Source of the DNA: Nitrososphaeria archaeon
GTDB lineage: Archaea > Thermoproteota > Nitrososphaeria > JACIWG01
NCBI GenBank assembly: GCA_050011875.1
Contig: JBEKIG010000012.1
Location: 1 to 64,000 of the forward strand
Reading direction: 5' to 3'
Length of the DNA stretch: 64,000 nucleotides
In this document: positions 1 through 64,000 of the stretch, piece by piece
How the letters are laid out: the number at the start of each line of letters is the position of its first letter
Position numbering within the stretch: the stretch's first letter is position 1
Notes under the pieces: model-generated
Seen by the model: only the letters and a program-made list of their open reading frames with translations
Told to the model about the DNA's origin: nothing
Database searches by the model: none
Made by a program: the position numbers and the translations under genes

Positions 1-148
1 ATATTCTCTATATGTTATAGATACTTACTAATATTCAAAAAAAGACGGATTTCTCTTATTTTACTCCTTGAGTTGGAATTATTCCCAGAACTTTAGTTTC
101 ATACCATTTTCTATGTGTACTGTTCTCCTCTTTGAATTATTCCCTGAA

Positions 149-770
149 CTATCTAATCGTTAGAGGCATCAGCAGCTCTATATATTCCATCTCGTTAAGG
201 TCGATGTTCAAGTATGAGCCCTGAGTAACCATGGTGTAGTTGCCTGGAGGCGGTATAGCAGGGGGAGAACCTGGACCCAGGTCGTTTGGCGAATTGGTTT
301 CAGTGTCCCAGTAGCTGACCTGGTCCCACTCAGCGCCTTCGGATAGGCTTGGAATCGGAGGGCCTGGCGGACCCGTAGCGTAAATATACCAAATTGAATA
401 GATGGCGTGACCATTCGAATTGTAAATCGTCACGTTAAGCTCGCCGAAGTTTGTTATGGAAAGGTGTGAGGTGTTATTAATGTTTGTCATCGTGATAAAG
501 TAGTTGAATGTGTCGCCTGCCTTGAAGAAGGGTGTGGGTGGTTCGATAGAACTGGTTTGTAATATAGTGCTCAACAGTTTCGGTTTCTGTAATCGTTACA
601 TTCGATAAAACGATAGTAGTTGTTGTAAAAGTTGTTGAACTTGTTATAGTAGTTGAAGTTGGGCCTTTTACCAGTTCAAAGGCAGATATGGAACCGAAGA
701 TGACTATAAGAACAGCAAAAGCAGCCAGCAGCAGATTCTGTTTCTTCACAGTTGGCATTGTTAGCCTCAC
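149..770 (-). pseudogene. Frameshifted membrane-anchored surface protein, paralog of 2092..2763
   Basis: ORF 477..770 gives an N-terminal TM segment and Thr-rich linker. ORF 149..574, in another frame, gives a domain aligning with 2092..2763 (PFFKAGDTFNYFITMTNINNTSHLS vs PSFKVGGTFKYFVSMENVNNSSHLS; YATGP; LGPGSPP). Frame switch near 530-545. Confidence 0.65.
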
Positions 771-1294
771 TCGCTGACCAGAAGGTAGAATCCTGCTGCA
801 ACAGGCTGGTCTATCACCTGACCACCCAACCCATATTCTCCTGGAGCGTAGAACACTCCAGCCTTGGGGTTGCTATGGTTCGTGAAGGCTAATGATGTCG
901 TAGGGAAACCGCACCATCCAACGTTCAACCTCTCCGAAGTCCCATCAAGGAATATGATTTTAATGTAGTAGACTCCGCAGCCTGTAATTGAAGTGTTAAG
1001 CGGCATACTGTAGAAGGTAACATTCCTAAACGTGACAGACGAACCCGCTGGTAAGTCCGCTATTCTCTCGTATGCAAAGATGTAGTAGTTTGTGCCATAT
1101 ACGAACTTTATTTCGCTTTCATTGAGCACGTACGGCACCGTTGCGGTGACAGTTATCACAGAGGTTGAAGTCCACATTGCTGTCTTTGACTGCTGAACTT
1201 GGAAAAACTCGTAAGCGGATAGGGAACCTAAGATTATGGTAAGCACTACAAACGTCACCAACAACACGTTCCTTGCCTTTATAGACGACATCAT
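767..1294 (-). CDS. Membrane-anchored secreted hypothetical protein
   Basis: N-terminal TM (VLLVTFVVLTIILGSLSAYEF) shared with neighbours, Thr-rich linker, two Cys, N-glycosylation sequons. Confidence 0.75.
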   Translation of the reverse strand: MMSSIKARNVLLVTFVVLTIILGSLSAYEFFQVQQSKTAMWTSTSVITVTATVPYVLNESEIKFVYGTNYYIFAYERIADLPAGSSVTFRNVTFYSMPLNTSITGCGVYYIKIIFLDGTSERLNVGWCGFPTTSLAFTNHSNPKAGVFYAPGEYGLGGQVIDQPVAAGFYLLVSE

Positions 1295-1307
1295 GATTAC
1301 ACTTGTA

Positions 1308-1922
1308 CTAAGGGGACGGGCCTTCTGAGTACGCTATTGTGGCGTTAATGGCGTTTACCCAGAAGTCGTAATATAAGCCCTCTATGTGATTCGGTGGAGG
1401 CGCCACATTAACGTCTACGAACCAGTAGTACCCGCGAAGCTTGACTGTGGGGTCTGGAGCCTGAAGGGACATGCCCGCTTCAACAGTTAATGTTTCACCA
1501 GTGCTGGCGTTGACGGTGTATATGTTGACCCATCCGTTTTCTTCCTTCAGGTACCTTAGCTGTGTGTAAGTTGGATAGGAAGCCATTTCGGTGGCGTTCC
1601 ATCCTTCGAAATTCATTACGGCTTTCAACGCTTCAGCGGATGAGATTAAGCTAGATACGGTCAGCACTGAAGTGACGGAGACGGTATATGTAGTAGTCAA
1701 AGTTGACGTAGTATTAGTAGTCAAAGTTTCCGTGGTTACGGTAGTCGATGGTGTTAATGTCACCGTAACAGTGGAGGTGGTTATGCTTGGGCTCTTTAGC
1801 TGCTGAATTTGGTAGAACTCTGAGAAGGATAGGGAGCCGAATATTATCGTCAACACTACAAACATCAACAGTAACATTTTTCTTACATTCGTTTCTTTTT
1901 TATTCTTCTGCTGGGTTGTCAT
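1308..1922 (-). CDS. Membrane-anchored Thr-rich protein with a possible PepSY-like C-terminal domain
   Basis: Shared N-terminal TM, long Thr/Ser linker, ISSAEALKA...YYWFVDV...FWVNAINATI pattern reminiscent of PepSY. Confidence 0.75.
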   Translation of the reverse strand: MTTQQKNKKETNVRKMLLLMFVVLTIIFGSLSFSEFYQIQQLKSPSITTSTVTVTLTPSTTVTTETLTTNTTSTLTTTYTVSVTSVLTVSSLISSAEALKAVMNFEGWNATEMASYPTYTQLRYLKEENGWVNIYTVNASTGETLTVEAGMSLQAPDPTVKLRGYYWFVDVNVAPPPNHIEGLYYDFWVNAINATIAYSEGPSP

Positions 1923-1934
1923 GGCAATGAACCT

Positions 1935-2033
1935 TTATCCTCCAGAAAGCACTACTGTACCGTTAACAGCGTCCACCCAGAACGATACTGCCCCATAACT
2001 TGAAGTAACAGATACAAACCAGCTGAATCTGAT
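1935..2033 (-). pseudogene. C-terminal remnant of a paralog of 1308..1922
   Basis: Reads IRFSWFVSVTSSYGAVSFWVDAVNGTVVLSGG*, matching YYWFVDV...DFWVNAINATIAYSEG. No start codon; an in-frame stop lies immediately upstream. Confidence 0.6.
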
Positions 2034-2091
2034 CTAAAGGTGCAGTGATACGATCAAACAATCGGTCGATAAAAGCTCCTATAAGATAGCT

Positions 2092-2763
2092 TTGGTTGCC
2101 CTTATAGTTACAGCTGCAGTTGTTGGAAGCATCATCTACTTTAACCCAGCATTATTCAAAGGTTCAACAAGTCCTCCTAATACAACTTCAACAACAGCAC
2201 AGCTCCATTCAAATACAACTACTACCGCAACACAGTTCTCTCGCACCATTTCTCTCACGACACCGTTCACGACATCGTTCCCCGTTAGCGACAACTTCTC
2301 TCAACAAGCTGGTGGTGTTTTGGTTTCGGTGTGGGTCGAAGAGCGGGGTATTTTACTTAATCTAACCTACACTCCTTCATTTAAGGTTGGCGGCACCTTC
2401 AAATATTTCGTTTCCATGGAAAATGTCAACAACTCCTCACATCTTTCACTACTCGAATACTATGGCATGTTTAACATAACAATTTACAACGAAAAAGGTA
2501 ACGCTGTATACTGGGAGTGGTCTCCTTACGCTACAGGCCCTATAGGTCCTCCGCCACCGAACTTCATCAAGGGTTATAGCTGGGCTCTCAGTTACACGTG
2601 GGATACGGGCACAAACTTGCCAAACCAGCTAGGCCCAGGGAGCCCACCTCCCAAACAAACCCCTGGTAATTATACCATCATTGTTGAAGGTATTTACTAC
2701 AACATTGACCTTAACGAGATTGAACAGGTAGAGCTACAGGCTCCTCTAATAATTGCTGGATAA
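2092..2763 (+). CDS. Membrane-anchored secreted hypothetical protein (beta-rich domain)
   Basis: N-terminal hydrophobic segment, Thr-rich linker, paralogous to 149..574. Start uncertain. Confidence 0.75.
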   Translation: MVALIVTAAVVGSIIYFNPALFKGSTSPPNTTSTTAQLHSNTTTTATQFSRTISLTTPFTTSFPVSDNFSQQAGGVLVSVWVEERGILLNLTYTPSFKVGGTFKYFVSMENVNNSSHLSLLEYYGMFNITIYNEKGNAVYWEWSPYATGPIGPPPPNFIKGYSWALSYTWDTGTNLPNQLGPGSPPPKQTPGNYTIIVEGIYYNIDLNEIEQVELQAPLIIAG

Positions 2764-2938
2764 AAGCAGAGAAGGTATTTGAGACTTAAACCCAATTCGA
2801 TTCAAATCCGCTCGGCCTGTTGTATGTTTTGAAGATGAATGGGTTAAGGGATGCTATTAGCAAAGAATGTCTTTGCTAGATATAATTAAGCCTAGAGAGA
2901 ATATGCTGAAGCAACAAAAGATATTCAGACTCTGCAAA

Positions 2939-3016
2939 TGGTGGGCCGGCCAGGATTTGAACCTGGGACCTACGCCGTGTCAGAGCGTCGTCCTAACCAG
3001 ACTAGACGACCGGCCC
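2939..3016 (-). tRNA. tRNA-Val(GAC), CCA encoded
   Basis: Reverse complement GGGCCGG...ACGCT-CT-GAC-AC-GGCGT...GGTTCAAATCC...CCGGCCC-A-CCA forms a cloverleaf. Confidence 0.95.
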
Positions 3017-3093
3017 ATGCACTCATTCCAACCAAATTAACAAATAAAAATATTTGTGTTAGTCCACATTTATGCCCTATTAAATCTTAGAAA

Positions 3094-3168
3094 TGCGACC
3101 GCCGGGATTTGAACCCGGGTTACCAGCTTGGAGGGCTGATGTCCTAGACCAGGCTGGACGACGATCGC
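3094..3168 (-). tRNA. tRNA-Gly(TCC)
   Basis: Reverse complement GCGATCG...TCAGC-CC-TCC-AA-GCTGG...GGTTCAAATCC...CGGTCGC-A. Confidence 0.95.
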
Positions 3169-3227
3169 ATCTGTCCGTAGTCATGTCTTTCCTTCTACGG
3201 CGGCAACAGTGTTGGCGGACGAATCAC

Positions 3228-3241
3228 TTTAAATATTTTTC
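3228..3241 (-). promoter_or_regulatory. BRE/TATA promoter of tRNA-Gly(TCC)
   Basis: Minus strand GAAAAATATTTAAA about 60 nt upstream of the mature tRNA. Confidence 0.55.
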
Positions 3242-3400
3242 TACGAAATTTTGTGGATATGGCGTCCAAGATTTATCTTCAAACGTGTATGCAACCTTGA
3301 AAAGTATTGGACAAAGCAGAATTAGAGGCTTCACTGAAATACGAATGTCATGGTATTGATATATAATAATTAAATCCTGTTTTAACGTACCTCTTGATTA

Positions 3401-4015
3401 TTGTGTGAAGAATTAATGATAGTGGGAATTGACTTAGCTGGAGTTGAATCGAGGCCGACCGGATTCTGTGTGATGGATCAAAACATGAACGTGAAGACCT
3501 CTCTGCTCTACACAGATGACGAGATCATAAAAGAAACTCTCAAAACAAGGCCTAAAGTTGTAGCTATAGATGCTCCATTGGCTCTGCCAAAGGGAAGGAG
3601 GAGCTTGAAAGTTAAAAGTAATGTCCATTTGAGGGAATGTGACAGGGAGTTGTTAAGGATGAAGATAAAATTCTTCCCAATAACCCTTGGGCCGATGAGA
3701 AAGCTGACTGAAAGGGGGATCAGGTTAAAGAAAATTTTAGAAAAGAAGGGATTGGAGGTTGTGGAAACGTATCCGGGTGCAGCTCAGGACATCCTGAAGA
3801 TTCCCAGAAAGCAGCATGGGCTATCGAAGTTGAAGGCTGGATTGGAAAAGTTTGGAGTCGGGAAATTGAATGATTTGATGAACGGAGATGAATTGGATGC
3901 GGTTACGTGCGCTCTAGTTGGAAAATTTTACTTGGAGAAAAAACATATAGCCATTGGCGATCAAGAAGAGATACTGATGATTCTGCCAAAAATGAATCAT
4001 TCTAATTCAAATTGA
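3401..4015 (+). CDS. DUF429-family predicted nuclease (RNase H fold)
   Basis: IVGIDLAG, VVAIDAPL, LRECDREL, VETYP, ELDAVTCA motifs. Confidence 0.85.
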   Translation: MCEELMIVGIDLAGVESRPTGFCVMDQNMNVKTSLLYTDDEIIKETLKTRPKVVAIDAPLALPKGRRSLKVKSNVHLRECDRELLRMKIKFFPITLGPMRKLTERGIRLKKILEKKGLEVVETYPGAAQDILKIPRKQHGLSKLKAGLEKFGVGKLNDLMNGDELDAVTCALVGKFYLEKKHIAIGDQEEILMILPKMNHSNSN

Positions 4016-4182
4016 TTATGGTTTACCTCCAAGCCTTCTCTTTCTAGACCCATATATTGATTATAAAATCAAAGGTTGTAGAAATTGAAGAAATGGTTTA
4101 ATAATTAAACAGGTAATGAACTGGATAAGATAACTATCAAAAAGAAGTGAATCGAATCAATATTAAAACGTTGATGGTAGAC

Positions 4183-4866
4183 TCAAGAAATATTGAGAAG
4201 TTTTTCTGTTTCATATAAGATCCTTGAAACAACGACATGTGCTTCAAGACCGTATTCGCTGACAGAGAAAACATTATTCATTAATTTAAGATTTTTTTCA
4301 CTAAAGTGTCCCCTTGCAAATCCTCCAACCACAAGGGCCGGTCTCCCATACTTTAAAGCATGCTCAGAAATTTCTTCAAAGCCGCTGTGTTTCCCTATCC
4401 TAGAGAGCCCGATCACCGTTGAAGGCTTTACTTCATTTAATAGTCCCTCCAAAGAGCTCTTTGAGAGTCTTAAAAGTTCCTTGCCCTGATAGCTAATGCT
4501 CTCTTTAACGTAAAGTTGCTCGATTAGTCCGATAAATCTCTCATAAACCTTTGGCAGCCTTACGTTCTTTCCGATCCAGATTACCTTGTCATCTATTGTG
4601 TGAAGGTAAACGTCTAATTGATCCCTAAAATATAGTGGTATCGAAGTTGCTTCAAGAAGGCTGAAATGCGCTATATCCGGTCTGCCACGCTTTTCAGGCT
4701 GACTAAGTTTCAATATCGCTTTATGGTGATAACTCTGGTCCAAGAGGGTCTGTTCTGGGAGCTTCGCTTTCCTCTTACAGAACATTTTTATGATTTTTTC
4801 GTTCATTATTTCTTCAGGTATTATCTCAAGCGAAGATTCGGCTATGATCAGCGTTATTCTTGTCAT
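4183..4866 (-). CDS. nep1: SSU rRNA pseudouridine N1-methyltransferase Nep1/Emg1
   Basis: LDQSYHHKA, RGRPDIAH, RLPKVYERFIGL, VGGFARGHF (SPOUT fold). Confidence 0.92.
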   Translation of the reverse strand: MTRITLIIAESSLEIIPEEIMNEKIIKMFCKRKAKLPEQTLLDQSYHHKAILKLSQPEKRGRPDIAHFSLLEATSIPLYFRDQLDVYLHTIDDKVIWIGKNVRLPKVYERFIGLIEQLYVKESISYQGKELLRLSKSSLEGLLNEVKPSTVIGLSRIGKHSGFEEISEHALKYGRPALVVGGFARGHFSEKNLKLMNNVFSVSEYGLEAHVVVSRILYETEKLLNIS

Positions 4867-4925
4867 GATCGGATCACCTGCTCTTTGTGTGTTACGTTTT
4901 TATTTAACGTTATTGACGGATTTAT

Positions 4926-5234
4926 GTGGAAAAGAAAAGGAGACTGCAAAAGAGAATAGGTGTAGAGCGTGTACAGATTATCTTCTCTAACGCAATGCAC
5001 TATGCGTCTATCGACCCAGAAATAAGTAGAAAGCAGTTAGAGGTCGCTCGAAGGATTCTTCTCAAGTTTAATATACGTATGCCATACCCTGAAAAGCTAT
5101 TCTACTGCCGGAAGTGCAAGTCTCCCATTCTCATAGGTATAGATTCAAAGATAAGGATAGTCAATTCACCAAAATTGCACATCAGAGTTTCCTGTCTGAA
5201 GTGCGGTAACGTCTATAAAAAATTTCTAGATTAA
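4926..5234 (+). CDS. rnp4: RNase P protein component 4 (Rpp21)
   Basis: ERVQII...YCRKCKS...CLKCG Zn ribbon. Confidence 0.88.
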   Translation: MEKKRRLQKRIGVERVQIIFSNAMHYASIDPEISRKQLEVARRILLKFNIRMPYPEKLFYCRKCKSPILIGIDSKIRIVNSPKLHIRVSCLKCGNVYKKFLD

Positions 5235-5491
5235 GGCAACGAAACAATGATGTTTCCTTCTTCATCCTTTTTTACTTTAACCGTGATTCTCCTTGGAGGC
5301 CTCCTGATGCCCTGCGCCCAAATCTGTTCATTGAGCTTGCTGTCTATAACAAAATTTCCGTCCTTGACTACCTTAGAAACTTCTTCCCTTAAAACGGAAA
5401 GAGCCTTCTTTGCCCTTCGGTAGCTGCCTGTTTTGTGCGTCTTCCAAAGGGGGATGACAATCGTCCTTTCTTCGAACTCCTTTTCGGACAA
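5231..5491 (-). CDS. rpl31e: Ribosomal protein eL31
   Basis: ERTIVIPL, RRAKKA, LNEQIWAQGIRRPPRRI. Confidence 0.92.
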   Translation of the reverse strand: MSEKEFEERTIVIPLWKTHKTGSYRRAKKALSVLREEVSKVVKDGNFVIDSKLNEQIWAQGIRRPPRRITVKVKKDEEGNIIVSLP

Positions 5492-5502
5492 AATTTTTCA
5501 CC

Positions 5503-5658
5503 CTAAAGTTTGAGCTTGTTCCTTCTCCAGTGCCTTCTCCTTGGATTTGTTCTAACCCTCATCTTTGTTTTTAGCATAACCCAAGTAGGGACCTTTCGAG
5601 AGTTTCTATTTTCGATCAAGAGTCTTCTTTTCAGACCTTTGCTCTTTATTGCCCCCAT
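5503..5658 (-). CDS. rpl39e: Ribosomal protein eL39 (51 aa, below ORF-track cutoff)
   Basis: MGAIKSKGLKRRLLIENRNSRKVPTWVMLKTKMRVRTNPRRRHWRRNKLKL*; canonical position between PDCD5 and rpl31e. Confidence 0.93.
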   Translation of the reverse strand: MGAIKSKGLKRRLLIENRNSRKVPTWVMLKTKMRVRTNPRRRHWRRNKLKL

Positions 5659-5660
5659 GA

Positions 5661-5948
5661 TCATACCCTCCTTATTTTAAATTCCCTCCTCTCCCTTCCT
5701 GCTATGTTGCTTAATATTTCTTTAACTTCCTCATCATTCAATTGTCTCTTTAATTTTCCAGAATTAACAAGTTGAATTATCTGTTCTTCAACAAAATCGG
5801 CTATTTCAGGTTTCACCATACGAACGTTGTTCAGACGCTGCCTCGCCTCAGAGGTCAGGAAAAGTCTCATTACTTGTTCTCTTAGCTTTTTCTTTTCATC
5901 TTCTCCCTTTGATGGCTGCGCAGCTTCGTATTCGCTCATTTTCCTCAC
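5661..5948 (-). CDS. PDCD5-like dsDNA-binding protein
   Basis: LTSEARQRLNNVRMVKPE motif; canonical rps19e neighbour. Confidence 0.9.
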   Translation of the reverse strand: MRKMSEYEAAQPSKGEDEKKKLREQVMRLFLTSEARQRLNNVRMVKPEIADFVEEQIIQLVNSGKLKRQLNDEEVKEILSNIAGRERREFKIRRV

Positions 5949-6406
5949 TACAAATACTTCTTTAACTCGGGTTGATTCTTAGCAATTTCCACTAGTATCT
6001 CTTTACTCGTTCTGTCGACAACGCTTCTCCCTTTGCCCGTTAGAATTCTTCCTCTTTTCTCTAATTTAGTTACCAGTCCCGCACTTTCTAACTGTTGGAC
6101 GACTTTTCTTACTGCTGCTCCCCCAGAATCCCTATGGTGTTTGAAGGCGTATCCTGTAGTCTTTGCACCACCGTACATGCCTCTTAGGTCCCCTATCCCT
6201 ATAGGTCCGTATAAGTAAATCTTCCTTATGAGAGAAGCTGCTCTCTTGTACCACCAATTCTTGTCCTGAGGCGGCCTTTCTGCATGAGATCCTGTCTTCA
6301 CATAAAATGCCCATTCCGGCGGAGTAACCTGTGCAACATTATTCTTAATATGTTCAACTAACTTGTCTATCAGCAAATCCGCGGGAACTTCATAAGCCGT
6401 TGTCAT
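5948..6406 (-). CDS. rps19e: Ribosomal protein eS19
   Basis: PPEWAFYVKTGSHAERPP...WWYKRAAS. Confidence 0.97.
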   Translation of the reverse strand: MTTAYEVPADLLIDKLVEHIKNNVAQVTPPEWAFYVKTGSHAERPPQDKNWWYKRAASLIRKIYLYGPIGIGDLRGMYGGAKTTGYAFKHHRDSGGAAVRKVVQQLESAGLVTKLEKRGRILTGKGRSVVDRTSKEILVEIAKNQPELKKYL

Positions 6407-6633
6407 ACCTAGTCACTGGGCATTAAAGCCCTTACTTATTTAATATTTAGCTTTTTCATCTGCAAACTATGGATTTTTTTAAAACTTAAAATGTATCAAC
6501 TGCGCATTTTTGGGGATGATTTAATGCAAAAAAAGGATCTAGATACCTTTGACAGAGGGAAGGAAGTAGGTCCAGCAATATTTTATGAGAGCATTAGGTA
6601 TGCGTCACAACGCGGCGCACTAAACACAGAGGG

Positions 6634-7395
6634 ATGCAGGTGAAGCATGGCCAACGACTTGGTCAAAATTTTATAGCCGATCCCTACTATCTAGATAGGA
6701 TTTTATCGGTTGCTGAATTAAACTGTAGCGATATCGTTCTAGAAATAGGCACCGGATATGGGGATTTAACTGAGCGTCTGTGTAAAATTTCAGATAAGGT
6801 CATATCTTACGAAATTGACCGGAGACTTTTTTCTCTGGCGAAGGAAAGGCTCTCATCCTGTACAAGTCTGGTTCTAGTCAACGGAAACGGCTTAAAATGT
6901 GATTACTTTTTCAACAAAATTGTTTCTAATCTTCCATATGCAATTTCTAAGGATTTTATCTATTGGCTTATGGAGAAGGATATTATATCGGCCACTGTTA
7001 TATTGCAAAAAGATTTTGTAGAAAAGCTTCTGGCACAGCCGAAAGCGAAGAATTTTCGAGCGTTATCCGTAATCGCACAGCTTTCCTTTAAGATTTCTGT
7101 ATTTGATGAAGTCCCGCCAGAAGCCTTTAATCCGATTCCAAAGGTTTACTCCAGCATCGTGAAGTTCGAACCTGTGAACCCTCAGGTTATCAATATAAGG
7201 TTAAGAAAACAGATAAATCTGCTCTTCACTTTCAGAGGAAAGAAGGTGAATTCCGTTCTCAAGCGTCTTCTGAAGAAACCATATGATCTTCCAAGGGAAG
7301 TGGATTTGATCAGAGATGAAAGAATAGAGCATCTTCCACCTAAAAGTTTTCTAACCTTAGGAAACTTCTTATTGTCGTCTGTTAAGGCGGACTAG
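6634..7395 (+). CDS. rsmA: 16S rRNA dimethyladenosine transferase KsgA/RsmA
   Basis: LGQNF, VLEIGTGYG, VSNLPY. Confidence 0.92.
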   Translation: MQVKHGQRLGQNFIADPYYLDRILSVAELNCSDIVLEIGTGYGDLTERLCKISDKVISYEIDRRLFSLAKERLSSCTSLVLVNGNGLKCDYFFNKIVSNLPYAISKDFIYWLMEKDIISATVILQKDFVEKLLAQPKAKNFRALSVIAQLSFKISVFDEVPPEAFNPIPKVYSSIVKFEPVNPQVINIRLRKQINLLFTFRGKKVNSVLKRLLKKPYDLPREVDLIRDERIEHLPPKSFLTLGNFLLSSVKAD

Positions 7396-7398
7396 CAC

Positions 7399-7926
7399 AT
7401 GTATAGCCCTTCTGAAGACACCTTTCTCATGATAAGGGGGATCGAAAAGGTTGCATCCTTAGGAACTGTTCTTGAGATAGGGGTTGGTTCTGGAAAGGCT
7501 GCTGAAATTTTAGGTCAAGAAACTAATGTGTACATCGGATGTGATATAGACTTAAGCACCTTAAACCAGATAGCGCATAAGGAACTGCCAAGAACTGACC
7601 TAGTTTGCTGTGATTCAGCTGATTGTTTTATCGATGATCATTTTGATACAATAATATTTAATCCACCTTATCTTCCTTCCGAAGGAATAGTTGATCAGAC
7701 GATAGATGGAGGAAGACATGGTAACGAAGTACTCCTTAAATTCCTTGAATCTTCATTTAAGCTTCTGAAACCAGACGGGTCAATATTTTTCATATCTTCA
7801 TCTTTGGCCGATGTACTTGAAATCAAAGATTTCATCAAAGAAAAAGATTTTGATTGCGAAATCATAATGAAAGAACATTTTATGTTTGAAGATATTTATC
7901 TATTTCGTTGCAGAAGATCATCTTGA
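7399..7926 (+). CDS. HemK2/PrmC-like release-factor glutamine methyltransferase
   Basis: YSPSEDTFL, LEIGVGSG, FNPPY. Confidence 0.88.
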   Translation: MYSPSEDTFLMIRGIEKVASLGTVLEIGVGSGKAAEILGQETNVYIGCDIDLSTLNQIAHKELPRTDLVCCDSADCFIDDHFDTIIFNPPYLPSEGIVDQTIDGGRHGNEVLLKFLESSFKLLKPDGSIFFISSSLADVLEIKDFIKEKDFDCEIIMKEHFMFEDIYLFRCRRSS

Positions 7927-9009
7927 TCTAATTTCTACTACATCCTTGTCGTTTAATATAAAATTTCGTCCAACCCTTATCTCTTTACCAGCACGCCATA
8001 GCTTAGCGTACATAAAGTTCTCTGCAAGTTCTTTATGAATTATTTTAGCTACTTCTATGATATTTGATTCCTTTCCAACAAGTATTGGCCGCTCTGCGAC
8101 TTCTGAGCCATGTCCTTTGGTGTAAATTCGTATCAGGCCTAGTATTTCGAGAACTTGTTCTAGGAAATAATGGTTATTGTATGTGGAGGTAGTAAATGGT
8201 ACGTTCTTGAAATTGGCTTTTATTTCTGTCTCTTGTACGGAATTTCTGCACAGGACAAGAGCTGGCTTACCGATCTGTCCAAACAGCACGGCTTCTATGT
8301 CATCCAGTTTGGTTTCCTCTGATACCTTTATGACTCCATTGACTATTTTATAATCTTGCAAGAACTGTCTTATCTGATCTTCTGTGCAGAACTTTGACTT
8401 GCCAACTATTCTTATTCCACCGGTTCCCGTCTGCTCAATCTCCACTTCCTTCTTTTTCAAGCTTAGAATTATGTTATATTGAGTAAGCCAATTAATCACA
8501 TCAGAGCAATATTGTATATGCTCGCTTTCTGGGAGGACGATTATTAATAGGTCCATGTTATTTAGAAGGTTACCAATTTTCCTCTGTCTTTCTTCACTTA
8601 ATTCTTTATCGAAAGGGCACAGAATTCCTTGCAGAAGCACTGAATCCATTTTTATTGCCCTAATTGTGGGCTTGGTATACGTATCAAATTGGTCAACCAT
8701 CTTCCCTGTAAGTTTGCTAAAGTATTCAATTGATTCTTCAAGTCTTCCAATGACGGCTAGCTGAAGCTCCTCTCCTTTCTTTATGTTCCAAATGTTTACG
8801 ACCTTTCCGTGTTTCTTCTTTCTTCTTTCGATTTCCTCTTCAAGTCCCTTCATCTGCCTTTTAAGCTGCATTTCAAGCCTTTCTGTAGATTTATGTTTTG
8901 GAAATGAGCTATAGAATTGTCTGAGGAGTTCAAGCTTCTCCTTTGGGTCTTTTGTCACCATCGCTTTTGCCCAAAGTGCCTTTGCTCTTGCAGGGAGGTT
9001 GGTTACCAT
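7918..9009 (-). CDS. DRG/OBG-family TGS-domain protein with degenerate G motifs
   Basis: MVTNLPA...PKHKSTERL N-terminus and C-terminal TGS (IRIYTK...VAKIIHKEL...LNDKDVVEI). No GxxxxGKS. Confidence 0.8.
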   Translation of the reverse strand: MVTNLPARAKALWAKAMVTKDPKEKLELLRQFYSSFPKHKSTERLEMQLKRQMKGLEEEIERRKKKHGKVVNIWNIKKGEELQLAVIGRLEESIEYFSKLTGKMVDQFDTYTKPTIRAIKMDSVLLQGILCPFDKELSEERQRKIGNLLNNMDLLIIVLPESEHIQYCSDVINWLTQYNIILSLKKKEVEIEQTGTGGIRIVGKSKFCTEDQIRQFLQDYKIVNGVIKVSEETKLDDIEAVLFGQIGKPALVLCRNSVQETEIKANFKNVPFTTSTYNNHYFLEQVLEILGLIRIYTKGHGSEVAERPILVGKESNIIEVAKIIHKELAENFMYAKLWRAGKEIRVGRNFILNDKDVVEIRSR

Positions 9010-9012
9010 TAT

Positions 9013-9723
9013 CTACCATTTCCCCTTGGTAAGTTCGATGTCTACCCTGTTTAATGCGGTAAGAAGTAGCCCAGCCTCCTTCCTAGATATTGAACTCTTA
9101 CCAATTGTGTTCTTAAAAGCTTGTTCTATCATTCTTCTCTTGTAGTCAGGAAGGTTTGTTTTGGAAATTATGTGTTTAAACCTTTTTAAAAGGTTCTCTT
9201 TAGTATTCACGTCGATTGGGGAAGATAATGTTATTCGTCCTATGTTCTTATAGATCTCATAGAATATTATAGCCGCTGCAGTAGAAACGTTTAATGTAGA
9301 ATATAGAATATTTGCGGGAATTGTAATAACAGCGTCACAATAGTCTAGTTCTCTGTTTGATAATCCTCTACTTTCTCTTCCAAATAGTATTGCGATCTTT
9401 CCGTCTGTCGAGGAGATAAGGGATGCAAATTCTGAAGGTGTCATCGCATTTCTGGTTAAATTGGAAGGTCTCTTGGCAGGTATCGCTGTTGTGCCATATA
9501 GTAGGCTACATTCTTTCTTTAACTCTTTAAGGTTCTTTAGGATTTTTGCGTTTCCAAGTACATCTTGCGCGTGAGAAGCCATCTTTCTTGCGTTGGCTCC
9601 TATTTCATCTTTTGGGTTGATTAAATAGAGCTGCCTTAACTCAAAGTTCTTCATGCTTCTTGCTACCGCTCCTATATTGCCTTGATTTTCTGGTTCTATC
9701 ATTACAACAATGATTTCTGCCAT
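9013..9723 (-). CDS. trmJ: TrmJ-family tRNA 2'-O-methyltransferase
   Basis: GNIGAVARSMKNF, FGRESRGLSN, ITIPAN, LNVSTA. Confidence 0.88.
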   Translation of the reverse strand: MAEIIVVMIEPENQGNIGAVARSMKNFELRQLYLINPKDEIGANARKMASHAQDVLGNAKILKNLKELKKECSLLYGTTAIPAKRPSNLTRNAMTPSEFASLISSTDGKIAILFGRESRGLSNRELDYCDAVITIPANILYSTLNVSTAAAIIFYEIYKNIGRITLSSPIDVNTKENLLKRFKHIISKTNLPDYKRRMIEQAFKNTIGKSSISRKEAGLLLTALNRVDIELTKGKW

Positions 9724-9794
9724 ATCTGCGCTCGCTCCAACCTTTTATTCTAGATTTATCAAAACGATTTAAATATTAGTGTAGAACCGGGGAA

Positions 9795-10316
9795 GTGAAC
9801 GATATGCAGGGAAAGAATTATAGACATTCAGCAGGAATGGCCTACACTAGGAAGAAATATATCGGTGGGTGCCCTCAGTCTAAAGTTGCGAAGTTCTCTC
9901 AAGGAAAGGCCAGCGGTGACTATGATTTAGAGTTTCAGCTCGTATCATTGGTTAATGTTCAAATTAGACATAATGCTTTAGAAGCAGCTCGTGTTGCTGC
10001 GAACAAGAAGCTTTCAGACTTAGGCGAGACAAACTATTATTTACTTTTAAAAACTTATCCTCATGTTATTTTGAGAGAAAATAAGATGATTGCTACAGCT
10101 GGTGCAGATCGTCTTCAGGAAGGCATGAGAAGAGCTTTTGGTAAGCCTATCGGCTTGGCTGCTAGAGTCGGTATAGGGGGAGTAATAATGATCGTAAGAA
10201 TTAGTGACGTCAACAAGGAAAGAGCAAAAGAAGCGCTTAAGGTAGCTTCTTCTAAGTTGCCCATGACAACTAAGGTAAACATTGTTGAATTAAAGAAGGC
10301 GGCGGCTCCCGCATAA
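9795..10316 (+). CDS. rpl10e: Ribosomal protein uL16 (L10e)
   Basis: QIRHNALEAARV, LRENKMIATAGADRLQEGMRRAFGKP. Confidence 0.97.
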   Translation: MNDMQGKNYRHSAGMAYTRKKYIGGCPQSKVAKFSQGKASGDYDLEFQLVSLVNVQIRHNALEAARVAANKKLSDLGETNYYLLLKTYPHVILRENKMIATAGADRLQEGMRRAFGKPIGLAARVGIGGVIMIVRISDVNKERAKEALKVASSKLPMTTKVNIVELKKAAAPA

Positions 10317-10452
10317 GCGTTTTATATCTTCTTCCCTTCCTCCATTTTTATTAAATTACATGCAGCGATTGTAATTTCATCACCTACGACAACAATTTTT
10401 TCCACATTTGCGGTTTGTAACATTTTAAATTAAATCTTTTTTTATTTTATGT

Positions 10453-11667
10453 TTGCAAGATACAATGATGCTAGTAGGCGTTGTAGGTAAGACAAATGTT
10501 GGTAAGAGCACCTTCTTTAGCGCAGCAACTATGTTGAACGTACCCATAGGAAACTATCCTTTTACAACAATAAATCCTAATGTAGGATTAGCATATTTCA
10601 AGACTAAATGTGTATGTAAAGAACTAGGCGTTCAAGACCACCCTACGAATTCAGTATGCATAAACGGTATTAGACTCATTCCTGTCAAGCTTATGGATGT
10701 CGCTGGTCTTGTCCCTGGTGCCTCGTCCGGCCGAGGTTTGGGAAACAAGTTTCTCGACGACCTACGACAGGCTGATGCTTTAATTCATGTTGTTGATGCT
10801 TCTGGTTCAACAGACATCGAAGGGAGACCTATAACACCCGGTTTCCATGATCCTTTAGAAGATATACGCTTCGTTGAAAACGAGCTTGATTTATGGTTGT
10901 TAAATATTCTTAAGAAGGACTGGCCAAAAATCTTCAAATCTAGTGAATCCAACTTTGATTCCGGCGTGATCCAAATTCATCAGAAGCTGTCTGGGCTGTC
11001 TATACTCAAAGCTGACATTTTGACTGCCATTGAAGCCACAGGTCTAATGAATAAGAAACTTTCAACTTGGACTGAACAGAATCTCCTTGAATTAGTGAAG
11101 CATATTCGTAGGATCGCAAAGCCTACGACTATTGCAGCAAACAAAATAGATCTTTCTTCCGCTCCATTAAACTTTGAGAAGATAAAATCGACTGGAAGAT
11201 CGTGTATACCTTGTTCCGCCGAAGCTGAGCTCGTTTTAAGACGTGCAACTGATAAAAAGCTTATAGAATATCTTCCCGGTGACGGTTACTTTAAGGTTGT
11301 ATCTCAGCTCGGTGATCCACAAAAGAAAGCTTTGGAGCTGATAAAAGAAAAAGTGATGGATAAATGGGGTTCAACTGGCGTTCAGGAAACAATTAACTTC
11401 ACATTTAAAGAGCTTCTCGGGCTAATCACGGTATATCCGGTTGAAGATGAGCGTACTTTATCAGATAAGAAAGGCAACGTCTTACCAGAAGCGCATTTAA
11501 TCAAGAAAGGTTCTACGGCAAAGGATCTCGCTTATAAAATACACACGGATTTGGGGGAAGGCTTCCTTTACGCAATAGATGCAAGAAAGGGATTAAGGGT
11601 CAGCGCTGATCATGAGCTCCTTGATTGTGACGTCATAAAAATTGTTTCAGCTAAGGCTAGGGGCTAA
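10453..11667 (+). CDS. Obg-family YchF-like ATPase/GTPase with TGS domain
   Basis: [23 protein letters not shown]-terminal TGS. Confidence 0.93.
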
Positions 11668-12276
11668 TTCTTTCTCTTCGTTCTTTTGATAACTTAACAC
11701 CTTGAGCTTTCTTATGCTCGTATATCGTATCTTAACTATCTTCTTTGAACCATCGAATATTTCAGAAGCCATCTTTCCTAAAACTGATTCCAGCACGAAT
11801 GGTCCAAAAGTAAGCTTATTTGCCTTCTCTTTCACTATATCATCAGCTATCTTCCTTATGGCTTTCTTCCTAGAAGCGTTTATCTTAGTTGAAGTATAAA
11901 TAATTCCAAAGACCCTGAGTTTCGCTCCATCTTTTGTTTCAATATTTTTATAGAAATCGACTATCGATGTTCCCTTTCTAATTAAACTCTTAAGGGTTTC
12001 TCTTGCCAGTTCAAACTGCTTGAAGTTTGTTTTTGCTGAGTTTCCTTGTACCTCTTTAACTTGAAACTTCAGCTTCATTGCATGTTGTTCTTCTTCCTCG
12101 CCTACCAAGTCATATAATGTTGTTTCTACTATTCTTCCAGCAGCAAGCTCTGTATCCATAATCGGGATCTGTGCTACCACTTTGTTCCCAAATATTGCTG
12201 GAGCTTCAACTTGAAGCCACGTCTTCTCCTTCCACTTATCCTTCACTTTAATCGCTTTTCTTGGCATTTTATTCAC
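11647..12276 (-). CDS. rps3ae: Ribosomal protein eS1 (S3Ae)
   Basis: KDKWKEKTW...AP...GRIVETTLYDL. Confidence 0.93.
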   Translation of the reverse strand: MNKMPRKAIKVKDKWKEKTWLQVEAPAIFGNKVVAQIPIMDTELAAGRIVETTLYDLVGEEEEQHAMKLKFQVKEVQGNSAKTNFKQFELARETLKSLIRKGTSIVDFYKNIETKDGAKLRVFGIIYTSTKINASRKKAIRKIADDIVKEKANKLTFGPFVLESVLGKMASEIFDGSKKIVKIRYTSIRKLKVLSYQKNEEKELAPSLS

Positions 12277-13792
12277 CTAAGACTTCTTGATATTTTTCTC
12301 TTACCGAATCTGGCCAATCTTCCTCTTTAAAACCTTTTTCTGCAAGGAATGCAGCAACCCATCTGGATAAACCCAAGCCAGTGCATCCAGTCCATATTTC
12401 AACATTATCTTCACTTTTTATTTTAAAGGATTCAATAAACTTCTTTTTGTGAACAAAGCAGCCTGCCACCTCGAGCCATTCAGACTTCTCCCTTGGCCCC
12501 CTATATGGTAGGTATATCTCTATGTCATATGCCGGGACTTCTATACTGTTATTGGGATTAAATTTAGCTGAAGATTCCTTGACATAGAATGGGGTTGCTG
12601 CTGTTATTCTCCATTCCAAATCTAATACTTTATCAGCAACATATGTCCCTCTTTCCACTATTTTATCCCTTATCTCAACTATTTGTTCTGGTAGGCCAAC
12701 ATAGGTCAGCTCTATTCGCTGAAATTCTGTAACACGGACTAGACCTTCTACACCTCCGCCTTCCCATCTGTAGGTATATCCTGAAGCATCATAGTACTTT
12801 AGCGGATAAGAAGAAGAATTGTGCCTCGCGACGCTGTAATATTGCCAGAAAGGTTCACATTGTGCCGGAGCTAACACATAAGCTGGATCTCTTAAGACCT
12901 TCTTCAGTTCTTCTATCGGAATTTCTTTTGTGATTTTATACTCTTGCTTAAAGTTATCAAACGCCTCTGGCTCCCTCGGCGGCGGTGAAACATAGAACAT
13001 TCCTTCTGGTATGCTGTCAAAATATCCGGGCATCTTCTTCATAACCTCAAATGGAATCAATTTTGGCAGAAGAAAAGGTTTGAATTTAAGCTCCTTTTCG
13101 ATATCTTTAATCAAAATTGACTTGATTGTCTCAAAGAGTGCGCTATACTTGCTTGTGTAAATAAACTGGCCTCTACCAGGAAAGTTAACAATCCAACCTA
13201 ACTCTAGTCCTGAAATAAGGGGGTCGCCAGAAAATTTCATTTTCTTTTTCTCTGAAGTTTTAACTATAGGCTGCGTCTGTTCGTATGAGGCATGTTTTTC
13301 TCTAGTTACTTCTTCCACTAAGGTTATCAGGCGGTCCACAAGATTTTCTCTGAGATCTGTCTCTTCTAGTGGTTGCAGTTCGATTATCGTTTTCTCTTTA
13401 TCTGAAAGCGCAGCTGAAACTTTGGGGATGGATTTTATTTTGTTTATTGATACATCATCCATTTTCTGGTCGAGAATGATTTCAAATTTCTTTGTCCCCG
13501 TATCCCTAATCCCTATTCTAAGTTTTTCTCCAAGATTCTTGGCGAAGACCTTTTTAAGCCTAAGCATACCTACATGTGCTCTTACGAGGTTTCCTGATGT
13601 AAGATTAACATTCAAAATATTTCCATTAACATCCCAATCGTTCAAATAGCATGCGTTATCAGGATCTCTTTCTGATCCCTTAAGCAAAGCTAACTTGGCT
13701 TCTTCTACACTTTCTTCTATAACCTTGTTAATATCCTTCTGTGCTTTGCTAAGAATAAAATATCCCTCGACGTTAATTCTTATTTTTACCAT
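12269..13792 (-). CDS. serS: Seryl-tRNA synthetase, methanogen (type 2, Zn-dependent) form
   Basis: SGNLVRAHVGMLRLKK N-domain, LAPAQCEPF, YRWEGGG...EFQRIE, IWTGCTGLGLSRW. Confidence 0.88.
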   Translation of the reverse strand: MVKIRINVEGYFILSKAQKDINKVIEESVEEAKLALLKGSERDPDNACYLNDWDVNGNILNVNLTSGNLVRAHVGMLRLKKVFAKNLGEKLRIGIRDTGTKKFEIILDQKMDDVSINKIKSIPKVSAALSDKEKTIIELQPLEETDLRENLVDRLITLVEEVTREKHASYEQTQPIVKTSEKKKMKFSGDPLISGLELGWIVNFPGRGQFIYTSKYSALFETIKSILIKDIEKELKFKPFLLPKLIPFEVMKKMPGYFDSIPEGMFYVSPPPREPEAFDNFKQEYKITKEIPIEELKKVLRDPAYVLAPAQCEPFWQYYSVARHNSSSYPLKYYDASGYTYRWEGGGVEGLVRVTEFQRIELTYVGLPEQIVEIRDKIVERGTYVADKVLDLEWRITAATPFYVKESSAKFNPNNSIEVPAYDIEIYLPYRGPREKSEWLEVAGCFVHKKKFIESFKIKSEDNVEIWTGCTGLGLSRWVAAFLAEKGFKEEDWPDSVREKYQEVLGE

Positions 13793-14039
13793 CGTTGCCC
13801 ACCATTAAAGCTTGTACACATAAACCTATGCTATCGAGAACCTCACGAACAGTGGATATTAATGTTTCGTAACCTTCTTCAGAGGACACTATTAACACTA
13901 TCTTGTTTCCTATAAAATCAAAGTTGAAAGACACTTCCTTTGGAACGTTCACATTATCCGGTTTTAAAGCATTAAAGATGGCTGAGACGATCTTCTTATT
14001 TTCTGACTCAAATGTTAGGTTTAAGGTTATTCTATTCAT
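13773..14039 (-). CDS. pcc1: KEOPS subunit Pcc1
   Basis: ALKPDNV motif, size, rps15-recJ-pcc1-serS synteny. Confidence 0.75.
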   Translation of the reverse strand: MNRITLNLTFESENKKIVSAIFNALKPDNVNVPKEVSFNFDFIGNKIVLIVSSEEGYETLISTVREVLDSIGLCVQALMVGNDGKNKN

Positions 14040-15438
14040 CGCCTACCTTTTTAGCAATTTCTGCAATAAACTTTTCATATTGCTCCAAAGGTATTTTTGC
14101 TCCTGCGGCTGCTGCATGTCCTCCTCCTGTTCCCCCTATCTCTTTGACAACTTCCCTTATCACTAGACCTAGGTTAAGATCTTTGTTCGCTTCTCCTCTT
14201 CGAGCTGAAATCTTTAGGTCGTTCTCTTTTGTCTTTGTGCGTAAGATTATTATTTTCTCTTTAAATGCAAGTGAGCTTGAAAGAATTGAGGAGACCGCTC
14301 CGAGCATCTTTTCGTCCACTAGATCGTCGCCGATTACCTGTACGATTCTCTTTCCACTTTGCATTCGTTTAGGATCTGTGTTTATGACTTGGAGGTACTG
14401 TGTCAGCATTCTTCTGTAATCTTGGAGTATCTTCTCTCCTCCAGAATACGCTTCATTTCTGTCTCCTAAGCATATTAGAATTCCTGAGCCAGCTTTACCG
14501 CTTCGGCCACACGCATTGAGAAGTGAACTAAACTCTCTCGCATCTCTTAGATTTGACCTCTCCTCCTCCTTAAGCATTGTGTAAACATTACCGAAAAGTT
14601 CCTCGACGACATCGCTTTTAGCCCCTCCTTTAGTTATGTAAGGGATGAATATCTCTATTAGCTTCATCTTTTCTTCATAAGAGAGCTCAGAGAGCGTTCT
14701 CCATCTTTCGCCCTCTTTTACTTTGAAGTTGGCAGAAACAAGAGCTGCTAAGCATGCATCATAATTTCCAGTTAATAAGGGTATAAACGGTATATTGGTA
14801 GACGCTATTGCTTCATGGATGGGTTTCGTTTCCCGTCCATAGAATATGAGATCCTTTTCTTCTTTTATTAACCCTATGTCCTTCGCGTCCTTTAAGGGAA
14901 CTTTTTGATTTATTCCTATCAGGCTTTTTGATGGCCCTTGATCTTGTCTATCTCCAAGTGCTCCTACAACTGATATCGCTGAAAGCTCTCTGTTAGAACT
15001 GTTCATTTTCTTGGCTACGACATAGGCGACCCCTGAGCCGGAGATTTCAGTTCCCCCATCTACTCCAAATTCATGGGGGTTTAGAACTCTAGCATGCTCT
15101 ATCTCATCCTTAGAACTTTGATGGTGGTCAAGGATCGTCCACCTGTCATCAAGTTCTTTATCGAAAATGCTGACGTATCCCATTCCGATATCTGTGAAAA
15201 TATAAAAGTCATATTCTTGCCTTTTTAGATTAAAGATAGCATTTGGGCTGAGATCATTGACAGCTCTTATGACGGCTTTCCCATCTTCTTTGAATATACT
15301 TTTTCCAATAATGCTTCCTGCCGTTAAACCATCTGCATCAAGATGGCATATAACAATTATCTGTTTTCTTGCGTCAATAGCTCCTTCGATGAATTCAGAA
15401 ATAACTTCTGCTTTTTCTCTGAATTCTTTAAGCCCCAT
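14032..15438 (-). CDS. RecJ/GAN-like DHH exonuclease
   Basis: HLDADG, FTDIG, LDHH, GGGHAAAAGA. Confidence 0.9.
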   Translation of the reverse strand: MGLKEFREKAEVISEFIEGAIDARKQIIVICHLDADGLTAGSIIGKSIFKEDGKAVIRAVNDLSPNAIFNLKRQEYDFYIFTDIGMGYVSIFDKELDDRWTILDHHQSSKDEIEHARVLNPHEFGVDGGTEISGSGVAYVVAKKMNSSNRELSAISVVGALGDRQDQGPSKSLIGINQKVPLKDAKDIGLIKEEKDLIFYGRETKPIHEAIASTNIPFIPLLTGNYDACLAALVSANFKVKEGERWRTLSELSYEEKMKLIEIFIPYITKGGAKSDVVEELFGNVYTMLKEEERSNLRDAREFSSLLNACGRSGKAGSGILICLGDRNEAYSGGEKILQDYRRMLTQYLQVINTDPKRMQSGKRIVQVIGDDLVDEKMLGAVSSILSSSLAFKEKIIILRTKTKENDLKISARRGEANKDLNLGLVIREVVKEIGGTGGGHAAAAGAKIPLEQYEKFIAEIAKKVGDE

Positions 15439-15448
15439 ATATTTGGCC

Positions 15449-15910
15449 TTATTCGAGTTGAGCTATTATAGTTTTATATCTCCAACTTTTTTCTAGTAGT
15501 CCTTTTTCTTTGTAGTATTTTGAAAGTCTGTGTATTCTAGCTTCTGCAAGTTCCAGTGACCTAACATTATTTCCATCTTTTTTGTGCGTTTTAAGATGCT
15601 CCTGCAATTTCATAGCCTTCCTGATTAGATTTTCTAGATCAGGGGGCATTTTAGGTATAAAATTATTTTCTTTTAAAATCTCTGTTATAGTCTTTCCTGT
15701 TATTTGTTTCTGGAGAGGTATACCATATTCATCCCTTAGCTTGATCCCTATCTTACTAGGTTCTATTTCATCAGTAGCCATTTTAATTATCAAAGAAGCT
15801 ACTTCTTCAGGCGTGTATGTGACCCATTGGGGACTAAGTTTGTAAACTGGTCTAGTAGAATGTGATTTTCCCCTTTTATGGGAATATTGTCTTGTCATGT
15901 GCGAACACAC
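15449..15910 (-). CDS. rps15: Ribosomal protein uS15
   Basis: GKSHSTRP, IGIKLRDEYGIP, EARIHRLSKYYK. True start probably the second Met (15898). Confidence 0.95.
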   Translation of the reverse strand: MCSHMTRQYSHKRGKSHSTRPVYKLSPQWVTYTPEEVASLIIKMATDEIEPSKIGIKLRDEYGIPLQKQITGKTITEILKENNFIPKMPPDLENLIRKAMKLQEHLKTHKKDGNNVRSLELAEARIHRLSKYYKEKGLLEKSWRYKTIIAQLE

Positions 15911-15926
15911 TCTCTACTTCTATGCT

Positions 15927-16496
15927 TTAAATATATTTTGTCTTTTGTAACCATTCTCCTAGTGCCCTGAATGCTTTTCCTCGGTGTGAGAGTTGATTTT
16001 TCTCAAATAAACTCATTTGAGCGAAAGTCTTTACATTTCCTTCCGGAATAAATATTGGATCGAACCCGAATCCTGATTTCCCAACTTTAATGTTTGATAT
16101 TGCCCCAACTGTTTTTTCTTTAAAGAGCATTTTTCTTCCCTTATATTTGTAGCCTACTACCGAAATAAATTCCGCTTTTCTGACTTGTTCATTTGCAATT
16201 AGACTCAAAATTCCATCACATCCGATTTTTTTGAAGACAAAAGAAGAGTAGGGTCCTGGAAAGCCATTTAACTTGTCGATAAACAGGCCTGAATCTTCGA
16301 TGACAACAATTCTATTCTGTTTTTTGATTTGCTTAAGAGCATAGGCGACTATTTCTTCAAGTTTTTCAGCCTGCAATTCTACTTTTTCAGTGTACACCGG
16401 TTCTACTTTTATCCCAAATTTTGAAAGTATCTGTCTTGCCTCATAAATTTTATTTTTGTTTTTTGTTGCAAAAAATATTTTAATCAGGGGCTGCAT
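15927..16496 (-). CDS. dITP/XTP pyrophosphatase (RdgB/HAM1)
   Basis: ATKNKNK, EDSGL, GFPGPYS, GFGFDPIF, SHRGKA. Confidence 0.94.
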   Translation of the reverse strand: MQPLIKIFFATKNKNKIYEARQILSKFGIKVEPVYTEKVELQAEKLEEIVAYALKQIKKQNRIVVIEDSGLFIDKLNGFPGPYSSFVFKKIGCDGILSLIANEQVRKAEFISVVGYKYKGRKMLFKEKTVGAISNIKVGKSGFGFDPIFIPEGNVKTFAQMSLFEKNQLSHRGKAFRALGEWLQKTKYI

Positions 16497-17106
16497 ATCT
16501 TCCTCTCCTCTCGATTTCTTTAACGTTCTCTAGAATTCCTTTAAGCGACGTGAACACACTACCATATCCCGTTAAAATTTTTTCGTATCCAGTTTCATAA
16601 AATTCTGAATGCGCGCTTTTCATGACCTGTTTTAACAGATGCAGGTCAACCGCCTTGTCTTCAAGCCTTAGGGAATGAAAAGCAAGTCCAAAGTCTATGA
16701 AATAGAGTTTATCTTCCCTAACAATAAAGTTTGAAGTTGTTGGATCACCGTGTATAACATTATGGGCATGCATACGCGCAAGGTCCTTCCCTACCTCGTA
16801 GAGCATGTTGTACCCTTTTTGAGTGTCCTTCTTTAGCAGGTCTTTAACCCTTTCACCATTTATGTATTCCATAATTATCTCTCCCTTAAAAGGGTCCACA
16901 AAATAAATAGTGGGCGCTAGAACGCCATACTTCTTAACGGTGGAGATGAACTCCGCTTCCCTTATTGTTCTAACTCTTCTTATCTTCTTGTCTAATTCCT
17001 CTCTCCAATAAGGTTTACGTCTTCTCACCTTTCTAATTACTTCTGATCCACCCCAGTGGTCAAGGTATATGTTAGCTTCAGCACCCATCCTAACTAGTCT
17101 CTCCAA
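16480..17106 (-). CDS. bud32: KEOPS kinase Bud32
   Basis: GAEA, HGDPTTSN, IDFGL, DKAVDL. Confidence 0.94.
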   Translation of the reverse strand: MERLVRMGAEANIYLDHWGGSEVIRKVRRRKPYWREELDKKIRRVRTIREAEFISTVKKYGVLAPTIYFVDPFKGEIIMEYINGERVKDLLKKDTQKGYNMLYEVGKDLARMHAHNVIHGDPTTSNFIVREDKLYFIDFGLAFHSLRLEDKAVDLHLLKQVMKSAHSEFYETGYEKILTGYGSVFTSLKGILENVKEIERRGRYAAPD

Positions 17107-18089
17107 GTTACATCAACCTCATCTATCCTCCATGACTGTCTTACTTGACTCCTGTCAATACTTATCAAATTGTTAGATCGATATTGCAGTAGCCCTACTA
17201 ACGAAATCTGGGCTCCACAATCACCGCTAAATTCCTTTGGTATTGCTGAGAAACTTGAGCTGTGTACTTCACTCAAACCTTTTATCATATCTTGGAGCCT
17301 TCTGTTTGCAGCGACCCCACCGGTTAATATTATCTCATTCTTTTCTGAGAACGCAAGTAGCCTTTCGGTTACCTCTGTTAGCATTGCAAAAGCTGTTTCT
17401 TGAACTGAGAAGCAAACATCTTCTATCCGGCTTCCTTTCTTGATCAAATTTTTTGCGTATGTTAATAGACCGGAATAAGAAACATCGTTGCCCTTAACCG
17501 TATACGGCATTTCTAAGTAGTTCTTACTTTGGCTCGCTAAAACCTCAATACGCTTTCCTGCCGGGGAATTATAACCAAGCTCGCGTCCGAGTTGATCAAA
17601 TAACTGCCCTAAAGTGATATCTAACGTTTCTCCAAATATCCTCCATCTTTTTACTAGGTACGTTGAAACTAGCGTGTGTCCTCCTGAAACCAAGACTATT
17701 ACAGGATCTTTTGATTCCGCAAAGAAGTTCGCCAATTCAATGTGCCCTATCGCGTGATTGACAGCTGTCAAAGGTTTATCATAGTAGGCGGCAAGGCTTC
17801 TCGCCACGACCGCTCCTACTCTTAGACATGGGCCTAAGCCTGGCCCTGCTGAATATGCTATGACGTCTACATCTTCTACACGTTTTCCACTCTTATCAAG
17901 TGCGTTCTGTAAGACCCTTCTAGCTACCCTAACATGGTGTTGTGCTGCTTCATATGGATGAATTCCTTGGCCCATGGGGGGGACATAGGTATCCTTTTCA
18001 TTCGAAATTATTCTGTCATTCGATATTATTGCCACTGAAAAGGTGTGGGCCGTAGACTCTATACCAAGACAGATTTGTTCTTTTTCCAT
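17094..18089 (-). CDS. kae1: t6A synthase Kae1
   Basis: LGIESTAHT, GPGLGPCL, NHAIGHIE, VSGGHT. Confidence 0.96.
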   Translation of the reverse strand: MEKEQICLGIESTAHTFSVAIISNDRIISNEKDTYVPPMGQGIHPYEAAQHHVRVARRVLQNALDKSGKRVEDVDVIAYSAGPGLGPCLRVGAVVARSLAAYYDKPLTAVNHAIGHIELANFFAESKDPVIVLVSGGHTLVSTYLVKRWRIFGETLDITLGQLFDQLGRELGYNSPAGKRIEVLASQSKNYLEMPYTVKGNDVSYSGLLTYAKNLIKKGSRIEDVCFSVQETAFAMLTEVTERLLAFSEKNEIILTGGVAANRRLQDMIKGLSEVHSSSFSAIPKEFSGDCGAQISLVGLLQYRSNNLISIDRSQVRQSWRIDEVDVTWRD

Positions 18090-18121
18090 TTGTTCATTTT
18101 GGGTTAAAAATTTATTTATTT

Positions 18122-18610
18122 ATGTTTATAGTAATCAGCGAATTAAAGATGGGACAGAAGCATAAAAATATGGTGATTTTGGAAATGTCGTTTAGTGTTC
18201 ACGCTACAGAAGATGAGAAGAAACTTTTGGGTATTTTGAAAAATAATTTTGGTATTGAAGAATCTGCCTTTTTTAAAACAGTTTTTGAAGGATATCACGG
18301 TAATCCCATTTCCAAATATAATGCTACAATAACAGATGCCTTGGCACAGGACATTTTTAAAATAATTTTTAAAAAGCTGTCCTCTAACGATAAAAAAAAG
18401 TTGTTAGAAGATATCTCTCAGAATATTGATTCAACAAAGGCTCTGTACGTGAGGTTGGACAAATCAAGTCTCTTTGAGGATCGATTTAGAATTAATGGGT
18501 CTAACATCTTCCATTTCAAATTTAAGCCTAGGGTGAAATATTTAACGGAGGCGTCGGATTTTTACAAGAAATTAATTTTGGACTCTGACGATGCAAAGGG
18601 AAAAGTTTAA
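18122..18610 (+). CDS. Predicted RNA-binding exosome-associated protein (COG1325-like)
   Basis: VHATEDEKK, GYHGNPI, LYVRLDK; heads the exosome superoperon. Confidence 0.82.
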   Translation: MFIVISELKMGQKHKNMVILEMSFSVHATEDEKKLLGILKNNFGIEESAFFKTVFEGYHGNPISKYNATITDALAQDIFKIIFKKLSSNDKKKLLEDISQNIDSTKALYVRLDKSSLFEDRFRINGSNIFHFKFKPRVKYLTEASDFYKKLILDSDDAKGKV

Positions 18611-18634
18611 ATTGTTATCACGTCTATTAAAGAC

Positions 18635-18705
18635 TTGGGATGAAGTGCAAGCCGTCCCAGACTGAGCCTTGAAGGCATTGAAGAATTTACAACTACACTG
18701 ACCAA
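18635..18705 (+). ncRNA. Probable box C/D sRNA
   Basis: TTGG/CCAA terminal stem, C-like ATGAAGT (18640-46), D' CTGA (18662-65), C' TTGAAGA (18678-84), D CTGA (18698-701). TTTAAA at 18606-11. Confidence 0.65.
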
Positions 18706-18799
18706 AATATTTTCTTCATTTTGATTGGATGGTTAAAATAAAAAGGTTTAAACATACGTTTTAGAAGACTACTGTTTAGAAAAAAAGAGGTGTAGGAAT

Positions 18800-19531
18800 A
18801 TTTTCGGACCTTCGGCAGGCTACGATCGGGCGTTAACAATATTTTCGCCTGATGGACGCCTATATCAAGTGGAATATGCTTTAGAGACGGTTAGGAGAGG
18901 TACAATAGCTTTAGGCTTGCGTGGAGTTGATGGCGTAATATTAGCTGTGGAAGAAAGAACACGCAAACTTCAAACTCCAACTCTTTCACAAAAGATTTTT
19001 CAAGTAGACGATCATGTGGGAGTTGCCGCAGCCGGATACGTACCAGACGCAAGGGTTTTAGTGGATAAAGCACGAGTCTTCTCTCAATCTAATCGTCTTC
19101 TTTACGACGAATCTGTTGACGTTGAATCAGTAGCTAAGTATCTAGGTGACTTAACGCAGGAATTCACGCAATACGCGGGTGTTCGCCCTTTCGGTGTTTC
19201 ACTAATAATAGCTGGAGTTGATAGAAGAGGCCCCTCTGTTTTTCTAGTTGACCCCAGTGGAAGCTACCTACAATACGAAGCTGTATCCATAGGAGCTGGC
19301 TCTGACCAAGTAACCCAATTTCTCGAAACCAACTTTAACACCTCGATGTCCATTGAAGAATTGGCGGTTCTGGCTGTTAAATCGATTTATTTAGTGAGCG
19401 AGGATAAGGCAAGCGTCAGTCACATAAGGATAGCTTCTATAGATAATAAAACTAAGAAACTTAGGAGATATACGGAGGAAGAAGTTATGAAGTTTGCAGC
19501 AATGGCCAAGGAAAAATTCAATCCTCCATAA
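18800..19531 (+). CDS. psmA: Proteasome alpha subunit (probable ATT start)
   Basis: Conserved FGPSAGYDRALTIFSPDGRLYQVEYA lies upstream of the ORF-track start (18869). GAGGTG SD at 18787-92. Confidence 0.93.
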   Translation: MFGPSAGYDRALTIFSPDGRLYQVEYALETVRRGTIALGLRGVDGVILAVEERTRKLQTPTLSQKIFQVDDHVGVAAAGYVPDARVLVDKARVFSQSNRLLYDESVDVESVAKYLGDLTQEFTQYAGVRPFGVSLIIAGVDRRGPSVFLVDPSGSYLQYEAVSIGAGSDQVTQFLETNFNTSMSIEELAVLAVKSIYLVSEDKASVSHIRIASIDNKTKKLRRYTEEEVMKFAAMAKEKFNPP

Positions 19532-19543
19532 GGTGTAAAAGGA

Positions 19544-20239
19544 ATGAGTAGTAAATTTACAAGTGTCCGTTTAACAGCGAATGGGGAACGTTTTGAGCTC
19601 CTTGTCCGTCCTGATCCAGCTCTTAACTACAAAACAGGTAAACCCTTAGAGCTCTCCCAAATAATAGGCATAGAAGAGATATTTTCAGATTCAGCTAAGG
19701 GGCTGCGTGTTTCTGAAGATAAACTAAAAAAGGTTTTTCATACCACTGATTTCTATACTATTGCAGAAACCATCCTTAAAAAGGGTGAGCTTCAACTAAC
19801 TTTAGAGCAAAGAAGGAAGCTTATAGAAGAAAAGAAGAAGGCAATAATTGCAATACTGTCAAAAAATTTCGTTGATCCAAGAACGAATTCTCCTCATCCA
19901 CCAACCAGATTTGAACAGGCTCTAGAACAGGTTCATTTGTCAATAGATCCATTCCGCCCTGCAGAAGAACAACTTCAGAATGTTGTGGACGCGCTGCGTC
20001 CAGTAATGCCATTAAAATCACAGAATGTAATTCTTCAAATAAAGGTTCCTGCTCAGTATTCATCCAAGTCCATTGGTCTCCTCAAGTCTTTTGGAAAACT
20101 CTCTAAAGAACATTGGCTTCCTGACGGCTCATATACGGTTGAACTAGAAATCCCAGCCGGTTTACATCCTGCCCTTATCGAGAAGCTTGGTTCACTAACA
20201 AAAGGTGAAACCGAAGTTAACGTGGTGGCGAGGAAGTGA
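19544..20239 (+). CDS. SBDS/SDO1 ribosome maturation factor
   Basis: GERFELLV, KGELQLTLEQRRK, DPRTNSPHPPTR. Confidence 0.94.
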   Translation: MSSKFTSVRLTANGERFELLVRPDPALNYKTGKPLELSQIIGIEEIFSDSAKGLRVSEDKLKKVFHTTDFYTIAETILKKGELQLTLEQRRKLIEEKKKAIIAILSKNFVDPRTNSPHPPTRFEQALEQVHLSIDPFRPAEEQLQNVVDALRPVMPLKSQNVILQIKVPAQYSSKSIGLLKSFGKLSKEHWLPDGSYTVELEIPAGLHPALIEKLGSLTKGETEVNVVARK

Positions 20240-20246
20240 TTCTAGA

Positions 20247-20924
20247 ATGACGGTTGTTCGGTCAAAAGTTCTACCTGGTGATCTCATTGGAGACGTACCT
20301 CCAGGGCCTCTGCCCTTTAACACTTATAGGGTTGGAAACAAACTCTACTCATTAAAGGTCGGACTAGCGGAAGTTGAAGATAAAGAAGTAAAGTTCATTC
20401 CTCTCTCAGGGCCCTATATTCCACGGGTAGATGATTTCGTTATCGGGACTGTAGTCGATCTTAATGCTTTTACTTGGGATGTCGACATCAACTCCTTGTA
20501 TATGGCTCATCTTCCAGCACAAGATGTCTTTGGAAGAAATTTCTCATCTGTATCAAATTCTTTAACTGAACAGTTTAGCGTTGGTGACATGATGATCGCA
20601 AAGATTGTAACATATGATAGGACAAGGGATCCGTTGTTGACGATCCGCGAACCTGGACTCGGTAAAGTATTAAGAGGCGAGCCTGTCAAGCTTTCTTCTT
20701 CGAAGATTCCACGGCTAATCGGCAAAAAGGGTTCGATGGCTAAAATCATCGAATCAAAGACAAAGACAAAGCTGTTTATCGGACAGAATGGTATTATAAT
20801 TGTTCAAGGTCCTCCTGACGGAATAGTCTTAGCAATTAGAGCTATTCGATTGATAGAAGAAAAGTCGCACGTCGCCTCCCTTACAAATATGATTAATGAA
20901 TTATTGTCAAAAGAGGGTGTTTAA
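20247..20924 (+). CDS. rrp4: Exosome subunit Rrp4
   Basis: VLPGD, YIPRVDDFVIG (S1), IPRLIGKKGSM (KH). ATG at 20247 preferred. Confidence 0.92.
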   Translation: MTVVRSKVLPGDLIGDVPPGPLPFNTYRVGNKLYSLKVGLAEVEDKEVKFIPLSGPYIPRVDDFVIGTVVDLNAFTWDVDINSLYMAHLPAQDVFGRNFSSVSNSLTEQFSVGDMMIAKIVTYDRTRDPLLTIREPGLGKVLRGEPVKLSSSKIPRLIGKKGSMAKIIESKTKTKLFIGQNGIIIVQGPPDGIVLAIRAIRLIEEKSHVASLTNMINELLSKEGV

Positions 20925-20925
20925 C

Positions 20926-21645
20926 ATGGGAGAATTGATCGCGGAAAATGGTATACGCCTTGATGGGCGTAAGTTAGACGAACTAAGACCTGTAAAGATT
21001 GAGGTAGGAGTAATAAAGAATGCGGATGGTTCAGCGTACATAGAATTCGGCAATAACAAGATTGTCGCTGCAGTTTATGGACCTCGAGAAGCGCATCCAA
21101 AGCACCTTTCTCTTCCAGATAAGGCGTTCATTAGATGCAGATATCATATGTCACCGTTTTCCACAGAAGAAAGGAAGCCGCCACAACCAACAAGAAGAGA
21201 AATTGAAATTTCGCTAGTTTTACGCAGAGCCATGGAATGTGCTGTCTTCCTAGAAGAGTATCCGAGGTCAATAATTGACGTCTATGTTGAAGTTCTTCAG
21301 TCTGATGGTGGCTCTCGATGTGCTAGTATTACCGCGGTATCTGCTGCTTTAGCGGATAGTGGTATAGCAATGCATGATCTAGTAGTTGGTTGTGCCGTAG
21401 GAAAGGCAGATGATCAAATAATCTTGGACTTAAGCGATAAGGAAGACAAGGAAGGTCAGGGTGATATTCCTGTTGCATATATGCCAAATCTAGATAGGAT
21501 TACCCTACTCCAATTTGATGGAATATTCACTGAAGAGGAGTTCAAGAAGGCTATCGAACTAGCGATTATAGGAAACAAGAAAGTCTATGAAATCTTAAGG
21601 AACGCGTTAACAGAAAAGTACTTTAAATTAGGAGAGGAAAAATAA
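20926..21645 (+). CDS. rrp41: Exosome subunit Rrp41
   Basis: RLDGRKLDELRP, ADGSAYIE, YGPRE, VLQSDGGSRCASI. Confidence 0.96.
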   Translation: MGELIAENGIRLDGRKLDELRPVKIEVGVIKNADGSAYIEFGNNKIVAAVYGPREAHPKHLSLPDKAFIRCRYHMSPFSTEERKPPQPTRREIEISLVLRRAMECAVFLEEYPRSIIDVYVEVLQSDGGSRCASITAVSAALADSGIAMHDLVVGCAVGKADDQIILDLSDKEDKEGQGDIPVAYMPNLDRITLLQFDGIFTEEEFKKAIELAIIGNKKVYEILRNALTEKYFKLGEEK

Positions 21646-22461
21646 ATGTCTCTTAAAAAATCTCCAATAGTAGAGAACCTAAGAAAGACACAGATGCTTG
21701 ATCTAATGTCAAAGCAGAAAAGAGTTGATGGAAGAGCGTTTAATGAATATCGTCCAATTACGATAAAGCTGAATCCAATACAGAAGGCTAACGGCTCAGC
21801 AGAAGTATCTATAGGTAATACAAAGGTGATCGCGGGAGTCAAAATAGCAACTGGGACACCTTTCCCTGATACACCAGATCAGGGTCTCTTAGTGGTCAAC
21901 GCAGAATTTCTTCCATTATCTTCCCCATTGATCGAACCTGGTCCACCCGACGAAGATTCAATAGAAGTTTCAAGGGTAGTGGATCGTGGAATAAGGGAGT
22001 CCCAAATGCTGGACCTGAACGCTTTAGTGATAGAAACAGGGAAATTAGTCAACTGTGTATTCGTTGATGTAGATATATTGAACATGGATGGAAATCTCTT
22101 TGATGTAGCTTTCATAGCAGCCGCTTTGTCGCTTGCTACCGCGAAATTTGATAAGAAGATAGTGAAGGAGGATGGAACAGAAGAAACCCAGAAGGTATCG
22201 TTGCCATTACGTTTGATCCCAGTGTCTGTTACATCAATAACAATCGGCGATAACATAATACTTGACCCAACTGCAGAAGAAGATTCTGTGCTTGATTCTA
22301 GGATGACAATAACCTTCGATGAACAAGGACATATATGCGCAGGGCAAAAAGGCGGATCTGTCGGTCTTCCTGTGGAACAGTTATTTAAAATAGTTAGCAT
22401 TTCCAAGGCTAAGGCAGAAGAAATACTGTTGATGATTAAGAAAGTGGTGGAGAATGCCTAA
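21646..22461 (+). CDS. rrp42: Exosome subunit Rrp42
   Basis: RVDGRAFNEYR, PFPDTPDQG, EPGPPDE, RVVDRGIRES. Confidence 0.96.
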   Translation: MSLKKSPIVENLRKTQMLDLMSKQKRVDGRAFNEYRPITIKLNPIQKANGSAEVSIGNTKVIAGVKIATGTPFPDTPDQGLLVVNAEFLPLSSPLIEPGPPDEDSIEVSRVVDRGIRESQMLDLNALVIETGKLVNCVFVDVDILNMDGNLFDVAFIAAALSLATAKFDKKIVKEDGTEETQKVSLPLRLIPVSVTSITIGDNIILDPTAEEDSVLDSRMTITFDEQGHICAGQKGGSVGLPVEQLFKIVSISKAKAEEILLMIKKVVENA

Positions 22462-22666
22462 AGCAAAAACACCAAGAACCACTAAAGGACTAGGTCCACG
22501 CTACGGTTCTACGGTTAGAAAACGCGTTTCTAAGGCTGTAACTGTTCTCAGGCAAGTTAGGCAGTGCCCATCATGTGGTTCTGAAAGATTTAAGAGAACT
22601 AGTGTTGGTATATGGGCTTGTAAAAAATGTGGTTACGTAGTTGCAGGTGGAGCTTACGAACTATAG
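22454..22666 (+). CDS. rpl37ae: Ribosomal protein eL43 (L37Ae)
   Basis: GPRYGSTVRKR, CPSC, GIWACKKC, AGGAY. Confidence 0.95.
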   Translation: MPKAKTPRTTKGLGPRYGSTVRKRVSKAVTVLRQVRQCPSCGSERFKRTSVGIWACKKCGYVVAGGAYEL

Positions 22667-22682
22667 AATTTGGTGATATGAC

Positions 22683-23054
22683 ATGAGTGAAGAAATCCCT
22701 CCATGGTTAAAAGAAAGGCTTGCAAGATTTGAAGAAACCCAGAGAAACTTTCAATCGGTTCAGATACAGAAGAGGCAGGTCGAACTAGAAATCAACGATG
22801 TCGAACACGCTCTAAGTGAACTCAAGAAGACGGCAGATGAAGATCTCACGTACAGATTTTCAGGTCAGATATTGATTAAGGTTAACAAAGATGATCTTCT
22901 TAAGGAGCTAGAAGAAAAATTGGAGCTAGACAAGACAAGGACAACAATCTTGGCAAGGCAAGAAGAGAAGCTTAAACAAAGTCTCGCTGAAATTCAAAGC
23001 AAAATAAGTGGTGCACTTTCAAATCAGCCTAATCAGGGTTTGAAAGAAAGCTAA
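22683..23054 (+). CDS. pfdB: Prefoldin beta subunit
   Basis: EIPPWL start, coiled coils, YRFSGQILIK hairpin. Confidence 0.9.
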   Translation: MSEEIPPWLKERLARFEETQRNFQSVQIQKRQVELEINDVEHALSELKKTADEDLTYRFSGQILIKVNKDDLLKELEEKLELDKTRTTILARQEEKLKQSLAEIQSKISGALSNQPNQGLKES

Positions 23055-23056
23055 GC

Positions 23057-24070
23057 ATGGAATCTCTTTTTTCTAATATAGATCGTCTTGAATTACTGAC
23101 AGTTAAGAGGGTTTTCATTGTTACACATAGGCTTGGCGATGTGGACGCTTTCTGTGCAACATATGCCTTAAATTTTCTTTTAAAGAAAAAGAAGCCATCG
23201 ATACAAATTGGTTTCATATTTCCAGGCGGTCTAGACTCTAAAGCTGAAGATCTTAGGAAGTACTTCCCAGTAGAATCGTCAGAAACAAAGGTCTTCGACA
23301 AATCTGACTTTGTAATCGTGGTTGACACCGGTTCTCCCAAACTACTAGACGAGTACTTTGAAATTCTAAAAAATACTGTGGCTCAAAAGCTATTAATAGA
23401 CCATCATCCAATACAGGAAGAAAGTAAGCTCTTTTACAATTACCTTTATGTTGATCAGGAGACTACCTCTTCTTCTGAAATGGTTCTCACATTATTTAGG
23501 AAGTATTTTGTCGCTCTCCCATCTGATATGTCAAACCTCCTTTTGTTAGGGGTCCTTTTCGATACGAGACATCTTCTGGTGGCGCATGAAGAGACTATAA
23601 AGAACGTTTCATTTTTAATAGAATCGGGGGCTAGATTAAATTGGGGTCAAAACCTTATCACACATAAACATGATCGCTCGGAGGTTATCGCTAAACTAAA
23701 ATCACTGTCAAGACTTAGTCTATATGAAGCTGGCGAAATAATAGTAGCTATTGTCAAGGTCGGATCATTCCATGTATCAGTCGCAAATTTTCTCGTTGGC
23801 GTAGGCTGTGATATTGTGATAGCTTATGGGAAAGAGGACAGTCTGCTTAAAGGAAGTATCAGATGCTCTATCGAAGTAGGTAGGAACGAACTGGTCGCAC
23901 TAAACGTTCTAGCTGAAACTCTTGGGAAGACATTTAATGGCGTTGGGGGAGGTCACAGGCTAGCCTCTTCCTTTAATATTCAATCCGATGAAAACGAGTT
24001 TATTTCGACAGCTCTTAATTTAATTGAGAGTATGTTATCTAAAAAAATAAGGAAACTACCATTAAAATAG
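23057..24070 (+). CDS. DHH/DHHA1 phosphoesterase (NrnA-like)
   Basis: THRLGDVDA, VVDT, IDHH, GGGHRLA. Confidence 0.87.
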   Translation: MESLFSNIDRLELLTVKRVFIVTHRLGDVDAFCATYALNFLLKKKKPSIQIGFIFPGGLDSKAEDLRKYFPVESSETKVFDKSDFVIVVDTGSPKLLDEYFEILKNTVAQKLLIDHHPIQEESKLFYNYLYVDQETTSSSEMVLTLFRKYFVALPSDMSNLLLLGVLFDTRHLLVAHEETIKNVSFLIESGARLNWGQNLITHKHDRSEVIAKLKSLSRLSLYEAGEIIVAIVKVGSFHVSVANFLVGVGCDIVIAYGKEDSLLKGSIRCSIEVGRNELVALNVLAETLGKTFNGVGGGHRLASSFNIQSDENEFISTALNLIESMLSKKIRKLPLK

Positions 24071-24104
24071 TAATATCCTTTTATATTGTATTTTTGTCTG
24101 CTAT

Positions 24105-24965
24105 GTGGAAACGTTGGCCCCTCCAATACAGTTTATTGACTTCAGCTTTTCCTATCTAGGATCATCCGCCCCTATTCTGAAGAATATCAATTTGGAAATT
24201 AACGAAGGTGAGTTTGTCCTATTAGTAGGCCCAAGCGGTTGTGGAAAGTCAACTCTATTGAGATGTGTTAATGGCCTTATCCCTCATTTATACAATGGAG
24301 TATATCAGGGTAAGGTCATCGTAGACGGGGAAATTGTGTCTGAAAAAAGTGTTAGTGAGTTAGCGACGAAGGTTGGTTTTGTCTTTCAGAACCCTGAAAA
24401 CCAGATTTTTATGTTTACTGTCGAAAAGGACATCGTCTTTGGTCTAGAGAATATAAGGGTTGATAGGGAAGAAATAAGTAGACGAATTTCTTGGGTTCTA
24501 AAGACATTAAATATAGAGCATTTAAAAGATCGAGCTCCTTACGAGCTATCGGATGGACAGAAACAGAGGGTTGCGATTGCAGGAACGCTTGTTATGAATC
24601 CGAAGATATTGATACTTGATGAACCTACATCCCTTTTAGATCCCCGAACGGCCTACGACTTTATTCTTACACTGAAAAGGTTGAATAAAGAACTTGGTAT
24701 AACAGTAATTGTTGTAGAACACAGAATCGACTTACTTACAAATGTTGCGGACAGAATTGTCGTTATGGATAATGGAAAGATCATGCATGACGGTCCTTTA
24801 AGAGACATAATAAAGCTGAAAGATCTGTATCTTTACGGTGTCTCTGTTCCTCCGATAATAGCGCTGCAAAACAGTCTTTCTGAATCTCAAATAAAACTAC
24901 CAAACTTTTGTTTGAATGTTAAAGACTTTGCCAAAATGGTAAAAGAAGAGGTTTCTAGTAAATGA
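24105..24965 (+). CDS. ECF transporter ATPase A
   Basis: GPSGCGKST, FQNPENQ, LSDGQKQR, LDEP. Confidence 0.9.
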   Translation: METLAPPIQFIDFSFSYLGSSAPILKNINLEINEGEFVLLVGPSGCGKSTLLRCVNGLIPHLYNGVYQGKVIVDGEIVSEKSVSELATKVGFVFQNPENQIFMFTVEKDIVFGLENIRVDREEISRRISWVLKTLNIEHLKDRAPYELSDGQKQRVAIAGTLVMNPKILILDEPTSLLDPRTAYDFILTLKRLNKELGITVIVVEHRIDLLTNVADRIVVMDNGKIMHDGPLRDIIKLKDLYLYGVSVPPIIALQNSLSESQIKLPNFCLNVKDFAKMVKEEVSSK

Positions 24966-25783
24966 TAGAAATCGATTCTCTCTACTTCAAGTATCCGATG
25001 GCAAAAGATAACATCTTAAAGAACATTAATCTAAAAATTGGTTTAGGTGAAGCTGTTGCTATAATGGGCAGCAATGGTTCTGGAAAAACTACTCTTATAA
25101 AGCATTTTAATGGTTTGCTCAAGCCTAATGAAGGTTCTGTCAAGGTTTTTGGGAAAGATACCCGTGATGAATCAGTGGCTTTCCTCTCAAAGAGGGTTGG
25201 TCTGGTTTTTCAAAATTCCGGACATCAGATATTTTCTGATACAGTTTGGAATGAGTTAGCCTTTGCACTGAAGAACTTTAACTTAGAAGAAGAGGTTATA
25301 AATAAGAGGGTTAAATGGGCTCTGGAGTTTTTTAACTTAACACAATATAAGGACACTTCTCCGCTTCTCCTAAGTGGTGGTGAAAAGAAGAGGTTATGTC
25401 TAGCATCCGTTCTAGCTTGGAATCCAGATTATGTTATTCTAGACGAGCCTACAGTTGGCCAAGATTTTCTTCAAAAGGAAAAACTTAGGGAAGTTATCAA
25501 GATGTTGATTACACAGAATAAATCGGTTATAATAGTATCGCATGATGTCGAATTCGTATGGCTTCTGCAACCGAGATCGGTTTTGTTGTCTAACGGTGAA
25601 GTGGTCAAAGACGATAAATGTATTAACGTCTTCAAGGACAAAGATTCTCTAGAGAGATGCGAAATAATAAATCCTCAGTTCGTTGAGCTCCAAGAAGAGC
25701 TTTCCACTTTGATCTCAAGTCCTCCGATAGACGTTCTTGAATCAAGAGCCGTTCTCTTGAATCTTTTCAAGGAGGATACGTAA
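24962..25783 (+). CDS. ECF transporter ATPase A'
   Basis: GSNGSGKTT, LSGGEKKR, LDEPTVGQD. Confidence 0.9.
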   Translation: MIEIDSLYFKYPMAKDNILKNINLKIGLGEAVAIMGSNGSGKTTLIKHFNGLLKPNEGSVKVFGKDTRDESVAFLSKRVGLVFQNSGHQIFSDTVWNELAFALKNFNLEEEVINKRVKWALEFFNLTQYKDTSPLLLSGGEKKRLCLASVLAWNPDYVILDEPTVGQDFLQKEKLREVIKMLITQNKSVIIVSHDVEFVWLLQPRSVLLSNGEVVKDDKCINVFKDKDSLERCEIINPQFVELQEELSTLISSPPIDVLESRAVLLNLFKEDT

Positions 25784-25785
25784 TC

Positions 25786-26520
25786 TTGTTCTGGCTTGCT
25801 CAAGGCTTAATCTACCGAAGTCAGAAAAGCCCTTTCCATTCACTTGATCCGAGGATCAAATTGTTTTTCTCAATAATGTTGTTTTCACTATCATTATTAA
25901 GTGGCACGATACTAGAATTTATTGTAATCCTATCAATAATCCTCCTCATAGGACTTGTCTCTAAGGTTATTAAGAGGATGGCTAAGACAATAGTTTTTTC
26001 GGCTTCCTTTTTAGTTCTTATATTTATAATAGATATATTGGTTGGATATAGCATACTCTTCTCCGTAATAGTATGCTTGAGATTCGTCTCTGTGGTCTCT
26101 TCTTCTTCTATATTCTTCTTAACCACATCTCCCGACGAACTTGAGCTTGTAATGAAAACATTCCGTTTACCATATGATCTGATTTTTGCTTTTGTGACCG
26201 CGGTACGATTTGTCCCTGTAATAATGCTTGATGCACTTCAGATCTTGGATTCCCAAAAATCAAGGGGTCTAGAAATAGAGAAAGGTAACATAATGAAGAG
26301 AATAAGGAACTATCTTCCTGTTCTGGTTCCTTTGATAGTTCAGTCAATAATCAGAAGTGAAGAGCTTGCTGAAGCAATGGAGTCAAGGGCGTACGGTTTC
26401 TCCAAGAAAAAGACATCATATTATTCTTTACATCTTAGGAAAAGGGACTACCTAGCTTCTGTTCTATGTTTGATTTTCATAATACAGTTTATAATACTCG
26501 TATACTTCTTGCACATATAG
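25786..26520 (+). CDS. ECF transporter transmembrane component EcfT
   Basis: LDPRIKL, RFVP, SQKSRG, AMESRAY. Confidence 0.9.
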   Translation: MFWLAQGLIYRSQKSPFHSLDPRIKLFFSIMLFSLSLLSGTILEFIVILSIILLIGLVSKVIKRMAKTIVFSASFLVLIFIIDILVGYSILFSVIVCLRFVSVVSSSSIFFLTTSPDELELVMKTFRLPYDLIFAFVTAVRFVPVIMLDALQILDSQKSRGLEIEKGNIMKRIRNYLPVLVPLIVQSIIRSEELAEAMESRAYGFSKKKTSYYSLHLRKRDYLASVLCLIFIIQFIILVYFLHI

Positions 26521-26523
26521 AAG

Positions 26524-27195
26524 ATGGGTATGAGCTACATTATCGTGGATCACAGAGAGTCCAAGTCTTCGGTGCCATTTCTGTTAAAGGAAATGGGCAT
26601 CAGAGTTGAATTCAAATTTTTGGAAATTGGTGATTACATTATAAACTCTGAAATAGCTGTTGAAAGGAAGACTCTACACGATTTTATTTCCTCTCTATTT
26701 GATGGCCGCCTATTTCAACAGGTAGACCGTCTCTCATCAAATTACTCTTCACCTTTTCTGATAGTTGAAGGGAACTATAGCGAAATTGAGGTATACGTTC
26801 AAAATCCGAAGTCAGTATACGGTGCATTAGTGTCCCTTCTGTTGATCTATAGGATCAATTTGATCAATGTACCTTCTGAAAGAGAAACAGCTGTTGTGCT
26901 GTCTTCATTAGCTAAACAATTTTCTAGGAAGCCCTCTTATTCCATAAAACATGCAAAGAAAGAAAGCTTCATAGACCAACAGATTTACGTTATTTCTTCT
27001 CTGCCAAGTGTGGGAAAAACGATTGCCACCAGGCTCCTGGAGCAGTTTGGTTCACCAAAGGAAGTTTTCCTAGCCTCTACTGACGAACTTGCAAAAATTA
27101 AAGGCTTAGGGCCTAAAAGAGCAAGAGAAATAAGATCATTGCTTGATACTTCATGGAAAAGATACAGAAATTACTTCGAAAACATAGGCAAATAA
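26524..27195 (+). CDS. xpf: Short-form XPF/ERCC4 endonuclease with HhH2
   Basis: VDHRE, GDY, VERKT, DGRLF, C-terminal HhH pair. Confidence 0.9.
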   Translation: MGMSYIIVDHRESKSSVPFLLKEMGIRVEFKFLEIGDYIINSEIAVERKTLHDFISSLFDGRLFQQVDRLSSNYSSPFLIVEGNYSEIEVYVQNPKSVYGALVSLLLIYRINLINVPSERETAVVLSSLAKQFSRKPSYSIKHAKKESFIDQQIYVISSLPSVGKTIATRLLEQFGSPKEVFLASTDELAKIKGLGPKRAREIRSLLDTSWKRYRNYFENIGK

Positions 27196-27227
27196 CCTTT
27201 TTATTCTCTTAAAATCAACCAAAAAAC

Positions 27228-27830
27228 ATGAGCAATAATAGCACAAAGGTCAAAGACAAGGCTATTATTCTCTTAGACGTAATCAAGGAAAATTTATCTC
27301 AACTTGAAGAAAAAGAAGTTGAACAGTTCATCGAAATTCTGAAATCCCATAAAAATAATAAACTCCTAATCATGGGTGCAGGAAGAAGTGGACTTGTCGG
27401 ACGGGCCTTCGCAATGCGTTTGCTTCACCTAGGCTTTAATGCATTCGTCCTCGGAGATACAATCGTGCCTTCAATAGACAAGGACGACCTAGTTATTGCT
27501 ATATCTGGCTCTGGTTCTACGAAATTGATTGTTACAGCTGCTCAAGCAGCTCAACAAGTTGGCGCTAAAATTGTATCCTTAACGTCTTATCCTTCTTCGC
27601 CACTTGCTAAACTATCAACTCATACGGTGCTTCTTAGAGGTCGAATAGAAGTGTCTACAAAAGACTATTTTGCAAGGCAGATATTAGGTTTGCATGAACC
27701 TCTAGCCCCTCTCGGCACTGTCTTTGAGGATAGCGCGATGTTGCTTCTGGATTCTGTCATAGCATCATTGATGGTGCAACTTAATGTTGAAGAGGCAGAG
27801 ATGCGTAGGAGGCATGCCAACATCGAATAG
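27228..27830 (+). CDS. hxlB: 6-phospho-3-hexuloisomerase (SIS fold)
   Basis: GAGRSGLV, AMRLLHLG, ISGSGST, PLGTVFE, HANIE. Confidence 0.9.
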   Translation: MSNNSTKVKDKAIILLDVIKENLSQLEEKEVEQFIEILKSHKNNKLLIMGAGRSGLVGRAFAMRLLHLGFNAFVLGDTIVPSIDKDDLVIAISGSGSTKLIVTAAQAAQQVGAKIVSLTSYPSSPLAKLSTHTVLLRGRIEVSTKDYFARQILGLHEPLAPLGTVFEDSAMLLLDSVIASLMVQLNVEEAEMRRRHANIE

Positions 27831-27884
27831 ATTTACCAAAATCTTTTAAAAGTATCTGTTTAGTGGTTTAGTGTATGATTTACT

Positions 27885-30108
27885 ATGCCAAGATATAAGT
27901 CTACTACGGAAGCATTAAAGATAATAGGCAACAAAGATCAGATTCGAAAGGCCTAGAAATAACAATTCTAGCCCGAATTATCTGGGCGTTGTTGCTCACG
28001 TAGACCACGGTAAAACGACAATGAGCGATAGCCTCCTAGCCGCATGCGGTATGCTCAGTCCTTCCCTCGCTGGGCAAGCGCTAGCTCTGGATTATATGGA
28101 CTTGGAACAACAAAGGCAGATGACCATCAAAGCAGCAAACGTCACACTTTACTATGAGCAAGATAATGTTCCATATGTTATTAACCTTATCGACACACCT
28201 GGTCACATCGACTTTACCGGTAGAGTTACGAGAAGTTTGCGCGCAATCGACGGTGTTGTTGTTGTTTCTGATGCAGTTGAAGGCGTAATGACGCAGACTG
28301 AAACCGTTACTAGGCAGGCTTTAGAAGAGAGGGTTCGTCCTGTACTTTATATTAATAAGATTGATCGATTAATCAAGGAACTTAAGCTTCCACCTGAAAA
28401 GATGCAGGCTTGGCTTGCGAACATTATTAACGATTTTAATAATCTGATTGATATATATGCTGAGACCGAATATAAAGATAAGTGGAAGGTTAGCATACAA
28501 GATAGCAGCGTCGCTTTTGGTTCAGCAAAAGACAGATGGGGCTTCAACTTTACGACCACTCAGAAGAGAAGTGTAAAATTCAGCGATATCTACAAGGCTT
28601 ATGAAGAAGGTGATATGAAAACTCTCTCGGAAAATTTTCCGTTACACGAAGCCATTCTTTCAATGGTTATTAAACATCACCCACCTCCACATGTCGCTCA
28701 ACGATATCGTATTCCAAAAATATGGAAGGGTGACCCGGATTCTGAAATCGGTCAATCGTTGGTTAACTGCGATGAAAAGGGTCCGATCGTAATGATGGTT
28801 ACAAACGTTGTAGTGGACCCTCAAGCCGGAGTCGTCGCCGTTGGAAGGCTGTTCTCTGGAACAGTTCATGATGGTGATGTAGTATACCTGCACGACGCTA
28901 AGACTCAAGCGAGGATACAATCGGTTAACATGTTCATGGGTCCTTTTAGAGAACTCATAGGTGTCTTAGGTTCTGGCAATATACCTGCTCTGCTAGGACT
29001 GGACGCCGCCAGGTCAGGAGAAACGGTTTCCTCAGTCAAAGATATAACACCATTTGAGGTGATAAAGTACGTTTCCGAACCTGTTGTCACAATTGCTGTT
29101 GAGCCAAAGTTTCCGCGTGATCTACCTAAATTGATTGATACCTTAAGAAGAATCTCTATCGAAGACCCAAACCTCGTCGTCAAAATCAATGAAGAAACAG
29201 GAGAAATGCTGATGGCCGGTATGGGTGTATTACATCTTGAAATCGCAACCACTCTCATACAACAGGCAGGGCTTGAAATTGTGACGACTGAACCTTTGAT
29301 TAACTATCGTGAGACAATCACAGGTTCAGCAGGTCCAATCATGTCCAAATCACCTAATAAACATAACCGCATCTTCATCAAAGTAGAACCCCTTACCCCT
29401 GAAATAATTGAATTAATCAGGAATAACACAATCAACGAACAGCTTGATAAAAAGACGGTGGCCAAAATATTAAGAGAGCACGGCTGGGACGCAGATGAAG
29501 CGAGGAATGTTGTTTTAGTTGATAACAAAGGAAACATATTCGTTGACGCAACTAAGGGTGTACAATTTATGCAAGAGTCAATAGATTCGATAAAGGTTGG
29601 TTTTTCGAATGTGATGGAGAATGGTCCTTTAGCGCAGGAAGCGTGTAGAGGCATTAAAGTTATACTTCATCACGCAGAATTTCACGAGGATTCAGCACAT
29701 AGAACATATGCGCAGCTTCTACCGGCTTCTAGAAGCGCAATATTGGGTGCAATGCTCCTAGCGAATCCAACGCTTCTCGAACCGATATTAGGTATCGAAG
29801 TCAAAGGAAGCAGCGATCTTATAGGTGCTATCGCAGGTGTTATTTCAGGTAGAAGAGGAAGAATGCTTGATGTCCAACAAAAGGGTATTCTGACGATAAT
29901 CGAGGGCGTAATTCCTGCATCTGAAACATTCGATCTTAGTGAAGCTATGAGGGGAGCTACGGCAGGTAAAGCTATGTGGAATACCCATTTCAAAGAATGG
30001 AATATAGTTCCCCAAAGTCTATTACCGCAGTTAATCGTATCAATCAGGAAGAGGAAGGGTCTAAGCGAAACGTCACCTACAGCGGATGAGTTCATCGACA
30101 AAGAATGA
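27885..30108 (+). CDS. fusA: Translation elongation factor aEF-2, join(27885..27948,27980..30108), 730 aa after splicing
   Basis: Exon 1 MPRYKSTTEALKIIGNKDQIR, junction N, exon 2 LGVVAHVDHGKTT...DTPGH...NKID. The ORF-track start at 28021 lacks the G1 motif. Confidence 0.93.
27949..27979 (+). other. 31-nt bulge-helix-bulge intron in EF-2 mRNA
   Basis: CAGA/TCTG exon helix, TTCG/CGAA 4-bp central helix, AAA and TTA 3-nt bulges, GGC+TAGAA intron stem. Removal restores the frame. Confidence 0.85.
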
Positions 30109-30386
30109 TCATCCATACCCTTTTCCTATGTTTTCTTCCTCAGCATTCTTCCACTCCTTTAGAAAGTTCTTTAATATTCTAGTTGACTAACTATCGACTA
30201 AGCTGATAATCCTTATCTTGCCGAATCTTTTTTGCATTATTAATCCATTTCTTCAAGTTCGATTAGGTACTTTATTGCTAATGGATAGGCTATTTGCGTT
30301 CTTCTCAAAAGCGCAGAAATATTAATTTCTTCTTCCTCTAATAGTATTTGCAATATCTTAGACTTTCCACTGCTGCAGAAGGATTC
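30109..30386 (-). pseudogene. Winged-HTH regulator pseudogene
   Basis: FCSSGKSKILQILLEEEEINISALLRRTQIAY...LEE / GLIMQKRFGKIRII, with a 1-nt frameshift near 30248 and an in-frame TAG. Confidence 0.7.
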
Positions 30387-30394
30387 TTATTAGG

Positions 30395-30670
30395 CCAGAA
30401 TTGGGTATATTTTAGAGGTTCCGTGTTATATTTTTTACAAGTTACATCATATTCTGCTCTAATTCCTTTGATGTAACCTTTTCTCCAAAGTTCTCCTTTT
30501 AGCATCTTCGATAATGATAAGAGTATGAACTTCCCGTGATCATCTAAATAGCTCAGTCCTCTTTTCCAATCCTTGATATTAGGTCTACAGTTTCACTTTT
30601 TACTGCAAAATATGTTAGGGCTCGGCACTCAAGATCTATCTCATGAAAGATCGATGCCGTTTTTCCTCAT
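30395..30670 (-). pseudogene. Remnant of a Cdc6/Orc1 gene (C-terminal winged helix)
   Basis: LSYLDDHGKFILLSLSKML...EYDVTCKKYNTEPLKYTQFW. The AAA+ domain is absent. Confidence 0.6.
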
Positions 30671-30741
30671 CGCCCTACAAAAATATATTTAATAACTAAT
30701 TTATAGACGTTTGTCTTGGAACCAAGCAGACAGGCGATGAT

Positions 30742-31161
30742 ATGGTAGAAATAAATCTAACTGTACATTTGGATAAAGTAAGGTATTTTCTCATAGATAG
30801 CACATGTCGCTCTTTCATGCCTATTAGTTATCTTAAAGATCCAGAAGTCTTTCCCGAAAAAGAGAACGGCCCAGGATCGATATACATCGAAGCTGTTGAT
30901 AAAGTGACCTTAACCAAAATTCAAGATATCACATTTGTTGACGCCAAAGATATTTTAGGAATCATATACGTATCAAAAAGTGGTAATACTAAGTTGAAGT
31001 GGAGGCAGATAAGGGGGAGGATGGGGAAACTGATTGGTAAGGCTTCCACGAATTCCTTGGTCAACTTGGTAGAATCTGGGATTTTATCAGTTGATCAGGT
31101 AAGGACTATTGTCTCTAAACAGGAGGAAGAGTCGCCCTCTGAGCCTCCAAAGGAAGTTTAG
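30742..31161 (+). CDS. Conserved hypothetical protein (thaumarchaeal-type)
   Basis: Clean 139-aa ORF with upstream TATA. The ILGIIYVSKSGNTKLKWRQ motif is recalled from Nitrososphaeria proteins. Confidence 0.75.
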   Translation: MVEINLTVHLDKVRYFLIDSTCRSFMPISYLKDPEVFPEKENGPGSIYIEAVDKVTLTKIQDITFVDAKDILGIIYVSKSGNTKLKWRQIRGRMGKLIGKASTNSLVNLVESGILSVDQVRTIVSKQEEESPSEPPKEV

Positions 31162-32086
31162 TCCATCTCATAAATTCTTCGCTTGGTCTTTCATTTTGAT
31201 AAAGTTCTTCACGCTTTGCCTCCAGCAGTAGGTTTGGCTTATCTTGATATTCCGCAAAGGTTTGCACTCTGTTTCCAAATTTTTTAGCCTTCCTGTTTAA
31301 TTCTCTTACAAAGTCTAATGTTCTAAGGTCTCTTAGGAGGTGATGGTCAAGTATCATCAGCTTCGTCTCTTCTATAAGTCTACTAAGATTTCTTTTCGCC
31401 TGCTCAATATTTTCTTCATTTACGTTGCTTAGGTAAGTTGGTGGTCCCCCTATAATTAAGACATCGGGTTTCTCTTTTAAAATAAAGTCAAGCGTTTTAT
31501 TCGATATTGGACCTTGGACGTCTGATGCGTGTATAAAAGTTAAGTCTCTACTTCTGAATATTGTTGCTAGAACATATCCTAGTTTGCTGCCCTCTTCTCC
31601 ATGATACAGTGGTTCACTGAATTGGATCGTAGTTCCTCCATAGTAAAAGCTCCTGCCATCTGCCTTGTAAACCATTTTGGCGACATTTTTGAGTAATTTA
31701 GAGAAGATCCATCCCCTTCCTTTCTGACTATAATTGATGGAGGACTTAAAATCCTTGATGTATACTATTTTGTTTGAATACACTTCCTCTGCCACTTTCT
31801 TGTCGCACCAAGTCCACTTGGTGTCCAAAGTGCTGAAAAACGGTGAGAAATGATCATAATGATAATGAGAAATGACTACCACATCACTTTTTGCTGCGTA
31901 GTAAGCTATCTTTTTCTTAGCCTCTCCTAGAGCCTTATATTCTAATGTATGAGGGAGTAAACCATTCCTTGGACCTAGAGCTGCACCCGCATCTATTAGA
32001 ACTTTGATATCAGGTGTTTCTACATATGTTGAGGTAGACCTGACTCCTAGGCTTTCAGCGCATAGTGGCTTGACTAGTATTTTCAA
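31115..32086 (-). CDS. Metallo-beta-lactamase-fold hydrolase (UPF0282)
   Basis: AESLGVRS, SHYHYDH, HASDVQG, DHHLLRD. Confidence 0.88.
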   Translation of the reverse strand: MKILVKPLCAESLGVRSTSTYVETPDIKVLIDAGAALGPRNGLLPHTLEYKALGEAKKKIAYYAAKSDVVVISHYHYDHFSPFFSTLDTKWTWCDKKVAEEVYSNKIVYIKDFKSSINYSQKGRGWIFSKLLKNVAKMVYKADGRSFYYGGTTIQFSEPLYHGEEGSKLGYVLATIFRSRDLTFIHASDVQGPISNKTLDFILKEKPDVLIIGGPPTYLSNVNEENIEQAKRNLSRLIEETKLMILDHHLLRDLRTLDFVRELNRKAKKFGNRVQTFAEYQDKPNLLLEAKREELYQNERPSEEFMRWTKLPLEAQRATLPPV

Positions 32087-32159
32087 TCAACGGAGGGTAT
32101 TAAATGGTAAAAGATTAATTTTTATTTCTAGGTAAATATAGTGGTGATGGTGAAAAAGC

Positions 32160-32489
32160 ATGGTATTAGTTAAAGTATTCAGAATAACTAGCTACAGTGC
32201 CCCTGATACAGGAGCTCAAGGAAAACAGATAGAGCTAGTTGAAGTAAAAAGACAACCGGTTATGGGCCAGCAATATGGCGATGATACAACTCGTGTTACT
32301 CAATCAATAATATCACAGATACAGTCTATGGGTATCTTTCCTCCCATGCCAAAGGAGATCACATATCCTAAAGTCATCCTCTTTCTTACCGAAAATGAAT
32401 TTGATCAGCTTCAAGTTCCGATGAATGTGAACGATACCTACGAAATGACTTTCGAAAAAGAAAGGATGATATTTAAGCTACCTGAGTAA
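32160..32489 (+). CDS. Arcadin-1-like protein
   Basis: GKQIELVE...Q-rich middle...PKVILFLTENEF...VNDTYEM pattern recalled from arcadin-1. Confidence 0.65.
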   Translation: MVLVKVFRITSYSAPDTGAQGKQIELVEVKRQPVMGQQYGDDTTRVTQSIISQIQSMGIFPPMPKEITYPKVILFLTENEFDQLQVPMNVNDTYEMTFEKERMIFKLPE

Positions 32490-32500
32490 AAAAATAACAT

Positions 32501-32574
32501 GCGGCGTTGATCCAGTGGCCAAAGATGCCAGCCTCCCAAGCTGGATAGCCCGGGTTCAAATCCCGGACGCCGCA
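32501..32574 (+). tRNA. tRNA-Gly(CCC)
   Basis: GCGGCGT...CCAGC-CT-CCC-AA-GCTGG...GGTTCAAATCC...ACGCCGC-A. Confidence 0.95.
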
Positions 32575-32874
32575 TCTCCGAATGGAATACTTTCGATCAA
32601 ATTGCTATGATTTAAGAATAAATGCTTGTACAGAAACTGTTAGAAGAAAGTTATAGGAAGCAAACAATCAGGAAAGGACTAACTGATATCTTGTCGTTAT
32701 AGAAACTGGCTTTTCTATAAAAACTTTCTACAGAATTATTTTATTTGAATTTGGCGTATTTTTCTGGGTTTTAACGTTTGTAAGCGCTATAAAAAACAAT
32801 TTAGCTAAATCGCCTCTATACAACGTTTTCTTTTTATACCCGTCACCTCGGTTTCTATGAATAGGTGATATATC

Positions 32875-33306
32875 TTGGGGATGGTCAATATCTCTGAAAA
32901 AAAAGAGGTTAAAAGGGAAGCTATCGCTGAAGGTAAAATAATTTTAAAGCCTGAAACAATAAATTTGATCAGAGAGAAGAAGATAGAAAAAGGTGACCCC
33001 CTACAGATATCCTTGGTCACTGCTACCAATGCTGTCAAAAGAACTCCCGAACTCGTACCTTTTTGTCATTTTATTTTACTGGAAGATATTAAGGTTAGCT
33101 TTGTTGTAGATAATTTCTCTATCACCGTCAGAGTAAAGGTGAAATCGACTTCCAAGACAGGTGTTGAGATGGAGGCTCTTTCAGGTGTCTTAAATGCGCT
33201 TTTGAACATTTGGGACATCGTCAAAAAGTATGAAAAAGACGACTCTGGGAATTATCCATTCACTTTTATAAAGGATGTTCGCGTAATTAGTAAAGTGAAG
33301 GGTTAA
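32875..33306 (+). CDS. moaC: Cyclic pyranopterin monophosphate synthase MoaC
   Basis: MVNISEK, KGDP, VPFCH, TGVEMEAL. Confidence 0.93.
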   Translation: MGMVNISEKKEVKREAIAEGKIILKPETINLIREKKIEKGDPLQISLVTATNAVKRTPELVPFCHFILLEDIKVSFVVDNFSITVRVKVKSTSKTGVEMEALSGVLNALLNIWDIVKKYEKDDSGNYPFTFIKDVRVISKVKG

Positions 33307-33830
33307 TGAAGAGTTATGAAATTCATAGGGCTTCTGCTCCCTCTAAAATACGATGTTCCGTAGTGACCGTTAGTACTTCGAGGTATATTGAAGCTTCTAA
33401 AGGCCACAAGTTAGACGATGTGTCCGGTCTGAAGATTGCCGAGAAGTTGATGAAAAATGGGTATATCGTCGCGTCTAGGAAGATAGTATCAGACGATATT
33501 GGCATGATTAGAAAGGAGACATTGAGGTCAATTTACGAGGAGGGCTGTAGCGTGGTGGTTCTAACTGGTGGGACAGGTGTAGCATCATCAGATGTGACTG
33601 TTGAAGCTTTGTCATCTCTTTTTGATAAGGAGCTTCCCGGATTTGGAGAAATATTTAGAGCGCAAACTTTCTTAAAGGCTAAGGGTGTAGCCCTAATTTC
33701 TAGGGCAAAAGCGGGAATAATCGCCTCTTCTATCGTTTTTTGTCTGCCAGGTTCGCCTGATGCAGTCAACACAGCTCTGGACATAATGGTCGACGAATTA
33801 CCGCATATAGTGAAACATGCTCGTGAATAA
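33306..33830 (+). CDS. moaB: Molybdopterin adenylyltransferase MoaB/Mog
   Basis: VVTVS, DVSG, TGGTG, DVTVEA, PGFGEIFR, LPGSP. Confidence 0.9.
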   Translation: MKSYEIHRASAPSKIRCSVVTVSTSRYIEASKGHKLDDVSGLKIAEKLMKNGYIVASRKIVSDDIGMIRKETLRSIYEEGCSVVVLTGGTGVASSDVTVEALSSLFDKELPGFGEIFRAQTFLKAKGVALISRAKAGIIASSIVFCLPGSPDAVNTALDIMVDELPHIVKHARE

Positions 33831-33832
33831 GT

Positions 33833-34747
33833 ATGTTGTTGGATCTGTACAACCGTCCAATATATAATCTGAGAATTTCGGTTACCTCAAAATGTAATCA
33901 GGATTGTTTCTATTGCCATTCTGAAGGGGTTATGAACAAAGAAAATGGAGAAATGTCAATCGACGATATCGTTATGATAGCTAGGCTGGCCGCTTCGTAC
34001 GGTGTAAAGACAATAAAGTTGACAGGCGGCGAACCTCTTTTAAGGAATGATATAGTAGAAATTGTGAAATCTCTTCGAGACATTGAAGCCTTTTCAGAGA
34101 TATCAATGGTGACAAACGGTCAGCTTTTAAAAAAGTACGCTTTGAAACTGAAGTCTGCAGGGCTGAAGAGAGTTAACGTTAGCCTTCCTACCTTGAATGA
34201 AAAAAATTATAAAGAAATAACTGGAGAAAGTTTAAAACCTGTTCTTGATGGTATAAGTGAGGCTTCGAAAGCAGGTCTTGATCCAATTAAAATAAATATG
34301 GTGCTGCTGAAAGGCATTAACGAACATGAAATCGATTTTATGATATCATACTCTGCAAAATCTAGTACGGTATTGCAGATCATCGAACTTGAACCGGTAG
34401 GAATATCGTCGAAGCTTTATTCCAAATATCATGAGCCAATTAATGTCTTAGAGGAAAGATTGGCTAGCATGTCAAAGGCTGTATATTTTAGAGATGACAT
34501 GCATAAGAGGAAGATATTTGAACTTGATTCAGTAAAGGTTGAAGTGGTTCATCCAATTGAAAACACTGAGTTTTGTTCACATTGCAATCGGCTTAGGGTG
34601 ACGTACGACGGCTCCTTCAAACCTTGTTTGATGCGTTCAAATAATCAAATTGACGCCAAAAAGTACCTAGACTCTAAAGACTATGATGGATTAAGATATA
34701 CGTTTCTTCAAGCGGTTATGATAAGGAAACCATTCTGCACAGCCTGA
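33833..34747 (+). CDS. moaA: GTP 3',8-cyclase MoaA
   Basis: LRISVT, CNQDCFYC, TGGEP, FCSHCNRLR...KPCL. Confidence 0.94.
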   Translation: MLLDLYNRPIYNLRISVTSKCNQDCFYCHSEGVMNKENGEMSIDDIVMIARLAASYGVKTIKLTGGEPLLRNDIVEIVKSLRDIEAFSEISMVTNGQLLKKYALKLKSAGLKRVNVSLPTLNEKNYKEITGESLKPVLDGISEASKAGLDPIKINMVLLKGINEHEIDFMISYSAKSSTVLQIIELEPVGISSKLYSKYHEPINVLEERLASMSKAVYFRDDMHKRKIFELDSVKVEVVHPIENTEFCSHCNRLRVTYDGSFKPCLMRSNNQIDAKKYLDSKDYDGLRYTFLQAVMIRKPFCTA

Positions 34748-34749
34748 TA

Positions 34750-35082
34750 TTAAGAGCTCATAATATAGCTGGCATAATTTTCTTCGCTTTTTAAACAATC
34801 TTTGCAGAGACACAGTGTGGATGAGTTGTAATAATCGCATTTATTATTATATTCACAAGTTCGGCAATCTACTTCTTTCAAACAAATGGCACATTTTTTG
34901 TATATGATGACATCCTCTTTTAAAACTTCTGTCAAAAACGTTACAAGGAGTTTCTTGTTAGTTCCATCATAAATCAGCATTCCCTTTGATTTATCATATT
35001 TTAAACCCAAGGACATTAATGTTTTAAAATCGTCCGTGCCAACATATGGAAGTCTAAACCATTCTCCTTCAAGTATTTCCAT
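34750..35082 (-). CDS. Cys-rich (8 Cys) putative Zn-finger protein
   Basis: CAIC-x5-CRTC-x5-C-x8-CLCKDC; coupled to rfcL. Confidence 0.75.
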   Translation of the reverse strand: MEILEGEWFRLPYVGTDDFKTLMSLGLKYDKSKGMLIYDGTNKKLLVTFLTEVLKEDVIIYKKCAICLKEVDCRTCEYNNKCDYYNSSTLCLCKDCLKSEENYASYIMSS

Positions 35083-36287
35083 CAGCCCTTCACCTTTTTC
35101 TCGAAAAATGAAATTACGCTGTCATCAAAACCCATACGCCCTAGATAGCTTAGAACAGTTCCTTTATCTTTTCTAGCTAAACTGATTAGGCATGGTAGAT
35201 AATACAGCGAAAACTCTCCCTCAGAGATGTGGTACTTCTGATTAATTCTCTCCCTCATACCTTTAAACACTCTTAATTCCGTCCAATACTTTAGTTTCAG
35301 ATCCCAGATAGGTTCCTGCTCAGAGTATCTGAACCCTTGTCCAATATCTAATGTACGAAATCGTCCAACGATTATTCTATCATACCATCTTAGCATCCTC
35401 CACTCTTGTGTGCTCTCCAATCTTCTCTCAAAAACGTCTACGTCTGCTATTGCCTTCAACCCAGCTTTCCTCTGTCCTTTTTCAAGGTAAGATGCCAAGA
35501 TCGAATAGAATAAGATTTGTAGTTTTTCTCTGGCGTCAGCATCTATTTTTGAGAATTTGTTATACGCTTCCTCAAATGTCTTCTCTTGGAATAATGCGAG
35601 TGCCGCATCCTGTCTTGAGATAACTGCATCCTTTAATATTTTCATCGGTTCTACCGTATCTGGTACCTTTATTACACTCTGGAGGAGATTTATGGCTGCT
35701 CTAACATCCCCACTGCTCTTTGCTGCGACCTCGCTGAGCAATTTGTCGCTGACGCTAATTTTTTCTAGGTTAGCAATATGTTTTAAGTACATGGCAATCA
35801 TTCTTAACGGCACTTTCTGAAAGGATATCACGATAGTTTTCTTAGAGAGTTTTATAACACTCTCATTTAGGATGTCGTTTGCTGTTAACACTATCGGAAC
35901 AGGCGGTTTTTCCAAGAGCTGGTTTACGTATTCTGTTCCCCCATAGTCTTCTCTTCCATATATTCCGTCTACCTCATCAAGTAGGACCATTCTCTTTTCA
36001 TCAAAGAGATCTGAGGTGTAGAGAGAGTTTCCAAGCTTCTTATTAAGATTCTCCCTCGTTCTTATGTCACTTGCGTTAAGTTCTATGATGTGATATTTGA
36101 GTTCACGAGCTGCTGCATATACCGATGTATTTTTTCCGGTGCCCGCTTGGCCTACTAAGAACACAGCTTTGTCTCCTATCTTCCAGTTCTTTAGCCAGTT
36201 GTAGAAGGACTCCCTTGCCTCCTCATTACCGATGATCTGGTTAAATTTTATGTTCCTATATTTTTCTGTCCACATCTGCGCCGCCAT
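35082..36287 (-). CDS. rfcL: Replication factor C large subunit
   Basis: WTEKYR, GQAGTGK, ELNASD, DEVD, GDVRAAIN. Confidence 0.9.
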   Translation of the reverse strand: MAAQMWTEKYRNIKFNQIIGNEEARESFYNWLKNWKIGDKAVFLVGQAGTGKNTSVYAAARELKYHIIELNASDIRTRENLNKKLGNSLYTSDLFDEKRMVLLDEVDGIYGREDYGGTEYVNQLLEKPPVPIVLTANDILNESVIKLSKKTIVISFQKVPLRMIAMYLKHIANLEKISVSDKLLSEVAAKSSGDVRAAINLLQSVIKVPDTVEPMKILKDAVISRQDAALALFQEKTFEEAYNKFSKIDADAREKLQILFYSILASYLEKGQRKAGLKAIADVDVFERRLESTQEWRMLRWYDRIIVGRFRTLDIGQGFRYSEQEPIWDLKLKYWTELRVFKGMRERINQKYHISEGEFSLYYLPCLISLARKDKGTVLSYLGRMGFDDSVISFFEKKVKG

Positions 36288-36288
36288 G

Positions 36289-37179
36289 CTATCGAATCAC
36301 CATTTTTTCGGCAATAAATGCTATGAAACCAAGCAGCATTCCAATTAAAGCAAATTTTTTAACACGATATACATTTGCGCTCGAATAATTTTTTAGTATT
36401 GAGTAAGAGAGATAAACAAACAGTGCGTCAGGAACCATCACCATGGCCAAATACAGTATCCCTGCTTGTTTTGAGAGGTAAGGTCCAAAGGTGGAAAACA
36501 CCGCCAGGATAAAAAGAGTTGCACCAGCTCTAGCAGAATTTTCTTCTCCAATGGAATGAGTTATCGATTTGACTCCTCTTGTTCTATCCCCTTCTGCGTC
36601 AGATATCGTTTTTATGACTTCTCTCCCTGTAACAGCTAAAAAGGACACTATAACAGCCCAGAGAAGCAAGGAAGATGAGCCTAAAAAAAATGTGCCTTGA
36701 ATAGTTGGAACCACAGCAGCTGAGACCACGCTACCGTAGATGTAGGGAATCGAGGTTGAAAGTGCGACCGTCAGATTTCCGATAATTCCCTGTTTCTTTA
36801 GATAGAAGTTGTAAAACCAAGATATGAATCCAAATACTACAGTGATAATGAATCCTGTCAGGCTTGTTAATAATGAGAATACTATGCCGAGAAAAAGTAA
36901 TGTTATAGCATAAGCCCAAGCTACAGAAATTTTTATTTCACCTTTGACAAGAGGTCTATTCAGCCGATTAACACGGTCAACCTCTATATCATAAATATCA
37001 TTGACTACCATCGAGAAACTTGCGACAAAGAAGCCAGTTAAAAAACCAAAAAGAGTTTTCCATACGAGAACCGCCTGCAAAGAAGTAAGAATGACACCGA
37101 TAATTACGGCCGCGCCTACCATAACGCTATTTGTAGGCCTGATCATCTTAAAGTACGTGTTTAAACTAATTTTCTGCAT
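36289..37179 (-). CDS. Digeranylgeranylglyceryl phosphate synthase (UbiA family)
   Basis: IRPTN, NDIYDIEVDRVNRLNRPL, REVIKTISDAEGD. Confidence 0.88.
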   Translation of the reverse strand: MQKISLNTYFKMIRPTNSVMVGAAVIIGVILTSLQAVLVWKTLFGFLTGFFVASFSMVVNDIYDIEVDRVNRLNRPLVKGEIKISVAWAYAITLLFLGIVFSLLTSLTGFIITVVFGFISWFYNFYLKKQGIIGNLTVALSTSIPYIYGSVVSAAVVPTIQGTFFLGSSSLLLWAVIVSFLAVTGREVIKTISDAEGDRTRGVKSITHSIGEENSARAGATLFILAVFSTFGPYLSKQAGILYLAMVMVPDALFVYLSYSILKNYSSANVYRVKKFALIGMLLGFIAFIAEKMVIR

Positions 37180-37702
37180 TAAAGACCGCCTCAGATATCT
37201 GATAATATATCACTTCTCCCCTTCTATCTATAACTGCTATGATAGATTTCTTCCCCATCCTTTTAATATCAATAGCATCCTGTACGATCTTCTCAAATCT
37301 AACATCATTTCCTTCATTTAAAACGAAGACAACATATTTTGCTGTCTTTTTACCATATTCCCCTTTATCGTAGACTCTAAAGTCAACCCCGAAACCGAAG
37401 CCTTCTTTGACAATAAAACCTCTGCTCCTAAGGTCTCTATAGACTAGAAATCTGGTTAGAATTTCCTTATCTTTATTGTAGAGTATGCCTATTAAACTGT
37501 CAAAGTTTATGATCTTCTTCTTTCCAATCACGTCAACCCTATTAATACTGCAAAGATAGAGCGCTTCATAGGGGTTCAACACAAGACTCTTTCTTTCCTT
37601 TTCTCCAAATCCACTCTGGTAAAGTTCTTGGGCATCATCAAAATTTTCAATAACAATGCGATTTAATTTTAACTTTCCAGAAAGTCTTGTTTCCTGACCC
37701 AT
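37166..37702 (-). CDS. endA: tRNA-splicing endonuclease subunit, probably structural (beta)
   Basis: EALYL, VYRDLRSRG, GFGVDFRVY, IDRRGEVIYY. The protein contains no His. Confidence 0.85.
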   Translation of the reverse strand: MGQETRLSGKLKLNRIVIENFDDAQELYQSGFGEKERKSLVLNPYEALYLCSINRVDVIGKKKIINFDSLIGILYNKDKEILTRFLVYRDLRSRGFIVKEGFGFGVDFRVYDKGEYGKKTAKYVVFVLNEGNDVRFEKIVQDAIDIKRMGKKSIIAVIDRRGEVIYYQISEAVFNAEN

Positions 37703-37795
37703 AACTACTCGTCTCTACCATAAAAGCATGATTTAAAGTTCTTGATAAAATAATCCTATTTCGAATATTTTGTTAAAAATAAAGCTTTTAAAGAG

Positions 37796-38119
37796 ATGTT
37801 GGGGAGACTGGGTGTGAATAATTTGAACATCTCTCAGCTAAGGGATGGCATGAAAAAGGTTGATATTGTTGGTAGGATAACTGATAAGCCAGAGCCTCGC
37901 GAAGTAATGTTAAGAACTGGTCAGAAAGCCCGTGTGGCAGACCTTACAATCACTGATGAAACTGGTAAGGTAAAGCTTACTCTTTGGGATGACCAAATTG
38001 ATAAGGTTGATGTTAACGATACTGCTAAGATAGAAAATGGTTACGTCAACAGCTTCAGAGGGGAAATCCGTCTTAACGTCGGACGTTTTGGAAAGCTAGA
38101 TGTTATTACCAACGAATAA
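37796..38119 (+). CDS. ssb: Single OB-fold ssDNA-binding protein
   Basis: DETGKVKLTLW, IENGYV, LNVGRFG. Confidence 0.88.
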   Translation: MLGRLGVNNLNISQLRDGMKKVDIVGRITDKPEPREVMLRTGQKARVADLTITDETGKVKLTLWDDQIDKVDVNDTAKIENGYVNSFRGEIRLNVGRFGKLDVITNE

Positions 38120-38137
38120 GTGTGATGCTGAAAAATA

Positions 38138-40216
38138 CTAGTTATCTGTCTGAATATTCAGTATTGATGCTGAGCCACATTTTGGGCATCTAGAAACGGA
38201 TGTGCTCTTAGCACCACATGTCCCGCAAGAGATAAGATTCTTCCTTACTTTAAAAACACCAATTCTCGAAAGCATATTCTCTATGGCGTCCCCTATGTCA
38301 AGTTCATCGGTTAGTGTTGAAACATCTAATATCGCATGATATCCTCCCTTTGTCTTGTCTATCCTAGCCTGTATCCTTTTAAGAAAGTTCTCATCTTCTA
38401 ATGCCTTAATCCCAAGAACTGGTATTTGTGAATACTTCCCTGTGATTGATAGAGTCTTACTTTGGGCGGTTTCTGGAAAAAGTTCTCTGTCAAGCTCATA
38501 GAATCTTTCTGCTGAGCTATCCACGTAAACTGAAGTGAAGACTCTTGATTTTGTCTTTTCTCCTTCTAGTATTTTCTGAGAAAAATCAATCAGCTTAATC
38601 CACATTTTATTTTGTTCTTCTACGTCTTGGGGTATAAGATATCTTACAAGCTCTTCTAAACCAACCATATTAAGTACTATTTCTATACTGTTCTTTGGAA
38701 AAAGATCGTTATTGTATTCGTAAATATATAAAAGTTTTTTCTCCATCAAATCTATTAGGATATTTTTCCTTGTTTCCATGATGTTATATGTCTTCTGAAG
38801 TCTGATCTTGAGTAGACTCTTAAGGTAGGATTCTTCTGTCCCACTGAAAAAAAATCTTGGTAGATTTAACGCTAGTGAGTGTAGGACTATTGTTCCCGCT
38901 GGTAAAATATCGTTATCATCGAAGTTCTTCCTTATGCCGAGGTAGGAAATAGGTCTGGTTGGCTGTGAAGCGATCATGATGTTTCCTCCATTATTTAAGA
39001 TTGTTATGAACGAACCTAGTTCCTCTTTGAACAAGGTTCTATCGTAGACATTTAGGACCAGCTTTACTCTAGATCTTAGTGTTCCTCTTAGATATAGCAT
39101 GTAGGCATCTATAATGCCTTCCAAAGCCTTCCTGTCGGTCTCAGCATTCAGGTTGATCTGGAAGCTCAAAATGTTTTTAGATATAGGATTTATATTTGAT
39201 ATTGAATTGGAGATCAACTCGTAGACCTTTTCTTTTATCATTTGTCTATCTTGATTTCCACTTATCTGGGAAATGAATTCAACAAAATTTTCGATAACTA
39301 TTTCGTCAGAGGTTTCTTCAAGCATTTTTTTAATAATAAGTTTTATTTTCATTAAAGCAGGTTCATTGTCTTTCTCATTGCTCACCCTTGACATTGCAGG
39401 ATTCTTTACCCCGAACTTGACATCTGACGAAATTAAGCATAACGCATCGAAGAATACACTATCTGGCATTATTCCCCAGCATCCAGAGTTGACAATACTA
39501 ATATCTCCTGAAAGATGCATGTCAAGCGCTTCAGAGCCTATCTGCGTTAGAAGAAGGTAGTCTGTGAATACTGCATCTGCAGCGGCTAATCTGAGGGAAA
39601 GGACATCACCCTCGGAAAGTCCTATCTGATATATTCTTTCTGCTACATCCTTTACGGGTAGACCTAATCTAGTAAGTTTATTTCTATATTCGTCCAAGCC
39701 CTTCTCGACAAGTATTGAGTTTACTAGTTCGCGGATCAAGGGAGCGGTCAAGTGGACATTCTCTAGTTTACTTATTCTTGACTCCGCTTCTGCTGTAATC
39801 TTTGAAGCTAGATCTCTCGGAATATTGGCTTCCCTTATCAACGACTGATAAATCTTGTCGCTGTCGAATTCCTCTATTTTATGTCTAGATGTTCTAACAT
39901 AAATTTTACCTGATGACTGAAGTGCCGCATCCTTCAACTCATTTGTTACGGTAAGTACTACTCTTCCAAAAGGTGTCAGAGAATATTTTCGAGTATTTTT
40001 ATTCAAGGAAATTAAGTTAACAGCAGAGAGAAGTCTCAAATGATAGGCAAACCTACCGGACTCCCTTTTCTTAACAAAACCACAGTTATTCTTTAACTCA
40101 GTATAAGAAAGGGAACCGCTTTTATTCAGATCCCTTAAAATGGTCAAACGTTCATTTGATCCAAGAGCCGAATAGACACTTTCAAAATTGACGAGGTCAT
40201 CAGACATTATAGCCAA
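38138..40216 (-). CDS. wHTH + ATP-cone + degenerate NrdD-like fusion protein
   Basis: N-terminal HTH (RLTIL...SYTELK...FAYHL), ATP cone (EEFDSDKIYQSLIRE...LIRELVN), HLSGDI, LNLPR, C-terminal CxxC-CPxC. Confidence 0.8.
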   Translation of the reverse strand: MAIMSDDLVNFESVYSALGSNERLTILRDLNKSGSLSYTELKNNCGFVKKRESGRFAYHLRLLSAVNLISLNKNTRKYSLTPFGRVVLTVTNELKDAALQSSGKIYVRTSRHKIEEFDSDKIYQSLIREANIPRDLASKITAEAESRISKLENVHLTAPLIRELVNSILVEKGLDEYRNKLTRLGLPVKDVAERIYQIGLSEGDVLSLRLAAADAVFTDYLLLTQIGSEALDMHLSGDISIVNSGCWGIMPDSVFFDALCLISSDVKFGVKNPAMSRVSNEKDNEPALMKIKLIIKKMLEETSDEIVIENFVEFISQISGNQDRQMIKEKVYELISNSISNINPISKNILSFQINLNAETDRKALEGIIDAYMLYLRGTLRSRVKLVLNVYDRTLFKEELGSFITILNNGGNIMIASQPTRPISYLGIRKNFDDNDILPAGTIVLHSLALNLPRFFFSGTEESYLKSLLKIRLQKTYNIMETRKNILIDLMEKKLLYIYEYNNDLFPKNSIEIVLNMVGLEELVRYLIPQDVEEQNKMWIKLIDFSQKILEGEKTKSRVFTSVYVDSSAERFYELDRELFPETAQSKTLSITGKYSQIPVLGIKALEDENFLKRIQARIDKTKGGYHAILDVSTLTDELDIGDAIENMLSRIGVFKVRKNLISCGTCGAKSTSVSRCPKCGSASILNIQTDN

Positions 40217-40304
40217 CCAACCATCAAGATATGGTTAGACAACTAAAAAATGTTTAAGAACAAATCAATAATTATATACACAATATTCCGTAAGACATGA
40301 GTAA

Positions 40305-40380
40305 GGGGTCGTGGGCCAGTCTGGTCTACGCTGCGCGGCTTGGGACCGCGCGGACGTGGGTTCAAATCCCACCGACCCCA
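40305..40380 (+). tRNA. tRNA-Pro(TGG)
   Basis: GGGGTCG...CGCGG-CT-TGG-GA-CCGCG...GGTTCAAATCC...CGACCCC-A. Confidence 0.93.
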
Positions 40381-40711
40381 TTAAAATTGAACAAAGTTTT
40401 TACGCAATTAAATGTTATTATTGTTTTCTAACATCCAACTTATTTATAACAACTTTTTGTTAGCAAACAAAGCGTTAAGCTAAGTTGGAATAGAGTGGTC
40501 ATGATCCAAAAGTTTCTTCTAAGACATCATTTTTGACCGTTTTAATATCATAATTTCCAGGGTTTTGATTACGTCAATGGTTACAAATACGAATTGGAAC
40601 AAAAAGGGAGGGTAACCAAAGTATAAACAGCATGTGTGGTCTTTCTTTATTTTCATTCTCAAGGAAAAGGAAAAATATAACGTTTATATAATAAATGGTG
40701 GTAAAAGCCTA

Positions 40712-40999
40712 ATGAGTGAAGATCAGTTTCGTGAATAGGTCAATAGTAGATCACGCCTACCCTTCGCAGTTAAGGTGCACTCGTTCGTAATTAAGGGTTA
40801 TAACATAATCTTGGTTGATGGAGGACAGTTTGTGTACGAAGAGGCATTGCAGCTGGTGAGAATACTTAACTCCAGGAACCCCTTCACGCAAATCAATGCC
40901 AGTATAATGATTTGGGAACGGAATGGGATTCTTCGCTTGGTCGTCTTGGCCCTGATAGCAGTTATTCTCGCTGTCATTATAATTCTTGCTTGGCGCTAA
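40712..40999 (+). pseudogene. Small C-terminally anchored protein with in-frame TAG at codon 9
   Basis: ATG 40712 with GGTGGT SD is in frame with ORF 40775..40999; TAG at 40736-38; C-terminal TM. Confidence 0.45.
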
Positions 41000-41370
41000 G
41001 CTCCGAACTGTTATGACTTAATGGTAACATAGTATAACTTAGTCACACTTTGGACAGGGATTCTGAGAATGCCAAAGTTAAGGTTTTCAGAAACGTCAAC
41101 CCAAGCATAGATAGCTTTCCTCAGTTTCCATTTGTTTAGAAAGATGAGAATTGGAATATTTAAGAATTTAAAAGTGTTAAAAAAAAGCTATATGTTAGGT
41201 CGCTCGAATAAAATATCGTTAATATTCTCTGAAGATAAATTATTTTTTACGATAGTTTCTCTATGAGCTATATTTAATTTCTCTAAACTTATAATGAAGA
41301 ACTACTCACTGAGAAAAGCCGGTGCCATATGATATAGTTAAGTCTCTATATCGAAAAGAAATGGAAGAAG

Positions 41371-41446
41371 CGGGCCCGGTGGGATTTGAACCCACGGTCC
41401 CCGGCTTCGCAGGCCGATGCCTTAATCCGTACTGGGCCACGGGCCC
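41371..41446 (-). tRNA. tRNA-Arg(GCG)
   Basis: Reverse complement GGGCCCG...TCGGC-CT-GCG-AA-GCCGG...GGTTCAAATCC...CGGGCCC-G. Confidence 0.95.
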
Positions 41447-41655
41447 ATATCTCATTCCCACTATTTCCTTAAAAATGCTATCATGTATTTTCACAGCCTT
41501 CTAAGATAAGTTTAGATTTATCTTTTTTATTCTGTTCTGGCCGGTTAACATATTATCTAAGTTGGGGAACGTTTAATCGCTTTAGTTCCTTAATTAAATC
41601 GGAAAACGTTCTCCACTTTGGGTCAATCGAAAAAAGTTGATTAGAAAAGTTAATT

Positions 41656-41994
41656 CTAAAGAAAACGTGCTTTCTTTAACTCTCCGTTGACTTTGTTAAA
41701 TTCTTTGAAGGTGTCTTTTAATACAATCGGCGCCTTCTTCTGCATGTATCGACCTGAAATAAAAAGGGCCCATCCAACCGCATCTGATATTGTTGGATCA
41801 GGTAACGCTACCAAAGCGATACCGAAGTTAGAAATTTTTTTGCCAACATTTGTTGAATGAGTAATGTTATACACTCTGGGCTTTAGAGAATTCGAGTCTA
41901 TAGAAGATCCTGTTTCCTTTAAAAAGGAATAATGTTCATTATATTCAGTAGACACTTTTTTAATTTTATTGACCTTGTCCGAGGGCTTGTACAT
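41656..41994 (-). CDS. Hypothetical protein
   Basis: 112-aa ORF with a GIALVALPDPTISDAVG hydrophobic hairpin. Confidence 0.55.
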   Translation of the reverse strand: MYKPSDKVNKIKKVSTEYNEHYSFLKETGSSIDSNSLKPRVYNITHSTNVGKKISNFGIALVALPDPTISDAVGWALFISGRYMQKKAPIVLKDTFKEFNKVNGELKKARFL

Positions 41995-42082
41995 TATTGT
42001 GCATGATTATATTATCTGTTAATTAAATCACTAAAGGTTCGAAAAATGCGGTTTAACGTCAAAAAAATTTTAGCATAAAAAA

Positions 42083-43666
42083 TTATTGTTCATCAAGTGT
42101 TGTGAGCAGTATGGTTCGTGCTTTATCAATACCTAAGTCGACAAGGTATGGACCTAGTCTTGGGCCACTTTCCGTGCCTAACAGAATTCTATATAGGAGC
42201 TTAAAGAAATCCTTCGGTTCCAACGAATGTTTTCTTGCTACCTCGAAAACCGCGAACTGTATCTGTTTGGGATCTAGTGTATTAAGGCTTTCCAGGAATT
42301 CGTTCACAAGCTGTTTTTCGCTATCATTTAGAAACATCTTCTTTCTCTCGACTGCCTGCATTTCTTTAGACCATTTTAGTGTCATTCCAATTTTCTGTGT
42401 TAGTTCTGGATCTACTTCCTTTATCATCCCATACTGCTTAAGCTTATTGCTTACATATTCTATTTCTTTACCTTCAGGTGCAACTGCGCACAGCTGTACG
42501 AGTAGAGAATATGGAACATGCTGTGAAGGTTTTTCCGGAGGACTTAGTAGGTTGATGTACTCGTACAGTCCCCTTGTCTTTACGTCCTTCATGTCCTCGG
42601 ACTCATTTTTACTAAAATAGAATTGCTCCAATTGATCCACTTCGTCCATATAGGTCGGTATATCTGAAACTGAAAGAGTTCTCGTACCAACTATTCTCTT
42701 GTAGAGTAAAAGTAAAAGCGATTGAGTTGTCCCATACTCCAACCATGTCTGGGGAGTGAAGACGTTTCCCGCGGACTTGGATATCTTCTTCCCTCCTTTA
42801 TCCAGGAACATTTCATATCTGACGTGATATGGGTTAGGATAGTTCAAGATGTTGTCAGACACCCAGTCATTGACCTTAACCGAATCGGCGATGTCTTTAC
42901 CGTACGCTTCATATCTTATATCGAGAGCAGCCCATCTTGCTGCGAACTCAACCTTCCAAGCAAGTTTACCGTGAGCTTCTGTAACCTTTACCTCACCTTC
43001 ATGACCACATCCTTGTATAAATTTCTTCCTTATCTCAGCCCCTTCACATTTGTATGACACTTTTTGGCTGCCTTTATCGTAGCTTATAGCTTTTGGAAGA
43101 TATATTCTGCCACAATTTTCGCATATCGGAAAATATGGTAGCTGTTCTTCATATTTAGTTTGCCCTGTTATTTCTTCAATAGCTTTACCTATCACATCCA
43201 CTTTTTCTAAAATTTTCACTATCTGGGAATTGTAAGCGCCTCTCTTATAGACGTCTTGTCCGCTCATGAACGTATACTTGATGCCACACATGTCCATGGC
43301 GTCCATAAGCATGGAGCTCATGTGTGACCCATAGCTTTCATGGCATTTGAAAGGATCAGGTATCGTAGAGACAGGATACACTAAATAGTTACTTAACCAA
43401 TCGGGCAGACCGTAGGGTACCTTTCTGAGCCCGTCCATGTCATCTGAGAAAGCTATAAATTCTGACTTGTATCCAAGATTTTCTATGGCAAGCTGAACAG
43501 CCGCCGCTCTTGCGGCATCCGCTAAACTGCCTACATGGGGAATGCCGGAAGCGCCGAGCCCGCTCTCGACACGTATTAGATTCAGCGATCTGTTAAGGCT
43601 CTTCTCTCTCTCAATAACCTTACAGCCTACTAGGTCTATCCACGTACCTTTCCCTATTATTCTCAT
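42083..43666 (-). CDS. lysS: Class I lysyl-tRNA synthetase
   Basis: SGLGASGIPHVG (HIGH-like), DDMDGLRKVP, KISKS, GPRLG. Confidence 0.96.
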   Translation of the reverse strand: MRIIGKGTWIDLVGCKVIEREKSLNRSLNLIRVESGLGASGIPHVGSLADAARAAAVQLAIENLGYKSEFIAFSDDMDGLRKVPYGLPDWLSNYLVYPVSTIPDPFKCHESYGSHMSSMLMDAMDMCGIKYTFMSGQDVYKRGAYNSQIVKILEKVDVIGKAIEEITGQTKYEEQLPYFPICENCGRIYLPKAISYDKGSQKVSYKCEGAEIRKKFIQGCGHEGEVKVTEAHGKLAWKVEFAARWAALDIRYEAYGKDIADSVKVNDWVSDNILNYPNPYHVRYEMFLDKGGKKISKSAGNVFTPQTWLEYGTTQSLLLLLYKRIVGTRTLSVSDIPTYMDEVDQLEQFYFSKNESEDMKDVKTRGLYEYINLLSPPEKPSQHVPYSLLVQLCAVAPEGKEIEYVSNKLKQYGMIKEVDPELTQKIGMTLKWSKEMQAVERKKMFLNDSEKQLVNEFLESLNTLDPKQIQFAVFEVARKHSLEPKDFFKLLYRILLGTESGPRLGPYLVDLGIDKARTILLTTLDEQ

Positions 43667-43707
43667 CTACATATGGGAAAAATTAGGGATGTAATAAAGA
43701 ATTTGCT

Positions 43708-45888
43708 TTACCTGTAGTACGGTTTTATCTCCTTTTCCGGTATCTTTCCTTCTTTTGTAGAGCGAACTCTATTTATCGCTTCATCAACGTGTTTCTGTGT
43801 TATGATAGCCTCGTCAGCGTGCTTCTTAGCGTCTTCAGGTGAAGGATACCTTGAGATGTACTCTTGAACAATCTGTGATACCGCAGTATTCGCCACCGAC
43901 GCAAGATCAGCTCCTGAGAAACCATCAGTCGCGTCAGCGATCCTCTCGATATTAATTTCTGGAGCAAGAGGCTTACCTTTGAAATGTATCTCAAGAATCT
44001 GTTTCCTCGCATCCTTGTCTGGTAGAGGAACAAATATTAGTTTGTCGATACGTCCGGCCCTAAGCAGTGCGGGATCAACCATGTCTATGCGGTTCGTTGC
44101 CCCAAGGACGATAACGTCGTGAAGCTCCTGTATTCCGTCAAGTTCTGTCAGCAGCTGGCTGACGACCCTCTCTGTTACCATGCTTTCTCCTAGACCATAC
44201 CCTCTGACAGGAGCCAGTGAATCGATTTCATCAAAGAAGATTATACACGGCGCAGCCTGTCTACCTTTTCTGAATACTTCACGTATGCCCTTTTCTGATT
44301 CACCCACCCATTTTGATAAGATCTCCGGTCCTCTGACACTGATGAAGTTGACCTCACTCTCTGTCGCGACTGCTTTAGCCAACATGGTCTTGCCTGTGCC
44401 TGGTAAACCCCATAACAGCATCCCTTTTGGCATCACGTACCCGACTTTCTTGTAGACTTCAGGGAAACGTAGAGGCCATTCAACCGCCTCCTGAAGCTCC
44501 TTCTTTACACTCTCAAGTCCACCTATTTCAGCCCATTTAACGTTAGGTGTCTCCAAGAACACTTCCCTTAGTGCGGAAGGCTGCACATCTTTCAAAGCCT
44601 TCTCGAAATCGGACATCGTAACTTGCAGCTTCATCAGCGTTTCATAGTTTAATCTTTCCTCTTCAAGTTTAAGCTCGGGCAGAACCCTTCTAATAGCCTT
44701 CATGCCGGCTTCTTTGCAGAGGTACTCCAGGTCCGCTCCTACAAAACCATGTGTAATAGCGGCGAATCTTTCAATGTCAACATCTTCCGCGAGAGGCATG
44801 TTCCTTGAATGGATCTGTAAGATCTCTAACCTTCCCTTCTTGTCAGGAACTTTTAACTCAATTTCCCTATCAAAGCGGCCAGGTCTTCTTAATGCAGGAT
44901 CAATCGCATTAGGTCTATTCGTCGCTGCTATGACTATAACCTTTCCTCTTGCCTCAAGACCATCCATAAGTGATAAAAGCTGGCTTACTACTCTTCGTTC
45001 AACCTCTCCGGTGACTTCTTCACGTTTAGGTGCTATAGAATCGATTTCGTCGATAAAAATTATAGATGGAGACTTCTCTTTAGCTTCCTTGAATATCTCT
45101 CTTAATCTTGCTTCTGATTCGCCGTAATATTTACTCATTATTTCGGGTCCACCAATACTGACAAAGTATGCGTTGCTTTCATTTGCAACCGCTTTAGCCA
45201 GCAATGTTTTACCTGTTCCTGGTGGGCCAAATAGCAATACACCCTTTGGAGGCTCTATTCCGAGGCGCTCGAAGATTTCAGGATGTCTTAGGGGTAACTC
45301 TATCATTTCACGCACTTTCTGTATTTCATCCCTAAGACCGCCTATGTCTTCATAGGTGATTTGCGGAACACCCTTCAAGGCCTCCCCTCTCTCTGAGATC
45401 ACAAACTCGGTTCTCTTGGTAATTATAACAGAATCAACATTTGGAGCAATTGAGATTACGTTGAAGATCAACTTACTGCCAAAATAGGGGACCATAATGT
45501 TGTCTCCTTTTGTAACAGCAAGACTCTCAAGAACTTCTGCAAAGTACCTTTTATCTAAGGGAGGATAACCTTCAGGTGGTATAAGAGTGATCTTTTCAGC
45601 TGGAAGGGCATTGATTTTCCTTACCATGACCGTGTCTCCTAAAGGAACATCTGCGTTATTTCGTGTGATACCATCGATTCTTATAATGTCTTTTCCTTCA
45701 TCGGATGGGTGCACTGGCAGAACTTTTGCAACAGTTTTCTTTCTACCTCTAATTTCTATTACGTCACCCGTATGAGTTTGTAGAAGGTCCATAATCGAAT
45801 AGTCTACCCTAGCTATTCCACGGCCTACATCGCGTGTATAAGCCTCCATTACCTGAAGTTTTATTAAATCGCTCATGTCCGTCACCAC
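43708..45888 (-). CDS. Cdc48/VAT AAA+ ATPase
   Basis: DVGRGIAR N-domain and two AAA modules ([16 protein letters not shown]). Confidence 0.96.
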
Positions 45889-45893
45889 TACTA

Positions 45894-46406
45894 CTAAATG
45901 ACGCTTATATTTGTAAACCCGTCTTTAAATTCCTTAAGTTTAAATTTTACAGTCAAGATTCCGTTCTTGAATGCACTTAATGCAGAAGACGGCTCCACTT
46001 CAGAGTCAAGAATTACTTCTGCATTATATGATCGATCTTCGTCCTTGGCATCAAGCACCAGTTTATTCGTTGAAGATTTAAGCTGTATTTCTTCCTTTTC
46101 AATTCCTGGCAATTCGAAGATAACAACGAGCTCCTTCCTTTCCTTGTCAATGTACTGATCGTAAAAGGGAGTCCTTACGTCTTTAGATTGCATAAGGCTG
46201 TCTCCAAATTTCGTTAACTTCGGCATGCCATTATCATTCATCTGTATTGAAAAGCCATAAAATCTTGGTTTATCAAGCTCCTTCACATCCTCACTTCTGA
46301 GAAGCATTCTCATCGATTTCTCCACGTCCTCCAGAGCGTTATCTATCATCTCTTCCAGTTCTTCAAAGAAGTCTTCATATTTTTTGTTGTTGTTTTCCTC
46401 TTCCAT
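45894..46406 (-). CDS. hsp20: Small heat-shock protein Hsp20
   Basis: FYGFSI, ELPGIEKEEI, FKNGILTV. Confidence 0.9.
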   Translation of the reverse strand: MEEENNNKKYEDFFEELEEMIDNALEDVEKSMRMLLRSEDVKELDKPRFYGFSIQMNDNGMPKLTKFGDSLMQSKDVRTPFYDQYIDKERKELVVIFELPGIEKEEIQLKSSTNKLVLDAKDEDRSYNAEVILDSEVEPSSALSAFKNGILTVKFKLKEFKDGFTNISVI

Positions 46407-46408
46407 TG

Positions 46409-46447
46409 CTTACCATCAGTTAATTAACTAAAGGTTAACTTTATAAA
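46409..46447. promoter_or_regulatory. Tandem heat-shock operators next to a shared TATA box
   Basis: TTAC-N5-GTTA (46410-22) and TTAAC-N5-GTTAA (46424-38), followed by TTTATAAA (46440-47). Confidence 0.7.
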
Positions 46448-46467
46448 GATTTCTATATCATATACTG

Positions 46468-46914
46468 TTGATGAGTAAAGATAGCATCAAACAGCTCTTT
46501 CAAATTATCGGAACCTACAATAGGTTCAAGATGTTAGAGATGCTTTGCAAGGAACCATTAACAATGAACGAATTAGCTAAAATGCTTAACATCTCTGTAC
46601 CGGCAGTTTTAAAAAATCTTACAGCGTTAGAGGGAATAGAGATTGTAACCTCCAGAAATATTGAAGGTACAGGAGGTCGGCCAAGGAAGGTCTATTATCT
46701 GACCCAGAAGGTCATACCAAAGATCATTATTGATGACGAAATTCAGGCGATCGAATTCTACATAGTGAAACCAAAACCTGGAAAAGAGGAGGTTGTAGAT
46801 AAAAAAGACCTTGAATTAAGAAAGACAGTACTTAAAATAAAGTTGAAAAGATTGGAGAGGAAGAGGTTAAAGATCATCAAAGAACTTGAAAGATTAGATA
46901 ATGTTAGGAGGTAG
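46468..46914 (+). CDS. ArsR-family heat-shock regulator (Phr/HSR1-like)
   Basis: HTH, GGRPRKVYY wing, C-terminal coiled coil; divergent from hsp20-cdc48. Confidence 0.8.
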   Translation: MMSKDSIKQLFQIIGTYNRFKMLEMLCKEPLTMNELAKMLNISVPAVLKNLTALEGIEIVTSRNIEGTGGRPRKVYYLTQKVIPKIIIDDEIQAIEFYIVKPKPGKEEVVDKKDLELRKTVLKIKLKRLERKRLKIIKELERLDNVRR

Positions 46915-46961
46915 TTCCCCGATCAAGTTTATAAGATAAATCTGAACCAAGATCCTAATGA

Positions 46962-47247
46962 ATGAAGACTATTTTAGCACCAATGATGACGGGTACTTTA
47001 GTGAAGGTATCAAAGTACTCTAGCTTATGCGGTATCGGGTAGTCCTGCTGACGCTGTCATGCTTGGAATCCATTCCATTCTGAGGCAAACACCTGATATT
47101 GTTATCTCAGGAATTAATTATGGAGACAATCGCACATTTCAAGACTTTTTCGCAAGTGGTATAGTTGCGATAAGTCTCAATTTGACAGCGGAAATCAAAA
47201 GAGACAGTCTTAACGAACTTGTTGATCCTGTCAAAGAAAGACTTTAA
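46962..47247 (+). pseudogene. surE: surE 5'-nucleotidase pseudogene
   Basis: [31 protein letters not shown]...[13 protein letters not shown], with frameshifts and large deletions. Confidence 0.8.
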
Positions 47248-47263
47248 ACGTTTTAATCAATTC

Positions 47264-47557
47264 TTAGGGTTTGACCTCATCCTTCGAATAGTATTCTACT
47301 GATACGACCGCTGAATCCTTTGAAGACAAAATATAGAGTTTTTTCGCGTCCAAAATCACAAAAGAAGACTGTGGAGATTTGATCAAATTAGCTATCGCAA
47401 TTTCTTTGCCTGAATGCGTTGTGATAGCGACGGTTATCGAAGAGACATTAAGAGTTAGACCAGAAAGGGCATCACCATCTCTGAAGACAAGGAAACCGTC
47501 TTCTATCCCAATAAAGTTTAACTTTACAGGTTGTTCAAAAAGATATTCCGAACTCAA
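47264..47557 (-). CDS. Hypothetical protein
   Basis: 97-aa ORF, TTG start with GGTGTG upstream. Confidence 0.55.
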   Translation of the reverse strand: MSSEYLFEQPVKLNFIGIEDGFLVFRDGDALSGLTLNVSSITVAITTHSGKEIAIANLIKSPQSSFVILDAKKLYILSSKDSAVVSVEYYSKDEVKP

Positions 47558-47601
47558 TTCGTCACACCTTCAGTAACGTTCATAACCTTTGCTTTAATAT
47601 A

Positions 47602-47901
47602 GTGTTCGGTAGGATGGTTAGTACACCGTACTATAAAGGAAGAAGCAGAGAATATAAGGTAATGTCAATGCTGAGGGAGGACGGTTGGGTATGCAGTCGA
47701 AGTGCGATGTCCCATGGCCCCGTAGACGTCTTTGCCGGAAGAGACGGAAAAACGATCTTAGTGCAGGTAAAGTGTGGCAAAGCGAGGATGGGGAGATTGG
47801 AAAAAGAAGAGCTTATAAGATGGTCTAAAGCTTTCGGAGCTAAAGCAGAAATATGGTATTTTAGAAAAAGAAACGGTGTTATAAAAGAGAAGTTAACTTA
47901 A
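47602..47901 (+). CDS. Hjc-like PD-(D/E)xK Holliday-junction resolvase family protein
   Basis: GRSREY...RSAMS...VDVFA...LVQVK. Confidence 0.8.
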   Translation: MFGRMVSTPYYKGRSREYKVMSMLREDGWVCSRSAMSHGPVDVFAGRDGKTILVQVKCGKARMGRLEKEELIRWSKAFGAKAEIWYFRKRNGVIKEKLT

Positions 47902-48032
47902 TATTTTTTAGTATCTTTGAACTTAACCTCGTAAAACAGAATTAGCAAGCCTAAAAGACCGAACGCAACTGCCAGAAATCCCAACGCGAACATGAAGTAT
48001 GGATCGTTTATCGCCAAAACCTGCAAGTTCAT
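47898..48032 (-). CDS. Small single-TM protein (44 aa, not in ORF track)
   Basis: MNLQVLAINDPYFMFALGFLAVAFGLLGLLILFYEVKFKDTKKY*; TTATATAA upstream. Confidence 0.55.
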   Translation of the reverse strand: MNLQVLAINDPYFMFALGFLAVAFGLLGLLILFYEVKFKDTKKY

Positions 48033-48167
48033 ATATTTCATCCTTCTTACGTCCTAAGATTATATAACCTTTTAAAAGGCATCTTTTTCGCTTAACAAAA
48101 ACATTCACAGGTTCTTCCACCATTCAACAAAAATGTTAAATAGTAACCTTTTACGCAATTACTATTC

Positions 48168-49604
48168 GTGAAAACACAAAACATAGACTCGGAACTGCCA
48201 TCTTATGCAATTGGAGTAGCGGAAAAAGCTGGAGCTGAATATGCTGAAGCACGTATCCAATCAGACGAGCACATAGTATGTATGCTCAAAAATGGGCAGC
48301 AGCAGCCCATTGCAATCGGTGAATCTTTGGGACTTGGCATTAGAGTCATACTAAATGGTGGACTCGCCTTCTCTGCTACGAATATCCTTGACAGAATTCA
48401 AATAAGGGAACTTGTCGAAAACACTGTCAAGAAAGCGAAGGCAACCTCAGAGCTTCTCAAGAATAAGATAAAGTTCAGCAGGGAAAAAAAGGTAAAGAAA
48501 AAGTGGCAGGCTGAAGAGAAGGAGAAGCTTGAAGATAGAAACTTTGAAGACATGATTAAAACATTGAAGGATTTAGACGGCATTATTATAGAAAGAAAGG
48601 AGTACATCCCAATGAGATTTATAGAAATGGAAATTTCTTTTGATAGCAAGATTTTTGAAAATTCTCAGGGAGCGCACGTAGAAGGGTATGTGCCAAGACT
48701 GTATGTCTCAGGTTTTTTAACAGGGATGAAAGGTGATAAAATGGCTCAGAAGTCAATAGAGTATGGAGGCAGTGGTGGATGGGAGCTACTTGAGAAACTC
48801 AAGATTAGAAATGGATTGGAACACCAAACCAAAGTAATAAAGGACATTATTGACGAAGGCCGTAAGATGGTTCCAGGCAGCTACGATATAATAACCGGTT
48901 CAGAAGTCACAGGTATAATGGCACATGAGTCCATCGGACACCCCTTTGAAGCTGACAGGATACTTGGGAGAGAGGCCGCGCAAGCGGGCGAATCCTACTT
49001 ACAACCGTCCGACGTCGGGAGAAAAATTGGAAGTGAACAGGCTAATATCAGCGACGATCCTTCTATTCCTAATTCGTACGGCTTCTACCTATATGATGAT
49101 GAAGGGATTGCTTCTAGGAAGAGGAAACTCGTTGTAAACGGTGTTGTAAACGAACTTTTACACAATAGAACTACCGCGAGAACGTTCAAGACAAAGAGCA
49201 ATGGCGCAGCACGATCGGTTGGGTTCGACAGAGAGCCTATTATACGCATGGCAAATACTTTCGTGGAAGCCGGAGACTATACTTTTGATGAGCTCATAAA
49301 AGAAGTCAAACACGGCATCTTCATCAACTCTTTTATGGAATGGAACATCGATGACATAAGGCAGAACCAAAGATATGTGGGGCATGAAGCTTACGCAATA
49401 GAAAAGGGTGAAATAGTGAATCCCCTTGTCAATCCCATTATTGAAGTAGCGACAGAAAGGTTGTGGAGCAGTCTTGATGCTCGCGGAAATAACTTAGATT
49501 TTTGGGCCGCGACCTGCGGTAAAGGAGACCCTTCACAGGGCGCTCCCGTCTGGGCAGGCGGCCCCAGCCTAAGGTTTAGGAACATGATGGTGAAAACCAG
49601 ATGA
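48168..49604 (+). CDS. tldD: TldD metalloprotease
   Basis: GLGIRV, HESIGHPFEAD, YDDEG, RMAN, CGKG. Confidence 0.92.
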   Translation: MKTQNIDSELPSYAIGVAEKAGAEYAEARIQSDEHIVCMLKNGQQQPIAIGESLGLGIRVILNGGLAFSATNILDRIQIRELVENTVKKAKATSELLKNKIKFSREKKVKKKWQAEEKEKLEDRNFEDMIKTLKDLDGIIIERKEYIPMRFIEMEISFDSKIFENSQGAHVEGYVPRLYVSGFLTGMKGDKMAQKSIEYGGSGGWELLEKLKIRNGLEHQTKVIKDIIDEGRKMVPGSYDIITGSEVTGIMAHESIGHPFEADRILGREAAQAGESYLQPSDVGRKIGSEQANISDDPSIPNSYGFYLYDDEGIASRKRKLVVNGVVNELLHNRTTARTFKTKSNGAARSVGFDREPIIRMANTFVEAGDYTFDELIKEVKHGIFINSFMEWNIDDIRQNQRYVGHEAYAIEKGEIVNPLVNPIIEVATERLWSSLDARGNNLDFWAATCGKGDPSQGAPVWAGGPSLRFRNMMVKTR

Positions 49605-50938
49605 GCGTCGAAATTCTAGATAGGATAACTGAAGCGACGTATTCGAAAGCTCTCGCATTAAAGCCCGACGATATCTCAATTATTTCGGCTTACAGCGAAG
49701 AATCGATGCTGAGGTTCAGCAATAATTCCGTTACGGTGATTGATACACTGAAAGAAGTGGTTGTGTTCCTATATATGGCAAAAGAAGAAAAAAAAGTTGT
49801 AGGTGCAACATCCACTGTAAATGAATCCAATTTAGACAGCTTTGTCGAGCGACTGTTTTCCAGCATAAAATTCACAGAAAAAAGTGTGGATTACGTTCCT
49901 CTTCCAAAGATTAAATCTATTTCTACTTCAAGAAACTACGATAGTAGAATAGAGAAGTTGGGAGAAAAAATTGTTGACTTGGGTGGTGAGGCAATAAATG
50001 CCGCACTCAGGGAAGGGGCTGAAAGAGTTTCTGGGGTCTTAACGGCGAACACAGAATCGTACAAAATAAAGACTTCAGGAGGAGCGGAAAATTCGGACAA
50101 GGTGACCTCGATATCGATAAACGTAAGAGCTTTTTCAGGCACTAACTCAAGTGGTCACGGGCTTTCTTGTGCTGCTTCACTTCCGAACTTCAACGGAGTT
50201 GAAGCGGGAAGCACCGCTGGTAGATTCGCCAAAGAATCTCAGAAGACCGGCCATTGGGAAGAGGGCGAATATACGCTGATAATGGGGCCTACTGTAACAG
50301 CAGATTTCCTAGAAATAGTGGGTTACTCTTCTTCGGCTTTCCGTGTTGATGCTGGAACCTCTTTCTTAAAGGATTCTTTGGGTAAGAAGATTGCGACCGA
50401 GGATTTAACGCTCGAAGACTATGGAGCAATTGAAGGAGGACTGGCAGGCAGGTCATTTGATGATGAAGGTGTTCCAACTCAGAGAACGGGCATAATAGAC
50501 AAGGGAACGTTACAGACTTACCTTCATAATTCGTCTACAGCAAAGAAATACGGTACGAAGACTACTGGAAATGCGGGCATCATCGCTCCTCATCCTTGGA
50601 ACCTCGTCGTCAAGTCAGGAAAATCTGATTTGGATGAAATGATTCGAGAAACTAAGAAAGGGGTCTATGTTACGAACAACTGGTATACAAGGTACCAGAA
50701 TTATGTGGCAGGAGAATATTCAACGCTTCCAAGAGATGCGACTTTTCTTATCGAAAATGGTTCAATAAAGTACGCTATCAATGGAATAAGGATAAGCGAC
50801 AACGTACCGAGACAGCTGCTGAACATCAAGGGGATCGGCAAAGAAAGAAAGTGGATTGAATGGTGGGAAGTGGAAACACCGATATTGACACCTGCATTGG
50901 TTATAGATAACGTTGCAATAACTAAAGCGCAGCTATAG
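49601..50938 (+). CDS. pmbA: TldE/PmbA
   Basis: LRFSNN, FDDEG, TTGNAG; no HExxxH. Confidence 0.88.
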   Translation: MSVEILDRITEATYSKALALKPDDISIISAYSEESMLRFSNNSVTVIDTLKEVVVFLYMAKEEKKVVGATSTVNESNLDSFVERLFSSIKFTEKSVDYVPLPKIKSISTSRNYDSRIEKLGEKIVDLGGEAINAALREGAERVSGVLTANTESYKIKTSGGAENSDKVTSISINVRAFSGTNSSGHGLSCAASLPNFNGVEAGSTAGRFAKESQKTGHWEEGEYTLIMGPTVTADFLEIVGYSSSAFRVDAGTSFLKDSLGKKIATEDLTLEDYGAIEGGLAGRSFDDEGVPTQRTGIIDKGTLQTYLHNSSTAKKYGTKTTGNAGIIAPHPWNLVVKSGKSDLDEMIRETKKGVYVTNNWYTRYQNYVAGEYSTLPRDATFLIENGSIKYAINGIRISDNVPRQLLNIKGIGKERKWIEWWEVETPILTPALVIDNVAITKAQL

Positions 50939-50967
50939 CGCATCCTATAGACCCAAGAGTTTGGCTG

Positions 50968-52212
50968 CTAGTCTTCGACAATGTGCCTAATGTACATGTG
51001 AGTCTGGTGTATTGTCTGCTTCTTTCCTTCGTATGTCCCGGTGTTCAGTAGATAGAATGAGACACCGCAGCTGTAAAGTTTTCTAAAGAAAGCTTCTTCA
51101 GCGCCCAGGTTGTGCTCTGGTGGATACGGGTTATAGAAAGGCTCGTAACCGTACTGCCCCCATTTCTCAGGTGGGCCTGAACCCGGTCGTATTATAAACT
51201 TCCCTTCCTTGAGCACCCTAATCGCTTCATCTATGCCCAGAAGTGTTACAGGCTTTGTGGTGTCATCGCGAGTTAAGAGCAGCACATATTTTACACGACA
51301 TTCGTTTGATAGGTTCTCTTTCCCCTTGGGAACTTCGACGAGGTTTCCTAAGGCGTCTTTTATCATCATAGGAAAACGGTCCCTTGGAAACATAACCCTA
51401 GAGTTGGCATATGACCAATAACATCTGTCCGCGTTTAGGTCGAAGACGCATTTTCTTTCCCCGTTCATTACAGCTTTATAGCATTCACCTATCTTTTCGC
51501 TTTCTATAGAGTATTGAGCGCATTTGGCTTTCTCGTTCACGATGTTTTCGAGTGGTAAATCGTTGAAGAACTTGGTAAATATTGGGTGATTAAGGGCGAT
51601 CTCAGACCTCATATAGAGCCAACTTTCTGTAGCGTAGGCAATGGGATCAGGTTTAAAGAAGACAAAGACATAGTCGTCAGAGTGAACTTTAGCATCTCTT
51701 ATATTATATATTAGTTCATGGAACTGTGAAGTCTTACCCGTGCCTGTTGGTGCGACGATGACGACTCCGTCATAGCCGTGACTGTTAGGTACGCCAACAC
51801 ATGCGCCGTGAATCGCGTACCCTCCTCTTTTTTCCAACAGACGCGTTGACAAACCCAGTGCGCCAGCGGATTTTGCTGCTCCATAGTATTCACAATTAAC
51901 TATAAGAACCCTGCTTGTTTTAAAATCATAGTAGATGGACGGCTCTAAGTCTTCAACATCATTAATGTCATAGATCCAGCCGTCTATTTTATCTTCCTTT
52001 GAACCAGGAAACCAGTTAAGCTTCCAGTATTCATACACGTGGCTAGAATTTGTCATCAGCTTTATTCTGACACCACATATGTCGGCAACTGCTTTAAAAG
52101 GCAGATCTTTGTGGGTTTTAAGAATTCTATCTATCTCCCCCTTATCCTTTACCTTTGGAGGACGACGGTCGGGATAAGTGAAATAGTTGTTCTTTATCTT
52201 AGGGTCCTGCAT
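50968..52212 (-). CDS. HPr-kinase/PEPCK-like P-loop protein
   Basis: IHGAC, APTGTGKTS, HSDD, PFYNPY, YLLNTG. Confidence 0.7.
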   Translation of the reverse strand: MQDPKIKNNYFTYPDRRPPKVKDKGEIDRILKTHKDLPFKAVADICGVRIKLMTNSSHVYEYWKLNWFPGSKEDKIDGWIYDINDVEDLEPSIYYDFKTSRVLIVNCEYYGAAKSAGALGLSTRLLEKRGGYAIHGACVGVPNSHGYDGVVIVAPTGTGKTSQFHELIYNIRDAKVHSDDYVFVFFKPDPIAYATESWLYMRSEIALNHPIFTKFFNDLPLENIVNEKAKCAQYSIESEKIGECYKAVMNGERKCVFDLNADRCYWSYANSRVMFPRDRFPMMIKDALGNLVEVPKGKENLSNECRVKYVLLLTRDDTTKPVTLLGIDEAIRVLKEGKFIIRPGSGPPEKWGQYGYEPFYNPYPPEHNLGAEEAFFRKLYSCGVSFYLLNTGTYEGKKQTIHQTHMYIRHIVED

Positions 52213-52859
52213 CGCAAAAAACCCACTAGACAGCCATCCTATAAACTTTCAAATGGTGATAGTAGCAAAATGATAGACAAAACGCAATTTAGTTTAACTA
52301 TTTTTGGCACTTTAACAATTCTTGATTCCCTTAGAAGTACGGATGCTATTTAACTTGCACTTCCTTTATTACCTTGTGGATTAAGCGATAAGTCCGGAGA
52401 AGAGGTGGCGATTAAACCAAGTCGACTATGTTGACTGGCGGGGGAAGAAGCTGCCCAAGATCCCAGTGTTAGATTATTTTTTCAAACTGCTGGAAAATGA
52501 TGGGATAAAAGCCAGACACAGTTTTTGGCGTTAAAAAATCTAAATTTAACAGCAAATTTAACACACAACGCAACATAACACCGACTTAACAGACCTGATA
52601 GCCTATTTGTCCATAATCAATATTTACCAGACTTTTGTCAAAATTAAAATCATAAAGATAATTCCCAGATCAAACCTTTTTAATAAAATCGGATGCTAAC
52701 CCAAAATTGTAGCCAGATGATCGAGTCTTATATAATTAAGTAAGATAGTAAAATAATGGGATCATACGCTATAGTAAAATGGAAAAAGCTCTCTCCAACA
52801 AGGTTTTTAATCTATGTCAAGAGCAACGAAAAGTTCTCAAAACTTAAAGCTTATAGGTT

Positions 52860-53327
52860 TCAAGAAACTTTGACTTTAAAGTCCTCCTTTACAACGTTAA
52901 GAACGACGTTTGTAACTGTTCTTTTCACATAAGGTATGGTTAAGAGTTTCTTTACGAAGACGTTTAAATCGAATTTGTTCTTAAACCTTACAGTCACTGC
53001 GATATCAAAATCTCCTGTAATATCATATACAATAGCAACATTATCAATTTTTGCAATCTCACTTTCTACCTCTAAGAGGTGAGCTCCTTCAGCTTGGATC
53101 AACATGATGGCAGTCATAGCGTATCCAAGTTTAACGGGATCCACGAGGACGGTATAGCCTTTTAAGATTCCTTTTTTTTCTAAGTTTTTGGTGCGGTTAT
53201 ATGCTGTTCCGACGGATATCCCTAATTTTTTTGCTATCTTGTTAAAACTTAGGCGCGAATCTTCTTGAAGTAGATTAATAATTCGGAGATCAACTTCATC
53301 GAACTTCTCAAGTGAAGCGGGTTCCAA
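52860..53327 (-). CDS. Lrp/AsnC transcriptional regulator
   Basis: DEVDLRIINLLQEDSR HTH, YDITGDFD RAM domain; divergent from glnA. Confidence 0.92.
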   Translation of the reverse strand: MEPASLEKFDEVDLRIINLLQEDSRLSFNKIAKKLGISVGTAYNRTKNLEKKGILKGYTVLVDPVKLGYAMTAIMLIQAEGAHLLEVESEIAKIDNVAIVYDITGDFDIAVTVRFKNKFDLNVFVKKLLTIPYVKRTVTNVVLNVVKEDFKVKVS

Positions 53328-53462
53328 CGTTTTCTCTCACAAATACTTTTTATTAATAGATATATAAGTATTCATTAAAGTGCGAAAATTTTAAATATTT
53401 ATATATATAACTCAAAAGATTTATATATATATCAAAAGGGAAAGTCAATCCATTGAATAAAA

Positions 53463-54938
53463 ATGAGCGACATGAAAGATGCTGAGCCCTTAGAAAAGGC
53501 TATTGAATCCTTGAAAACGAACAATATACGCTGGGTGCACTCGACCTTCGTGGACATGCGGGGTTTGATGCAGGACATGGTCTTACCTGCAAAGGAGTAT
53601 ATTAATGGCGACGCTTTTACATCGGGTCTAGGTTTCGATGGATCTTCGATCAGAGGCTTCAAATCAATCGAAGATTCAGACATGATCCTTATGCCAGATC
53701 CAAAGACTTTAGCTGTAATCCCTTGGACTACTGATGCAAACCAGAAGAGCGCAATCATCATAGGAGATGTCTATGAAGCCTACGGTGGTAAAGAGCCCTC
53801 TGAAGTATGTCTGAGGGGATATGTTGCGAAAAGAGCTGTGAAAGCGGCAAAAGAAATGGGATATACTGGATACTTCGCCCCCGAATTGGAATACTTCGTC
53901 TTCTCATCAATCGACCCTACCAAGCTGGTTTGGGACCTTTGGGTAAGCCCGAAAGGAGGTGAAGGGGATTCTTGGGGAGCCCCAAGAGTTGTACCCCAAT
54001 CAAATGAGATCACTCCTGGAGGTTTCATTCTCAGACCTAAGGAAGCGTACTTTAGGCCCCCTCCAGAAGACACAACTTGCGAATATCGCAATGAAGTCTC
54101 TTCAATACTTGAGGATTACTTTGGCTTTTCAATCGAGAAACATCATCATGAGGTAGCTACATCTGGCCAGCTTGAAATCGACTTCCGCTACGGAGGCTTG
54201 ATCGACACGGCCGATAAAGCATTATACTACAAGTTTGTAGCTAAAAATGTAGCCAAAAAATACGGGTTGATAGCTACCTTCATGCCGAAACCCGTCTATC
54301 TCGACAACGCTAGCGGAATGCATGTCCATGCTTCTTTATGGAAGGGTTCAGAAAATGTTATGTACGATGAGAATGACGAATACGGGGAGTTCAGCCAGAC
54401 TGGAAGATACTTTATCGGCGGGCTACTGGAGCACGCCAGAGCTTTGACAGCGGTATGTTGCCCAACAGTCAGTTCTTTTAAACGGCTTGTCCCAGGCTTT
54501 GAGGCCCCAATCTACATCATGTGGTCCCGTCGTAACAGGTCTGCACTGGCAAGAATACCACTGTACTACAAGGGGCCAGAGCACGTCTCTCAAAAGCGCG
54601 TTGAATACAGGGGTGTTGACCCATCGTGTAATCCCTACATCGCATTCTCATGCATTCTAATGGCCGGGCTTGATGGAGTCAAGAAGAAGATCGATCCAGG
54701 CGACCCTGTTGACGAAGACGTCTACAAACTGTCTCCCGAAAGGCGAAAATCTTTGGGGATAAAGGAGCTCCCAACAACGTTAAAGGACGCCTTGGAGGAG
54801 ATGAAGGGTGATGAAGTGATTCATAAAACACTTGGGAGCCACATATTCGATGCCTTCATAGAATACAAGACGAACGATTGGAACCAGTACTGTCTATACG
54901 TGACACCGTGGGAGATAATGAAATACCTCGATTATTAA
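53463..54938 (+). CDS. glnA: Glutamine synthetase type I
   Basis: FDGSSIRG, HHHEVA, TFMPKP, SGMHVH, RLVPGFEAP, NRSA. Confidence 0.96.
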   Translation: MSDMKDAEPLEKAIESLKTNNIRWVHSTFVDMRGLMQDMVLPAKEYINGDAFTSGLGFDGSSIRGFKSIEDSDMILMPDPKTLAVIPWTTDANQKSAIIIGDVYEAYGGKEPSEVCLRGYVAKRAVKAAKEMGYTGYFAPELEYFVFSSIDPTKLVWDLWVSPKGGEGDSWGAPRVVPQSNEITPGGFILRPKEAYFRPPPEDTTCEYRNEVSSILEDYFGFSIEKHHHEVATSGQLEIDFRYGGLIDTADKALYYKFVAKNVAKKYGLIATFMPKPVYLDNASGMHVHASLWKGSENVMYDENDEYGEFSQTGRYFIGGLLEHARALTAVCCPTVSSFKRLVPGFEAPIYIMWSRRNRSALARIPLYYKGPEHVSQKRVEYRGVDPSCNPYIAFSCILMAGLDGVKKKIDPGDPVDEDVYKLSPERRKSLGIKELPTTLKDALEEMKGDEVIHKTLGSHIFDAFIEYKTNDWNQYCLYVTPWEIMKYLDY

Positions 54939-54981
54939 AGATGAAAAAAAGAAGAAAGAATAATATTCCAAAATGATATAA

Positions 54982-55160
54982 ATTCCTACCGGTTCATAAT
55001 AATAAATAGGAACTCAGGTGCTGAAAGGAAAATAGTTAAAGAACTCAAAAAGATAATTGAAGTCAAAGAAGTGCACCTGGACTACGTCAGATTCGACATT
55101 ATAGACAGTTCAAGCGCACTTGATGGAAATAAGACTGTTGCAACAATCTTAATAGAATCG
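54982..55160 (+). pseudogene. Stand-alone Lrp/AsnC ligand-binding (RAM) domain remnant
   Basis: PT/FIIINRNSGAERKIVKELKKIIEVKEVHLDYVRFDII...TVATILIE; no valid start, frameshift and internal deletion. Confidence 0.55.
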
Positions 55161-55299
55161 CTTTCGTCCCTTTTGAGTGAAGGTGCATGTGTAAAGGAAC
55201 CCAAATGGATTAACTCTCTTCGGTATCGAATGTTAAACTGCGAGCGCAGCATCCGTGCGGGGGGAGCCTCCGTCAATCCTCCAGTTGTTGAAACTTAAA

Positions 55300-55845
55300 C
55301 TATACGATTCTACAAAAGTTCAGAATCAGCTCTGCGTTAAGTACTTCAGGATGGAATAAGCAGCCGTATATTTCCTGGCCTTTCTGTTTGATTATGCTTG
55401 CTATGCAACCAGTTGTAGCGATCACATCGAAACTGCTATTTACCTTAACTATTTTAGAAACCAGAAAATATGAATAGAACTCCCCGCTAGATGACAGAGG
55501 ATTCTGCTTCACAACCTTGACCTCATGTTGGCCGATTATTTTTCTATCCAACAGTTCACCACCAAACGTCTTCGCTATTATCTGCATTCCTGCACAGATA
55601 CCTAGAACAGGCTTGCCTAGCCCATTTAGATAATTGAAAGCCTCAATATGGTGAAGGTATTCGAAGTCTTTGAGGGAAGTACCGCAAATTATGATCTTAT
55701 CTACATTTATTAGTTCATTTGAATTGACTTTTAAATAATGTTTTACTTGGAAGACGTTATTTACTTTTTCAAGAATTTTACTGATCGGTTCGACGAATTC
55801 TAGCTCACTTAATCTGTCAAGGCAGACGTTAACTATAAGAATCAT
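55300..55845 (-). CDS. Class I glutamine amidotransferase
   Basis: LGICAGMQ nucleophile and FHPE triad. Confidence 0.85.
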   Translation of the reverse strand: MILIVNVCLDRLSELEFVEPISKILEKVNNVFQVKHYLKVNSNELINVDKIIICGTSLKDFEYLHHIEAFNYLNGLGKPVLGICAGMQIIAKTFGGELLDRKIIGQHEVKVVKQNPLSSSGEFYSYFLVSKIVKVNSSFDVIATTGCIASIIKQKGQEIYGCLFHPEVLNAELILNFCRIV

Positions 55846-56522
55846 TTCTTGATCAGCCTAGCTCTCTTTATTACAAACCATCCAGAGTAATTTTTGTAGA
55901 CTATATCGTGCTCTAAGATTTCTATTTCCTTTTTAAAGAAGGGTGCGTTGATAACTGTTGTCTCTATTTCGCCACCTTCTCCAGCGGGGTTAAGACCATA
56001 TTTCCTTGCATATATCTCTAATTTTGCTACCATATCATCGTTGATGGTCTTTCCCAAGAAGTTAATGTCCAATGGATAAGCAAAGACACCTGAAATGATT
56101 GTCTTGATTCCAGCTGATAGGCCTTCCCTTAGAACCTCGACCTGATCTCTTAACCATAGAGGATTAAAGCACCAAAGAGAAAGTTTGTCACAGACTTTCT
56201 GTATCCTGCTAGCTTGATAAATTGATTTTATGGATCCCATAACAACCCCTTCGATTTCAAACTTCTTTTTAGCGATCAATATTGCCGCCTCAAGATCTAA
56301 CAGTTCCTCTTCCTTCTTTCCTTCTGTTATCTTATGGATCAAAGGCAGGCCTATTGCCTGAGCCTGCAGTGATGTAATGGAAATATTGGGCACATGGAAC
56401 ATGTAACTCTCCTTATTTTTAGAAATTAGACTGATCAAACAGACAACATCATGATATCTTCTAGCTTTGTAAAAGGCTAAACACGAATCCTTTCCACCTG
56501 AGAAGAGTATGCCGACTCTCAC
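55842..56522 (-). CDS. dph6: Diphthine--ammonia ligase (Dph6 family)
   Basis: SGGKDS, SYMFH, PLW, GEGGEIET. Confidence 0.88.
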   Translation of the reverse strand: MRVGILFSGGKDSCLAFYKARRYHDVVCLISLISKNKESYMFHVPNISITSLQAQAIGLPLIHKITEGKKEEELLDLEAAILIAKKKFEIEGVVMGSIKSIYQASRIQKVCDKLSLWCFNPLWLRDQVEVLREGLSAGIKTIISGVFAYPLDINFLGKTINDDMVAKLEIYARKYGLNPAGEGGEIETTVINAPFFKKEIEILEHDIVYKNYSGWFVIKRARLIKK

Positions 56523-56720
56523 AATGTATCACAGAACTTCAATATCTTATAAATGCTGTTCAATAGGTAGTATATGAATTTCACTTTTACTGAAGAACTG
56601 TTAGACTTGTCGAGGTGGTCAGTTTAATATACAATGTGAAGGTTTTAAATAGAAAGCTTGAAAATTTCAATTAAAGGCTATGAAATGATTATAAGTAAAA
56701 AACCTTCCAAAGGTTAGTGT

Positions 56721-57227
56721 TTGAATATGTATCCTATGCTGAGAAGTGAAAGAAAGATGGATGCCAAAAAAGTCAAGGAATTCTTGATCGAAGCTAAAGT
56801 GGGGAGATTAGGTTTGTCGCAGAACAACGAAGCATATGTAGTCCCAGTCATCTACATCTATGATCCAACAAATGGGATGATTTATATTCACTGCGCCAAA
56901 AAGGGGAGAAAGACTGATATGATAAAGTCTAACCCTAAGGCATGTTTTGAGGTAGACGAATCGTCCGGACTTGTAACCGGCAGCTCTCCATGTGAAAACG
57001 ATCAAATCTACCGAAGTGTGATAGCGTTCGGAGAGGCTAATTTCCTTCATGATCCATCGAGGAAGGCTGAAGTGTTGAACATGATCGTAGAAAAGTACGC
57101 TTATAGCGAGAGAAAAAACAGGGCTTCGGTTACACCTGAAAAGGCTGAGGGAACACAAATCATCGCGATAAAAGTTTTGAGTAAATCTGGAAAGGAGAAC
57201 AAGGGCAAGACCATACCATATCAATGA
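56721..57227 (+). CDS. Pyridoxamine-5'-phosphate oxidase-like / NimA flavin-binding protein
   Basis: VGRLGL, YVVPV, HCAKKGRK, NPKACFEVD, YRSVIAFG. Confidence 0.87.
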   Translation: MNMYPMLRSERKMDAKKVKEFLIEAKVGRLGLSQNNEAYVVPVIYIYDPTNGMIYIHCAKKGRKTDMIKSNPKACFEVDESSGLVTGSSPCENDQIYRSVIAFGEANFLHDPSRKAEVLNMIVEKYAYSERKNRASVTPEKAEGTQIIAIKVLSKSGKENKGKTIPYQ

Positions 57228-57490
57228 ACTCCAGCGGTGAAAAAATAAAGAAAGTCAGGTGAAGGGGATCCTTTTGTTTAATAAAATATAGGTTCGGGTG
57301 TGATATTGCTTCCGTATAATTGTTTTCAGAGCTTAGATCCAGAGGCCTGAAGATGTTGGAACTTGGCATTACGTGGAGTTACTAATGGATGTCGATAAAA
57401 CCTTTGAGGCAAAAGCTCAAGTGAAGATGACAAGAAAGCTTGGGTTCTAAATTTAATATTCTTCTTTCCCATTTCTGCCTTAAATAGGAT

Positions 57491-58009
57491 CTACTTTGTT
57501 ATTCTTTTATAGATCACGTTCATTATCTTCGCGTGTCTATCTTCATCTACGATGATCCAGTCTACAATTGTGCTTATCAGACCTACGTCTATGCCTATCT
57601 CCTGCGCTTCAAGCTTAGCTATTTGAAGGTTTAATGAAGTATACTTCTCTTCGCCTATAAAGCTCTCGAACTGAGACATCTTTTCTACAAGCAGAGGTAA
57701 ATTTGGTTCTCCAGAATCCATTGTCTCCTTCATAGCCAATTCTTTTAGTCTACTCCATACTGCACCCATAGAATTTTCGCAGATTATGATATCTTGATTG
57801 AATTCGAAATCATCCACGCTCTTAGCTATGGCGCTTAAGATAAGTGAATGCTTATGGCTGTCAGTTGAAATGTAGAGTAAAAGTTTCTTAACAATAGCAT
57901 CATTAACGGTATCAGCAAGGCTCTCATAAGCTTTGGATATTGCGTTTTCTAACAAACTTGTACAGAAAAACGTCTTAGCTATTTCTCTCTTGTTTACTCC
58001 ACTGTTCAC
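57491..58009 (-). CDS. Ferritin-like (rubrerythrin-type) protein
   Basis: LENAISKAY, DSHKH, DEDRH helical motifs. Confidence 0.72.
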   Translation of the reverse strand: MNSGVNKREIAKTFFCTSLLENAISKAYESLADTVNDAIVKKLLLYISTDSHKHSLILSAIAKSVDDFEFNQDIIICENSMGAVWSRLKELAMKETMDSGEPNLPLLVEKMSQFESFIGEEKYTSLNLQIAKLEAQEIGIDVGLISTIVDWIIVDEDRHAKIMNVIYKRITK

Positions 58010-58539
58010 AATAGATAATTACTTAGGGGCTTATATAAAATTTATATATTGTATTCACCTTAATGCAATTTTCGAATTTCTGGCCATCTCACCAAACTAG
58101 CTGTCACAGAAGTTGTGTGAAATTAAATTTTATAAGACGGTAAAGGAGTACACGAATGTTACCATTTGATCTATTCGCAGAAGCTTATTCAGCAAAGAAA
58201 AACTTTAGCAAGCTGATATCTGCCTACAGAGAATATCGATCATTTCTTCTTTGGCGGTAATGATTGAACATATTTTATTGAACACCAACCATCGCCTAAT
58301 TAAATCTAGGCAAGACTTTAATTTTAGTTAGATTTGTTAAAAGCTTATATTATTTAATTATTTGGGTGTTTTGGCCAAAATTCTCCATCAATTGGTTCTT
58401 GACGGATGAATGGGGGCTTAGTTTTTGAGCCCTCAACATTTGGCCTAAAAAACTGCTATCATCTATCTCCTTTTAATCGATGGTTGCAAGACTTGTCTAT
58501 CCTTAGCTGTGAGTTAACAATATTAAGCCTATTTTTCAT

Positions 58540-58832
58540 TCAATCTAATTTATTCGTTTCCCTCTCTTCTTTTTATTTAGTAACCCTCGGAAAGCTTGGC
58601 GACAAAAATCAGATATCTACGATCACATTATCCGCCGAAAAATATTGGGATTCAATGCTTCTTGGAATAAGGATTGCTTTCGCAAGCACAGTTGGTGTTG
58701 GAACGATTCTTGGGACAAAAGTAGTTGTCCTCTCTTCTTAAAAAATGGTTGAGAATCGGTTCATATGGCTTGTTCATAGCTATTGGAATAATCTCTGTCA
58801 TAAGCTCAATTATTGGGCTAAGTATCTTTTAA
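58540..58832 (+). pseudogene. UPF0016/GDT1-family membrane protein remnant
   Basis: KLGDKNQISTITLSA (cf. ELGDKTQ), frameshift near 58735, then WLRIGSYGLFIAIGII. Confidence 0.55.
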
Positions 58833-59138
58833 AAACGTTATCCCGGAAAATCTGGCTGTTTAATATGTTTCGAAGGAAAGTTTAGTGCGTTATCCTTCTC
58901 TTGGTGCTCATTTTTTACAAACTTTTTTTTCGCTTTTATTATGGTTTCGATGAACTGTATGCTGAACAGAATCAGATCCTTAAGAAATATAGAACTAATA
59001 ATTTATATAGACATTTTCCAACTGGATAGATACCAACCATGCGCAAGAGAATAGATAAAAAAGAGTTTAAACTTAGTGAAGAAAGGTCCACCACATTATC
59101 AGTGCTCTGGTTGTCTAAAGTGCATTTTAGGTGATTGG

Positions 59139-59975
59139 ATGATTCATGATAAAATAATGGTCTCTTTTCAAGGAGAGTTTGGAGCGTATAGCGAAGAAGC
59201 CGTATTCAAATTTTTTGGCGATAAGATGAAGACGCTCCCCTGTAAAACGTTAGCTGACGTCTTTAAAGCTGTAGAAGAAAAGAAGGTCAAGTACGGCATA
59301 GTTCCAGTGGAAAATTCTATTGAGGGAAGCATTTTTCAAACATACGATTTGCTGCTGCAGTCAAACCTTAAAATCTGCGGGGAGATAATACTCAGGGTAG
59401 CTCACTGTCTTATTTCATGCGAGAAAGAAATGACCTCTGTGAAAGAGGTTTACTCTCACCCTCAAGCCTTGGCGCAGTGTAGAAAGTTTCTGGAGGAGCT
59501 GGGATGCATTGTGACACCTACTTACGATACTGCAGGTAGTGTTAAGATGATTAAGGAGAGAAATCTGAGGAACGCGGCAGCGATTGCAAGTGAAAGGACG
59601 GCTCAAATATACGGCATGAATGTTCTAGCACGGCATTTAGAAACGAACCCCCAAAATTATACTAGGTTTTTGGTCATATTCAGCAGGGACCACAAGATGA
59701 CGGACAATGACAAAACTTCGATAATCTTCTCAACAAAGGACATTCCTAAAGCTCTTCTAAAAGCACTTGTACCACTTGCTAAGAGAAACATAAATCTCAT
59801 GAAGATAGAGTCTCGTCCCATAATCGGAAAGCCTTGGGAATATAACTTCTACCTCGACTTTGAGGGTCACAGGGGAGAGGAAAGGGTTCAGAAGGCTTTG
59901 AAAGAATTGGGGATGAATTCAACTTTTTTGAAGATATTAGGTTCTTATCCGAAGGCGAAAGAAGATGCTGTATGA
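59139..59975 (+). CDS. pheA: Prephenate dehydratase
   Basis: FQGEFGAYSEEA, PVENSIEG, SHPQALAQC, NYTRF, IESRP. ATG 59139 follows an AGGTGA SD. Confidence 0.94.
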   Translation: MIHDKIMVSFQGEFGAYSEEAVFKFFGDKMKTLPCKTLADVFKAVEEKKVKYGIVPVENSIEGSIFQTYDLLLQSNLKICGEIILRVAHCLISCEKEMTSVKEVYSHPQALAQCRKFLEELGCIVTPTYDTAGSVKMIKERNLRNAAAIASERTAQIYGMNVLARHLETNPQNYTRFLVIFSRDHKMTDNDKTSIIFSTKDIPKALLKALVPLAKRNINLMKIESRPIIGKPWEYNFYLDFEGHRGEERVQKALKELGMNSTFLKILGSYPKAKEDAV

Positions 59976-61035
59976 GATCGCTGAAAAAGTGATAAAGCTT
60001 CAGAATGAAGGAAGGAAGATAATAAAGTTCAACGTGGGCGATCCGGATCAGTCTACGAATGAAGAAATTGTGGACACAGCATTTAAAGCGATGAAAGCTG
60101 GAAAGACAAAGTACGGTTCATCTTCTGGAGAGAAAATACTTAGAGAAAAGCTGGCCGAAATCTACAACGTTAAGGCGGAAAATGTAACAATCGCGCCTGG
60201 ATCAAAGTGGGCAATTTTTTCATCGATGTTTGTCACGCTTAAGAAAGGTGACAACATTGTTCTTCCATCTCCCCATTGGAATGCGTATTCACTTATGGCG
60301 CAACAGATGGGGGTGGAAACAAGGCTTTTGAAATGTGAACTAAAGTCGGACTGGAAGATAGACGTGGACAAGATGAATGACCTGATAGATGAAAGAACTA
60401 GGATGATAATCTTGAACAATCCGAACAACCCGACCAGCAAGGTTGTGGACGGAAAGACCGTTGAAAAAATAGTTGAATTGTCAAGAGAAAACTGCTTACC
60501 TATTCTTTCAGACGAATCCTACAGCGACATAAGCTTCCTTAAAGTAAGGAGTATCTTAGATTTTCCAAGGGACAATATCTTTGTAAACAGTTTTTCGAAG
60601 ACTTTTGCGATGACGGGGTGGAGAATAGGCTTCACGATATCAAATAAAGAATTGGCTGAAAAACTCACGAGGTTAAATCAGATAACTATTTCTTGCGTTC
60701 CACAGTTCATTCAAGAAGCTGCCATTAAAGCTCTGGAGCTGAGGGATAGAATTGCAGATGAAGTTAAAGAAGTGTATAGAAAAAGGGTGGAGCTGGCTTA
60801 CGACATTCTTTCAAGAAGTAAACTGGAATTTTCTAAGGCTGATTCACCCTTCTACCTGTTTCCAAGATGCGGTGGAGACTCGGAGAGGTTTGCTCTTAGA
60901 ATGCTTGATGAGGGCGTCGCCGTAACCCCTGGAACCGCTTTCGGAGATTATAGGGAACACTTCAGAATTGCCCTAACAGTCCCGGATGTGGAAGTTGAAG
61001 AAGGGTTGAAGAAGATAGCTGAGATGTTTCCATGA
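59965..61035 (+). CDS. Class I/II PLP aminotransferase (aromatic/aspartate)
   Basis: NNPNNPT, SDESY, SFSKTFAMTGWRIG. Confidence 0.92.
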   Translation: MLYEIAEKVIKLQNEGRKIIKFNVGDPDQSTNEEIVDTAFKAMKAGKTKYGSSSGEKILREKLAEIYNVKAENVTIAPGSKWAIFSSMFVTLKKGDNIVLPSPHWNAYSLMAQQMGVETRLLKCELKSDWKIDVDKMNDLIDERTRMIILNNPNNPTSKVVDGKTVEKIVELSRENCLPILSDESYSDISFLKVRSILDFPRDNIFVNSFSKTFAMTGWRIGFTISNKELAEKLTRLNQITISCVPQFIQEAAIKALELRDRIADEVKEVYRKRVELAYDILSRSKLEFSKADSPFYLFPRCGGDSERFALRMLDEGVAVTPGTAFGDYREHFRIALTVPDVEVEEGLKKIAEMFP

Positions 61036-61859
61036 ACTTGAAGAGTGTTGCGATAATAGGCGGAGCTGGGAAGATGGGGCGATGGTTCGCGAGATTTTTT
61101 GTCAAAGAAGGCTTCAGGGTTGTGGTCTCAGGTAGGACTCAAAGCAAATTAGCTAAGCTTAAGGAAGATATACCAGAAATTGAAGTTGCAGAAGATAACG
61201 TTGCAGCAGTGAAGGACATCGACATGGTTGTGATTTCTGTCCTTCAACAAAACTTTGAGTCTGTTATAAGAGAAATAAGCTCTTATCTGAAGCCTAGGCA
61301 GATAATAATCGACATAACATCAGTGAAGGAGTCTCCTGTAAAGTTAATGCACAGATACATCAAAGACTGTGTGACCCTTGGGACACATCCAGTGTTCGGT
61401 CCCTCTGTAACAGACTGTAACCAAAACTTTATTCTTACCCCAACCAATAATAAAGAAAAGGATTTTGCAGTAGGGTTCAAGAAATGGCTTGAGGAAAGGG
61501 GGTTCAGAGTGAGTGTGATGTCACCTAAAAAGCACGACTATCTTATGAGCACGGTACTGGGGCTCTCGCATTTCATAGGGTTTGTAACCTGTGAAACCTG
61601 GTTGGACATGAATCTGAAAGAATTGAAGAAGGTTAGCGGAACCAGCTTCAAAACGCTATTTAACCTAGTGGATAACGTTGTACACTCTGACCCAGAATTC
61701 TATTCTGAGCTGCAAATGAGCTTTCCGGACGTAGATAGAATTGAAGAAAGATTTGAGTTCAACGTTAGGAAATGGTTAAAAATAGTGAAGAGCAAGAACA
61801 AGAATAGATTCACAAATGAAATGGAGAGATTAAGGAAGAACCTCGATAATCTAGGATAG
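61032..61859 (+). CDS. tyrA: Prephenate dehydrogenase
   Basis: IGGAGKMG, DITSVK, HPVFGP, HDYLMS...GLSH. Confidence 0.92.
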   Translation: MNLKSVAIIGGAGKMGRWFARFFVKEGFRVVVSGRTQSKLAKLKEDIPEIEVAEDNVAAVKDIDMVVISVLQQNFESVIREISSYLKPRQIIIDITSVKESPVKLMHRYIKDCVTLGTHPVFGPSVTDCNQNFILTPTNNKEKDFAVGFKKWLEERGFRVSVMSPKKHDYLMSTVLGLSHFIGFVTCETWLDMNLKELKKVSGTSFKTLFNLVDNVVHSDPEFYSELQMSFPDVDRIEERFEFNVRKWLKIVKSKNKNRFTNEMERLRKNLDNLG

Positions 61860-61986
61860 GCCACCGCAGACGGGAACTTTTGTCATCATCTTTCCGTTCC
61901 CTTCTAGAAATCAGTTTGTTTGACATGTATCCATTGCATAAAGAGACTGAAATCGTCCATTTACTCTGGATAAACTGTTGCTCCTT

Positions 61987-62280
61987 TTAATCTGCGTTGT
62001 CCTTGATGTTTTCCGCGTTTCTGCACAACTTTATTATTTCTTTAAAAACGGTTATGCAATCTTCTGGACTTGTCCCAAGTTGCTTTGCACTATCTTCAAT
62101 TTTCTTATAAATTGCGGTTTCTCTTCCAGAGTCTAAAACTGGTCTGTTAAACTTCTTTTTTACTTTCCCGATGTCTTTAGCGAGGTTAACTCTCTCAGAT
62201 AAGAGCTTCATAATGTGCTCGTCTACGGCATCTATCCTTTTCCTAAGTAGAGCTATTTCTTCTTCACTTGTCAAAGCCAC
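61987..62280 (-). CDS. Chorismate mutase (AroQ)
   Basis: LRKRIDAVD...LLSER...IGKVK...DSGRE. Confidence 0.9.
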   Translation of the reverse strand: MALTSEEEIALLRKRIDAVDEHIMKLLSERVNLAKDIGKVKKKFNRPVLDSGRETAIYKKIEDSAKQLGTSPEDCITVFKEIIKLCRNAENIKDNAD

Positions 62281-63376
62281 CGCCTCTTAAAACTCTGGGT
62301 AGTAATCCGGCTCTTATAGTGTGGTCTGCGAGTACGATCGCAATCATGCTCTCAACAACCGGTACAGCACGTGGCACAATACATGAATCATGTCTTCCCT
62401 CAACTTTTAATTTTACAGGTTCCATCTTCTTGAGATCGACGGTGTCTTGACTTTTTTGGATAGAAGGCGTGGGTTTAACGGCTACTCTCAATAGGATTGG
62501 CATTCCGTTACTTATTCCTCCTAGGATTCCGCCGGAGCTGTTACTTTTTGTGATCACTTTTCCTCCCTTAACTGTGAAGACATCGTTACTTTCTGACCCC
62601 TTCATACTCGAAAGCTTGAATCCGGACCCGAATTCAACCCCCTTTACTGCAGGAATTGCGAAAAGTGCTTTAGCCAAGTCGCCTTCTAAGGTATCAAAAA
62701 TCGGCTCGCCGAGGCCAACCGGCACATTAAGAGACACACTTTCTATTACTCCTCCTACGCTGTCTCCTTCGTCCCTTGCCGCCTGAATGCTTTTAATCAT
62801 TTTTTCTGCAGCGGTGAGGTCAGGGCATCTAACCGAATTCTTTTCAACGTTACTTATGATTTCTTTTATCGTCTTCGGTTCAGCCTTTATGCCGGCGATT
62901 TCCAACGTATATGCGAGGATTTCGATATTCAATAAAGCTAACAATTTTTTTGCAACTACTCCTGCCATCACAAAACCGGCTGTAATCCTGCCAGAGAACC
63001 TGCCTCCACCTCTGTAATCGTTGAAGCCTCCAAATTTGGTAAAGGCGGTGAAGTCGGCGTGTCCTGGTCTTGGTGTAAACTCTATTTTTTCATATGCGCT
63101 AGATTCTATGTCTTTGTTCCACACAATCATGCATATTGGAGCACCAGTAGTGAACCCATTGAATGTTCCTGAAACAACTTCTACTCTATCTTCCTCCCTT
63201 CTTTGGCTCGCATAGATGCTTTGACCCGTCCTCCTCCTTTCCAGCTCCCTCTGAACAGTATCTTCCGAGATTTCAAGGCCTGCTGGGCATCCGTCCACGA
63301 CTGTACCCACACATCTTCCGTGACTTTCCCCGAAACATGTTACTTTGAACGCCACACCTATAGTGTTCGCGTTCAT
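62264..63376 (-). CDS. aroC: Chorismate synthase
   Basis: FGESHG, RPGHAD, GGGRFSGR, GGILGGIS, GRHD. ATG 63376 overlaps the aroA stop. Confidence 0.96.
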   Translation of the reverse strand: MNANTIGVAFKVTCFGESHGRCVGTVVDGCPAGLEISEDTVQRELERRRTGQSIYASQRREEDRVEVVSGTFNGFTTGAPICMIVWNKDIESSAYEKIEFTPRPGHADFTAFTKFGGFNDYRGGGRFSGRITAGFVMAGVVAKKLLALLNIEILAYTLEIAGIKAEPKTIKEIISNVEKNSVRCPDLTAAEKMIKSIQAARDEGDSVGGVIESVSLNVPVGLGEPIFDTLEGDLAKALFAIPAVKGVEFGSGFKLSSMKGSESNDVFTVKGGKVITKSNSSGGILGGISNGMPILLRVAVKPTPSIQKSQDTVDLKKMEPVKLKVEGRHDSCIVPRAVPVVESMIAIVLADHTIRAGLLPRVLRGGGFDK

Positions 63377-64000
63377 GCAACTCCCTCCAAGTTGGCATTC
63401 AAACCTTTTATTACGCGCCAAAAGTTTGGGAAGGACTTGCTTACACATTCTGCGTTCGTTATCACCGTCTGCCCTTCCGCTGTTAGGCCGAGTATCGCCG
63501 AAGCCATCGCTATCCTATGGTCGTTAAAAGGGTTTATCTTTGCGCCGATCGGTTTAGAGCCAAATATTTTCAAGGACCCGTCTTCTATTATTGTTTTAAT
63601 ACGCATCTTTTCCAAACATTTTACCATAGTTTTAACTCTATTTGATTCTTTAAACTTTAGTCTACCTATTCCAGTTATTTCGCTCACACCATCTGCTCTC
63701 GCGCAAAGAACACAGAGTGGAAGGAATAGGTCCGGACAGTCGGATACATCAAATTTTATCGGCTTGGGAACCGATTTTCTGACCGTAATCGTTTCCCCCT
63801 GTGTTTCAACCCTAATTTCCATCATCTCCATAACATCAATTATCACCCTGTCGGCTTGTATGCTTTTTAGATCTAGACCACTTACGGCTACCCTACCTGT
63901 AACTGCGCCAGCAACTAAAAAAAAGGACGCTGAACTCCAATCGCCTTCAACCTTAAAAGTGGTTGGTCTATACCGTTGAGATGGAACCTCGAATCTCACG
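63373..64000 (-). CDS. aroA: EPSP synthase (5' part outside the window)
   Basis: GDWSSA, QAD, PDL, RLKFKESNR, DHRIAM, KSFP. Confidence 0.94.
   Translation of the reverse strand, partial: VRFEVPSQRYRPTTFKVEGDWSSASFFLVAGAVTGRVAVSGLDLKSIQADRVIIDVMEMMEIRVETQGETITVRKSVPKPIKFDVSDCPDLFLPLCVLCARADGVSEITGIGRLKFKESNRVKTMVKCLEKMRIKTIIEDGSLKIFGSKPIGAKINPFNDHRIAMASAILGLTAEGQTVITNAECVSKSFPNFWRVIKGLNANLEGVA

What the first reader, a model, noticed from the sequence alone, without database searches (positions are those of the whole stretch)
27885..28020. Canonical bulge-helix-bulge intron inside the EF-2 (fusA) coding sequence
Seen: ATG 27885 encodes a normal aEF-2 N-terminus (MPRYKSTTEALKIIGNKDQIR) and then hits TAG at 27954, while the G1 motif (LGVVAHVDHGKT) continues in another frame. 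The intervening RNA folds as a strict BHB: exon helix CAGA(27939-42)/UCUG(27981-84), central 4-bp helix UUCG(27943-46)/CGAA(27974-77), 3-nt bulges AAA(27947-49) and UUA(27978-80), and an intron stem GGC/GCC plus UAGAA/UUCUA around a 7-nt loop. Established: archaeal EndA cuts after the second nucleotide of each bulge. Doing so removes 27949-27979 (31 nt) and gives CAG AUU CGA AAU CUG GGC = QIRNLG, recreating the conserved IRN motif and a 730-aa EF-2. The well-documented archaeal mRNA BHB intron is in crenarchaeal cbf5; I know of none in EF-2. Inference: synthesis of an essential elongation factor depends on tRNA-type splicing (EndA plus RtcB ligase), which could couple translation capacity to RNA-processing activity. 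Unspliced mRNA would give a 23-aa peptide. Pipelines would miscall this gene as truncated or frameshifted.
Basis: partly seen in the sequence, partly recalled or inferred. Interest (0 to 1): 0.95.

Follow-up and report, generated by a model that had tools for sequence, protein, structure and literature searches.

The report
tRNA-type intron in archaeal EF-2 gene
The only gene for the essential translation factor EF-2 in this soil-type archaeon is interrupted, just before its GTP-binding loop, by a 31-base intron of the kind normally cut out of tRNAs, and the same intron sits at the same spot in relatives, so the cell almost certainly has to splice this messenger RNA to make the protein.

Summary
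ATG 27885 opens 21 normal EF-2 codons, the frame stops at TAG 27954, and the P-loop continues one frame over. The RNA between them can form an outer helix, a 4-bp central helix, two 3-nt bulges and an intron hairpin. Removing 27949-27979 gives a 730-aa EF-2 that aligns without gaps to an intronless 730-aa relative.

The motif alone is weak evidence, because minimal look-alikes occur about 23,000 times in this genome. Comparison carries the case. This is the genome's only EF-2. An intron at the same codon boundary is in 25 of 401 sampled genomes of the class, in five families including Nitrosocaldus. There are 28 distinct versions of 16-63 nt. All 28 restore the same reading, all 28 stop translation if left in, and six of nine hairpin pairs show changes on both sides.

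A second intron of the same kind splits the P-loop codons in three other families. One relative carries both the first intron and an intein.

The genome encodes a catalytic and a structural EndA subunit and RtcB. No RNA data could be obtained, so splicing is inferred, not seen. Nine literature searches found no report of it; only cbf5 is documented. Any regulatory role is speculation.

The parts
27885..27948 (+). EF-2 exon 1: the start codon, 21 full codons and the first base of the Asn codon
   Evidence: Translation. The N-terminus matches intronless relatives residue for residue in layout.
27949..27979 (+). 31-nt bulge-helix-bulge intron (site A). It carries an in-frame TAG at 27954-27956.
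   Evidence: The same site is occupied in 25 of 401 class genomes.
27939..27942 (+). 5' strand of the outer (exon) helix, paired with 27981-27984
   Evidence: In 28 sequences, three of the four pairs are kept in all 28; the outermost C-G pair is kept in only 6 of 28.
27943..27946 (+). 5' strand of the 4-bp central helix (exon bases), paired with 27974-27977
   Evidence: All four pairs are invariant in 28 of 28 sequences.
27947..27949 (+). 5' three-base bulge. The predicted cut is after 27948.
   Evidence: The third bulge base is A or T in relatives. The cut position follows from catalysis at the 2'-OH of the second bulge nucleotide (passages of PMC5829648).
27950..27973 (+). Intron hairpin (inner helix): 3 bp, a bulged C27953, 5 bp and a 7-nt loop
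   Evidence: Six of nine aligned pairs show changes on both sides across 28 sequences.
27974..27977 (+). 3' strand of the central helix (intron bases)
   Evidence: Invariant in 28 of 28 sequences although it is not under coding constraint.
27978..27980 (+). 3' three-base bulge. The predicted cut is after 27979.
   Evidence: The first two bases vary among relatives and the third is always A.
27981..27984 (+). 3' strand of the outer helix (exon 2 bases)
27980..30108 (+). EF-2 exon 2: the P-loop through the C-terminus, with the stop codon
   Evidence: Pfam finds GTP_EFTU, EFG_III, EFG_IV and EFG_C. The frame is open over 726 aa. The first start codon in this frame is ATG 28021, after the P-loop.
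37166..37702 (-). Gene for a splicing-endonuclease subunit of the structural (beta-like) type, 9 kb from the EF-2 gene
   Evidence: PF01974 scores 80.7 bits. The best solved match is the EndA-like N-terminal half of chain 5x89_A. Assigning this half as the beta part follows the description of the fused protein in PMC5829648.

Best explanation
The single aEF-2 gene is interrupted by a 31-nt archaeal bulge-helix-bulge intron between the first and second base of the Asn codon of the conserved IRN motif, 12 codons upstream of the P-loop lysine.

Proposed mechanism:
1. In the transcript, exon bases 27939-27946 pair with 27974-27977 and 27981-27984. This forms the outer helix and the 4-bp central helix. 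The intron's own hairpin forms the inner helix, and two 3-nt bulges are left on opposite strands.
2. The genome's (alpha-beta)2-type splicing endonuclease cuts after the second base of each bulge, after 27948 and after 27979.
3. RtcB joins the exons. The product is an mRNA for a 730-aa EF-2, and the 31-nt intron is probably released as a small circle.
4. Unspliced mRNA can give only a 23-residue peptide. No start codon lies upstream of the P-loop in the second frame.

Shown here: the anatomy, the exact restoration of the frame, the single gene copy, conservation and covariation in relatives, and the presence of the enzymes. Inferred: cleavage, ligation and circle formation.

The intron is most simply a tolerated genetic element. 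It may be kept stable because the exon half of its recognition structure consists of strongly conserved codons. A regulatory role is possible but has no support here.
For: 1. Anatomy and frame. The spliced reading is 730 aa, gap-free against the intronless EF-2 of G059, with 520 of 730 residues identical.

2. Only one EF-2 in a genome that is 97.2% complete. The only other hit is a different GTPase at E = 3.9e-6. The seven GTP_EFTU-family genes show no other interruption.

3. Same site in relatives. A motif scan hits 22 of 401 class genomes, each once, with 0 hits for the reversed control pattern. Three more f11 genomes carry longer introns, giving 25 of 401. By family: f1 8 of 9 plus the window's own genome, f11 10 of 10, f14 4 of 4, f19 1 of 1, f20 1 of 1. 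There are no hits in the other 15 families, including f5 (0 of 224) and f12 (0 of 78). The one f1 genome without the motif (G005, 76% complete) has no EF-2 match at all.

4. 28 distinct intron versions of 16-63 nt. Length mod 3 is 1 in 18, 0 in 7 and 2 in 3. All 28 give the same IRN-(L/F)-G reading after the rule-based splice. All 28 meet a stop within 8 codons if left unspliced.

5. Covariation (28 sequences). Inner stem: 6 of 9 pairs change on both sides. Covariation score is 0.261 against a shuffled mean of 0.121, and 0 of 500 shuffles reach it. Sliding the partner by 1-3 columns drops paired cells from 88% to 24-59%. The central helix is 4 of 4 pairs invariant, even though its 3' strand is non-coding.

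6. A second intron (site B) splits the His-Gly-Lys codons of the P-loop in 5 of 401 genomes: f13 1 of 11, f15 2 of 2, f16 2 of 4. Its central helix changes on both strands together with synonymous codon changes, ACGG/CCGT versus ATGG/CCAT.

7. Machinery. There are two tRNA_int_endo genes: one is closest to crenarchaeal EndA chains of about its own length (3p1z_B, 3ajv_B, 2zyz_B; that these are the catalytic chains is my recollection) and to the C-terminal half of 5x89_A, and one is closest to the EndA-like N-terminal half of 5x89_A. There is one RtcB gene. ARAGORN predicts introns in 8 of 49 tRNA genes.

8. Published rules, read as passages. PMC5829648: the motif is two 3-nt bulges separated by a 4-bp helix, catalysis is at the second bulge nucleotide, and (alpha-beta)2 enzymes are found in Thaumarchaeota. 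PMC4090602: Thaumarchaeota have alpha2beta2 enzymes.
Against: - No transcript, junction read, circular intron or peptide was seen. No RNA run could be listed.
- A degenerate exon-junction pattern in metagenome contigs found only 12 long genomic contigs of other, intronless lineages.
- Thermodynamic folding does not single out the motif. The minimum-energy structure lacks the central helix, and RNAalifold pairs alignment columns 11-12 with 80-81 instead of forming the 4-bp helix.
- Minimal motifs of this shape are common by chance.
- The central helix never varies at site A, so it offers no covariation there. Its 5' strand is fixed by coding.
- The outermost outer-helix pair holds in only 6 of 28 sequences.
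- Related sequences are not independent, so the shuffle test overstates significance.
Confidence: 0.88

Rival explanations
1. Translational recoding. The ribosome skips or shifts over the insert, by bypassing as in phage T4 gene 60 or by a programmed frameshift, so no RNA splicing is needed.
For: A stop codon follows the break within a few codons, and a hairpin begins just after it, in all 28 versions. The four bases CGAA occur at both ends of the insert. These features recall the take-off site of gene 60; that comparison is from memory.
Against: Insert lengths of 16-63 nt fall in all three classes mod 3, so no single frameshift rule fits. Landing on the second CGA would put the ribosome in the wrong frame for the P-loop (read). 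The repeat of CGAA is simply the consequence of the palindromic central helix. Site B has a different sequence but the same bulge-helix-bulge geometry. The non-coding strand of the central helix is invariant, which recoding does not explain.
Confidence: 0.03
2. The gene is broken, as a pseudogene or an assembly or binning artefact, and the BHB-like fold is a coincidence.
For: Minimal BHB-like motifs are frequent by chance. All the genomes are metagenome bins.
Against: It is the only EF-2 gene in a genome that is 97% complete. The remaining 708 codons are intact and 61-97% identical to relatives. The insert recurs at the same codon boundary in 25 independently assembled genomes, with differing sequences. 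EF-2 is indispensable (textbook knowledge).
Confidence: 0.02
3. The insert is removed at the RNA level, but by something other than EndA plus RtcB, for example another endonuclease or ligase or a self-processing RNA.
For: Cleavage and ligation were not observed. Thermodynamic folding does not favour the central helix.
Against: A 16-nt version exists (L076), which is far too small for a ribozyme intron. The conserved parts are exactly the features EndA reads: 3-nt bulges on opposite strands, 4 bp apart (passages of PMC5829648). Both enzymes are encoded in the genome.
Confidence: 0.05

Closest known systems
BHB intron in the cbf5 (pseudouridine synthase) pre-mRNA of Crenarchaeota (Watanabe 2002; Yoshinari 2006; Yokobori 2009, PMC2738675)
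   Same: A short bulge-helix-bulge intron inside a protein-coding frame, in a lineage with a heteromeric (alpha-beta)2 endonuclease. It is patchy among relatives, which implies gain and loss, and gene finders take it for a frameshift. Seen as passages of PMC2738675 and in the reference list of PMC5829648.
   Different: The host gene is EF-2, not cbf5, and the lineage is class Nitrososphaeria. The cbf5 gene of this genome is uninterrupted. Two separate intron sites lie 33 nt apart in the same gene. Splicing is experimentally shown for cbf5 and not for EF-2.
BHB introns of archaeal pre-tRNA and pre-rRNA
   Same: The same motif geometry and predicted cut positions. The same enzymes are encoded here. 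ARAGORN predicts introns in 8 of 49 tRNA genes of this genome.
   Different: The exon half of the motif is made of codons, not of a tRNA anticodon arm. The product is an mRNA, so timing relative to translation matters.
HAC1 / XBP1 unconventional mRNA splicing in eukaryotes (IRE1 cut, tRNA ligase or RtcB joining)
   Same: A short intron is removed from an mRNA without a spliceosome and the exons are sealed by the tRNA ligase. Removal changes the reading frame and decides whether an active protein is made (passages of PMC4090602).
   Different: That system uses a different endonuclease (IRE1) and a different recognition structure, and it is a proven stress-regulated switch. No regulation is shown here.
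Inteins in P-loops of essential proteins
   Same: Another self-removing insertion in the same few codons of EF-2. It is found in G008 (f1), in G010, G035 and G044 (f2) and in G369 (f17), with an insertion after the P-loop Lys. In G008, Pfam finds Intein_splicing and LAGLIDADG_3.
   Different: An intein is removed at the protein level and encodes its own homing endonuclease. The intron is removed at the RNA level and encodes nothing.

Membership tests
Archaeal bulge-helix-bulge (BHB) intron, strict hBHBh' form | Two 3-nt bulges on opposite strands, separated by a 4-bp helix | tested here: met
   Bulges 27947-27949 and 27978-27980; central helix 27943-27946 with 27974-27977. All four pairs hold in 28 of 28 sequences. 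The definition comes from passages of PMC5829648.
Archaeal bulge-helix-bulge (BHB) intron, strict hBHBh' form | Flanking outer (exon) and inner (intron) helices | tested here: met
   The outer helix has 4 bp in the window. Three of these pairs are kept in 28 of 28 sequences and the fourth in 6 of 28. The inner hairpin is present in 27 of 28 sequences by single-sequence folding; the 16-nt version has only 2-3 possible pairs.
Archaeal bulge-helix-bulge (BHB) intron, strict hBHBh' form | Removal at the rule-given positions restores a functional product | tested here: met
   The product is 730 aa and gap-free against an intronless homologue. 28 of 28 versions restore the IRN and P-loop reading.
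Archaeal bulge-helix-bulge (BHB) intron, strict hBHBh' form | Structure maintained by compensatory change | tested here: met
   Inner stem: 6 of 9 pairs change on both sides, and 0 of 500 shuffles reach the observed score. At site A the central helix is invariant and so uninformative. At site B the central helix changes on both strands.
Archaeal bulge-helix-bulge (BHB) intron, strict hBHBh' form | Cleaved by the splicing endonuclease and joined by RtcB; spliced RNA and excised intron detectable | not testable with these tools
   No RNA run was listed. The junction-pattern scan gave only genomic intronless genes.
(alpha-beta)2 splicing endonuclease in the host | One catalytic and one structural EndA paralogue | tested here: met
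   There are two PF01974 genes. The C9 copy is closest to 3p1z_B, 3ajv_B and 2zyz_B, and to residues 219-356 of 5x89_A. The window copy is closest to residues 16-178 of 5x89_A, the EndA-like half. Judging the catalytic residues by eye relies on a recalled motif.
Translational bypass element (T4 gene 60 type) | Matched take-off and landing codons that restore the frame | tested here: not met
   The only repeated codon (CGA) lands out of frame with the P-loop (read). Gap lengths fall in all three classes mod 3.

The most novel reading that the evidence does not exclude
The first 100 nt of the EF-2 gene in Nitrososphaeria are a hot spot that has repeatedly taken up self-removing elements: BHB introns at two sites 33 nt apart, and a homing intein in the P-loop. 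On the EF-2 tree, neither intron's carriers form one clade. This would mean that BHB introns can still insert into, or be lost precisely from, protein-coding genes. It would also mean that in these archaea the supply of an essential elongation factor is gated by the tRNA-splicing enzymes, a checkpoint analogous to HAC1/XBP1 splicing.
Probability: 0.15. Interest if true: 0.85.

Novelty: new member of a known kind. Interest (0 to 1): 0.72.

Why it matters
Splicing of archaeal messenger RNA by the tRNA endonuclease has rested on one gene, cbf5, for two decades. As late as 2018 all three pre-mRNA citations in a specialist paper were to cbf5 (PMC5829648, reference list).

A second host gene would show that the phenomenon is not a one-off. 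EF-2 is essential and highly expressed. The intron lies in a different archaeal class, has two independent positions, and is present in every sampled member of five families.

The claim is directly testable. The family that holds a MAG whose record title reads Candidatus Nitrosocaldus carries the intron in 10 of 10 sampled genomes. I recall that enrichment cultures of this genus exist.

It also matters for annotation and phylogenomics. EF-2 is a standard marker. In these lineages the longest plain ORF lacks the P-loop, so automatic calls are likely to be truncated or flagged as frameshifted.

The same few codons also host an intein. This gives a natural system for comparing RNA-level and protein-level self-removing elements at one site.

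Tried and rejected
RNA evidence. The look-up of sequencing runs (kind rna) on window 27200-30200 listed no RNA holder.

Junction scan. A degenerate exon-junction pattern in metagenome contigs found 12 contigs. All hold long genomic, intronless EF-2 genes closest to f5, f12 or f16/f19 relatives at 72-87% identity. None is near-identical to an intron-bearing genome. This gave no cDNA evidence. It shows only that intronless genes with the same Ile-Arg-Asn codons exist.

Genome-wide search for other mRNA introns. A minimal-motif scan gave 23,006 hits. 346 of them passed a lenient filter requiring that removal joins two open frames. Most are evidently junctions of neighbouring genes, and without a homology database in the script box I could not sort them. 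The result is inconclusive and was not pursued. cbf5 and the other six GTP_EFTU-family genes are uninterrupted.

Thermodynamic support for the central helix was sought and not obtained.

Casposon integration into EF-2, known in Thaumarchaeota (passages of PMC6563490), was considered as an origin of the insert and rejected. The passages concern whole elements integrated in the ef-2 gene, not a 31-nt insert, and leave no BHB. That the target is the 3' end of the gene is my recollection.

A split EF-2 made of two polypeptides was rejected. There is no start codon in the second frame before ATG 28021, which lies after the P-loop.

Single origin of each intron. The AU test on a quick single-gene EF-2 tree (57 rows, LG+G4) rejects one clade for the 19 site-A rows (p = 0.004) and for the 5 site-B rows (p about 3e-31). 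The groups were named after the tree had been seen, three rows failed extraction and were left out (L093, L121, L124), and EF-2 itself could have been transferred. The order of gains and losses is therefore left open.

Literature. Nine searches found no paper describing a BHB intron in EF-2. Subscription journals are not covered, and supplements were not opened.

Unpublished genomes. G364, G230, G326, G282 and G131 are among the 401 genomes counted. All five are non-hits in f5 or f12. The zero counts for f5 (0 of 224) and f12 (0 of 78) include them. No sequence of theirs was fetched.
Full report
**What is in the window.** ATG 27885 opens a reading that matches the N-terminus of archaeal EF-2 for 21 codons and ends at TAG 27954-27956. 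The GTP-binding P-loop and the rest of EF-2 continue from 27982 in the next frame. Pfam finds all the EF-2 domains there.

In that second frame the first possible start codon is ATG 28021, which lies after the P-loop. The downstream part therefore cannot be a functional protein on its own.

The proposed base pairs are all standard:
- Outer helix: 27939-27942 with 27981-27984.
- Central helix: 27943-27946 with 27974-27977.
- Three-base bulges: 27947-27949 and 27978-27980.
- Intron hairpin: 3 + 5 bp around a 7-nt loop.

Joining 27948 to 27980 in a script gives a 730-codon frame. It aligns without a single gap to the intronless 730-aa EF-2 of relative G059, with 520 of 730 residues identical.

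**Is the motif more than chance?** Taken alone, it is not. A minimal motif of this shape occurs 23,006 times on the two strands of the 2.64-Mb genome and ten times in the 2 kb around the gene.

Energy-based folding gives only mild support. The z-score is -3.06. The minimum-energy fold lacks the central helix, and the centroid has three of its four pairs. RNAalifold on 28 relatives recovers the inner and outer helices but not the 4-bp central helix.

The case rests on three things: the motif coincides exactly with the frame break, its removal restores the frame exactly, and it is conserved in relatives.

**Single copy.** The window's genome is 97.2% complete with 4.8% contamination. It has one EF-2. 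The only other hit is a different GTPase at E = 3.9e-6. The seven GTP_EFTU-family genes show no other interruption.

**Relatives: site A.** A first look at 60 relatives showed that every member of the window's family (f1) with a visible gene start has an insert at the same codon boundary. Other families read straight through.

An exact-pattern scan of one genome per species across all prokaryotes found 31 hits. Sixteen lie in EF-2 genes of MAGs whose titles name Nitrososphaeria, Nitrososphaerales, Nitrosopumilales, Thaumarchaeota, Candidatus Nitrosocaldus or, for one, only an uncultured archaeon. The other fifteen are chance hits in bacteria.

A survey of 401 genomes of the class with an intronless EF-2 as query, followed by fetching the candidate gene starts, showed the intron in families f1, f11, f14, f19 and f20.

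A motif scan of the same 401 genomes gave 22 hits, one per genome. All 22 matched stretches have the layout of the intron-plus-exon sequences read, and those I located lie at the EF-2 gene start. The reversed control pattern gave none. Three further f11 genomes carry introns too long for that pattern. The total is therefore 25 of 401:
- f1: 8 of 9, plus the window's own genome.
- f11: 10 of 10.
- f14: 4 of 4.
- f19: 1 of 1.
- f20: 1 of 1.
- The other fifteen families: none, including f5 (0 of 224) and f12 (0 of 78).

The one f1 genome without a hit (G005, 76% complete) has no EF-2 match at all. Five unpublished genomes (G364, G230, G326, G282, G131) are included in these counts as non-hits.

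**Behaviour of the intron.** There are 28 distinct versions, 16 to 63 nt long. Length mod 3 is 1 in 18, 0 in 7 and 2 in 3.

With the same cutting rule, all 28 restore the same reading (Ile-Arg-Asn, then Leu or Phe, Gly, and the P-loop). All 28, including the seven whose length is a multiple of three, run into a stop codon within eight codons if left in.

- The four central pairs are invariant in 28 of 28, although the 3' strand is non-coding.
- Three outer pairs are kept in 28 of 28, and the fourth in 6 of 28.
- In the hairpin, six of nine pairs have changes on both sides.
- The covariation score is 0.261 against a shuffled mean of 0.121, and 0 of 500 shuffles reach it.
- Paired cells fall from 88% to 24-59% when partners are slid by 1-3 columns.

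Related sequences are not independent, so the shuffle figure overstates the case. The slide control and the variety of hairpin sequences do not depend on that.

**A second intron site.** Five of the 401 genomes carry a different insert of 28-32 nt inside the His-Gly-Lys codons of the P-loop, 33 nt downstream of site A. They are f13 1 of 11, f15 2 of 2 and f16 2 of 4.

This insert has the same geometry, and the same cutting rule restores the Gly-Lys-Thr-Thr reading. Its central helix reads ACGG/CCGT in f15 and ATGG/CCAT in f13. A synonymous change in the His codon is thus matched by a change in the intron strand. In f16 one of the four pairs is an A-A mismatch, a relaxed form. The three hairpins are unrelated in sequence and all are fully paired.

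This is independent support that such introns function in EF-2 mRNA in this class.

**Evolution.** A quick single-gene EF-2 tree was built from 57 rows with LG+G4. Three rows (L093, L121, L124) were dropped because extraction failed.

On this tree site A needs at least four changes and site B at least three. AU tests reject a single clade for each (p = 0.004 and about 3e-31). The f11+f14 carriers are sister to the intronless f5+f12.

The groups were defined after the tree had been seen, and one gene cannot separate gain, loss and transfer. I conclude only that the distribution is patchy.

**Machinery.** The genome has two splicing-endonuclease genes:
- The C9 copy is closest to crenarchaeal EndA chains of about its own length (3p1z_B, 3ajv_B, 2zyz_B; that these are the catalytic chains is my recollection) and to the C-terminal (alpha) half of the fused Methanopyrus protein 5x89_A.
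- The other copy lies in the window at 37166-37702 on the minus strand. It is closest to the EndA-like N-terminal half of 5x89_A.

There is one RtcB gene. ARAGORN predicts introns in 8 of 49 tRNA genes. Passages of PMC5829648 and PMC4090602 state that Thaumarchaeota have (alpha-beta)2 enzymes, that these accept relaxed motifs, and that catalysis uses the 2'-OH of the second bulge nucleotide. That gives the cut positions used here.

**Rivals.**
- Recoding fails. No single frameshift rule fits lengths in all three classes, and landing on the repeated CGA codon gives the wrong frame.
- A pseudogene or artefact fails on the single copy, the intact remainder of the gene, and recurrence in 25 independent assemblies.
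- A ribozyme is excluded by the 16-nt version.
- Removal by some other enzyme cannot be excluded without experiments.

**What is missing.** No RNA was seen. No RNA run was listed. The junction-pattern scan of metagenome contigs returned only genomic intronless genes of other lineages.

**Novelty.** Nine full-text searches found no report of a BHB intron in EF-2. The cbf5 paper states that no other archaeal pre-mRNA splicing had been confirmed (passage of PMC2738675). The 2018 endonuclease paper cites only cbf5 work for pre-mRNA. The searches do not cover subscription journals or supplements.

I rate this a new member of a known kind. The mechanism is the known tRNA-type splicing. The host gene, the lineage, the two sites and the co-occurrence with an intein are new as far as these searches reach.

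**Verdict.** The interpretation as a BHB intron is supported at about 0.88. The regulatory coupling is untested.

Noticed in passing
L068-L072 (G284, G318, G374, G332, G393); matched stretches listed: A second BHB intron of 28-32 nt splits the His-Gly-Lys codons of the EF-2 P-loop in 5 of 401 class genomes (f13 1 of 11, f15 2 of 2, f16 2 of 4). Its central helix covaries with synonymous codon changes. The f16 version has an A-A mismatch in that helix.
   Followed up: yes
L086 (G008:C2:49200-51700, minus strand); also L087, L088, L091, L092: EF-2 carries an in-frame insertion after the P-loop Lys that begins with Cys and ends with His-Asn before Thr in G008 (f1), G010, G035 and G044 (f2) and G369 (f17); open frames are 1264-1372 aa. 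In G008 Pfam finds Intein_splicing and LAGLIDADG_3; the other four were read by eye only. G036 and G054 (f3) have similarly long open frames (1324 and 1348 aa) but were not inspected. G008 has both this intein and the site-A intron, 45 nt apart.
   Followed up: partly
window 37166-37702 (-): The structural (beta-like) subunit gene of the splicing endonuclease lies 9 kb downstream of the intron-bearing EF-2 gene. The catalytic subunit is on another contig (C9:5024-5266).
   Followed up: partly
L076:121-164 (G245, f11): A site-A intron of only 16 nt, whose inner helix can form just 2-3 pairs around a 3-5 nt loop. This is close to the smallest conceivable BHB intron.
   Followed up: no
All 28 site-A introns; window 27954-27956: Every version has a stop codon in the exon-1 frame within eight codons of the 5' splice site, most often a TAG inside the 5' arm of the hairpin. 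This could be selection to end translation of unspliced mRNA quickly, or shared ancestry plus A+T-rich sequence.
   Followed up: no
L127-L138 (metagenome contigs): Intronless EF-2 genes of lineages closest to f5, f12 or f16/f19 use the same Ile-Arg-Asn codons (ATT CGA AAT) that flank the intron in carriers, whereas the intronless genes read use other Arg codons. This could be a footprint of precise intron loss or a preferred insertion site.
   Followed up: partly
G246:C18:19203-21401 (L093): An f12 EF-2 gene of normal length has one in-frame TAA inside the match. It was not examined.
   Followed up: no
window 27843-27884; f1 loci: An A+T-rich box (TTTTAAAA) lies about 35 nt upstream of the ATG. 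A block conserved among f1 relatives (TAGTGGTTTAGTG) lies between it and the start codon. Together they suggest a short leader, so the intron would be about 60 nt from the 5' end of the mRNA. No promoter test was run.
   Followed up: no
window 26524-27195 and 27228-27830 (+): The upstream neighbours are an ERCC4/helix-hairpin-helix nuclease (223 aa) and a SIS-domain protein (200 aa). These are ordinary genes on the same strand as EF-2.
   Followed up: partly
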